From: a virus
Lineage: Duplodnaviria; Caudoviricetes
IMG/VR virus record: IMGVR_UViG_3300001866_000025
Span: 1 to 38,089 of that record
Strand: one strand, 5' to 3'
DNA length: 38,089 nt
The position numbers and the translations under genes are program-made. How positions within the stretch are numbered: the stretch's first letter is position 1; every line of letters starts with the position of its first letter. The notes below the pieces were generated by a model. That model had not been told where the DNA came from. It searched no databases and saw only the letters and a list, made by a program, of their open reading frames with translations. Shown here one piece after another: positions 1 through 38,089 of this stretch.

Positions 1-23
1 GTGTAAAGGATTCGGAGTAACCA

Positions 24-275
24 ATGAAAGACACAGAGCTAGAAACAATCTTAGTAAAGTTTGCTAACCGAGTTTTAGATGTAAGAAATGGTAAAGATAA
101 CCCTACGCTTGGCGAACTGGTAAACGAACCGAAACAAGCTATCCTCTCCCATTACATAGCTAAAAGTGAGGTTTTGGAGATAATTGGTGAACCACCATAT
201 ATAGATGAACAATGCGTCAGAGATAATCTATACGGCGTGGAACAGTTTAGATGGTACAGATTACAAATTAGATAA
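24..275 (+). CDS. hypothetical early protein (83 aa)
   Basis: ORF with GGAG SD at 15-18; first of a run of tightly packed small ORFs. Confidence 0.6.
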   Translation: MKDTELETILVKFANRVLDVRNGKDNPTLGELVNEPKQAILSHYIAKSEVLEIIGEPPYIDEQCVRDNLYGVEQFRWYRLQIR

Positions 276-429
276 GGTCGTCAACATACCAATAGATGAT
301 TTAATGAGTATTATCCACCAAGCCGAGATAAAGGCAAAGATAGATGAAGTAAATAATATGCCGTCTGGTTGCGAGGAATACTCCATACCTAGAGCAATGG
401 CATTAGAAAAGGAGATTGTAAATGAGTAA
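205..429 (+). CDS. hypothetical early protein (74 aa), shares segments with 1248..1559
   Basis: KAKIDE segment and C-terminal ALEKEIVNE identical to that of 1248..1559; overlaps the upstream ORF by 71 nt. Confidence 0.6.
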   Translation: MNNASEIIYTAWNSLDGTDYKLDKVVNIPIDDLMSIIHQAEIKAKIDEVNNMPSGCEEYSIPRAMALEKEIVNE

Positions 430-446
430 AAGTATTAGAAGTGTAT
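399..446 (+). repeat. 48-bp exact direct repeat, copy 1 (gene end + SD + next gene start)
   Basis: ggcattagaaaaggagattgtaaatgagtaaaagtattagaagtgtat is identical at 1529-1576. Confidence 0.95.
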
Positions 447-679
447 CTAACCCTACATCAGAACCAGTCATGACTATTAACTCACAAACAAAGAAGTGTA
501 AGCATACTAATGTATGGATTATCTCTGGTGGCACTATGTTATGGTGCTATGAGTGCGGTGCAATTAGACCAAACATCGCTGGAAGCCATACAAAGCGAGT
601 ATATTGGCAACCACCTAGTAGAAGTAATATAAATCCTGCTATGGCAGATAAATATCCAGCACAAAGTTGGGATAAATAA
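422..679 (+). CDS. hypothetical protein with Cys/His motif (CKH...CYECG)
   Basis: AAGGAG SD; N-terminus MSKSIRSV shared with 1552..1839. Confidence 0.65.
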   Translation: MSKSIRSVSNPTSEPVMTINSQTKKCKHTNVWIISGGTMLWCYECGAIRPNIAGSHTKRVYWQPPSRSNINPAMADKYPAQSWDK

Positions 680-681
680 TT

Positions 682-1251
682 ATGAGTAATGAACCTAGTA
701 AGGAGAAATACCAGATAATATATGCCGACCCACCTTGGAGATATAGGCAGGGTAAATCTATGGGTACGAAATTTCAAGGTGCAGCTGATGCTCAATACGA
801 TTGTATGGATATAGAAGATATTAAAAATCTACCTATACCAGAGTTGGCAGACGATGTGTGCGTGTTGATGCTTTGGGCAACGTTCCCACAACTACCAGAG
901 GCTCTCGAAGTGATTAAGGCGTGGGGTTTCAAATATAAGACACTAGGCTTCAGCTGGCTGAAAACTAATAAAGATGGTTCGCCTTTCTTCGGTATAGGAT
1001 ACTATGCTAAATCTAATCAAGAGGTATGTTTACTAGCTACGAAAGGCAACGCTCACTCCTTAGTAGTATCTAATAAGGTATCGTCATTCGTAAGCACTGG
1101 AAGGACAAAACATAGCGAGAAACCACAAGTATTCAGAGATAAGATAGTTGAATTGTTCGGTGATATTCCAAGAGTAGAATTATTCGCCAGACAGAAAACA
1201 GACGGTTGGGATGTCTGGGGTAACGAGGTAGAAAGCGATATACAGTTATGA
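682..1251 (+). CDS. MT-A70 family adenine methyltransferase
   Basis: IIYADPPW catalytic motif, LWAT, WGFKY, HSEKP and ELFAR...GWDVWGNE, all typical of MT-A70. Confidence 0.92.
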   Translation: MSNEPSKEKYQIIYADPPWRYRQGKSMGTKFQGAADAQYDCMDIEDIKNLPIPELADDVCVLMLWATFPQLPEALEVIKAWGFKYKTLGFSWLKTNKDGSPFFGIGYYAKSNQEVCLLATKGNAHSLVVSNKVSSFVSTGRTKHSEKPQVFRDKIVELFGDIPRVELFARQKTDGWDVWGNEVESDIQL

Positions 1252-1559
1252 GTAATGTAGATGATGAGATAGATAAAATACTCAAAGAAGTTGCAGAGAG
1301 TGCTTGGTCGCTGGGTTTACAAACAGCCCCAAAGGATAATCTATATAATGATAGAAATAATCGGATGACACCATACAAAGCCAAACAAGCTATCACCACT
1401 CTACTAGAACAGTCAGAGAGGAAGGCAAGGATAGATGAAATTGAAAGAGTATGTATTTACTTAGAGGGATATACACTAGGCTGTAGATGGGTATGCAAAT
1501 ATATTGACGAGTTGGAAAAAACATCAGAGGCATTAGAAAAGGAGATTGTAAATGAGTAA
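1248..1559 (+). CDS. hypothetical early protein (mosaic family)
   Basis: ATGA overlap with the upstream gene; MSNVDD and AITTLLEQSERKARIDE shared with 1997..2284. Confidence 0.75.
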   Translation: MSNVDDEIDKILKEVAESAWSLGLQTAPKDNLYNDRNNRMTPYKAKQAITTLLEQSERKARIDEIERVCIYLEGYTLGCRWVCKYIDELEKTSEALEKEIVNE

Positions 1560-1576
1560 AAGTATTAGAAGTGTAT
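1529..1576 (+). repeat. 48-bp exact direct repeat, copy 2
   Basis: identical to 399-446. Confidence 0.95.
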
Positions 1577-1839
1577 TAGAAGACCTAGCTAAGGAACAAT
1601 ATGACGATGGCTGGTGTGCTAGTAACGTAGATAAGCCACACGATGGACCAGATTATAATGCGATTGACCAAGCACTCAAAGATATAGCCCAGATAATAGA
1701 TGAGGTGATTGGGGAAGATGAAACTGTCATATCGCAACACTATATGGCTGGTAATATCGAAGAACGAACTGCGTTTCCAGACAGGCGTAACAGGCTACGA
1801 GCCGAACAACGTAACCGTTCAAAGGAACTACTAAAATAA
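1552..1839 (+). CDS. hypothetical early protein
   Basis: AAGGAG SD; EVIGED and RNRLRAEQR segments. Confidence 0.75.
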   Translation: MSKSIRSVLEDLAKEQYDDGWCASNVDKPHDGPDYNAIDQALKDIAQIIDEVIGEDETVISQHYMAGNIEERTAFPDRRNRLRAEQRNRSKELLK

Positions 1840-2000
1840 TGGAACAACAACCAAAGGGTAAGAAAAACTTTATAATTGAAGTTACACCAGAGGTTATGAG
1901 TGAAATCAACAGGATATGGATGCACTCGGATGAAGAACCTGTTGTAGAACTTTACTATTCGCCATATTGGAAAGAGATTAAAACCGAGGAGCAATTATGA
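1839..2000 (+). CDS. hypothetical protein (53 aa, MEQQPKGKKNF...), not in the ORF track
   Basis: TAATG overlap upstream and ATGA overlap downstream; fills the gap exactly. Confidence 0.65.
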   Translation: MEQQPKGKKNFIIEVTPEVMSEINRIWMHSDEEPVVELYYSPYWKEIKTEEQL

Positions 2001-2284
2001 GTAATGTAGATGATGATATAGAACTTAAAAAGATATTACGAACCTACCATTTATATGTTGGCGTTAAAGGTGCAGAAGAAAACGCAGTAAAAGCTATCAC
2101 CACTCTAATAGAACAGTCAGAGAGGAAAGCAAGAATAGATGAGTGGAAATTAATCTCAGAAGTCCAACACAGTGCAGGAATAACAGCAGAGTTGTATTTT
2201 GGAAAAGAACGAGACGAGCGTATCAACCAATTAACTACTAAGGAGGATGACGATCAACCGGACAAAACTGAACAAGACACTTGA
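1997..2284 (+). CDS. hypothetical early protein (mosaic family)
   Basis: GAGGAG SD; paralogous segments with 1248..1559. Confidence 0.7.
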   Translation: MSNVDDDIELKKILRTYHLYVGVKGAEENAVKAITTLIEQSERKARIDEWKLISEVQHSAGITAELYFGKERDERINQLTTKEDDDQPDKTEQDT

Positions 2285-2339
2285 TTATCTATATCGTATA
2301 TGCTAGAATTAGAGTATAAAATCCATAGAAAGGTTTATA
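2281..2339 (+). promoter_or_regulatory. sigma70 promoter plus leader hairpin with CATAGAAA loop containing the SD
   Basis: TTGATT-17-TAGAAT with extended TG; tataaa-atc/CATAGAAA/gg-tttata precedes ATG 2339. Confidence 0.7.
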
Positions 2340-2608
2340 TGAAAAATTACTTCAATAACAACATTAAGCCGCTGAACGACGATTTAGGTAGGAAGCTCGG
2401 CATCAAGAAAATAACAGTTAAGCAATTAGGTGGAGCTGAGGACATATCTATCGAGGTGGACGGCTGGTGCAATCATGCCGGTGCCGAACTACAAGACGTT
2501 ATAACCGAACGCTACGACACAGACAGTGGCAGGTTTATACCTGACGACAGCGAAGAAGTCTTAGTCTGCAAATGCGGATCACAATATATAGATGGAGATT
2601 GGGTATGA
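2339..2608 (+). CDS. hypothetical protein, possibly Zn-binding (start revised from 2300)
   Basis: GAAAGG SD before ATG 2339; CNH...CKCG. Confidence 0.7.
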   Translation: MKNYFNNNIKPLNDDLGRKLGIKKITVKQLGGAEDISIEVDGWCNHAGAELQDVITERYDTDSGRFIPDDSEEVLVCKCGSQYIDGDWV

Positions 2609-2733
2609 TATACGACGTGAAAACAAAACTTAACGGTTGGGAACAATTTTGGTACTATCTATCAGTGATTGCATCTTTAGGCGGTGCATTCACAATTAAA
2701 GTAATAATCAAGAAAGCATTTGAGGAAGAATAA
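2605..2733 (+). CDS. small membrane protein (42 aa), not in the ORF track
   Basis: GGAG SD, ATGA overlap, hydrophobic FWYYLSVIASLGGAFTIKVII. Confidence 0.6.
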   Translation: MIYDVKTKLNGWEQFWYYLSVIASLGGAFTIKVIIKKAFEEE

Positions 2734-2768
2734 GATGGTGGGGACAATACATATGATATAATGAGTAC

Positions 2769-3374
2769 ATGACATATTATATCGAGTTATCAGGTAAAAG
2801 AGGTAAAAATCATCATACCATAGTTGATGAAGCAACTTACAATCAATATAACCACTTATCTTGGTTCCTAAGCGACACTGGGTACGCTATGCGTCGTTCT
2901 GACATATTAGACGATGGCTCAAAGGTAACAGTTAGATTACACAGACTAGTTATAAATGCACCTGAAGGTATGGTTGTTGACCATCTTAATGGTGACAAAC
3001 TGGACAATCGCAAGAGTAATCTTAGGGTATGCACACAAGCAGATAACGCTCGTAACAGAAAAAATACCAAAGGAATATGTTTCGATAAGAGTAAAGATAA
3101 GTGGGTAGTACGATACCGTAATAAGTTCTTTGGTCGGTATAAAACCGAGCAAGAGGCTAGTCGAGCCTACCAATTAGCTAAAAGCGGTGTTGAATATAAA
3201 ACAAGACAACGTATGCGTTATATGTTGCCAAAAGGTGTGTTCTATCACAAATATAATAAGAAACATTATATCGTAAGGCCACAACTGAATGGTAAACGTT
3301 ACTTCTTAGGCTATTTTGCCACAGCAGAAGAAGCAAAAGATGTGTACGATAATTTTAGGCAGAAGGAGAAATAA
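2769..3374 (+). CDS. HNH homing endonuclease with AP2-like DNA-binding domains
   Basis: RLHRLV...VVDHLNGDKLDNRKSNLR; two AP2-like segments (FFGRYKTEQEA, YFLGYFATAEEA); TGATATAAT 6 nt before the ATG. Confidence 0.9.
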   Translation: MTYYIELSGKRGKNHHTIVDEATYNQYNHLSWFLSDTGYAMRRSDILDDGSKVTVRLHRLVINAPEGMVVDHLNGDKLDNRKSNLRVCTQADNARNRKNTKGICFDKSKDKWVVRYRNKFFGRYKTEQEASRAYQLAKSGVEYKTRQRMRYMLPKGVFYHKYNKKHYIVRPQLNGKRYFLGYFATAEEAKDVYDNFRQKEK

Positions 3375-3377
3375 CTT

Positions 3378-3584
3378 ATCGCCGGAACAAAAATTGGTGG
3401 ATTGAAAGTAAAAGCTAAACTATTAGCTAAAGACCCAGATCACTATAAAAAGATAGCACTAAAATCACAGGTAGCTTGGGATAAAAACGGCCGAAAACCA
3501 AGAGGGTTCGCCTGTAATCCAGAACGAGCGAAAGTTGCTGGAGCTATCGGTGGCACTAAATCACGTCGCAAAAAGCGAGTATAA
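3378..3584 (+). CDS. KGG/Con-10-like small basic protein, apparent ATC start
   Basis: AAGGAG SD then ATC GCC GGA ACA AAA (xAGTKIGG), DPDHYKKI, GFACNPERAKVAGAIGGTKSRR. Confidence 0.7.
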   Translation: MAGTKIGGLKVKAKLLAKDPDHYKKIALKSQVAWDKNGRKPRGFACNPERAKVAGAIGGTKSRRKKRV

Positions 3585-3731
3585 TAGAATTGTTGCCCTA
3601 ATGTTCATAACGGTAGCACCTGTCGTTGGCAACACCATAATTTAAAAGAGGATAACATATTTGTAAACTGTACTTTGAATATGACAAGACACTAAAGCAA
3701 ATCAAAAAAGAATTATTGCAAAGGACTATAA

Positions 3732-3860
3732 ATGAGCGAAGAAACCATAAACTTACTCAAAAAAATAGTAGACGAGTCAACAAGCAAGAACGGTGAAGTA
3801 GATTTAATCAAGATCGGTGGTAAAATACTGTGGATTGTGAGGGATAATAGCGAAATATGA
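3732..3860 (+). CDS. hypothetical protein (42 aa), not in the ORF track
   Basis: AAGGA SD, ATG 3732, TGA 3858-3860. Confidence 0.5.
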   Translation: MSEETINLLKKIVDESTSKNGEVDLIKIGGKILWIVRDNSEI

Positions 3861-3868
3861 TAAAACTA

Positions 3869-3897
3869 TTGACTTATTATAACGCTTATGATATACT
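3869..3897 (+). promoter_or_regulatory. strong sigma70 promoter
   Basis: TTGACT-17-TATACT with extended TG; spacer resembles that of the promoter at 37530. Confidence 0.8.
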
Positions 3898-3903
3898 ATA
3901 TAC

Positions 3904-4020
3904 ATAAGGTTGAATGACACAGGCGTAAACCTTATACAATCAGAGAATAGTTACACCGATAAGTAATTGCGTATCTGAATGATTATCGAAACAAGAACTG
4001 GCTATCAAAGGCCAGTTTTT
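3904..4020 (+). ncRNA. candidate ~117-nt small RNA
   Basis: lies between a promoter and a terminator, has no credible ORF, and has three stems (3904-3911/3928-3935, 3957-3962/3983-3988, terminator). Confidence 0.5.
3996..4020 (+). terminator. intrinsic terminator
   Basis: aactggc-tatcaaag-gccagtt followed by T run. Confidence 0.75.
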
Positions 4021-4060
4021 ATGTTATACTTACATTTGATATGATAGGAGTATTAAACCT

Positions 4061-5317
4061 ATGAAAGTTCATAATACTAACAACTTGCCAACGATACCGA
4101 TAGCCGACTTGCTCCCTACACAGGGCGATCTAAAAGACCTATCGGAAGTAAACTATAAAAAACTAAAGAGCAACATAGAACGCCGAGGCTTTATAGACCC
4201 TGTATCAGTTTGGGAAGATGATAAAGGCTTGAAGCATTTATTAAACGGCCATCAAAGACAAAGAGTCCTAATGCAAGAGGGCTGGAACGAACCGATACCT
4301 TATTTCAACATACCAGCCAAAAACTTACAAGAAGCCGCCGCAATAGTATTAGAGCTTACTTCACAGTACGGAACTATCACCCAAGAGGGGTTAGACGAGA
4401 TGATAGCCAAGTACGAGTTGAATGAAGCCGAAGTCTATGAAGCTACGAGTTTTGATGCGCTTACTAAATATGGCGACACCGAAGAAGTAGAAGTCGAAGA
4501 AGATGAAGCACCTGAAGTATCTAGCGAACCTGCTGTTAGTAAGTTAGGCGAGATTTATCAGTTAGGCAGACACAGAGTAATGTGCGGCGATAGCACCGAT
4601 GCTGGTAACGTAGCACTCTTAATGAATGGAGTTAAGGCAGATATGGTGTTTACTGACCCACCATATGGGATGGACTTTACTGGAAGCGTAAATGGTGATG
4701 GAACACCATCCGCTAATTCAAAACTTAAACAGATTGGCAATGAGACAGGAACTGAATTGGATAAAATAGAGTTTATACAAAAATGGCTACCAAGAGTTCT
4801 AGAGTTGACGAATAATGGTTGGTATATTTGTTACTCTAGACATAATTTACGTAATTTACGTAATTTACTAATAGCATTTGACGAACTTAAAACACCAATA
4901 AGAAATATTATCATATGGAACAAAAACAGACAAAACATTAGTAATAGTGATTACAAGTCAAAATATGAATTAATATTATATGGGTGGAAAGACAGAAAGT
5001 TCTATGGGGCAAAAGGCGATAATGATGTATGGGAAATCAACAAAGAAAACAAGAATGAATTACATCCTACACAAAAACCCATTAGCTTATTTGCTAAAGC
5101 AATAAACAATAGCAGTCAAAGCGGTGAGCTTGTGGCAGATTTATTTATGGGTAGCGGTGGGACTTTGATTGCCTGCGAGCAAACAAATCGCATATGTTAT
5201 GGTATGGAACTAGATCCTAAATACACAGACGTAATACGAAAAAGATATTGGAAATTTATAAACGATGGTAACGAAGATGGCTGGGAATTAGGAACGCCAG
5301 AAATAGCGTTGGGATAG
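4061..5317 (+). CDS. ParB-like N-terminal domain fused to a beta-class N6A/N4C DNA methyltransferase
   Basis: LNGHQR ParB/Srx motif; LGRHRVMCGDST, FTDPPY, HPTQKP, DLFMGSG, GMELDPKY; TGTTATACT promoter at 4022-4030. Confidence 0.92.
   Translation: MKVHNTNNLPTIPIADLLPTQGDLKDLSEVNYKKLKSNIERRGFIDPVSVWEDDKGLKHLLNGHQRQRVLMQEGWNEPIPYFNIPAKNLQEAAAIVLELTSQYGTITQEGLDEMIAKYELNEAEVYEATSFDALTKYGDTEEVEVEEDEAPEVSSEPAVSKLGEIYQLGRHRVMCGDSTDAGNVALLMNGVKADMVFTDPPYGMDFTGSVNGDGTPSANSKLKQIGNETGTELDKIEFIQKWLPRVLELTNNGWYICYSRHNLRNLRNLLIAFDELKTPIRNIIIWNKNRQNISNSDYKSKYELILYGWKDRKFYGAKGDNDVWEINKENKNELHPTQKPISLFAKAINNSSQSGELVADLFMGSGGTLIACEQTNRICYGMELDPKYTDVIRKRYWKFINDGNEDGWELGTPEIALG
4843..4868 (+). repeat. in-frame 9-bp tandem repeat (TAATTTACG, about 3 copies)
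   Basis: encodes NLR-NLR-NLL inside the methyltransferase. Confidence 0.85.
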
Positions 5318-5321
5318 CATT

Positions 5322-5711
5322 ATGGAAGTACCAGAACAATTAACACCATTCACAAAAGACAACGCAGCCGAGATGGGTGCTAAGGGTGGACACGCTAAGG
5401 CAGGATCAAAACATCTATCAACCCTTATCAGAGAGATAGGCAATGATATAGATTGGGACAAGACAACCCTAAAAGATAAGGACAGGATGAAGTCACTATA
5501 TGGCAAGAACGGCTGGAAAGCTTTAACTTATGTGGCGTTTACAAAGGCTATGGCTGGCGATCATAATGCTATGAAATGGCTATCAGAAAACAGTTTTGGA
5601 AAGCACATAGATATTACCTCAGATGGTGAAAACATAAACAAAGTAAAAGAACTAACCGACGAGGAACTAGATGCAAGAATTAGACAGTACTTCAAAAATA
5701 GACTTGTCTGA
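5322..5711 (+). CDS. terS: terminase small subunit (probable)
   Basis: position before TerL; PFTKDNAAEMGAKGG start and DITSDGE...LTDEEL end resemble TerS proteins. Confidence 0.7.
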   Translation: MEVPEQLTPFTKDNAAEMGAKGGHAKAGSKHLSTLIREIGNDIDWDKTTLKDKDRMKSLYGKNGWKALTYVAFTKAMAGDHNAMKWLSENSFGKHIDITSDGENINKVKELTDEELDARIRQYFKNRLV

Positions 5712-7257
5712 TTTACTTAGCGAAGCCGAACGGCGTAAAGCTAAAAAAGACTGTACTATATTCGTCAATGAATTCTTGAGGACATTCGACCCTCGGCCGG
5801 ATGTTATACCACACGACGTGGACTTTATACTCTATGACTTTCAAGAGTCAACCGTTAAAAAGATAGTCAACAAGATATTTAATGGCGGCGATCTATTCAT
5901 TGAGAAATCTAGGGATATGGGCGTGTCTTGGGTAACTTTGGCTATTCTATTATGGTGCTGGTTAAATGTTGACGGCTTTCAAGCTCTTATAGGCTCTCGT
6001 AAAGAGGATTATGTCGATAACGGCCAGATAGATTCATTATTCGGCAAGATTGATTACCTGATACGCAACATCAAAGACAAAGAGCTATTGCCTAAAGGAT
6101 TCAACGACGATAAGCATCGGACTTATATGAAGTTGGTCAACCCTGATAACGGCAACACTATACTAGGCGAATCAAGTAATAAAAACTTCTCTCGTGCTGG
6201 ACGCTATACGGTGGTGTTCTTTGATGAGTTAGGCTTTTGGCCAGATGCTAGACGCTCTTGGCAAGCGGCTGGAGATGCTACCAGATTTAGATTAGCAGTC
6301 ACAACCCCACCTGATGAGCCAAGCTTTGCCAAAACGTTACGGTTCAGCGATAAGATAGAAGTGCTTACTTTGCATTGGAAACTACACCCTAAAAAAGACC
6401 AAGATTGGTACGAGTACGAGAAATCAAGGCGTAATGAAGAAGAAGTCTTGCACGAGTTAGACATTAGTTGGGAATACTCAAGCGTAGGTAAACCATATCC
6501 TGAAATCAATCTAATAGACATAGGCCGGTATGATTATGACAATTCACTACCGTTATATATATCACTAGACATTGGACTTGACGCAGTGGCAATTGGTTGG
6601 TATCAGCCAGTACGCAATTCAAACCTAGTAACATTGGTTGATTCTTATGAGAACTACGACAAGATTATTGACTGGTACACTCCTTTTTTTGGAAAGCCGA
6701 TTAGTTCAGACCATATTTACACATCAGAGGATATTGAACTTATTAACAGGGTCAAGATGTGGCAAGGTGGTATGTTCTTCGGCGATCCGTCAGGCAAACA
6801 AAGACACGTTGAAAGCAGAGTCAGCCCTTATGAGATACTGTGGAAAGATTACGGCATCGTAGTTCAGACTAACGACATAGAGAATAACTGGCCAGCAAGA
6901 CGAGATGCCACCAAAAGGATACTAAGCCATTTCAGAATAAACGACACGCCACGCAACAGGTGGTTCATAGACTGTGTGGCATCGGCTCGCTATCCTAAAC
7001 GTGATGAGGAAACATCGCAATCAACCACGCCGATTAATAAGCCGGTACATGACTGGACATCGCACCACAGGACGCAATTAGAGTTTTTTTCAGTAAATTA
7101 TCACTCGCTTAATAATGATGACCCAGATAGCTATGTCAGTTCGCCGTATAATAGCAAGACCGACCAAGTTATAGCATTAGGTGGCATAGGTATTAATCCT
7201 AGCATTGATGCTATATTGAATAGAGGTAATGACACTAACAATGATTGGATGTTATGA
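5671..7257 (+). CDS. terL: terminase large subunit
   Basis: LYDFQ, Walker A IEKSRDMGVSW, Walker B VVFFDE, nuclease ISLDIG, GDPSG, PVHDWTSH. Confidence 0.92.
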   Translation: MQELDSTSKIDLSDLLSEAERRKAKKDCTIFVNEFLRTFDPRPDVIPHDVDFILYDFQESTVKKIVNKIFNGGDLFIEKSRDMGVSWVTLAILLWCWLNVDGFQALIGSRKEDYVDNGQIDSLFGKIDYLIRNIKDKELLPKGFNDDKHRTYMKLVNPDNGNTILGESSNKNFSRAGRYTVVFFDELGFWPDARRSWQAAGDATRFRLAVTTPPDEPSFAKTLRFSDKIEVLTLHWKLHPKKDQDWYEYEKSRRNEEEVLHELDISWEYSSVGKPYPEINLIDIGRYDYDNSLPLYISLDIGLDAVAIGWYQPVRNSNLVTLVDSYENYDKIIDWYTPFFGKPISSDHIYTSEDIELINRVKMWQGGMFFGDPSGKQRHVESRVSPYEILWKDYGIVVQTNDIENNWPARRDATKRILSHFRINDTPRNRWFIDCVASARYPKRDEETSQSTTPINKPVHDWTSHHRTQLEFFSVNYHSLNNDDPDSYVSSPYNSKTDQVIALGGIGINPSIDAILNRGNDTNNDWML

Positions 7258-7529
7258 ACGAAAAAATAATACTCCTAGATAATTCACGTTTTACGACATT
7301 AATAGTTGACCCAACAATCGTAAAAGAGGAGGTCAAAGTACATTGTCTTTATTGTGGCCATTGGCTGATGTCTATGAATAGGAAATTTGCGGTAGCGGCC
7401 GACGGTGCAGAGCCTTTTGGCGGCGGTGAAATACCATTAAACGTGTTCAGAGTTACCAGAGTATGTGGCGTATGCAACCCTAAACATTACTATATTATCT
7501 ATTTCAATGGCGAGGGTTCGGGATTGTGA
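7254..7529 (+). CDS. zinc-ribbon protein, Com-like (candidate RNA-binding regulator)
   Basis: VHCLYCGHWLM...TRVCGVCN, two CxxC knuckles; ATGA overlap with terL. Confidence 0.6.
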   Translation: MNEKIILLDNSRFTTLIVDPTIVKEEVKVHCLYCGHWLMSMNRKFAVAADGAEPFGGGEIPLNVFRVTRVCGVCNPKHYYIIYFNGEGSGL

Positions 7530-7576
7530 TATAATTAAGCAAAGGCCAGAGCTTATCTGGTTATTTTTATTGGAGA
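7527..7576 (+). promoter_or_regulatory. late leader element copy 1 (portal): extended -10, GAGC hairpin, U tract, SD
   Basis: TGATATAAT...gccaga-gctta-tctggt-tattttt...GGAG. Confidence 0.8.
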
Positions 7577-7582
7577 TACTAA

Positions 7583-9604
7583 ATGCACAATGATACTTAC
7601 ACTCAGTACAAAGAAGACCCAAAAGTAGACATGGTTGACGGCCAAGAAGGTGTGGCCGAATCATACGATAATTTCGCACTTGATTTACCTGATAGCGAAA
7701 TAACCGACATTTTAGATAAGCGCATAAATGACAGCCGAGCATTTTGGAATGACCAAGCAGGATTTAATCTAAAAAGTAGGCGAGAGCGAAACAATAGATT
7801 TGTATTGGGCGATCATTGGTATGACTCAGGCTCTTTACAAGGCGGTATACCTTACGTGCAGAATGAAATATTTACAGCCGAGCAAGTCATATCGTCATAC
7901 GTCACATCAAGGTTACCAGAGGTTGAAGTATATCCTGGTCAAGATACTCCTGAATCACGCCGACTAGCACAAAATATATCCACCTTATTAAAGGCTCATT
8001 CCGAAGAACACAACTTACAAGGTATTCTTACCAATATTGTGCTATCAATGCTAAACGATTATGTCGGATTGATTGAATTAGAATGGGATAAAGAATACGG
8101 CAAACTTGGCGATATTAGAATCAACCAGATTGCACCTCGAAACTTCATAGCTGATAAACGAGCCAAGCAAGGGTCAAACCCTGGTTTTAGCTCATTCAAC
8201 ATACAGAATACGGCCGAGGAGTTAATCGCTAAGTTCCCAAAGAAAAAAGAGGATATAACAAATAAAGTCGGTGGTAAACTACAATCTGTCATTACTTGGC
8301 GCAAAGTTTACGTTACTACTTATATAAATTCTAAGCCTACCGAAGCTTTAGTGTGCTACTTTGAAGATATTGTACTCGCTAAAAACAAACTACCGCATTG
8401 GATTTATGACGAGGAAACAGAGGAAGTAACTAACTATCTAAGTGAACCTACTAAACCTGTTATACCTTTTAACTATATAAATGACGGCTTACACTGGATT
8501 GATCGCTATGGGCCGATTGACCAAGTAATACCATTACAACTTATGATTGACAAAATAGGCCGACAAATCCAAAAGGGCATAGCCCATTCATCGCCTGTAT
8601 TAGTATTTAATAAAAAAGCTTTGCCTAAACCAGCCGCCGACCAAGTAAAAGGCGAACCTTGGGAAAAGATACTCGTAGACGCACAAGACGTTAACACGGC
8701 CTATGGAGTCATACAAGCCAATCAAATACCGGCTTTTGTCGTAAATGAGATTACAAGACTTGCAGGATCGCTACACGAGATATTCGGCACACCACCACAA
8801 CTTAGAGGTCAATCAGGCCAACAGACTGCTACGCAAGACTTAATGGCTCGCAATGAAGCCTATAATCGCCAGGATTTACTTGTTAGGGCAATAGATCGTT
8901 CATTGGATAAATACTTCAATTATTTACTACAAATGATAAAAGTCTACTATACCAAAGACCACTTTATATCGGCACTTGGCGAAGATGGCCGCTATGATTT
9001 CGTAACATTAAATAGGAATGATATTGAAGACGGTATAAAAGTCAGAGTCAAAGCCGGTTCAACCTTGCCAATGGACAAAGGCAGACTTGAACAAGTAGCC
9101 CTAAGCCTAGCAAAGATGGGTAAAATATCACTACTATCTCTATACGAGTTCCTAGACGTTCCAAACCCAGGCAAACACGTTGAGCGTGTCCTTAAAGAGC
9201 AAATCGACCCAGTAACTACGATCGAGGATATACGCAACGACAATCAGGACGCTAATGCCGTAGAAGATTATGAAATGATTGAGGCCGGTCAAGAAGCAAT
9301 GCCACGAGATGATGTAGACTTAGGACATATTAAAACCCACCACAAACAACTGCTATCCAATGACTTCAAAATGTGGCCTGTGGAAAACCAAGAGATGTTT
9401 AAGGCTCATATCCAATTAGAGTTAGACAAAGTGAAAGCTCTCAATAACATTACCGAGGAAAGCCTATACCCACCTGAACCAGAAGAACCAAATCCAGGTA
9501 TAAATGCCAGTGTAAATGTTCCACCGGCTATGCAACAACCAGCTCCATCAAATATTCCACCAATCGCTCCGACCACTCCGCAGTTGCCATCTCCAATGAT
9601 GTGA
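7583..9604 (+). CDS. portal protein (P22-like size)
   Basis: 673 aa directly after TerL and before scaffold/capsid; mostly helical with Pro-rich tail; assignment rests mainly on synteny. Confidence 0.8.
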   Translation: MHNDTYTQYKEDPKVDMVDGQEGVAESYDNFALDLPDSEITDILDKRINDSRAFWNDQAGFNLKSRRERNNRFVLGDHWYDSGSLQGGIPYVQNEIFTAEQVISSYVTSRLPEVEVYPGQDTPESRRLAQNISTLLKAHSEEHNLQGILTNIVLSMLNDYVGLIELEWDKEYGKLGDIRINQIAPRNFIADKRAKQGSNPGFSSFNIQNTAEELIAKFPKKKEDITNKVGGKLQSVITWRKVYVTTYINSKPTEALVCYFEDIVLAKNKLPHWIYDEETEEVTNYLSEPTKPVIPFNYINDGLHWIDRYGPIDQVIPLQLMIDKIGRQIQKGIAHSSPVLVFNKKALPKPAADQVKGEPWEKILVDAQDVNTAYGVIQANQIPAFVVNEITRLAGSLHEIFGTPPQLRGQSGQQTATQDLMARNEAYNRQDLLVRAIDRSLDKYFNYLLQMIKVYYTKDHFISALGEDGRYDFVTLNRNDIEDGIKVRVKAGSTLPMDKGRLEQVALSLAKMGKISLLSLYEFLDVPNPGKHVERVLKEQIDPVTTIEDIRNDNQDANAVEDYEMIEAGQEAMPRDDVDLGHIKTHHKQLLSNDFKMWPVENQEMFKAHIQLELDKVKALNNITEESLYPPEPEEPNPGINASVNVPPAMQQPAPSNIPPIAPTTPQLPSPMM

Positions 9605-9634
9605 TATACTAAAATCACTAAATAGGAGCAATCA

Positions 9635-10663
9635 ATGACATCACTTAATCAAGAAGTCGATTCAATCATTGCAGCGGATGGGATTGACAACTCAATACCA
9701 GCCGTAGCAGACGATACACAAACAGATAACCAAGATAACGCCGACAACAGTAATCAGGATGACAAAACGCCTGAATCTAATGACGTTGATAATCAAGATG
9801 ATACTCAAAAAGAGCCTGAAAATAAAACTGATGATACTGATGATAAATCAGGTGATAAACCAGATGAACAGCCAAAGATTGATGCTACCCCACCACCAGT
9901 AGAATCAAAACCGCAAGACCCTGTTACTTTCCTGCAAAGCCTTGATTTAACCGAAGACAAGATACTAAAAGATGACGGCTCGATTAAAGAGTTCAAAGAG
10001 GTTGTAAATATCGGCCAGTACTTAAACTCGCAAATTACACCGATTGAAGTAACAGGCAAAGATGGCCAAAAGTACAAGTTTAGTCTATTAGCTGATGTCG
10101 AGGAGAAGTTCCCCGACGGGTTCGAGGCTAAAAATAATATCGAACAACTTAAATTCAACAGTGCAATCATGGCTAACGAATCCAAGTTTAATAGTGCGAT
10201 TGAAACACTTAAATCAGCCGAGGCACAATATACCAAAGAGACTAGTGCATTCGTACAAGCCAAGAGCGATAATGAAAGAATCGGAAAAGAGTACCGAGCT
10301 ATGGCCGATGCTGGTTTAGTGCCTAAAGTAGAGGGCGATCCTAGCGACCCGAAATTCCTAGAACAACCAGCCATTAAAGAGCTTGATAAAATCTTGAACT
10401 TTATGGAAACTAAAAACAAGGAATTGGCAGAGAAAGGTTTGGGACAAATCAACAGCGTATATATAGCCAAACAAATTATGGACAACGAAACTAAATCATC
10501 CGACAAAGAAGATAAGAAGCAAGACATTATCAACCAACGCAATGAAGTTGCCAGTCTATCAGCTACGCCACCATCCGATGACGGCAAGAAAAAACAAACT
10601 TATACTAATGTGCCAATGTCACGCTTGGCAGACGAGATAATAGCTCAGGAGGGCTTACGATGA
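9635..10663 (+). CDS. capsid scaffolding protein (probable)
   Basis: acidic low-complexity N-terminus plus coiled coil, between portal and capsid; TGATATACT promoter and AGGAG SD upstream. Confidence 0.7.
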   Translation: MTSLNQEVDSIIAADGIDNSIPAVADDTQTDNQDNADNSNQDDKTPESNDVDNQDDTQKEPENKTDDTDDKSGDKPDEQPKIDATPPPVESKPQDPVTFLQSLDLTEDKILKDDGSIKEFKEVVNIGQYLNSQITPIEVTGKDGQKYKFSLLADVEEKFPDGFEAKNNIEQLKFNSAIMANESKFNSAIETLKSAEAQYTKETSAFVQAKSDNERIGKEYRAMADAGLVPKVEGDPSDPKFLEQPAIKELDKILNFMETKNKELAEKGLGQINSVYIAKQIMDNETKSSDKEDKKQDIINQRNEVASLSATPPSDDGKKKQTYTNVPMSRLADEIIAQEGLR

Positions 10664-10857
10664 ACGAAGTAGCATTTATACTAGCAATATTGGTCAGTAA
10701 AGACGTATTGTCATTACAAGAAGCGGTTAGTCTAAAAAAATCTTTATCGCAAGGAGTCATAAGCTCCAACCTAAAAGATATGATTGAAAAGGTTGACAAA
10801 GCTACCGAAACCAAAGAATCTGAATTTGAAACCATCCACGCTCAAGACATATTGTAG
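10660..10857 (+). CDS. hypothetical protein (65 aa)
   Basis: AGGAGG SD and ATGA overlap. Confidence 0.7.
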   Translation: MNEVAFILAILVSKDVLSLQEAVSLKKSLSQGVISSNLKDMIEKVDKATETKESEFETIHAQDIL

Positions 10858-10860
10858 CAA

Positions 10861-10927
10861 TTGATAAAAAAGTAACTCTGTGATATAGTCTTTACTAAGA
10901 AGACCCGAGTCACGGAGTCTTTTTTTA
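10861..10927 (+). promoter_or_regulatory. late leader element copy 2 (capsid), divergent
   Basis: TTGATA-17-TATAGT with extended TG; agac-ccg-AGTCA-cgg-a-gtct then T run. Confidence 0.65.
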
Positions 10928-10952
10928 TTAACAAAAGAAGGAGTAAAAAAGG

Positions 10953-12032
10953 ATGATTTTCAACAATAGAATCACCGATATTACGTACAACAAGATTCTT
11001 CCGAAGGTTGTTGATACGAAAAACGACGGCAACGTCGCAACTGCTCGTATTCTGGGCGTACAGCTCGGGCGAACATGGACTGGTTCAGTTCTGAATCAAG
11101 TTATCCAGATTGATAATGATTCAACTGGTGGTGCTTTCGACGGACTAGATCAATTCAGCACGGCACAAACCAACAATACTCGCTCATTGAGCTGGTATAC
11201 AAAGGGTTACTACCAATCAGTAGTTGCTTCCGGTATGGAGCAAGATGTAAACAACGGCGAAGCACAAGCTATCCGCTACATCGCTTCCATTATGGATAGA
11301 GCTAAGACTTCAATGCTTGAGGGCATCGGTACTTTATTCTACGGCATCGGCTCTGGTAAAAACTTTGACGGATTCGGTCTTATCGCTGATGACTCAACTT
11401 TGACAAGTACTTATGGTACTTTGGCACGTGCAACTTATGGTGACAATATCAACGCTTACGTTGACGCAGCCGCTACCCTCACATTTGAGGAAATCGCAGC
11501 AGCTATCGACGGTTCAAGTGCTTCTGGTATTGAAACCGAACGACCAAACATCGGCTATATGCCTGCAGCAGTATGGAGCATATTTGAAAGTCTGCACTAC
11601 GCAGCCGTTCAAGCTAAATACGATTCAGTAGGACTTAGTGGATACTCTACTATTAACGGTAATACCCCAATCGGACGAACAATCCCAGCTGACTCTCTAA
11701 AGGGTGCATCTGGTTTTGATAGCCTAAGCTTCCGCAAGATTCCATTCGTTGCTGACGCTAAAGCACCATCCGGCTCGTTGTTCTTGATTAACGAACACTA
11801 CCTGGAATTCCCAGTTTTGCGTTCAACAAGCAAGAGCGTCAAGAGCGTATCTCCAAACACTGAGGAACAAGAAGGTTACTACGCTGAAGCTAAAATGCCT
11901 TCAACGATTCAGTTCCGAGATATGATGGAATCTATTAACCAATATGGTTCTGCTGGATTCTTCCTGGTAATGGGTAATTTAATTCATCGCAATCCAAAGC
12001 GAAATGCTCGCTTAACTGGAATTGCGGCTTAA
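10953..12032 (+). CDS. major capsid protein
   Basis: 359 aa after the scaffold; LFYGIGSGKNFDGF, SGFDSLSFRKIPFVAD, GNLIHRNPKRNARLTGI resemble HK97-fold podovirus capsids. Confidence 0.85.
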   Translation: MIFNNRITDITYNKILPKVVDTKNDGNVATARILGVQLGRTWTGSVLNQVIQIDNDSTGGAFDGLDQFSTAQTNNTRSLSWYTKGYYQSVVASGMEQDVNNGEAQAIRYIASIMDRAKTSMLEGIGTLFYGIGSGKNFDGFGLIADDSTLTSTYGTLARATYGDNINAYVDAAATLTFEEIAAAIDGSSASGIETERPNIGYMPAAVWSIFESLHYAAVQAKYDSVGLSGYSTINGNTPIGRTIPADSLKGASGFDSLSFRKIPFVADAKAPSGSLFLINEHYLEFPVLRSTSKSVKSVSPNTEEQEGYYAEAKMPSTIQFRDMMESINQYGSAGFFLVMGNLIHRNPKRNARLTGIAA

Positions 12033-12042
12033 GGAGGATGAT

Positions 12043-12753
12043 ATGTCAAGACAATCACTTATAGCAATCAACACACGAGAAATCAGTTCGGTTAAACAAC
12101 ACGATATTGGTACAAAGTACGAAGATGAGTTTGGTAACATTTACCGATATATCAAGAATGCGGCTGTTGAGCTTGCACCTGGTAAAATCATTGTAAATGC
12201 TGACTCCGATTCCGACGCTACAAATGTAACCGTTGCTCGCACATACGCTGCTGGTGCAAAGGAAATAATCATCGACGCTGGTAATGCAATCGCCGCTGAC
12301 GCATTTGCAGATGGTACATTAACGGTAAACGATGCAAATGGCGAAGGTGTAACAGTAGTTGTAGCTGGTAATACAGTTACTACCGGTGCAGCCGAAATGA
12401 CAGTTACATTGAAACAACCTATTCCAGTCGCTTTGACTATTAACGTTTCAGAAGTCACTTTACAGAAAAATCCTTGGGATTCACCTGTTATTTCAATAGC
12501 AGACCAAGCTGATATGCCTGTTGGTGTTCCTAATGTTACGATCACCGCAAACTACTACGGTTGGGTACAGACACGAGGCACTTGCTCAGTCCTATTTGAC
12601 GAAGCTGTTGCCAAAGGTTTTGCGCTTACGATTGGTTCAAGCACTGTTGGAGCTGTTGAAGCAGCCGACGCAGCTGGTGAGCCAGTTCTAGGTGTCGCTC
12701 AAATGGCCGGTGTAGACACAGAATATCAACCAGCTTTCTTAACGATTGACTGA
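12043..12753 (+). CDS. capsid decoration/cement protein (start revised from 12022)
   Basis: AGGAGG SD; GNIYRYIK and YYGWVQTRG motifs; follows the capsid gene. Confidence 0.7.
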   Translation: MSRQSLIAINTREISSVKQHDIGTKYEDEFGNIYRYIKNAAVELAPGKIIVNADSDSDATNVTVARTYAAGAKEIIIDAGNAIAADAFADGTLTVNDANGEGVTVVVAGNTVTTGAAEMTVTLKQPIPVALTINVSEVTLQKNPWDSPVISIADQADMPVGVPNVTITANYYGWVQTRGTCSVLFDEAVAKGFALTIGSSTVGAVEAADAAGEPVLGVAQMAGVDTEYQPAFLTID

Positions 12754-12757
12754 TAAC

Positions 12758-12808
12758 CGCCTTTTACCGGAGTGAGTGGGGTTCGCCCCACCACATCCGA
12801 GAGGGTTT
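12758..12808 (+). other. long intergenic stem-loop with UUCG tetraloop
   Basis: cgga-gtg-a-gtgggg-TTCG-ccccac-cac-a-tccg; no U tract. Confidence 0.75.
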
Positions 12809-12822
12809 ACAAAGGATAAATT

Positions 12823-13368
12823 ATGGCACATAAAAAAGATTTGATTGAAAGCTTTGTACCTGTAGTTCGCTACAATGGTTTAAAGACTGAAAAAGCTGTA
12901 TCGCTAGGTAGTACATTGGCTGTCACTGGTGCTATTACAGCCACTGGTGGAGTCGCTGGTGCGGTTTCTGGTGCGGTTTCTGCTACGACACTTAATGCTA
13001 GTGGACTGACTAAAACACCAAACCCTGTATTACAACAGACAGTTACAGTGATTGATGCTCAAAACGGTACGCCAACGATTGCACAAATACTAGGTGGTAT
13101 CATTACGCACAACTCCAAGACTGGAGCAGGTACGGTAACAGTTCCGACTGGTACTGCTATGTCGGCTGGTGTATCTGGCGTGGCTGTCGGTTCGACTATC
13201 AAATGGACTTACTACAACTACGGCAACCAGACTGCAACCATTACGGCTGCTGATGGACATACCTTAGTAGGTGGTGCTGCCGCTGTTACAACTGGCAAAC
13301 ACGTATATGTAACTAGCTACTGCTCTGCTGCTAATACTTGGGTTTCGTTCCTGACCACATTGATGTAA
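12823..13368 (+). CDS. minor head/decoration protein (probable)
   Basis: G/A/T/V-rich beta-type protein in the head module. Confidence 0.6.
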   Translation: MAHKKDLIESFVPVVRYNGLKTEKAVSLGSTLAVTGAITATGGVAGAVSGAVSATTLNASGLTKTPNPVLQQTVTVIDAQNGTPTIAQILGGIITHNSKTGAGTVTVPTGTAMSAGVSGVAVGSTIKWTYYNYGNQTATITAADGHTLVGGAAAVTTGKHVYVTSYCSAANTWVSFLTTLM

Positions 13369-13393
13369 TATATTAATGGTGTCTACGCCAAGT

Positions 13394-13424
13394 AAAAAAC
13401 AGTCCCTATTGTGGGGCTGTTTTT
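13394..13424 (+). terminator. intrinsic terminator of the head operon (possibly bidirectional)
   Basis: aaaaacagtccc...gggctgttttt. Confidence 0.75.
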
Positions 13425-13442
13425 GTGTGTTATAATCTTGCT

Positions 13443-13625
13443 ATGAACGTAATTAAGCTTATAGAGGCTAGACGTGCCGAGCTTCAAAGGTTATTCGATA
13501 TAGAAACAGAAAAAGAAAACGCCGCCAAGACTGAAAAAATAAGGTTGCAAGGCGAATATAGAGCATTAGATTATATCCTTAATGAAACTAATAAAAAGAA
13601 AGCAGGGAAAGATGGACGAGTATAA
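13443..13625 (+). CDS. small coiled-coil protein, likely leaderless (start revised from 13425)
   Basis: TGTTATAAT 6 nt before ATG 13443; RLQGEYRAL. Confidence 0.7.
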   Translation: MNVIKLIEARRAELQRLFDIETEKENAAKTEKIRLQGEYRALDYILNETNKKKAGKDGRV

Positions 13626-14220
13626 CGAATCCGTTGCGCCAGACCAAAGTCTGAGAAAAACATTAAACAAAATATTTAGCAGATATAACTGGGTCGGTGT
13701 AAAAAACCCACTTGAAAAAGATTTTACGTGGCGTGTTGCTCTTGAGGAGAATGAGATTTTAGATTTCAGACAGGGCGATCCGATGAACGAAGAAAGAATG
13801 GCTCAGTCTAACAGTGGTATGTTCTTACCTGGTGATTCACCTATTAAGACACAGACTAAGGCCGTCCAGGTCAATCTAAAAGTTGGTGAAAAACGAATGA
13901 TAGTCGGTGAAGCTGCCTATGTCGTTGTGCCACGTTTATTTAATGCTTTAGTCCGTCAACGCTATGGCATATCTAAAGCCGGACTTGCTAAACTACGCAA
14001 TCCATCAATTCAAAAAGAACTTCTAAAAGAAATCATTGTCGGCCCAATCATTGATAACATCGGCCAAGCTATGCAAACTTACGTCAATGAAAAAATGGAG
14101 AAGATTGAGGGTTTTAGCGACGTTCAAACTGCCCCAAAAGGATTTAACAACCCAGAGGTTCTAGCTAAAGCGAGAGCTACTAGAGATGCAAACAAAGCAG
14201 CAAAAGCTCAATCAGCTTAA
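13612..14220 (+). CDS. hypothetical protein (start revised from 13582)
   Basis: long ORF with AGGG SD-like site before ATG 13612. Confidence 0.7.
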   Translation: MDEYNESVAPDQSLRKTLNKIFSRYNWVGVKNPLEKDFTWRVALEENEILDFRQGDPMNEERMAQSNSGMFLPGDSPIKTQTKAVQVNLKVGEKRMIVGEAAYVVVPRLFNALVRQRYGISKAGLAKLRNPSIQKELLKEIIVGPIIDNIGQAMQTYVNEKMEKIEGFSDVQTAPKGFNNPEVLAKARATRDANKAAKAQSA

Positions 14221-14422
14221 TAAGACTATAATCGAACGCACAGAGTACTTGCGATCTGTGGAAATTCAAATAGAAGAAGTTTCAAATAATGGCAATAACA
14301 GGTTATTTGATATTCAGGGACAGATAGATAGAGCTGAAAGAGAATTGGCTGGTGTTATGAAGCGTATGTTTGAAATAGAACAAATCATAAGAGAAAAACA
14401 AAATATAGCAGATAGCTTATAG
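14186..14422 (+). CDS. coiled-coil hypothetical protein
   Basis: heptad-like sequence filling the gap. Confidence 0.65.
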   Translation: MQTKQQKLNQLNKTIIERTEYLRSVEIQIEEVSNNGNNRLFDIQGQIDRAERELAGVMKRMFEIEQIIREKQNIADSL

Positions 14423-14428
14423 TTGTTG

Positions 14429-14480
14429 TATAATGAAGTCAAAGGCCAGAGCTAGTTATCTGGCTTTTTACTTTAGGAGA
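14429..14480 (+). promoter_or_regulatory. late leader element copy 3
   Basis: TATAAT...gccaga-gctagtta-tctggc-ttttt...AGGAG. Confidence 0.8.
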
Positions 14481-14483
14481 AAT

Positions 14484-14993
14484 ATGTCAATAGTAGAGCC
14501 TAACACGCCGAAAACATCTTGGACTATATCCAATACTATAGCTCAAACTACCAGTCTACTCAGTGATGAATCAGACATATTATTTGTTGATGAATTTGGT
14601 GCTAACCTATCTGACGGAATAATAGTTATATATGATTTTGAGGATATGCCTGCCAGTTGGGATTCGATTGATGAAAACTCTACTGATTGGGCTGAGGCTT
14701 ATGCGATTGCTACTAGTGGCGATCGTGTAACCGAAAGTGGTGATATAAGAGTTACTGCCAATGGTGATATTAGAATAATGACAATATGCAACTCCAATAA
14801 AGTGTTGGCCCATGACTGGGATGATGAAACTAATCAGACTACATCTTGGGCTGATCCATACGTTTTAACATCAGATTACTACTTATTGACAGTAAGCGGA
14901 GATAGCAGAGTAACTGAGAGTGGTGACATTCGTGTTATGGCTGTATCTAATAACAATAATAAGCCGAGTACGGCATGGAGCGAAGAATACTAA
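14484..14993 (+). CDS. virion protein with internal repeats (start revised from 14433)
   Basis: RVTESGDIRV twice plus VTANGDIRI; AGGAG SD before ATG 14484. Confidence 0.7.
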   Translation: MSIVEPNTPKTSWTISNTIAQTTSLLSDESDILFVDEFGANLSDGIIVIYDFEDMPASWDSIDENSTDWAEAYAIATSGDRVTESGDIRVTANGDIRIMTICNSNKVLAHDWDDETNQTTSWADPYVLTSDYYLLTVSGDSRVTESGDIRVMAVSNNNNKPSTAWSEEY

Positions 14994-15781
14994 TGGCTAA
15001 CGTAACAATTATGGATTTAGACGAATTGACATCTGTCGATAGGGCGGCTGATTATTTAGAGATAACCGACGCAACCGATTCAGATAATTCAAAACGAGCC
15101 AGCGTCAATAGTTTACTTGATTTGGCTTCACATCCTGTCGGTTTAACTGATACGCAGACTTTGACTAATAAAACAATAACTGCCCCGTCCGTATCCGATC
15201 CTGTGTTAAGTGGCACTCTGACTGGCACTTATACAATAGGTGGCACTCCGACATTCCCAGCCGCAGTCGTTACGCTCACAGGCTCTCAGACGCTCACAAA
15301 TAAAGTTCTAACCAGTCCGACTATAAATACTGCAACTATAGCTAACCCGACGCTTACAGTCGATACTATAGCCGAATATACGGCCGCCAATGGAGTTGCG
15401 ATTGACGGTGTAACTTGCAAGGATTCTGATGTCACTGCCAACGATATTACCGGCACTGGAAATCTTGCGATTACTGGGACTTCTACTTTGACAGGTGCGG
15501 TAACTATGGGCGATACATTAGCGGTGACAGGTGCTTCAACCTTAACAGGACAACTGAGTGTGCAAACTGGGACGGCATTGCCAGCCGGTGGAGCCGCTAC
15601 ATCTGGTATATTAGCGACAACTACGGCAAGTTTTGGTATTTTCTGGGGTTCTGGTGCACCGACATTAAGCGCAGCTAAAGGCTCTATATATCTTAGGTCT
15701 GATGGCTCATCAACCTCAACTAGGTTATATGTAAATACTAATGCGTCTACTACGTGGACTAACTTTACGAGTGCGGCATAG
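14993..15781 (+). CDS. fibre protein 1 (start revised from 14975)
   Basis: TQTLTNKT repeats, Thr/Gly-rich shaft, GSGAPTLSAAKGSIYLRSDG tip motif. Confidence 0.75.
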   Translation: MANVTIMDLDELTSVDRAADYLEITDATDSDNSKRASVNSLLDLASHPVGLTDTQTLTNKTITAPSVSDPVLSGTLTGTYTIGGTPTFPAAVVTLTGSQTLTNKVLTSPTINTATIANPTLTVDTIAEYTAANGVAIDGVTCKDSDVTANDITGTGNLAITGTSTLTGAVTMGDTLAVTGASTLTGQLSVQTGTALPAGGAATSGILATTTASFGIFWGSGAPTLSAAKGSIYLRSDGSSTSTRLYVNTNASTTWTNFTSAA

Positions 15782-15789
15782 GAGATATT

Positions 15790-16680
15790 ATGATTACAAC
15801 TTTTCAGCAAATATATGAAGAGGTACAAAGCTCAACTCAGAGTTCAAGTGCCACTGAACTTATACTTATAAAGCGAGACGCTAACATAGCCACTCAAAGA
15901 TTCAAAAGTGTTATGACAAGACCTTGGTCTAGGATAGCCAAAAAAGCTAATTCGGTGGCAAACCAACAGGATTATCAACTACCAAGGAGCGTTCTAAGAG
16001 TGTCTGGCGTTGATTATCTAAGCGGCACGACTTATTACCCATTGATTGAAGTATCATCTGAACAGAATTGGAATACATTAAACGCTATGGGAAACGGTAC
16101 TGGTCAACCTAGATTCTTCTTCCCTAAAGGCAAAGACGTTATATCGCTATTTCCGACTCCTGGGTCTGCCGTGACTGATGGTATAAGAGTTTATTATGAA
16201 CCAAAGCAACCTAGAATGATAAGTGCCGATTATACGACTGGGACTGTAACTGTAACTAACGGTAGCACTACGATTACTCATTCAGGCACAGGTTTTACGG
16301 CTGATATGGTAGGTAGGTATATATATATTACCGACGGATCGGACGGCAACGATTATCAAATAGTAGAATATACAGATACTAGCAATGTAGTAATAGAGAA
16401 TTACTATGAGGGTACAAGCGGTGCTGGTAAGACTTTCGTGATAGGAATTGTTCCAGATATACCAGATGAATATATACCATCTATAACTGATTATTGTATT
16501 GGTAGATTCTTTTTGAGGCGTGGAAACAGAAGTGCCGGTGCTGATTTTATAAGTATGTTCAATATGTCGATTGATGAGTGCAAGGAAACTTACGCATCAC
16601 CGACGAGTATGCCGAATATCCAGAGTCTGTACGATTTATCATATAATATGTTCGACACGCCCCCAGGCACGTTGAGTTAG
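15790..16680 (+). CDS. head-tail adaptor protein (probable)
   Basis: NQQDYQLP, GQPRFF, LFPTP, PDIPDEY pattern, with an inserted GTVTVTNGSTTIT Ig-like segment. Confidence 0.7.
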   Translation: MITTFQQIYEEVQSSTQSSSATELILIKRDANIATQRFKSVMTRPWSRIAKKANSVANQQDYQLPRSVLRVSGVDYLSGTTYYPLIEVSSEQNWNTLNAMGNGTGQPRFFFPKGKDVISLFPTPGSAVTDGIRVYYEPKQPRMISADYTTGTVTVTNGSTTITHSGTGFTADMVGRYIYITDGSDGNDYQIVEYTDTSNVVIENYYEGTSGAGKTFVIGIVPDIPDEYIPSITDYCIGRFFLRRGNRSAGADFISMFNMSIDECKETYASPTSMPNIQSLYDLSYNMFDTPPGTLS

Positions 16681-16687
16681 GAGTTTT

Positions 16688-16816
16688 ATGCCATTATTAA
16701 AAGGTAAGTCCGCCAAAATAATATCGGAAAATGTCAGGCGTGAAATAAAATCAGGTAAAAAGAAAAATCAAGCTGTTGCAATTGCTCTTAGTATAGCTGG
16801 AAAGAATAACAAATGA
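16688..16816 (+). CDS. small basic phage protein (42 aa), not in the ORF track
   Basis: MPLLKGKSAKIISENVRREIKSGKKKNQAVAIALS resembles a recurring small phage family; AGGAG SD; ATGA overlap. Confidence 0.75.
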   Translation: MPLLKGKSAKIISENVRREIKSGKKKNQAVAIALSIAGKNNK

Positions 16817-18720
16817 AGCCAAAAATAGTATCATATCAAAACTTTTATGGCGGAATATCAATCGACAACAAGGTTGGTATAGATAATTCACACGCTTATT
16901 CAAGATGTATTGATTTTAGAAAAAACCCAAGCCAACTAACACCTTTGGCCGCTACTACTCGTATTGGCTCGAATAACGTAGTCGATTTAATACAACAAAT
17001 TGTGCAGATAGAAGATGGCACTAGGTATGCACTAGGTAACACTGGCTATTTTTATTCAATCAATGCATCTAATGAAGTATCGGCACTATCAAAATTAGAT
17101 GATGGGGCGGCCGGTATGCTTTACAGAGCCGATTTGCAAGAAATGTATATGACATCTACTAAAACCGTATCTTATTATGGTAAATTCCCATCACCGACTA
17201 TACAAATAAACAAATACGCCGAGTCTGTTTCGGTTGATGAAGATGCTGTTAGGACTGGCGGTGCTTTGACTTATGCATTGCCTGATACTATTACGGAAAA
17301 CGCTACTAATATGTGTGAGTTTTTATCTGATATAGAGCCTTTGATGAAAATTAGAGTTCTCGTGGCGGTAGGTGGAACTGGCGATTGGACTTTAACGCTT
17401 CACGATGACGCTAATAATGAACTGGCTACATCTACAGTAGTGGCAGCAAGTATAACCGACGCAACAGCTTTGGACTTTGAGTTTTCAAGTCAAGTAAGAC
17501 TATACGTCAAGCCAAGTGCTAGGACTTATCACTTCCATTTAACAACTACAGTTGAAGATGGCACGGTTACCGTTGCGACAACTAATGATCTAAATACGGC
17601 TGACTTCAGTATCTATGCCGATAGATTGATAAGTACAAACAATGGGTTACACCCGATCGAACAGTTTTTGCAATATGTTTGTATAGGAAATGGGCGTTAT
17701 CTGAGTGTTTGGGAGCCGCTATCAGGAACTCCGAGCAATTTGGAGTGGGATAGGCATAGACTGGACTTTGGTCCAGGCTTTGAAGTTTGCGGGTTATCTA
17801 TAACTGATGAATATTTGGTCATAGCTTGTGAAAAGCGTTCTACCGATGCTGATAGAGATTTCCAACAAGGCAGATTATATTTTTGGGACGGTTTAAGCGA
17901 GACATTTAACTTCTTTATTGAAATAAACGAGGGAGCGCCTGAGGGTCTTTATACCTATCAGAATGTTGTTTATATGATTATCAACGGTGCATTGTATGTT
18001 TGGGCCGGTGGCAAATCACTGATTAAATTAAGGACTCTACTTAATACTGATAGCGAGTTCACAAGTATTTCAGATTCAACTAGGGTATATCCAAATGTGA
18101 TGGGAGTTCGTCGTAATATATTAGTGTTTGGTTATCCGTCAATTACTGCCTCACAGACTATGGAACATGGCGTATTCAGTTATGGTATGGTCGATAAGGA
18201 CTTCCCAGCGAGTTTTGGGTATAATTATGTGATAAGTACTGGCACAAGGCTATATGACGGCTCAAATGCTCTTAGAATCGGTTGTGTGCGAAGTTTTGGC
18301 GATACATTGTATATTTCGTGGCGAGATGACAGTCAAGAGGCAGGATTCAGATACGGTTTAGACGTTGTAAATAATAGTTCGAGTCCGGTTGCTTCTGGCA
18401 CTTGGGAATCTAGGATATTTGACGCAACTACCGTATTTAAGCAAAAAATGGCCAGTGATTTGAAACTAACTTGCGACACTTTACCAGCCAATGTAACTTT
18501 AAGTATGAAATACAAAGTTGATCGTGGCAGTTGGACATATCCTGCTGAGGGAGTGTTGACCGCTGGCAGTACTTACGCCGTTGCAGATGTAGGTAAAAGA
18601 TTCCACGAGATACAGATAGGCTTTGATTGGGCTTCAACTGCTACTACTCCATTCACAGTAACAAGCATGTCATTGGACGTTGACTTATTAACAAATGAAT
18701 CACCATTTAGTGAGGCATAA
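16813..18720 (+). CDS. tail nozzle/tubular protein (beta-propeller, probable)
   Basis: 635 aa, NFYGGI start, beta-rich, follows the adaptor. Confidence 0.7.
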   Translation: MKPKIVSYQNFYGGISIDNKVGIDNSHAYSRCIDFRKNPSQLTPLAATTRIGSNNVVDLIQQIVQIEDGTRYALGNTGYFYSINASNEVSALSKLDDGAAGMLYRADLQEMYMTSTKTVSYYGKFPSPTIQINKYAESVSVDEDAVRTGGALTYALPDTITENATNMCEFLSDIEPLMKIRVLVAVGGTGDWTLTLHDDANNELATSTVVAASITDATALDFEFSSQVRLYVKPSARTYHFHLTTTVEDGTVTVATTNDLNTADFSIYADRLISTNNGLHPIEQFLQYVCIGNGRYLSVWEPLSGTPSNLEWDRHRLDFGPGFEVCGLSITDEYLVIACEKRSTDADRDFQQGRLYFWDGLSETFNFFIEINEGAPEGLYTYQNVVYMIINGALYVWAGGKSLIKLRTLLNTDSEFTSISDSTRVYPNVMGVRRNILVFGYPSITASQTMEHGVFSYGMVDKDFPASFGYNYVISTGTRLYDGSNALRIGCVRSFGDTLYISWRDDSQEAGFRYGLDVVNNSSSPVASGTWESRIFDATTVFKQKMASDLKLTCDTLPANVTLSMKYKVDRGSWTYPAEGVLTAGSTYAVADVGKRFHEIQIGFDWASTATTPFTVTSMSLDVDLLTNESPFSEA

Positions 18721-18721
18721 C

Positions 18722-18964
18722 ATGGACACATCAGATATTTTTAGTGCGAAGCCAACTAGCAATTACAGTTCAGACTCACAACCTACTACTAAAATGAATA
18801 ACATATCAAGCGTGTCTTTATATGATTTGCAGGAACGCATTGCACCAAGACAAATAGCGACTGGTAACAATAGGGGTGAGATGACTATAAAAGGGCTGAT
18901 ACGAGTTGTCGACACTGATGGAAGTATTAGGTTGATATTGGGATATAAAAAAGGAGAGTTCTAG
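18722..18964 (+). CDS. small tail-associated protein
   Basis: GAGG SD; C-terminal RLILGYKKGEF. Confidence 0.65.
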   Translation: MDTSDIFSAKPTSNYSSDSQPTTKMNNISSVSLYDLQERIAPRQIATGNNRGEMTIKGLIRVVDTDGSIRLILGYKKGEF

Positions 18965-19734
18965 TGTCGCTCCCTATTACTACTTTAACTGATAATACGA
19001 CTAACGTGTTAGCAACGGCTGATTATGGCGTAAAAGTATCAAAAGCTGGATTCGACGCTTTAACGGCTAGAGATAACGATTTACTAATGAACTCGTCTTG
19101 GCCGTCATTGCAAATAGTCAAAGTAGTTGAATCGACTGACACAACACCTATTGCTCACGGATTACCTTACCCCACATTAGCAGTTATAATCGGGCAAGAC
19201 CCTCATTTGCCTTATAACAATGTATTCTCGCCGATAGACAGTGATGCCACGTATGTTTACCCCGAAGTTGGGACTGTTATTATTTATAACTTGGATTTGA
19301 CAACTGATGTTGACTATCCATATACCGATAAACCACAAATATTATCTACTTACGATAACAATTATGGTATCAAAATGGCTAAAAAAGGTTCTGACATAAC
19401 AAGCACCGATATGAGGGATTTTATACTTCACTCTCGTTGTGGCTCTCCTATGGTACTAGCCGTTAAAACAGAAGAAACTGTTAGTCCAGATAACCCAAAT
19501 TACATTCAATATACTAATAAATTAGGATACTCGACATTTGTGTTTGGGTATGTTTACAACCCATTTTCAAGTAGATATACTGTAGCTCCACCAGCAGGTC
19601 AGGCATATCCAGTTACTTTTTCAAATGGGGTTACAAGTTATGTACAGATAAATGTGTTTAGCGACAAAGGTTCTTTAGTTATATTAAGAAGCCCGATGTT
19701 TTCAAATGATCCAGTAGAGGTAACGTATCCGTGA
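18964..19734 (+). CDS. tail-associated protein with two YGxKxxKxG domains
   Basis: DYGVKVSKAG and NYGIKMAKKG; GTG start with AGGAG SD. Confidence 0.7.
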   Translation: MSLPITTLTDNTTNVLATADYGVKVSKAGFDALTARDNDLLMNSSWPSLQIVKVVESTDTTPIAHGLPYPTLAVIIGQDPHLPYNNVFSPIDSDATYVYPEVGTVIIYNLDLTTDVDYPYTDKPQILSTYDNNYGIKMAKKGSDITSTDMRDFILHSRCGSPMVLAVKTEETVSPDNPNYIQYTNKLGYSTFVFGYVYNPFSSRYTVAPPAGQAYPVTFSNGVTSYVQINVFSDKGSLVILRSPMFSNDPVEVTYP

Positions 19735-20219
19735 ATGACTATGGTTTAAAAATTAGCAAAAAAGGCATATCGGCAACAAAGACCGACGATTTGTCAGATT
19801 TGATAATGGTTACAAGATATCCACTTGCCAAGATAGATTCAACAACTAGTGACAGTTTTAAGACTATAAGCACCACTTTTTTAAGTACCCCTGCATCAGG
19901 CGTGGAAACTGAGATATATAGATTTACACATCCTTACGATTACGTACCTCAAGCGTGGGGTTTATGGAACGTGGAATATCCAGATACGGCTACTTGGGTT
20001 AGCTACGATCAAGCATACGGTACATACTTATCTGGTATAGCCGCTGGCACACACAATTTATTAGCAAGATATGAAGTAATCGATAGTGAAGTAATATTAT
20101 ATGCAACTGCTACTGATGGAATAATCGGCAATATTGATGTGACTGGATTTATATTAAAATTAACTATATATATATTTGCTGACGATTTATCAGCACAGGA
20201 TTACACGACTGATGATTAA
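19731..20219 (+). CDS. tail-associated protein, paralog of the previous gene
   Basis: DYGLKISKKG; GTGA overlap. Confidence 0.7.
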   Translation: MNDYGLKISKKGISATKTDDLSDLIMVTRYPLAKIDSTTSDSFKTISTTFLSTPASGVETEIYRFTHPYDYVPQAWGLWNVEYPDTATWVSYDQAYGTYLSGIAAGTHNLLARYEVIDSEVILYATATDGIIGNIDVTGFILKLTIYIFADDLSAQDYTTDD

Positions 20220-20222
20220 CTA

Positions 20223-20273
20223 TGCTATAATAAAACAAAAGCCGGAGCTATCTCTGGTTATTTTATTTAGGAG
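20223..20273 (+). promoter_or_regulatory. late leader element copy 4 (ejection genes)
   Basis: TGCTATAAT...agccggag-ctat-ctctggtt-attttattt-AGGAG. Confidence 0.8.
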
Positions 20274-20279
20274 AATTAG

Positions 20280-21086
20280 ATGGATAGCGCAACTGCATTA
20301 AAAGAATTGAAAAACTATCAAGGCACTAGAAAAAGTGCTGGTGATTATTACTCGCAATACGAGCAAGAAACTGGAGCAACTGAGGCTTCGGCAAGACAAA
20401 AAGAACTTCGTGAAACTATCAGAGGCACTGAGGCACAACTAAAAGGTGTCGGTGAATCTGTGGCCGGTAGGACAAGAGGCCAATTAGTGACTGAGGCACA
20501 AAGGGCTAGATTGCAAAACTTGGAAAGCCAACCGATTGCTGAAACATTAAGCGGTCAGCAGGCTGCCTACTCTGACGTATCATCAGAATATCAGAACTTA
20601 CTGAGTCAGGCTGGTACTAGGGCTGGATTAGCTTATCAGACTGACGCTGATAAATTAGCTGCTTTGGAAGGCACATATAACAAACTATTTGCCGAGGAAC
20701 AAGCTAAAAAGCAACAAGAGCAATGGCTCAAAGAATTTGAAGCTTCAAGGGCTGAATTCGCTGCACAACTGGCTGAAAATCAAAGACAATTTACCGAATC
20801 ACAGGCTGCTAATAGGGAGCAATATGCTGCTCAGGCATCGCTATATGATCAACAAAAATCTGATTCAGAAGCAGCCTTAAAAGCCGCCGAGGAAAAAGCT
20901 GCTGCTCTAGCTGCTCAAGAAGCACGAGAGTTAGCTAGGCTTAGAAGCACAGCAGCTGGTAGTGAAGCTGAACGATTGAAAAAGACTATACCTCAATATT
21001 CTACTGGTAGTTTCCTGAAAGATTACGGTGCGAGCATTGGAAAGTATGGCCCATTGGCATTAATCGGGAAAGGTTGGGGCTGGTAA
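20280..21086 (+). CDS. internal virion/ejection protein (probable)
   Basis: Q/A/E-rich coiled coil in the podovirus ejectosome position. Confidence 0.65.
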   Translation: MDSATALKELKNYQGTRKSAGDYYSQYEQETGATEASARQKELRETIRGTEAQLKGVGESVAGRTRGQLVTEAQRARLQNLESQPIAETLSGQQAAYSDVSSEYQNLLSQAGTRAGLAYQTDADKLAALEGTYNKLFAEEQAKKQQEQWLKEFEASRAEFAAQLAENQRQFTESQAANREQYAAQASLYDQQKSDSEAALKAAEEKAAALAAQEARELARLRSTAAGSEAERLKKTIPQYSTGSFLKDYGASIGKYGPLALIGKGWGW

Positions 21087-23170
21087 TGGCATATCAACTG
21101 ACAGAACAAGATAAACTACTCGCAAGGCAAAATGCTATGCAACGATTTCAGGCTCAGACACCGACAACTAAAAAAACTGGCGGTAATTTTTTAACAAGTT
21201 TGTTACCTACCGCAGGTGGTATTTTAGGCGGAATTGGTGGAACATTCTTTGGCCCAGGTCTAGGTACGGCTGCCGGTGGTGCAGCCGGTGCTGGTGCTGG
21301 TAAATTTTTACAGAATCTATTGGAAGGTAAAAGCGATGCTGGTGAGGGCGTACTAGGTGAAGCCGCATTAGGCACATTAGGAGGCATAGGGAAAGGCCTG
21401 AGTGCTATAAAAGGCGCTAGAACTGCATTAAAAACAGGACAAGGATTAGGCAAAGCAGCACAGGCTTTGAGATATGGCGCACCGGCAGCAAGTGCTATAA
21501 GTACCAGTGCAAATGTAGCAAAAACTGGTATTATATCCAAAGCTGGTAAGAGCCTTGAGAAGTTAGGTGGAAAAACGTTGGGAACGCAGAGTTTGATGAC
21601 TGGGGCGCAGGCAAGAGCCAAAGGTGTAAACCCAATGCAAGCTTTTTCTAATATTAACAAGCGAACTGGGCTGACTAATCTAGATGATATGGCTGAGGTA
21701 TCAAGAGGTTTAACTGGTAAAGAAGGATCAATGCTTGATATGCTGACTAGGGAGGCCGTTGGCAGCACTAGCGGTGTTAAAATACCAAATATGTATAAGA
21801 CAGCCGAATCAGCATTGGATGATTATGGCTCATTATTAACTAAAGGCCAACGAGATGCAGTTTTATATCAAGCTAATAGAGCTGGAATCACAATGTATGG
21901 GGGATCTAAGGGTTCATTGTCTACATTGGCTAATTCGCAAGAAGCACTTAACCAAGCTAATGCGTTTAGAGAAAATTCCAGATTATTAACAAGTGGGTTC
22001 AATGCCACAGCCAAAGACAAACAATTAGCTAAGGTATATAACACATTAGCTTCCTCTATTGAAACACCATTATATAACTCACCAGGAGTATCACAGAGTA
22101 TTCCTAGTTTGATTAAGTCCGGTTCAGATGACTTGTTATTTAAAGCTCAAGATTTAAGGGCTGCTGGTAATGTTGCCCAAGCTAAAGCTTATGAAAAAGT
22201 GGCCCAAGAATTACGAGGCGTTAAAGACATAAAAGAATTGAGAACATTTAAAAAAGACTTTGTTGATATAAGCAAGATTGATGAAGCGACAGCACAAGCT
22301 GAAGGCGCTAGAGGATTGGGCAATGGTGCGTTATCTGGAAGATTCAACCCTGTACAATTATTGTCGAGTGCTATTGCTCCTAAAGCTGGTGGCACTATGG
22401 TTGGTGCTGGTCAGGCATTACAACGAGGCATAAAGTTGCCTCAAATGTCAGGTGCAGCAAAAATAGCCGGTACTCAATTGGCTGGTCGAGCATTGACCGG
22501 CACTTTGCCAACAAGTCAACCAACTACGACTGGGATAGAACCGACTGGAGCTACTAGCATCGGCGGATATGGTACTACTGGATTAACTGGTTATGGCACG
22601 ACTGGAGCAAGTGCATTAGGTGGTGCAACTACTCCAAGTTCTATTTACACTAAAGAAGCCGTTGCTCAAGATATTCAGAATGACCTTGCTGCAACTGGCG
22701 GTGCTAATATGGATAAATACATTACTCTGTATAATTTCTTAAATCCTGAGGCAACAGAAGCAAAATCACAATACGGCAGACCATCATCTCAACAATATGC
22801 CTTAGCTACGTCTGGTTCATCGGCTCTACAATCATTGGCGAGCCAATTATCACAAGATAAAGGTGTGCTTACCAGAACTGCCATACCTGGCCAGAATCTA
22901 CCAATAGTCGGTGGTCTTATAAGTAACATAGCTGGAACTGGTGAATATAAGGCTACGGCTCAGAATGTGCTTGATGCACTAGCTAGGGCTAGAACTGGTG
23001 CGGCTATGACAAAACAAGAAGAGGCATTTTATGAAAGAATGTTGCCTAGGGCTGGTGATAGTGAACAGACTGTACAAGCTAAAATAGCTACTCTACAAGA
23101 AGCTTTTGCACCATTTTTGAATTATACCGGAACAGGTGCGACTGATTTAACCAGTCAATATGCTTATTAG
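21086..23170 (+). CDS. large internal virion/DNA ejection protein (probable)
   Basis: glycine-zipper segments (GGILGGIGG...AAGGAAGAGAG), A/G-rich; C-terminal RARTGAAMTKQE...MLPRAGD. Confidence 0.7.
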   Translation: MAYQLTEQDKLLARQNAMQRFQAQTPTTKKTGGNFLTSLLPTAGGILGGIGGTFFGPGLGTAAGGAAGAGAGKFLQNLLEGKSDAGEGVLGEAALGTLGGIGKGLSAIKGARTALKTGQGLGKAAQALRYGAPAASAISTSANVAKTGIISKAGKSLEKLGGKTLGTQSLMTGAQARAKGVNPMQAFSNINKRTGLTNLDDMAEVSRGLTGKEGSMLDMLTREAVGSTSGVKIPNMYKTAESALDDYGSLLTKGQRDAVLYQANRAGITMYGGSKGSLSTLANSQEALNQANAFRENSRLLTSGFNATAKDKQLAKVYNTLASSIETPLYNSPGVSQSIPSLIKSGSDDLLFKAQDLRAAGNVAQAKAYEKVAQELRGVKDIKELRTFKKDFVDISKIDEATAQAEGARGLGNGALSGRFNPVQLLSSAIAPKAGGTMVGAGQALQRGIKLPQMSGAAKIAGTQLAGRALTGTLPTSQPTTTGIEPTGATSIGGYGTTGLTGYGTTGASALGGATTPSSIYTKEAVAQDIQNDLAATGGANMDKYITLYNFLNPEATEAKSQYGRPSSQQYALATSGSSALQSLASQLSQDKGVLTRTAIPGQNLPIVGGLISNIAGTGEYKATAQNVLDALARARTGAAMTKQEEAFYERMLPRAGDSEQTVQAKIATLQEAFAPFLNYTGTGATDLTSQYAY

Positions 23171-23421
23171 CTTTTAACAACTAACTTAGCGACTTTTGCG
23201 CCTTGTTCCATAATCTCGTCAAAGTTAAGTGATATATCTTTGTTAGATATTTCGTGGCGATCGGCTATGTTTTGGACAATACGAGAGTATATAAAATCTT
23301 GGGCGTGTCTGGCTTGCTCGACTAATGCAAGGAGCGAGGCAACCTCGATTATTTCCTCTGATGTTAAAACGTAGTATTGAGTGTCGGATTTCTTTTTTAG
23401 TATGTCGCTTTTTTTACTCAC
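23167..23421 (-). CDS. hypothetical protein (chaperonin operon)
   Basis: overlapping-gene operon on the minus strand. Confidence 0.7.
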   Translation of the reverse strand: MSKKSDILKKKSDTQYYVLTSEEIIEVASLLALVEQARHAQDFIYSRIVQNIADRHEISNKDISLNFDEIMEQGAKVAKLVVKS

Positions 23422-23647
23422 CTGTATCTCCTTTTATGCCAAAATAATCGTTGGCTTCTTTTTTACCGTAGGCTTCAATATACTCTTGGTTTGGTTTGCC
23501 ATTCTTATATGGCTGGACAATATCACGAGCGTACTTTTCACGCATACTGTTTCGGACAAATTCCCTATGTAGTGGTTGCTCGCTAACTTTTTCGGGTTTA
23601 CCGTCTATTAATTTTCCGTTAACGACTTGCCCGATTATTTTCCTCAC
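23414..23647 (-). CDS. hypothetical protein (chaperonin operon)
   Basis: GTGA overlap with the upstream ORF. Confidence 0.7.
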   Translation of the reverse strand: MRKIIGQVVNGKLIDGKPEKVSEQPLHREFVRNSMREKYARDIVQPYKNGKPNQEYIEAYGKKEANDYFGIKGDTGE

Positions 23648-23925
23648 TGTATTTTAACTCCGGTATCTTCATCATCAACTGGACTGATAGTATTAGTTTC
23701 TATGTCAGGCTCGGATTCTTTACTAGGTACTACACCGCCGAATGGATTATAGTTGGGGTTTTTAGCAATTTCTTGCCTTAGATTGATTGATTCTTCAACT
23801 AATGGTGAGAAATCACCTACATCAAATGGTGTCCTATTTATAGTGTTGTCTTGTCTAAGACTTAGGAACTCGTTTATCTCTTTTGGCGTTCCTTGATATT
23901 CTTCATCGTTGATAAAAACTCTCAT
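23644..23925 (-). CDS. hypothetical protein (chaperonin operon)
   Basis: AAGGAGG SD and ATGA overlap with groEL. Confidence 0.7.
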   Translation of the reverse strand: MRVFINDEEYQGTPKEINEFLSLRQDNTINRTPFDVGDFSPLVEESINLRQEIAKNPNYNPFGGVVPSKESEPDIETNTISPVDDEDTGVKIQ

Positions 23926-25508
23926 CGTCTTCCCTCCTTTATCATGTCTAACATTGTTTCATTGGCTTCATCTGAAAACACCATTACGACCGTTGTGGTG
24001 ATTAATTTACTTGCAACTGAACAAGCGTTTCTGACAACTTCTTTTATTACTAGAGCAGGGTCAATGATGCCAGATTCTCTTAAATCTATCGGTTCGTCGG
24101 TCATATTCTTTAAATCGTAGCCAAAACCGATTGGCTTTTCCAGAACTTTACCTAACTTATACTCGGCTTTTTCACCGGCGTTATTCATTAACTCTATGAA
24201 TAATTGTTGCAAGGTGGAATCAAACGGAGTGCCAGTTACTCTAGCAAGTGTTGTACCACCGCCAGGAACGATGCCATCACGTCTAGCGGCTTGTAAGGCG
24301 CATACAGCGTCATCAACCCTAAGCCTTAGTTCTTCTCGGTCGATGTCAGTTGGAGCGCCTACTTTTACTATGCCTACACGCCCTTTGAGACGAGCTATGC
24401 GGTCTTTTATGGCCATAGTAGTTACTTGATGAGTTTCGGATTCTAACTGGCTTTCTAGCTCATCTAAACGGCGTTTAATCTCTTTTTGATCGCCAGCGCC
24501 GTCTAGAATAGTGGTACTTAATTCCTCGACGATTACTCGTTTGGCCGCACCAAGAAAATCAAGGTTAAAGTCATCGGCTGAATTACCATGATTATAAACT
24601 TTAGCACCAGTCAAAGCCGCCAAATCATCTAATACGATAGACTTCATACCAGCGGTGGCCGGAATACCAGCAACGGTAGCGATTATCTTGCCTGATGTGC
24701 GTTGCATAACTAGGAACTCTAAAGCGTCTTGCATAACTTCGCCTAGTATCAGAATCTCTTTGTAGCCATTACCTACAATCTGGTTAAGGATTGAAGCCAT
24801 TTCCCTGTCTTGGGATATTACTTTATCAGTTAAGAATATAGGTACGTTTTCAAAGTCGGAACTTAAAGTACCGCCGTCTTTAACTAATCTGACATCAGTA
24901 AAACCTTTTCGCATATAGAATCCATCAATAGCCTCGGCATAAACGCCAAGCCCTGTGTGTTCTTCGACGGTTACACCACCCTCTGAACCGACTTCTTTTA
25001 CGGTATCAGCCAACAGTTGAGCGATTGCGTCATCACCACAAGATACTTTGGCAACATCTAAAAGACCGTCATCAGTTAACGGTTCTTTTATGGAGTCGAT
25101 ATATTCAATGGCTTTTTCAGCCGTATCGTCTATCATCTTAGCAACTTCCATCTGGTTATGGCCTGATGAGATCAATTTGCGACCGGCTGCGTATAAATGA
25201 TAAGTCAAGATAGCGACGGCGGTCGTTCCATCGCCTACTGTTGCGTTGTTCTTTTTAGAAGCCTGCAATACGGCTTTGGCGGCTATATTCTCGGCTCTGT
25301 CAGATAACGATACTTTTTCAAGGTTAGTTACGCCATCTCTTGAAATCTTAGAAGCTCCAACAGGCCAGTTATTCTCATACATGACATTACCAGCTTTCGG
25401 GCCATAGGCTGCACGAGCTACTTCATACATCACTTCAACACCAGCTGAAATCTTTTCTCTAGCATCATCACCGATTAGTATTTTTTTAGGGAATATATCC
25501 GGTTTCAC
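23922..25508 (-). CDS. groEL: GroEL-like chaperonin (Cpn60)
   Basis: YGPKAGNV, ISRDGVT, VGDGTTA, GVTVEE, RIARLKG, RVDDAVCA, GIVPGGG, GIIDPALV. Confidence 0.95.
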   Translation of the reverse strand: MKPDIFPKKILIGDDAREKISAGVEVMYEVARAAYGPKAGNVMYENNWPVGASKISRDGVTNLEKVSLSDRAENIAAKAVLQASKKNNATVGDGTTAVAILTYHLYAAGRKLISSGHNQMEVAKMIDDTAEKAIEYIDSIKEPLTDDGLLDVAKVSCGDDAIAQLLADTVKEVGSEGGVTVEEHTGLGVYAEAIDGFYMRKGFTDVRLVKDGGTLSSDFENVPIFLTDKVISQDREMASILNQIVGNGYKEILILGEVMQDALEFLVMQRTSGKIIATVAGIPATAGMKSIVLDDLAALTGAKVYNHGNSADDFNLDFLGAAKRVIVEELSTTILDGAGDQKEIKRRLDELESQLESETHQVTTMAIKDRIARLKGRVGIVKVGAPTDIDREELRLRVDDAVCALQAARRDGIVPGGGTTLARVTGTPFDSTLQQLFIELMNNAGEKAEYKLGKVLEKPIGFGYDLKNMTDEPIDLRESGIIDPALVIKEVVRNACSVASKLITTTVVMVFSDEANETMLDMIKEGRR

Positions 25509-25807
25509 TCGTAGCTCCTTAATTTATCCAATGAGATTATAACTATGTCTTTTTTCAAATCATTATCGTAAATCAAACAATCGGCTTCGGCATATTTAGC
25601 CCAACTTACTCTTTTACCGATTAACGAACCGTAAGTAGTACCATTATCGTCAAAGGCTTTTTCTTCATCTTGTTTTGTTAGTTTTGTTAGTATGCCAGTC
25701 TGAGGTAAATCAAATCTATCATCACCCTTAAAATCTACGTTGCTCATTTGTGTCTTATCAATAATAGCCAAACAGTAGCCTGGCATTGGAGTTTTATTAC
25801 TTTCCAT
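25505..25807 (-). CDS. groES: GroES-like co-chaperonin (divergent)
   Basis: 100 aa directly upstream of groEL; PMPGYCL, PQTGIL, GKRVSWAKYA parallel the GroES pattern. Confidence 0.7.
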   Translation of the reverse strand: MESNKTPMPGYCLAIIDKTQMSNVDFKGDDRFDLPQTGILTKLTKQDEEKAFDDNGTTYGSLIGKRVSWAKYAEADCLIYDNDLKKDIVIISLDKLRSYE

Positions 25808-25815
25808 ATATCGGG

Positions 25816-25838
25816 ATTATATCACATCGTGTTATAAT
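25816..25838. promoter_or_regulatory. back-to-back divergent extended -10 promoters
   Basis: minus-strand TGATATAAT (25816-25824) and plus-strand TGTTATAAT (25830-25838). Confidence 0.75.
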
Positions 25839-25880
25839 TTAGTAAATGGCCTGAGCTTGTCAGGCGTTTTTTATTGGAGA
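25830..25880 (+). promoter_or_regulatory. late leader element copy 5
   Basis: TGTTATAAT...gcctga-gcttg-tcaggc-gtttttt...GGAG; compensatory pair change relative to other copies. Confidence 0.8.
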
Positions 25881-25885
25881 ATAGA

Positions 25886-26026
25886 ATGGCTGATTACACG
25901 ACAGGTGCTATGACAAACCAAACAGTACCTCTAACCGTACCATTTAATGACGGTGTTATATTCACTAATGGGTTGTTCTTAACAATAACGGCAGCAAATT
26001 GTAATTGCCAAGTGATATATGAATAA
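25886..26026 (+). CDS. small protein (46 aa), not in the ORF track
   Basis: GGAG SD after the leader element; MADYTTGAM...GVIFTNGLFLTI...VIYE. Confidence 0.65.
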   Translation: MADYTTGAMTNQTVPLTVPFNDGVIFTNGLFLTITAANCNCQVIYE

Positions 26027-26035
26027 CAAATAATG

Positions 26036-26088
26036 TGGTATACTTTTATCAAAGGCCAGAGCTGACTCTGGCTATTTATTTTAGGAGA
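26036..26088 (+). promoter_or_regulatory. late leader element copy 6
   Basis: TGGTATACT...gccagag-ctga-ctctggc-tatttatttt-AGGAG. Confidence 0.8.
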
Positions 26089-26092
26089 AAAT

Positions 26093-26554
26093 ATGACCAA
26101 ACCAGCACTACAAAGAGATGGAAACTTTAGAACAATAGATACTAACGAGGCATTTTGTCTTGAATCAACTTGGACATTCGCAGAATTAACAACTGGAACA
26201 GCGGCAGCACATACGTTGTTTACGGTAACAGGCAATTGTTTAGTAACAGTATTCGGTGTTTGTGATACCAACCTAGCTGGAGCAGGCGCAACACTTGAAG
26301 TCGGTGTGGCTGGTAATACTCCAGGATTGATCGCACAAACTACTGGAACTGATATTGATGATGGTGATATATGGGTTGATGCAACCCCTGGCGTCGGCGT
26401 TGAGGCATTACCTAGTATGCAAATAGTGAATGATGGTGCGGATATAATTCTAACAATCGGAACTGCAGCCGTAACTGCTGGCAAAATAGATTTCTATTGT
26501 CTATATAGGCCATTATCTGACGGTGCGGTAATTTCAGTAACAACTCCAGCGTAG
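26093..26554 (+). CDS. virion-associated beta-sandwich protein (probable)
   Basis: late leader; GATLEVG...AVTAGKIDFY. Confidence 0.6.
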   Translation: MTKPALQRDGNFRTIDTNEAFCLESTWTFAELTTGTAAAHTLFTVTGNCLVTVFGVCDTNLAGAGATLEVGVAGNTPGLIAQTTGTDIDDGDIWVDATPGVGVEALPSMQIVNDGADIILTIGTAAVTAGKIDFYCLYRPLSDGAVISVTTPA

Positions 26555-26561
26555 GTAACAA

Positions 26562-28115
26562 ATGGCTACTTTTGAAATACCTGATAAAGATTTAGAAACG
26601 ACTATCGACCGTTCGGCCGATTCGTTTCTCATCTATGATGACAGTGAATCAAAATTAGTTAGAACTAACGTAACTTCGGCACTTGGGATAACTGGCGATC
26701 CTGTCGGTACTTCTGACGCTCAAACTCTCACTAATAAAACTATCCCTGCTTATGAACCAGTAAAGGGTGCTGATGACAACTATGTAACTAATGCTGAGAA
26801 AATAGTTATAGGCAACACATCAGGGATAAACAGTGGTGATAACGCCGTAAACAGTAATTATAGCAGTCTAACCCAATACACCGATGAGATGGCTCAAGAC
26901 GCTGTTGGTGGGATGGTTGATACTACTCTTACTTACACAGACGGGACGCCTGAACTTAAAGTATCCAATCCTGTAACGCCTGTCGCCACTGGCTTTACGA
27001 TTACGGCTGGAACTACGCCTAAGACTCTGACAGTAGCATTAGACGCTTCGGTTGCTGGAACAAATACTGGTGACCAAGTTCTACCCACTAGGGATAGTCT
27101 TGGTTTAGATACTGATGATACGGTTACTTTCGCAAATCTCTCAGGCACTAATACAGGCGATCAAACACTGCCTACTGACGCTACTATAACAATCACTGAC
27201 GTGACTACAAACAATTCATCTACTTCAAAACACGGTTGGTTTCCAAAGTTACCAACTCCAGCAGGGCTTTTTCTAAAAGATGATATGACTTGGTCTGCAC
27301 CATCTGGTTCAGGTGATGTGGTAGGACCAGCAGGTGCAACCGCTAATAATGTAGTTTTATTTGATGGCATAACAGGTAAATTGATAAAAGACAGTGGTCT
27401 TGCATTGTCTGGTTCAAACACTGGTGACCAAACAGCGGGCGATTTCAAACTGGACGATTTGGCTGCACCTGATGACAACACCGACCTCAACGCTAACACA
27501 ACTAATCACGGGTTACTCTTAAAAGCTACTGCCCCTGCTGCTGGGCTTATGAACGTAGTGGGAATTGCCAATGGTGAGACTTCATACGCTAACAAAGCTT
27601 TATTCGACGCAAACAACCCAACGGCTTGTATTCTAGGGAATAGTGCGGCGGTTGGAACTGCTACTGTGGCGGCTCGTAGAGACCATCAACACGCTATGCC
27701 AACACTAACCACGATGTATAACTTATTCTACCCAGTGGGGTGTATTTATACGACAACTGTTTCAACTAACCCAGGAACTCTGTTCGGTATAGGCACTTGG
27801 GAAGCATTTGGCGAGGGCAAAGTGTTAGTTGGTAAAGCTAGTGCTGGGACGTTCAATACTGCTGGTGCAACTGGTGGTGTTGAAACAGTCACCTTAACTG
27901 CTGCTCAATCAGGCGTTCCAGCTCACGCTCACGAGGTAAGGTATGGTTCTGGTACTGGTGGAGCTGAACCAATGAAATTAGTTTATACCTATGCTACTCA
28001 ATATACTGGGTTAGCTACTGGACCAGTCCAAAACAGTGCTGCTGCTAATGCTGCCGAAGCCCACACTAACCTACAACCTTACATAGTAGTCTATATGTTC
28101 AAGCGAACTGCCTAG
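26562..28115 (+). CDS. tail fibre protein 2
   Basis: QTLTNKT, repeated G(T/S)NTGDQ, C-terminal YPVGCIY...GTWEAFGEGKVLVG...NLQPYIVVYMFKRTA. Confidence 0.85.
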   Translation: MATFEIPDKDLETTIDRSADSFLIYDDSESKLVRTNVTSALGITGDPVGTSDAQTLTNKTIPAYEPVKGADDNYVTNAEKIVIGNTSGINSGDNAVNSNYSSLTQYTDEMAQDAVGGMVDTTLTYTDGTPELKVSNPVTPVATGFTITAGTTPKTLTVALDASVAGTNTGDQVLPTRDSLGLDTDDTVTFANLSGTNTGDQTLPTDATITITDVTTNNSSTSKHGWFPKLPTPAGLFLKDDMTWSAPSGSGDVVGPAGATANNVVLFDGITGKLIKDSGLALSGSNTGDQTAGDFKLDDLAAPDDNTDLNANTTNHGLLLKATAPAAGLMNVVGIANGETSYANKALFDANNPTACILGNSAAVGTATVAARRDHQHAMPTLTTMYNLFYPVGCIYTTTVSTNPGTLFGIGTWEAFGEGKVLVGKASAGTFNTAGATGGVETVTLTAAQSGVPAHAHEVRYGSGTGGAEPMKLVYTYATQYTGLATGPVQNSAAANAAEAHTNLQPYIVVYMFKRTA

Positions 28116-28183
28116 TTGCCATAATCACTCAATATAATAAAGGAATAAAATGATAGAATATAAGGAAAAAAGGAAAGCATAGA

Positions 28184-28549
28184 ATGACTGAACCTGAAGT
28201 AATACTATCAATAATCGGAGTACTGGGTACGGCAGTCGGATTTCTAGGCTGGATTATTCGGGAACAATTTAATTTCAACAAGAGCAACATCAAAGAGAAC
28301 ACCAAAGTCATTTCTGAACTATCCGAGATACTGGAAAAAGTCCATAAATCTTTCGATGATGAAAGAGTTTGTCGCCAAGAGGACACCAAGCAAAAACAAG
28401 AGTTCCAGAACAGAGTTTGCAAAACCCTCGATAAAATATCCACTACTCAAGACGTCATAGCTGGTCGCCAACTGGAATACGGCGAGGATATTGTTTTAAC
28501 TAAAGATGTCGTAGTAACTACTATCGGCGGAAAAAGGAGTAATAAATGA
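28184..28549 (+). CDS. holin-like single-pass membrane protein
   Basis: N-terminal hydrophobic helix plus coiled coil, before the endolysin. Confidence 0.6.
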   Translation: MTEPEVILSIIGVLGTAVGFLGWIIREQFNFNKSNIKENTKVISELSEILEKVHKSFDDERVCRQEDTKQKQEFQNRVCKTLDKISTTQDVIAGRQLEYGEDIVLTKDVVVTTIGGKRSNK

Positions 28550-29292
28550 CTTGGATACAGAGCAGGGACGCTAACTGGCGAGTACCGTACACAGGCGGTT
28601 GGTGCCTTAAATACGTTCAGGACGCTTTTGGGACAGACCACCCTTATGCCAATGCTACGGTGGCTTGGAACGCCAACTACGGAGGCAAGAACCATACCGA
28701 CCTACCGCCTAAAGGAAAGACCGTTGCGGTTTATTTCTCACTCGGAAACGTACCCGAAGGACACGTCGCTATCTCATTAGATGACGGTATGGTGGCTTCA
28801 TCAACACAAGACGGAACGCACCCACAAGGATACCTGCACCCTAACCTGAACGACATCATCGCAGTCTACGGACAATATAACGGCGGTTGCAAATACCTCG
28901 GTTGGAGTGAGTATTGCGGTTCAGTCAAGACCCTTGTATGGGAGGAAATCACCTCTGAAACCAAAGTAACGCCTATCCTGCACGATACCATTAAACAGTC
29001 AGACCATAACTTAGAAGTCGGTAAAACCAACGTCATAGAGGGCAAAGACGGCAAGAGGACTATCACCTACACGATAACCAAGCACGACGGCGTGGAAGTC
29101 AAGCGTGTCGTGGCTTCGGACGTTACTGTACCTCCTGTCAGCACGATTATCAACGAGGGTTCAAAGCCTGTTATAGAACCACCTGTACCACCTACACCTC
29201 CTGTTGAAACACCAGAAACCACCACCTTATACGATTGGGTTACTAAAATTGTAACAATAATAATTAACTTCCTTAAAAGTTGGAGGAGATAA
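28546..29292 (+). CDS. endolysin: CHAP/NlpC-like peptidase plus G5 domain
   Basis: GWCLKYV (Cys), GHVAI (His), YLGWSE; GKDGKRTITY...DGVEVKR...PPVSTIINEG; Pro linker and amphipathic tail. Confidence 0.8.
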   Translation: MTWIQSRDANWRVPYTGGWCLKYVQDAFGTDHPYANATVAWNANYGGKNHTDLPPKGKTVAVYFSLGNVPEGHVAISLDDGMVASSTQDGTHPQGYLHPNLNDIIAVYGQYNGGCKYLGWSEYCGSVKTLVWEEITSETKVTPILHDTIKQSDHNLEVGKTNVIEGKDGKRTITYTITKHDGVEVKRVVASDVTVPPVSTIINEGSKPVIEPPVPPTPPVETPETTTLYDWVTKIVTIIINFLKSWRR

Positions 29293-29293
29293 T

Positions 29294-29506
29294 ATGTTTG
29301 ACAAATCAAAACCATCAATCAAAGCACTAAGGACTTTCTTACAAGCCGTAGTCGGTATAATCGCTTTCGTGTTAGGTTTACTGGCAATCCCTGGCGTATC
29401 GGAATATCTATCAAACAACCCAGCTCTGGCTAATGTGTCTCTAGCCACCTTAATCGCAGTCGTTACTTACTTGCAAAACGCTATTGAAGATTTTTTGAAA
29501 AGCTGA
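29294..29506 (+). CDS. holin (two TM segments)
   Basis: KALRTFLQA...IAVVTYLQN; GGAGG SD; follows the endolysin. Confidence 0.75.
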   Translation: MFDKSKPSIKALRTFLQAVVGIIAFVLGLLAIPGVSEYLSNNPALANVSLATLIAVVTYLQNAIEDFLKS

Positions 29507-29524
29507 CGATAAAAGCACATTAAC

Positions 29525-29968
29525 AATTCATATCTCAAATCCACCGCTCAAGTTTAGTTTAGAGGAGTTTAGTAATGAACAAATTAGTAGCGTTATACTG
29601 TACGCCAAAAGATGCAAAAGTAAATTATATAGTTGCCGAGGGCAATACAATGGATTTTGCTGCGCCGTTTGGGTATGTGGTAGAACACAATTGTGTAGAT
29701 GGAGAAATAGGTGGTTCGTATAAAAGTGGTTACCCGCTATTGCACGAATCTAATTTCAGAAATCTTGAAGGGAAGATGCTTACCATCTGCGACGCAACAT
29801 TTTCAGATAAAGAGCAAAGAGAAGCGTTCAAGCGAATAATCAAAAACGAACTAAGAAATTGGTTCTCGGACGAAATAGACAATGTTATAGGAATTAGCAA
29901 CGGACAATTTAAGTGCGTTGAACAATAAAATAATTTAATCACTTGGCGGTGGTTACGAGATATGAATT
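29525..29968. repeat. imperfect ~29-bp inverted repeat bracketing one gene
   Basis: aattcatatctc-aaat-ccaccgc-t-caagt (29525-29553) versus acttg-gcggtgg-ttac-gagatatgaatt (29941-29968). Confidence 0.85.
29575..29928 (+). CDS. hypothetical protein
   Basis: GAGGAG SD; LEGKMLTICDATFSDKEQREAFK. Confidence 0.75.
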   Translation: MNKLVALYCTPKDAKVNYIVAEGNTMDFAAPFGYVVEHNCVDGEIGGSYKSGYPLLHESNFRNLEGKMLTICDATFSDKEQREAFKRIIKNELRNWFSDEIDNVIGISNGQFKCVEQ

Positions 29969-29980
29969 AAGGAGTGAACT

Positions 29981-30256
29981 ATGGAAAGACAACCAAGCAC
30001 TATCAGTAGGGAAGTAATCGACCTGTCAGCCGAGCGTATGAACAGGGAAACCAGAGAGTCAATCGGCAGGATAGCCACCAGAGAAATTGTAGAGTTTGAC
30101 AGCGAAATCTACACCACCATAGAAGATGACTTGCAAGAGATGCCAGACAAGTACCTTTTAAGACTGCACGACAGCGTTTGCAACGAAGGACCAGAATACA
30201 ACTATGTCATCACCAGAGTAAAAAAAGAACTCGGCAGACGAGCATTGGAGTACTGA
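29981..30256 (+). CDS. hypothetical protein
   Basis: AAGGAG SD. Confidence 0.75.
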   Translation: MERQPSTISREVIDLSAERMNRETRESIGRIATREIVEFDSEIYTTIEDDLQEMPDKYLLRLHDSVCNEGPEYNYVITRVKKELGRRALEY

Positions 30257-30257
30257 T

Positions 30258-30494
30258 ATGGAAGAAATGGACGATTATACCAATAACTTCACCTCGACCC
30301 AGGTTTGGAATAATGGCGTGGTGGTATCTGCTGAAATGGATACTAGCGGTGATGAACGTCTAGTAATTTTGAGGGTACAGGGCGAAAACGAAAATATGCT
30401 CTGTGACATTGAAATGGGCGAATTAGAGGCGTTGTCGATTATATCGGTATTATCATCAGCCCTGACGTCAGTTGATGCGGAAATAAGAAACTGA
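30258..30494 (+). CDS. hypothetical acidic protein
   Basis: GGAG SD, 1-nt spacing from the upstream gene. Confidence 0.7.
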   Translation: MEEMDDYTNNFTSTQVWNNGVVVSAEMDTSGDERLVILRVQGENENMLCDIEMGELEALSIISVLSSALTSVDAEIRN

Positions 30495-30495
30495 T

Positions 30496-30663
30496 ATGTC
30501 CGAGTACATTCACAATCTATTAAACGGGATTGAGAATGAACAGAATGTCATAGACCACGATATTGAGGTTGCTGAGGATGATTGGACGGACCTACCAACT
30601 AAGATAGGCTATCTGGTTTTAGAAATGTTAGATATTTACATGGAGGAAAAAGAGGGCTACTAA
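30496..30663 (+). CDS. hypothetical acidic protein (55 aa), not in the ORF track
   Basis: ATG 1 nt after the upstream stop; ends at the terminator. Confidence 0.6.
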   Translation: MSEYIHNLLNGIENEQNVIDHDIEVAEDDWTDLPTKIGYLVLEMLDIYMEEKEGY

Positions 30664-30678
30664 TCAAAGTAGCCCTTA
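30647..30678. terminator. terminator between convergent transcription units
   Basis: agggctac-taatcaaa-gtagccct with U tract on the minus strand. Confidence 0.7.
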
Positions 30679-30682
30679 GCAC

Positions 30683-30943
30683 TTATCCCCAATTAGGGTC
30701 TGGTTCGATTCCCAGAAGCTTCAATTGGTTCATGTGGCGTAGGTATTCGGCAGCTTCCTCAAGTGTTCTGTTCCCGAATAAGAAATGGAACGCTCGATGC
30801 TTGTTGATATCCCAATGGACGATATTCATTGGTGCAAATGTCCCATGTCTACTTTTCGGAATTACATGGTGGCGATTAGTCTTACCGGCTAACTTCCACT
30901 CACCATTGGAAAACTTCATCTTATTACGCTTCTTCTTGCCCAA
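30683..30943 (-). CDS. small HNH-like protein
   Basis: NRHHVIPKSRHG...NIV...HRAFHFLFGN; AGGAGG SD before TTG. Confidence 0.7.
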   Translation of the reverse strand: MGKKKRNKMKFSNGEWKLAGKTNRHHVIPKSRHGTFAPMNIVHWDINKHRAFHFLFGNRTLEEAAEYLRHMNQLKLLGIEPDPNWG

Positions 30944-31129
30944 CCTGACCGCCTCCTTTTTAATGTGCTAAGTAAATGGTACGCCTTTTTTGTGATATTA
31001 TAAATACGTTTCCCAATCGTGCCTTATTTCCATTAGGCAGGAACGGTAGATAGCAACGGCCAAATAATAAATATTTCCATATATTTTGTGTAAGGCCATT
31101 TAAAGTACGTACAATGCGTACTTTTTGCT

Positions 31130-31408
31130 TTATGACACGTTATACGTTTTTCCTATTAACTCGTCGCAGAACGGCTTAGAAATTGCCATAGGCCTATATT
31201 TAATATCCAACATAGCATTGACTTGTTTTGCGTAATCATTCCATTTCTGACGGTCTTTATAAAAATCTCTCTTATTCTCTGAGAATAATTTATTCCTAGT
31301 CGGTCGGACAAAACACTGTTCACAAAAATGGTTGCCATTATCACCATAGACTACATCTGAATAAGGTATTTGTTTCTTGCAACAGTCACAGTAGATTTTG
31401 TCTTTCAT
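31130..31408 (-). CDS. zinc-finger hypothetical protein
   Basis: CDCC...CEQC; TATAAT 7 nt before the ATG. Confidence 0.65.
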   Translation of the reverse strand: MKDKIYCDCCKKQIPYSDVVYGDNGNHFCEQCFVRPTRNKLFSENKRDFYKDRQKWNDYAKQVNAMLDIKYRPMAISKPFCDELIGKTYNVS

Positions 31409-31416
31409 AGTGATTA

Positions 31417-31629
31417 TTATAACGCTATTAGTTCAATTCCATCTGGATAAATCTCAATTAAACCTCTACGTGATAATTGTTCTACTGCGTTATATGCTTC
31501 TTCATTGCCGAACATATTACCGAGCGTTTTTAATGTGATAATATCCGTCGCTTTAGCATTCCCTAAAAGTTCCAGTATGTCGGTTGCTCTTCCGGTTAGA
31601 CCTTTGACTTTAGTCTTATAAGTTTTCAT
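31417..31629 (-). CDS. small protein, possibly winged-helix (start revised from 31662)
   Basis: ATG 1 nt after the upstream stop; AYNAVEQLSRRGLIEI. Confidence 0.6.
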   Translation of the reverse strand: MKTYKTKVKGLTGRATDILELLGNAKATDIITLKTLGNMFGNEEAYNAVEQLSRRGLIEIYPDGIELIAL

Positions 31630-31630
31630 T

Positions 31631-31852
31631 TCATTCAGTCTTCGATAAATCAGGCATACCAAGTTCGTCTGGTGTTTTATATTTCGTCTTTATTGTTTCA
31701 GGCTTAATACTGGCAATATTTGACGGATTGATATAGTGGGTTTTACCATTTACTTCTACTGCGATCAACCCTGAAATATTGGCTATTTTATCGGCGGCAC
31801 TTTCGTCTATTGATATTTTGTTACCTTGATAATCGGTTAGTTCGTAAGTCAT
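31631..31852 (-). CDS. hypothetical protein
   Basis: GAGGAG SD and ATGA overlap. Confidence 0.7.
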   Translation of the reverse strand: MTYELTDYQGNKISIDESAADKIANISGLIAVEVNGKTHYINPSNIASIKPETIKTKYKTPDELGMPDLSKTE

Positions 31853-32244
31853 ATTTCTCCTCGCTTTCTCATTCTTTTACATTCTCGACATTGTCTCATA
31901 TTCCTGTAAAGGTATATATTTTCTGGTAATAATTCATGACCACGCTTACAATGAGTTTTTAATAAATTATTAGGAGCTAAACCATTTCCTCTCATAACAT
32001 TTTCTCCCCTTGTTATTACCTCCATGTGATTAGGATTTACACAAAACCTATTACGGCATAAATGGTCTATCACCATTTTATCTGGTATTTTTCCAAATGA
32101 TATTTCGTAAGCGACTCTATGTGCATAGTTCAATCTATCCCCCCACTTCACTTGTCCGTACCCATTACGGGTAATATAATTTAGCCATATCCAACACTCA
32201 CCTGTTCTATCTACCTTTGACCAAAACTTTTCTATATTATTCAT
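31849..32244 (-). CDS. HNH homing endonuclease
   Basis: FWSKVD...CWIW...GYG...AHRVAY...IDHLCRNRFCVNPNH...KTHCKRGH. Confidence 0.92.
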   Translation of the reverse strand: MNNIEKFWSKVDRTGECWIWLNYITRNGYGQVKWGDRLNYAHRVAYEISFGKIPDKMVIDHLCRNRFCVNPNHMEVITRGENVMRGNGLAPNNLLKTHCKRGHELLPENIYLYRNMRQCRECKRMRKRGEI

Positions 32245-32277
32245 AATATCTATTATACAGACTTATAACCCCCTTGT

Positions 32278-32997
32278 CTATATTTTTATAACTCCTTTAA
32301 CTTTAATTGATGATTGACGTTTACCCCACGCTAGTAACTCGCTTAATTTTGATTGTAAGGATACAAAGTCAGATACTCTAGGTGCAAAGTTATCCGATTG
32401 CGAAAGAGCAACACCCCTTAATAATTGCATTAGTTTATCTTTACCGTGTTTTTTAAGTAAGTTATTACAAGCATACCTATTTTTTTGGATATTACTTTGT
32501 ATTTCATATCCAACTACCTCATTCCATTCAAGGAATAAATCATTTATTTCTTTTTTACTATTATCTTTATTTACATCTATATTTATATTATTATCTTTAT
32601 CTTTATTATTATGAATAGTATTATTATTGTATTCTACTATTAAACTACTATTAAAATAATCAAGTGTTTCTTTTGGGACTTCTTCATATTCACGAGTCAA
32701 TGCTTGTTCTGTAAATCTACCCTTTTTAGGTAAAACATAAGCCGAACCTATTAGTTTAATATAACTTTTATCAAAAGATACTAAACCTTTTTCCGCTAAT
32801 TGTTTTTTACATATTTCAAGTTGATCGCTTGATAATCCACTACGAGCCGATAATATACGGTTACTGACTTTATAAATGTCCGATACACCTCGTTCCGGTG
32901 CTGACATAAGTAAAAGATATAGTAATTTGGTGTCGATATTGAGTTCAAAGAAATCGTCATCGTCCCATAAATTTGTTTTTAGGATAGCTGTTTTCAT
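32278..32997 (-). CDS. replication initiator (lambda O/DnaD-like, probable)
   Basis: LWDDDDFFEL...KLLYLLLM N-terminal HTH-like domain, low-complexity NNKDKDNN linker, helical C-domain. Confidence 0.7.
   Translation of the reverse strand: MKTAILKTNLWDDDDFFELNIDTKLLYLLLMSAPERGVSDIYKVSNRILSARSGLSSDQLEICKKQLAEKGLVSFDKSYIKLIGSAYVLPKKGRFTEQALTREYEEVPKETLDYFNSSLIVEYNNNTIHNNKDKDNNINIDVNKDNSKKEINDLFLEWNEVVGYEIQSNIQKNRYACNNLLKKHGKDKLMQLLRGVALSQSDNFAPRVSDFVSLQSKLSELLAWGKRQSSIKVKGVIKI
32545..32660. other. candidate replication origin inside the initiator gene
   Basis: very AT-rich with repeated TATTATCTTTAT/TCTTTAT units in the linker-coding region, as in lambdoid origins. Confidence 0.45.
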
Positions 32998-33160
32998 AAA
33001 AAAGATGCTCGCTTTCTTTCGATTGCGAGCGTACTTCCATAACTGATTTAATTATACCAGACTGTCAATAAACTAGCAATACTTAAATTGTTAATAGTAT
33101 TGCTAACAGTTATGGAAGCGATACTTGCTAAGATTATATACCTAATCATAGTATGTTTCA
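32998..33160 (-). promoter_or_regulatory. structured leader and tandem promoters of the replication operon
   Basis: minus-strand TTGAAA-17-TATAAT and TGGTATAAT; nested inverted repeats; gctcgc/gcgagc hairpin plus T6 abutting the ATG. Confidence 0.6.
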
Positions 33161-33195
33161 ATAGCCATAATCACGTTGTGGATTTCCTGTGCATA

Positions 33196-33238
33196 AAATA
33201 AACACCGGCCAAGTTTGAGGGTAACTTATAGGCCGGTG
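33196..33238 (-). terminator. GC-rich hairpin, probable minus-strand terminator
   Basis: caccggcc...ggccggtg followed by tttattt on the minus strand. Confidence 0.6.
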
Positions 33239-33368
33239 CTTGGGTATAATTTTGTTGTCAAATCATTACCACATTTTGTAAGGATCATATCATTTCATTT
33301 ATTAGTTCATACCTAATCGAGTTTGATAATATTTTGATTTAAGCATAAGTATCTAGCAAATGCAATAT

Positions 33369-33442
33369 AAAACAGACCTGCTCCATAGAAAGGATTGACG
33401 TGGTAAGGGTGGGCTTCACCAAGACAATTAACAGGCCTGTTT
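33369..33442 (-). ncRNA. candidate trans-acting antisense sRNA
   Basis: own promoter TTGGAT-17-TATAAT; closing stem AACAGGCCUG/CAGGUCUGUU; loop CGUCAAUCCUUUCUAUGGA complementary to three early leaders. Confidence 0.65.
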
Positions 33443-33447
33443 GTTCT

Positions 33448-33488
33448 ATTATATTATAGTTGCAATTTATATCCAAAATTGATACAAT
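33448..33488. promoter_or_regulatory. overlapping divergent promoters (sRNA leftward, recombinase operon rightward)
   Basis: minus: TTGGAT (33476-33471)-17-TATAAT (33453-33448); plus: TTGCAA (33460-33465)-17-TACAAT (33483-33488) with extended TG. Confidence 0.7.
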
Positions 33489-33520
33489 TAAGACATAATA
33501 ATCACATAGAAAGGATTAAA

Positions 33521-34135
33521 ATGGTACAAAAAAGTAAAGAAATAGAAAAATTAAAGTTGCAACTTGACATTAAGCAAGTTACTAGAACAACCTCACTTTT
33601 GAATGAAAACCAGATTCAAAAGATTTGGAACTCAACGCCGGAACGATATAAATATTCACGCCCTGCAAAAGGTGGCGGCAACTGGACTTATATTAAGAGT
33701 TCATATGTTCGTAAAGTCCTAGATTCAGTCTTTGGCTTTAACTGGTCATTTGAAATTGAGACCTCATTAAAAGAGGCATTTGAAGTTGCTTCAATAACTG
33801 GCACTTGTGTAGTTAAAGGCGTATTGACTTGCCGAGTAAAATCTGATGGACAATGGGTTGACCTCAAGAAAGTTCAATTTGGCCGTTCAGATGTCAAAAT
33901 GAAACGAGACAAACCAGATATGCCACTAGATTTTGGTAACGATATGAAAGCAGCAACATCAGACGCACTTAAAAAATGTGCAAGTTTATTTGGGATCGGA
34001 GCAGATGTATATGAGCAAGGCGAATTCCAAGAAATTGAACTAATCGGCTCACAAGAAAACTCTGATCGGGCAAAACTAACAGCTGATAGAGTTAAAAAAC
34101 TAAGTAAAGAATTGAAAGTTGAGGAAGTAAAATGA
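33521..34135 (+). CDS. Rad52/Sak-like single-strand annealing recombinase (start revised from 33479)
   Basis: RPAKGGGNWTYI...LDSVFGFNWSFEI...GNDMKAATSDALKKCASLFGIG; GAAAGGA SD. Confidence 0.88.
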   Translation: MVQKSKEIEKLKLQLDIKQVTRTTSLLNENQIQKIWNSTPERYKYSRPAKGGGNWTYIKSSYVRKVLDSVFGFNWSFEIETSLKEAFEVASITGTCVVKGVLTCRVKSDGQWVDLKKVQFGRSDVKMKRDKPDMPLDFGNDMKAATSDALKKCASLFGIGADVYEQGEFQEIELIGSQENSDRAKLTADRVKKLSKELKVEEVK

Positions 34136-34338
34136 TGAAAGATAGACCTGAGTTGAGAATTGAATATAAGGTCGATGGGAAAGACTTTTCATATACACGT
34201 ATATATTTTGACTTTCAAGATGATGATTGGGCTGATGAATTGGTCGAGATATTGAGTGACATTGCAAAAGCGTACAAAACCGCTAAGATATGGCACTTAG
34301 AACAAGAGGAAAAGGAATTTTTAGATGATAACGCTTAA
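34132..34338 (+). CDS. hypothetical protein
   Basis: GAGG SD and ATGA overlap. Confidence 0.7.
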   Translation: MMKDRPELRIEYKVDGKDFSYTRIYFDFQDDDWADELVEILSDIAKAYKTAKIWHLEQEEKEFLDDNA

Positions 34339-34762
34339 TTACGAAATAAACGAAGAAGAACTAGCCAAATCAATCAACGAGGCTATAAAGTTAGATGACA
34401 ACGAGGAAATGTTTAATCAATTATGTACTGTCAAACGTGCCAAACTTGAACTTGAAGACGCATTAGAAAAGCTTGACGGAATCGAAGTCATCGCCAAAGG
34501 ATTGATAAACTCCAAAGCTAAACAACTGTACGGTACGGATTGGCAAACTATTGCAAGTAAAAATTATAAAATTACACGAAGCAAGACCGGGAACGTCTAT
34601 ATCCGCAACCCTGAAATATCTGTGAATAAAAAGTTCTTAAAAATAGTCGAGTCGCTGGACACTAAGGCGATTGACGCTGAGCTTGAAAAAAGCCAGAAAC
34701 TTCCGAAAGGCGTAGAGGTCAATCTTAATAGGGGCGATTCTATTCGCATTACTCTAAAATGA
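34325..34762 (+). CDS. hypothetical protein, possibly Gp157/Gam-like
   Basis: coiled coil then LDTKAI...LPKGVE...SIRI; next to the recombinase. Confidence 0.55.
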   Translation: MITLNYEINEEELAKSINEAIKLDDNEEMFNQLCTVKRAKLELEDALEKLDGIEVIAKGLINSKAKQLYGTDWQTIASKNYKITRSKTGNVYIRNPEISVNKKFLKIVESLDTKAIDAELEKSQKLPKGVEVNLNRGDSIRITLK

Positions 34763-35319
34763 AATGCCTCAAGTTATCCCACTCGATAATATCGCAGTGG
34801 AAAGAGGGCCGGTATGAAGAATCAATCGCCAGTTACTTAGGTAAACCGTTACCAGCGACACCGGCGATGGAACTAGGCAAACTCTATGACCGAAAGTGGA
34901 ACAAACACATTCTTGAGACTAGCGAGTTACCACCTGAACTTGGCGGCGGATTGCTAACAGAGCCGAGAGTACAAATTAAATATCAAGTGCTGATACCTTT
35001 CAGCGAAGAATATCAGATATTGATTCGTGGTGTACCTGATTTAACAGAGCCTCATTGTATAACCGATTTTAAGTGCGGCCGGACAGAAGCTAACCAGTAT
35101 GTTGGGAAGATGCAACTGGATTATTACTCACTATTTATTCCGACCGCAACGACAGGTATATACAGGTGCTTCAACCCCTATACTAATAGTCTGACCGTAG
35201 GAGTAAAATACTTAAACGAACAAAACCGAGAAGATGCCATTAACGAAATAGTGACTTATGGCGGCGATATACTACAATATTTATTAAGTAATAAACTATT
35301 TATAGATTATAAAGGATAG
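34759..35319 (+). CDS. PD-(D/E)XK exonuclease-like protein
   Basis: LSHS, AMELG, IRGVPDL...ITDFKCG...QLDYY. Confidence 0.75.
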   Translation: MKCLKLSHSIISQWKEGRYEESIASYLGKPLPATPAMELGKLYDRKWNKHILETSELPPELGGGLLTEPRVQIKYQVLIPFSEEYQILIRGVPDLTEPHCITDFKCGRTEANQYVGKMQLDYYSLFIPTATTGIYRCFNPYTNSLTVGVKYLNEQNREDAINEIVTYGGDILQYLLSNKLFIDYKG

Positions 35320-35322
35320 ATT

Positions 35323-35394
35323 ATGAATATATACGACACAGATATGGAAGCCGAAGTAGAGTTCAATAAGTTGATTGATGAGTTGAGCGAATAA
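35323..35394 (+). CDS. 23-aa acidic peptide
   Basis: AAGGA SD; TAATG overlap with the methyltransferase. Confidence 0.45.
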   Translation: MNIYDTDMEAEVEFNKLIDELSE

Positions 35395-37052
35395 TGCGAT
35401 ATTTTTCAACATTTAGTGGAATAGGTGGGTTTGAAGTCGGTATTGAAAATGCTTCAGCCGGACAACATGAAGTCGTTGGCTATTCTGAGATAGATAAGTT
35501 TGCAATTAAAGTTTATGAAAATCATTTCAAAGGGGTAAAAAATTATGGAGACATTACAAAAATCAACGCAGACGAGCTTCCTGACTTCGACTGTCTCGTC
35601 GGGGGATTCCCTTGCCAAGCTTTTAGCATCGCTGGAAAACGAAAAGGATTTAACGATACCAGAGGGACACTGTTCTTTGACCTTGCGAGAATACTGCGAG
35701 CAAAACAACCTCGACTATTCGTCTTTGAAAACGTTAAAGGATTGTTATCTCATGACTCGGGAAACACTATTAAAACCATCTTCGCCACGCTTGATGAACT
35801 CGGGTATGACCTACAATGGCAAATTATTAACAGCAAAAATCACGGAGTCCCCCAAAACCGAGAACGAGTTATCATTGTCGGACATCTTAGAGGAACACCC
35901 CGACCCCAAGTATTTCCTTTCCGAGAAAATGACAACTCACTTACTAAAAAGAACGGATACCAAGTATCGGAGTCCGCAATTAGTGGAACACTCACCGCAA
36001 CCGACGCAAAAATGCACCTAGACGGAACATACATCAGACAGTTGAATCAACCAACCCACTCAAACGACAGAGTCTATGGCGATGATGGTATCAGCCCAGC
36101 ATTAAACACAATGCAAGGTGGTAATAGACAGCCTTTCGTAAAAGTTCCAGAAGCCACCAAAAAAGGCTACGCAGAAGCTAGTGTCGGTCAAGCGATCAAC
36201 TTATCAGTACCGAACAGCAAAACACGCAGAGGCAGGGTATCGGACATAGCACCTACTGTTGATACTGGTATGCAGCTTCATACTCTGACTGAAGATGTCA
36301 GAATCAGACGATTAACCCCGATGGAGTGTGAAAGATTACAAGGATTTCCTGACCGACATACTGAGTTTGGTATAGATACCACTAGCTTTGTATCATATAA
36401 TAAGTATGGTAAAATAGTAGTATGCAAGACATCAAAGTTAAAGAATACGCCAAATGTTCGATTGAAGATTGCGACCGACAGCGAAAAACAAATATTGGGT
36501 ATTGCCTTATGCACTACAAGCGGTGGAAACGACACGGGTCAACCACTAAAATCATACGACATGATAACTCAGGGCAACCGTGTAAGTATTGCGATAAGCC
36601 GATTGGAAAATGCGGAGCAGACGGAATGTGTAATCAACATTACCAAATGCGACGACTCCACGGAGACCCACTATACATGGAAAAAAAGCGTAGCAAACCA
36701 GGACATAGCGGATATTTTCGTCATAGAGACGGACAGCCAGCCCATCGGAGAATTATTGAAGAAAGTCTGGGCAGAAAACTGGACACATCAGAGATTGTCC
36801 ACCACATTAACTGCAATAAAACAGATAACCGATTGGATAACCTCCATATTACTGACAGAGCGAACCACGCTCGTCTCCATAGAGTTATCGCCAATTACAT
36901 CGGAAAAGGGTACGATATTTCAGATTTACAGTTTGACGGAACAACATATCGAATCAATAAGTGATTCTTCTCGCTACAAGATGTGCGGCAACGCAGTAAC
37001 TACAAATGTAATTAGAGATGTGTTTGAAAGGATATTTAGTAGTGAATCATAG
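35394..37052 (+). CDS. C5 cytosine DNA methyltransferase with a ~200-aa insertion between motifs IX and X
   Basis: FSGIGG, GFPCQAFS, ENVKGLL, PQNRERV, RRLTPMECERLQGFPD, RYKMCGNAV. Confidence 0.93.
   Translation: MRYFSTFSGIGGFEVGIENASAGQHEVVGYSEIDKFAIKVYENHFKGVKNYGDITKINADELPDFDCLVGGFPCQAFSIAGKRKGFNDTRGTLFFDLARILRAKQPRLFVFENVKGLLSHDSGNTIKTIFATLDELGYDLQWQIINSKNHGVPQNRERVIIVGHLRGTPRPQVFPFRENDNSLTKKNGYQVSESAISGTLTATDAKMHLDGTYIRQLNQPTHSNDRVYGDDGISPALNTMQGGNRQPFVKVPEATKKGYAEASVGQAINLSVPNSKTRRGRVSDIAPTVDTGMQLHTLTEDVRIRRLTPMECERLQGFPDRHTEFGIDTTSFVSYNKYGKIVVCKTSKLKNTPNVRLKIATDSEKQILGIALCTTSGGNDTGQPLKSYDMITQGNRVSIAISRLENAEQTECVINITKCDDSTETHYTWKKSVANQDIADIFVIETDSQPIGELLKKVWAENWTHQRLSTTLTAIKQITDWITSILLTERTTLVSIELSPITSEKGTIFQIYSLTEQHIESISDSSRYKMCGNAVTTNVIRDVFERIFSSES
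35545..36021 (+). CDS. overlapping +1-frame ORF, EcoHK31I beta-polypeptide-like
   Basis: 158 aa inside the methyltransferase; AAGGGG SD-like site; SSPRLMNSGM and LSLSDILEEHPDPKYFLSEK. Confidence 0.7.
   Translation: METLQKSTQTSFLTSTVSSGDSLAKLLASLENEKDLTIPEGHCSLTLREYCEQNNLDYSSLKTLKDCYLMTRETLLKPSSPRLMNSGMTYNGKLLTAKITESPKTENELSLSDILEEHPDPKYFLSEKMTTHLLKRTDTKYRSPQLVEHSPQPTQKCT
36422..36964 (+). CDS. HNH endonuclease nested in the +2 frame of the methyltransferase
   Basis: CSIEDC...CLMHYKRWKRHG, HRRIIEESLGRKL...IVHHINCNKTDNRLDNL; TGGTAAAAT 6 nt before the ATG. Confidence 0.9.
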   Translation: MQDIKVKEYAKCSIEDCDRQRKTNIGYCLMHYKRWKRHGSTTKIIRHDNSGQPCKYCDKPIGKCGADGMCNQHYQMRRLHGDPLYMEKKRSKPGHSGYFRHRDGQPAHRRIIEESLGRKLDTSEIVHHINCNKTDNRLDNLHITDRANHARLHRVIANYIGKGYDISDLQFDGTTYRINK

Positions 37053-37533
37053 ACAATTAAATCAGCCGGACAGTATGAAATCAGCAAGTTGCCCGAAATG
37101 CGGTTGCAAACGATTATTATACAAGTCCGGTTGTTTAATTTGTACAGACTGCAATCATACCATTGGTAGGACGTTTAACAAGTATGGGGCTAAACGAACC
37201 GAGTTCAATGGCAAAATATTTGATTCCAAGTTTGAGGCTAATGTCGCACAAGATTTACATACTAGAAAATTGGCTGGTGACATTAAAGACTACGATACTC
37301 AATTCCGATTAGACGTGAATATCTATAACTCAAAAAATGAGATAGTCTGCACCAAGCGGCATAAAGTTGATTTCAGGATTTTACATAATGACGGATCGTA
37401 CGAACTTTTAGAGGCAAAAGGAGTCATTACCGCTGATTACCAGTGGAGACGAGATATTGTTGTAGGTATATGGCTATCTGAGCATAAAGATTATATTTAC
37501 ACTGTTATAAAAAACATAAGCAGAAAGTATTGA
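37018..37533 (+). CDS. DUF1064-like PD-(D/E)XK endonuclease with N-terminal zinc ribbon (start uncertain)
   Basis: NKYGAKRTEFNGKIFDSKFEA...VDF...LEAKG; CPKC...CTDC. Confidence 0.8.
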   Translation: MCLKGYLVVNHRQLNQPDSMKSASCPKCGCKRLLYKSGCLICTDCNHTIGRTFNKYGAKRTEFNGKIFDSKFEANVAQDLHTRKLAGDIKDYDTQFRLDVNIYNSKNEIVCTKRHKVDFRILHNDGSYELLEAKGVITADYQWRRDIVVGIWLSEHKDYIYTVIKNISRKY

Positions 37534-37558
37534 CTTATTATATCGTGTATGCTAAACT
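37530..37558 (+). promoter_or_regulatory. sigma70 promoter
   Basis: TTGACT-17-TAAACT with extended TG. Confidence 0.75.
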
Positions 37559-37565
37559 GAAGCTA

Positions 37566-37776
37566 TCAGTCCATAGAAAGATTGACGCAGCGAGCGATAA
37601 GAATAGTCCAGCCGAATGACTACCGAGTGAATAAGGCAACTCGCAACAAAAACATTAACAACTTGATTACCTACAAGAGACCAACCAACCGAGTCGGACG
37701 TGCAATCCGTTCCACGGTGTAGGACTGCGAGCCTACATCAAATCGCGTCAAGGTGGTTTCTCGCAGGTAATCAAGA
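37566..37776 (+). ncRNA. candidate structured leader RNA (~210 nt)
   Basis: several stems including an 11-bp perfect helix 37662-37672/37765-37775 that encloses two hairpins. Confidence 0.6.
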
Positions 37777-37791
37777 GAAAAGGAGACAGCA

Positions 37792-38007
37792 ATGTCAAAA
37801 AAAGAAACAAACCAAACAAAAAAAGAAGTAAAAACTTATACCAAAAAAGAAGTGTTTGTAGCGATCTTGCCCTGGGCAATAATCTACACGCTAGTATTAT
37901 CAGTATCATTGATAATCGGTATGTGGTTTTACACTTGCAACTCAATGGGTGCATATAACCATAATGTACAAGATGCAGCACTCACGATTGTTAAAAGTTT
38001 AAAATAA
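37792..38007 (+). CDS. single-pass membrane protein, likely extended by a -1 frameshift
   Basis: AAGGAG SD, TM helix, T_TTA_AAA at the stop codon followed by a hairpin. Confidence 0.75.
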   Translation: MSKKETNQTKKEVKTYTKKEVFVAILPWAIIYTLVLSVSLIIGMWFYTCNSMGAYNHNVQDAALTIVKSLK

Positions 38008-38089
38008 TACGCCCTATAAACAAGCAGGGCGAGGCAATAAAGAAAGACGAAGTTATAGCCGTTTTAGAACCTGAACAGCCACAGAACGC

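Follow-up and report, generated by a model that had tools for sequence, protein, structure and literature searches.

Phages use RNA in several ways to control early transcription or translation. The CI RNA of phage P4 is cut from the transcript that it controls and causes termination, the Sar RNA of P22 is fully cis-antisense to a single gene, and c4 is processed, by a route involving RNase P, from a precursor that carries its targets. In P1 and P7, c4 is described as a phage-encoded, structured RNA that acts in trans by pairing near the ribosome-binding site, with a specificity that varies among related phages, and that controls the antirepressor of a temperate phage (PMC12197685). As described in PMC4147584, small RNA (sRNA) genes lie divergent from their target genes in the type I toxin-antitoxin pairs tisB-istR1, shoB-ohsC and zor-orz as well as dinQ-agrB, and IstR-1 has a 21 nt complementary stretch in the 5′ leader of its target. 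In cluster K mycobacteriophages an extended Shine-Dalgarno (SD) sequence, SAS, is repeated before non-structural genes, with one odd copy that has no gene; the authors leave open whether its partner is an RNA or a protein and describe no RNA gene (PMC3203893).

The locus studied here lies on the minus strand of the window, by which we mean the whole 38,089-nt stretch of phage DNA that was analysed. Like c4, the candidate sRNA would be phage-encoded, structured and trans-acting, with predicted pairing over the SD at two of its targets and a seed core modelled as unpaired. Unlike c4, it does not match the Rfam covariance model, and rather than an antirepressor it matches the first genes of two to three separate early operons in phages in which no integrase was found; no antirepressor family was recognised among the window ORFs scanned, and what follows the targets is a Rad52-like gene, an ORF of 89 aa with no family and, at the third, a non-coding leader. 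The start of its stem ~6 nt past a -10 box suggests a primary transcript from its own promoter, in contrast to the processed c4. With P4 CI and P22 Sar it would share RNA-based control of early genes, and it differs from both in not overlapping its targets, its gene being divergent, tandem or distal. As in the divergent type I systems, the sRNA gene is divergent from its target in the window, and this layout recurs in 12 further adjacent cases whose exact match is at least 9 nt; the pairing, however, is 9-14 nt (18 with a bulge), lies over the SD and involves several targets, and the adjacent target encodes a 204-aa Rad52-like protein, not a small hydrophobic toxin. Unlike the SAS case, the odd copy here belongs to a promoter-stem-terminator unit, and its changes go together with those of the leaders. 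The family would fit the general class of trans-acting, SD-blocking sRNAs, to judge from the co-variation of seed and targets. Promoter spacing and stem are conserved in its members, for which a discrete structured transcript from its own promoter is predicted. We regard multi-target, trans-acting anti-SD sRNAs in phages that probably infect CPR bacteria as a real and well-supported candidate for a new family. Almost nothing is known of gene control in phages of Saccharibacteria or other CPR bacteria, and in the literature covered, mostly openly available papers, we found no report of a multi-target anti-SD sRNA in such phages.

The phage and its probable host

The 38-kb record belongs to a tailed phage encoding a terminase, a P22-like portal, a capsid protein, GroEL, several DNA methylases and HNH nucleases. 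Among named phages, the one closest to it in capsid (44%) and portal (33%) is the TM7 phage DolZOral124_53_65, itself equipped with a chaperonin gene; the host is therefore probably a Saccharibacteria-type CPR bacterium. Loss of the anti-SD occurs mainly in some Parcubacteria, according to PMC9297842. The sequencing runs that hold half or nearly half of the window sequence are groundwater metagenomes, and two of them may be its source. A GTDB scan returned one 2.5-kb contig, by which the host is not settled; neither protein searches nor cluster look-ups yielded host names, and no tRNA or tmRNA was found in the window. Within the structural genes, the stretch 23167-25807 (minus strand) has a GroEL gene accompanied by an ORF of GroES size and by three small ORFs on the opposite strand, an arrangement that the TM7 phage shares.

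About 1.2 kb of the genome is absent between the end and the start of the window. A 40.2-kb contig of identical sequence shows the gap. The missing part (L030, 10570-11759) has ORFs that are small or repetitive, and includes a lysozyme-like-looking fragment and a pentapeptide-repeat ORF. No integrase was found among the window ORFs scanned, and neither PF00589 nor PF07508 was found in five complete relatives (0/5); the ORFs of the missing 1.2 kb were listed and one of them was scanned. Partition genes were not recognised in the window.

A candidate small RNA gene and its target leaders

The candidate sRNA gene and the features discussed below are listed in Table 1.

Table 1. Positions of the features at the candidate sRNA locus, its putative targets and neighbouring genes (window coordinates unless a relative is named)
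Feature	Position	Strand	Remarks
Candidate small RNA, ~75-78 nt	33365-33442	minus	predicted, with closing stem P1, inner stem P2, a seed in a bulge and a short U-run
Seed, 19-nt segment	33382-33400	minus	complementary to three early leaders; central anti-SD part predicted unpaired
Closing stem P1, 5′ arm	33432-33442	minus	begins ~6 nt past the -10 box
Closing stem P1, 3′ arm	33369-33380	minus	one G-U pair; runs into the U-run
sRNA promoter, sigma-70-like, predicted	33448-33476	minus	promoter scan; -10 box ends at 33448
Divergent early promoter, predicted	33460-33488	plus	overlaps the sRNA promoter
Target 1, in the leader of the Rad52-like gene (SD and spacer)	33505-33517	plus	13/13 match; before ATG 33521
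Rad52/Rad22-family ssDNA annealing protein, 204 aa	33521-34135	plus	Pfam PF04098, E 8e-12; heads the recombination operon
Promoter-like early site before target 2	2281-2309	plus	promoter scan
Target 2, SD of ORF 2339-2608	2322-2333	plus	12/12 match; before ATG 2339
Promoter-like early site before target 3	37530-37558	plus	kept in 4 aligned relatives
Target 3, in a small 5′ hairpin (its loop and 3′ side)	37570-37587	plus	18 nt with one bulge; long non-coding leader, no proper SD
Structured RNA domain, separate from target 3	37654-37783	plus	same transcript; just before ORF 37792
Copies of the structured domain	L001 7157-7282; L300 9318-9432; L324 7715-7855; L021 10629-10747; L359 14249-14365		in relatives
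DnaD-like replication gene	32278-32997	minus	leftward operon
70-aa ORF, possible winged-helix	31417-31629	minus	leftward operon; atlas score 0.88, MarR-family chain E 0.02

The minus strand of 33365-33442 has a predicted folding energy of -25.0 kcal/mol (z -3.89, 0/200 shuffles as good), versus -17.6 kcal/mol for the plus strand (z -1.04, 38/200 shuffles as good), in agreement with an earlier sequence-only reading of this DNA, which had held that the stem favours the minus strand. The predicted fold has a closing stem of 11-13 bp (core pairing 33442-33432 with 33380-33370), an inner stem and a 3′ bulge that forms the anti-SD core; opening the seed would cost 0-2.2 kcal/mol for the core and 7.4 kcal/mol for the whole 19-nt segment. 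The one irregularity in the stem core is a G-U pair on the minus strand and an A-C mismatch on the plus strand, an argument for the minus strand that is good for this one stem and weak across the family, in which the mismatch bias is weak and the folds of the two strands are only modestly separated. The proposed minus-strand promoter does lead into the stem, as predicted by the scan. Because promoter-like sites are frequent here (36 found versus 25.8 +/- 4.8 by chance, in an AT-rich region), this site proves little by itself. The terminator scan of the window called no canonical terminator at the sRNA 3′ end, which would lie near 33365. Farther downstream, at 33202-33239 on the minus strand, is another hairpin with a U-rich tail that could stop read-through before the replication-gene promoters. 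A search of the window and 20 related loci against Rfam, including c4, gave 0 hits at the gathering score and only unrelated sub-threshold hits with E up to 10. One run guessed to be RNA covers part of the Rad52-like gene at <90% identity and bears neither way on expression.

A 9-nt core of the seed complement occurs exactly four times in the 38,089 nt, always on the plus strand, at 2324, 33384, 33505 and 37572; order-2 Markov copies of the window contained it 0.31 times on average and at least three times in 3/300 copies, a post hoc count for a core that itself contains the SD. The copies, coordinates and match lengths of the sequence-only reading were all confirmed, and two of the three matches cover an SD as it had claimed, namely those of ATG 33521 and ATG 2339. 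Each target lies directly behind one of the plus-strand promoter-like sites in Table 1. The second target precedes an ORF of 89 aa with no family assignment and a weak Zn-ribbon lead, and the third lies in a non-coding leader of ~220 nt. The two distant leaders match the hairpin copy over 12 and 18 bases, and the adjacent leader over 10, and 9 plus 3; in the window, therefore, the hairpin copy is more than a decayed version of its neighbour.

The three leaders had been expected to be the top matches of the seed, and among the 65 called gene leaders in the window they ranked 1-3 (37582, 33521 and 2339, the frame called at 37582 beginning within target 3 and probably not being a gene). Genome-wide the expectation held in part. 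With opening costs included, 33504 and 37569 ranked 2-3, after the locus of the sRNA itself, while target 2 (2322) ranked 16th, behind coding-region matches of the GC-rich apical loop; the target context in this ranking took in untranscribed DNA, so that opening costs are overstated. Co-folding of whole molecules, which cannot hold P1 closed while the bulge pairs, gave -5.3, -2.4 and -6.2 kcal/mol for the targets and placed the Rad52 leader 9th of 274. We also observed a common spacer motif in the early promoter-like sites at 2281-2309, 3869-3897 and 37530-37558 (all plus strand). Some relatives, for example G007 and the TM7 phage, repeat near-identical promoter-leader cassettes, which could be protein operators.

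Related elements and joint change of seed and leaders

Relatives with a Rad52-like gene often carry a promoter-hairpin-seed unit upstream of the first early gene. Its sequence differs among them and its build is common: a -10 box, a closing stem, an inner stem, a bulged anti-SD seed and a U-run or terminator. MAFFT was unreliable for aligning the sRNAs (43% identity), and therefore seeds and leaders were swapped among loci instead of counting pairs. The 51 loci comprised 32 with a promoter-leader and 19 without, and 31 leaders were compared all against all, leaving out L033 and L015 (near-duplicates), the own seed of L012, and L040 (too short). An exact match of at least 9 nt in the leader's own upstream region was present for 13/31 leaders versus 5.6% of swapped pairs, the other 18/31 having no adjacent match. 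By duplex energy the own upstream region ranked first for 9 leaders, compared with 3 in the sense-strand control, and the mean leader duplex was -17.1 kcal/mol versus -14.2 +/- 0.5 kcal/mol when swapped (0 of 100,000 permutations).

The hairpin and its promoter are also conserved. P1 pairs best with its own partner in 11/15 members, and in 10/15 it is preceded at 4-14 nt by a -10 box, versus 1/15 on the opposite strand; these 15 members were taken from the seed repeat and chosen by eye with hairpins visible, so these stem tests are not fully blind. In 23 folded members the RNA strand was the more stable in 18, and z fell below -2 in 15 versus 11 on the other strand. The element was present in 14 of the 19 genomes screened and not found in G007, G008, G009, G010 and G013. 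In those 14, promoter-proximal genes accounted for 20/42 of the top-3 hits versus 78/871 of genes overall, and the best distant target ranked first for its own seed in 10/14 genomes, or 8/11 when G006, G012 and the TM7 phage, whose elements were found through distant targets, are set aside. Leader-to-leader likeness within a genome may by itself give part of this distant matching. The prediction that seed and targets co-vary in relatives was thus borne out for both adjacent and distant leaders, and with the stem and the -10 spacing these comparisons support a minus-strand sRNA that would pair in trans with several early leaders.

Placement of the gene is less constant. It is divergent in most members, tandem in G011, where the seed is therefore inverted relative to its target, and distal in G006, G012 and the TM7 phage. 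The overlap of the two promoters, which the sequence-only reading had stressed, is present in the window, L001 and L032; the spacing is wider in L002, L003 and L007, and the overlap is not a conserved feature.

Closely related contigs give a finer view. A contig from run X4 has 22 differences from the window over 33187-33700, and among the 20 listed none lies within 33295-33458. A 247-nt contig from run X5 (depth 3, error possible) carries A->G at the position matching 33515 in seed copy and target alike, with the end mismatch at 33518 repaired and one U-G pair left; the X5 seed variant was seen again in a second X5 contig and in X7. Transitions among seed/target mismatches were G-U-compatible versus incompatible in 6 versus 3 cases inside the match (3 versus 0 under strict scoring) and 5 versus 5 at its edges, an asymmetry that is not decisive.

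Wider searches returned little. Among 113 generic back-to-back promoter loci there was no enrichment of seed repeats over controls, bar one member of the clade, and an exact search for the 17-nt seed in viral contigs gave two matches, both in unrelated coding sequence. A two-SD pattern picked out 92 stretches, including six distinct members clear by eye (L218, L220, L225, L243, L274 and L291); the others looked like chance. In L001, at ~4640-4800 on the minus strand, a second promoter-to-terminator unit lies behind the first. It too has an anti-SD segment, and the loop of its terminator is similar to the apical loop in the RNAs of the window and L039.

A structured domain in the leader of target 3

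The leader of target 3 also contains a multi-stem, non-coding domain that ends just before an SD. It was found in six genomes, and 22/32 of its pairs are changed on both sides, counted on a structure derived from the same six sequences; it had no Rfam hit. ORF 37792, which follows it, encodes 71 aa with a hydrophobic stretch and begins 200 nt behind target 3. The domain may act in antitermination or attenuation, or it may be an RNA that is processed. It also served to pick leaders by a feature other than the seed: the 5′ end of these leaders fits its own seed best in 4/5, in one of them narrowly, and the miss is L021, for which the test window was truncated. A sequence pattern for the domain gave 0 real matches among 119 loci, and a covariance model run across 67 sources returned the six training sequences only.

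Proposed role and alternative explanations

Taken together, complementarity, predicted fold, promoter-like site and conserved build, with seed and leaders changing jointly in relatives, suggest, with a probability that we put at roughly 60%, that a hairpin RNA from the minus strand of 33365-33442 pairs with the three early leaders and lowers early expression as a group, in a delayed shut-off role. Host RNA polymerase would transcribe the sRNA from phage entry on. The unpaired anti-SD core would begin the pairing, after which the inner stem would unzip. Ribosomes would be blocked at 2339 and 33521 by pairing over the SD, and at the very 5′ end of the leader starting at 37565 the sRNA might alter leader fold, stability or decay. 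The likely role is negative feedback on strong early promoters during infection, which we favour over upkeep of an integrated prophage because no integrase was found. The sequence-only reading had likened the locus to a cI/cro switch and to phage immunity, and this framing is not supported: neither the window nor the five complete relatives yielded an integrase, overlapping divergent promoters are not conserved, and a possible winged-helix gene is present. Its remark that no protein repressor was recognised is uncertain, given that ORF and the ~1.2 kb of genome outside the window; in view of the weak winged-helix lead, protein control may exist beside the sRNA.

The same RNA and the same pairing could instead keep a non-integrating, carrier or plasmid-like phage quiet and block superinfecting phages that share its leaders, as c4 does for P1 and P7. 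In its full form, immunity in CPR phages would be by RNA only: one RNA of 60-80 nt would replace a CI-type protein, silence the first leaders of all early operons and hold a non-integrating carrier state, with the structured leader hit at its 5′ hairpin and the fast-changing seed setting the immunity groups. Seed and leaders do differ even among close relatives (L001, L032, L039 and run X5), as expected of immunity groups; c4 underlies P1/P7 heteroimmunity (PMC12197685), and a CI-like HTH_3 domain is absent in 4/5 complete relatives, HTH_3 being present in 1/5. Compensatory drift alone, however, could yield the same seed-leader variation, neither an integrase nor, in the window, a partition gene was recognised, and the leftward replication-initiator operon, with promoter-like sites of its own at 33161 and 33079, is outside the top seed targets. 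We therefore hold carrier-state immunity, in the general and in the RNA-only form, to be unlikely, and favour delayed shut-off of early genes. Still less probable is that the four copies are same-strand binding sites of a phage protein, as DNA operator or SAS-like RNA element, with an incidental hairpin. That all four window copies are on the plus strand, three of them just behind promoters, would fit such sites, as would the weak G-U bias and the 70-aa possible winged-helix protein (atlas score 0.88, MarR-family E 0.02). Against this, the fourth copy always lies within a stem that starts 6-7 nt past an opposite -10 box and is inverted relative to the target in G011, the matches at 37570 and in L324 contain a one-base bulge, and in the window the distant leaders resemble the hairpin copy more than they resemble the adjacent leader.

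Other readings change the direction or the object of the pairing. The hairpin might be an attenuator opening a leftward transcript, with the early leaders as the trigger RNAs that open it. P1 does end in a U-run, target pairing extends to the P1 edge, and the same strand has a replication-initiator gene downstream; yet in many members P1 is followed by a terminator hairpin of its own standing, the downstream genes carry their own promoter-like sites and downstream content varies among the phages, which makes this account very improbable. An equally poor prospect is that host mRNAs are the main targets, the seed mimicking the 16S rRNA 3′ tail and broadly lowering host translation: most members do have an anti-SD-like hexamer as their unpaired core, but the seed flanks follow the phage's own leaders, and the seeds of L002, L003, L007, L010 and L041 lie over the spacer or start codon to a greater extent than over the SD. 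That the source copy is merely the SD of a plus-strand mini-ORF, suggested in the window by a GTG-started frame of 19 codons after that copy, we rejected as scarcely credible, the start codon being found in only 7/20 members and the frames running from 2 to 48 codons with no common sequence.

If delayed shut-off by the sRNA is correct, a phage would repress several separate early operons by one small RNA and no protein, and other phages' repeated SD motifs that lack an explanation, the SAS repeats among them, would gain a suggested partner. The compact, modular design of promoter, stem, bulged seed and terminator comes with natural cognate and non-cognate pairs, which make it testable in reporter or cell-free systems, without host culture.

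Two further stretches were noticed in the relatives. In L207 (TM7 phage), at ~7900-8200 on the minus strand, an unannotated non-coding stretch follows a promoter and has a tRNA- or tmRNA-like 3′ end. In L336 (G006), at ~7430-7510 on the plus strand, a long perfect hairpin is antisense to where the gene at 7488 starts.
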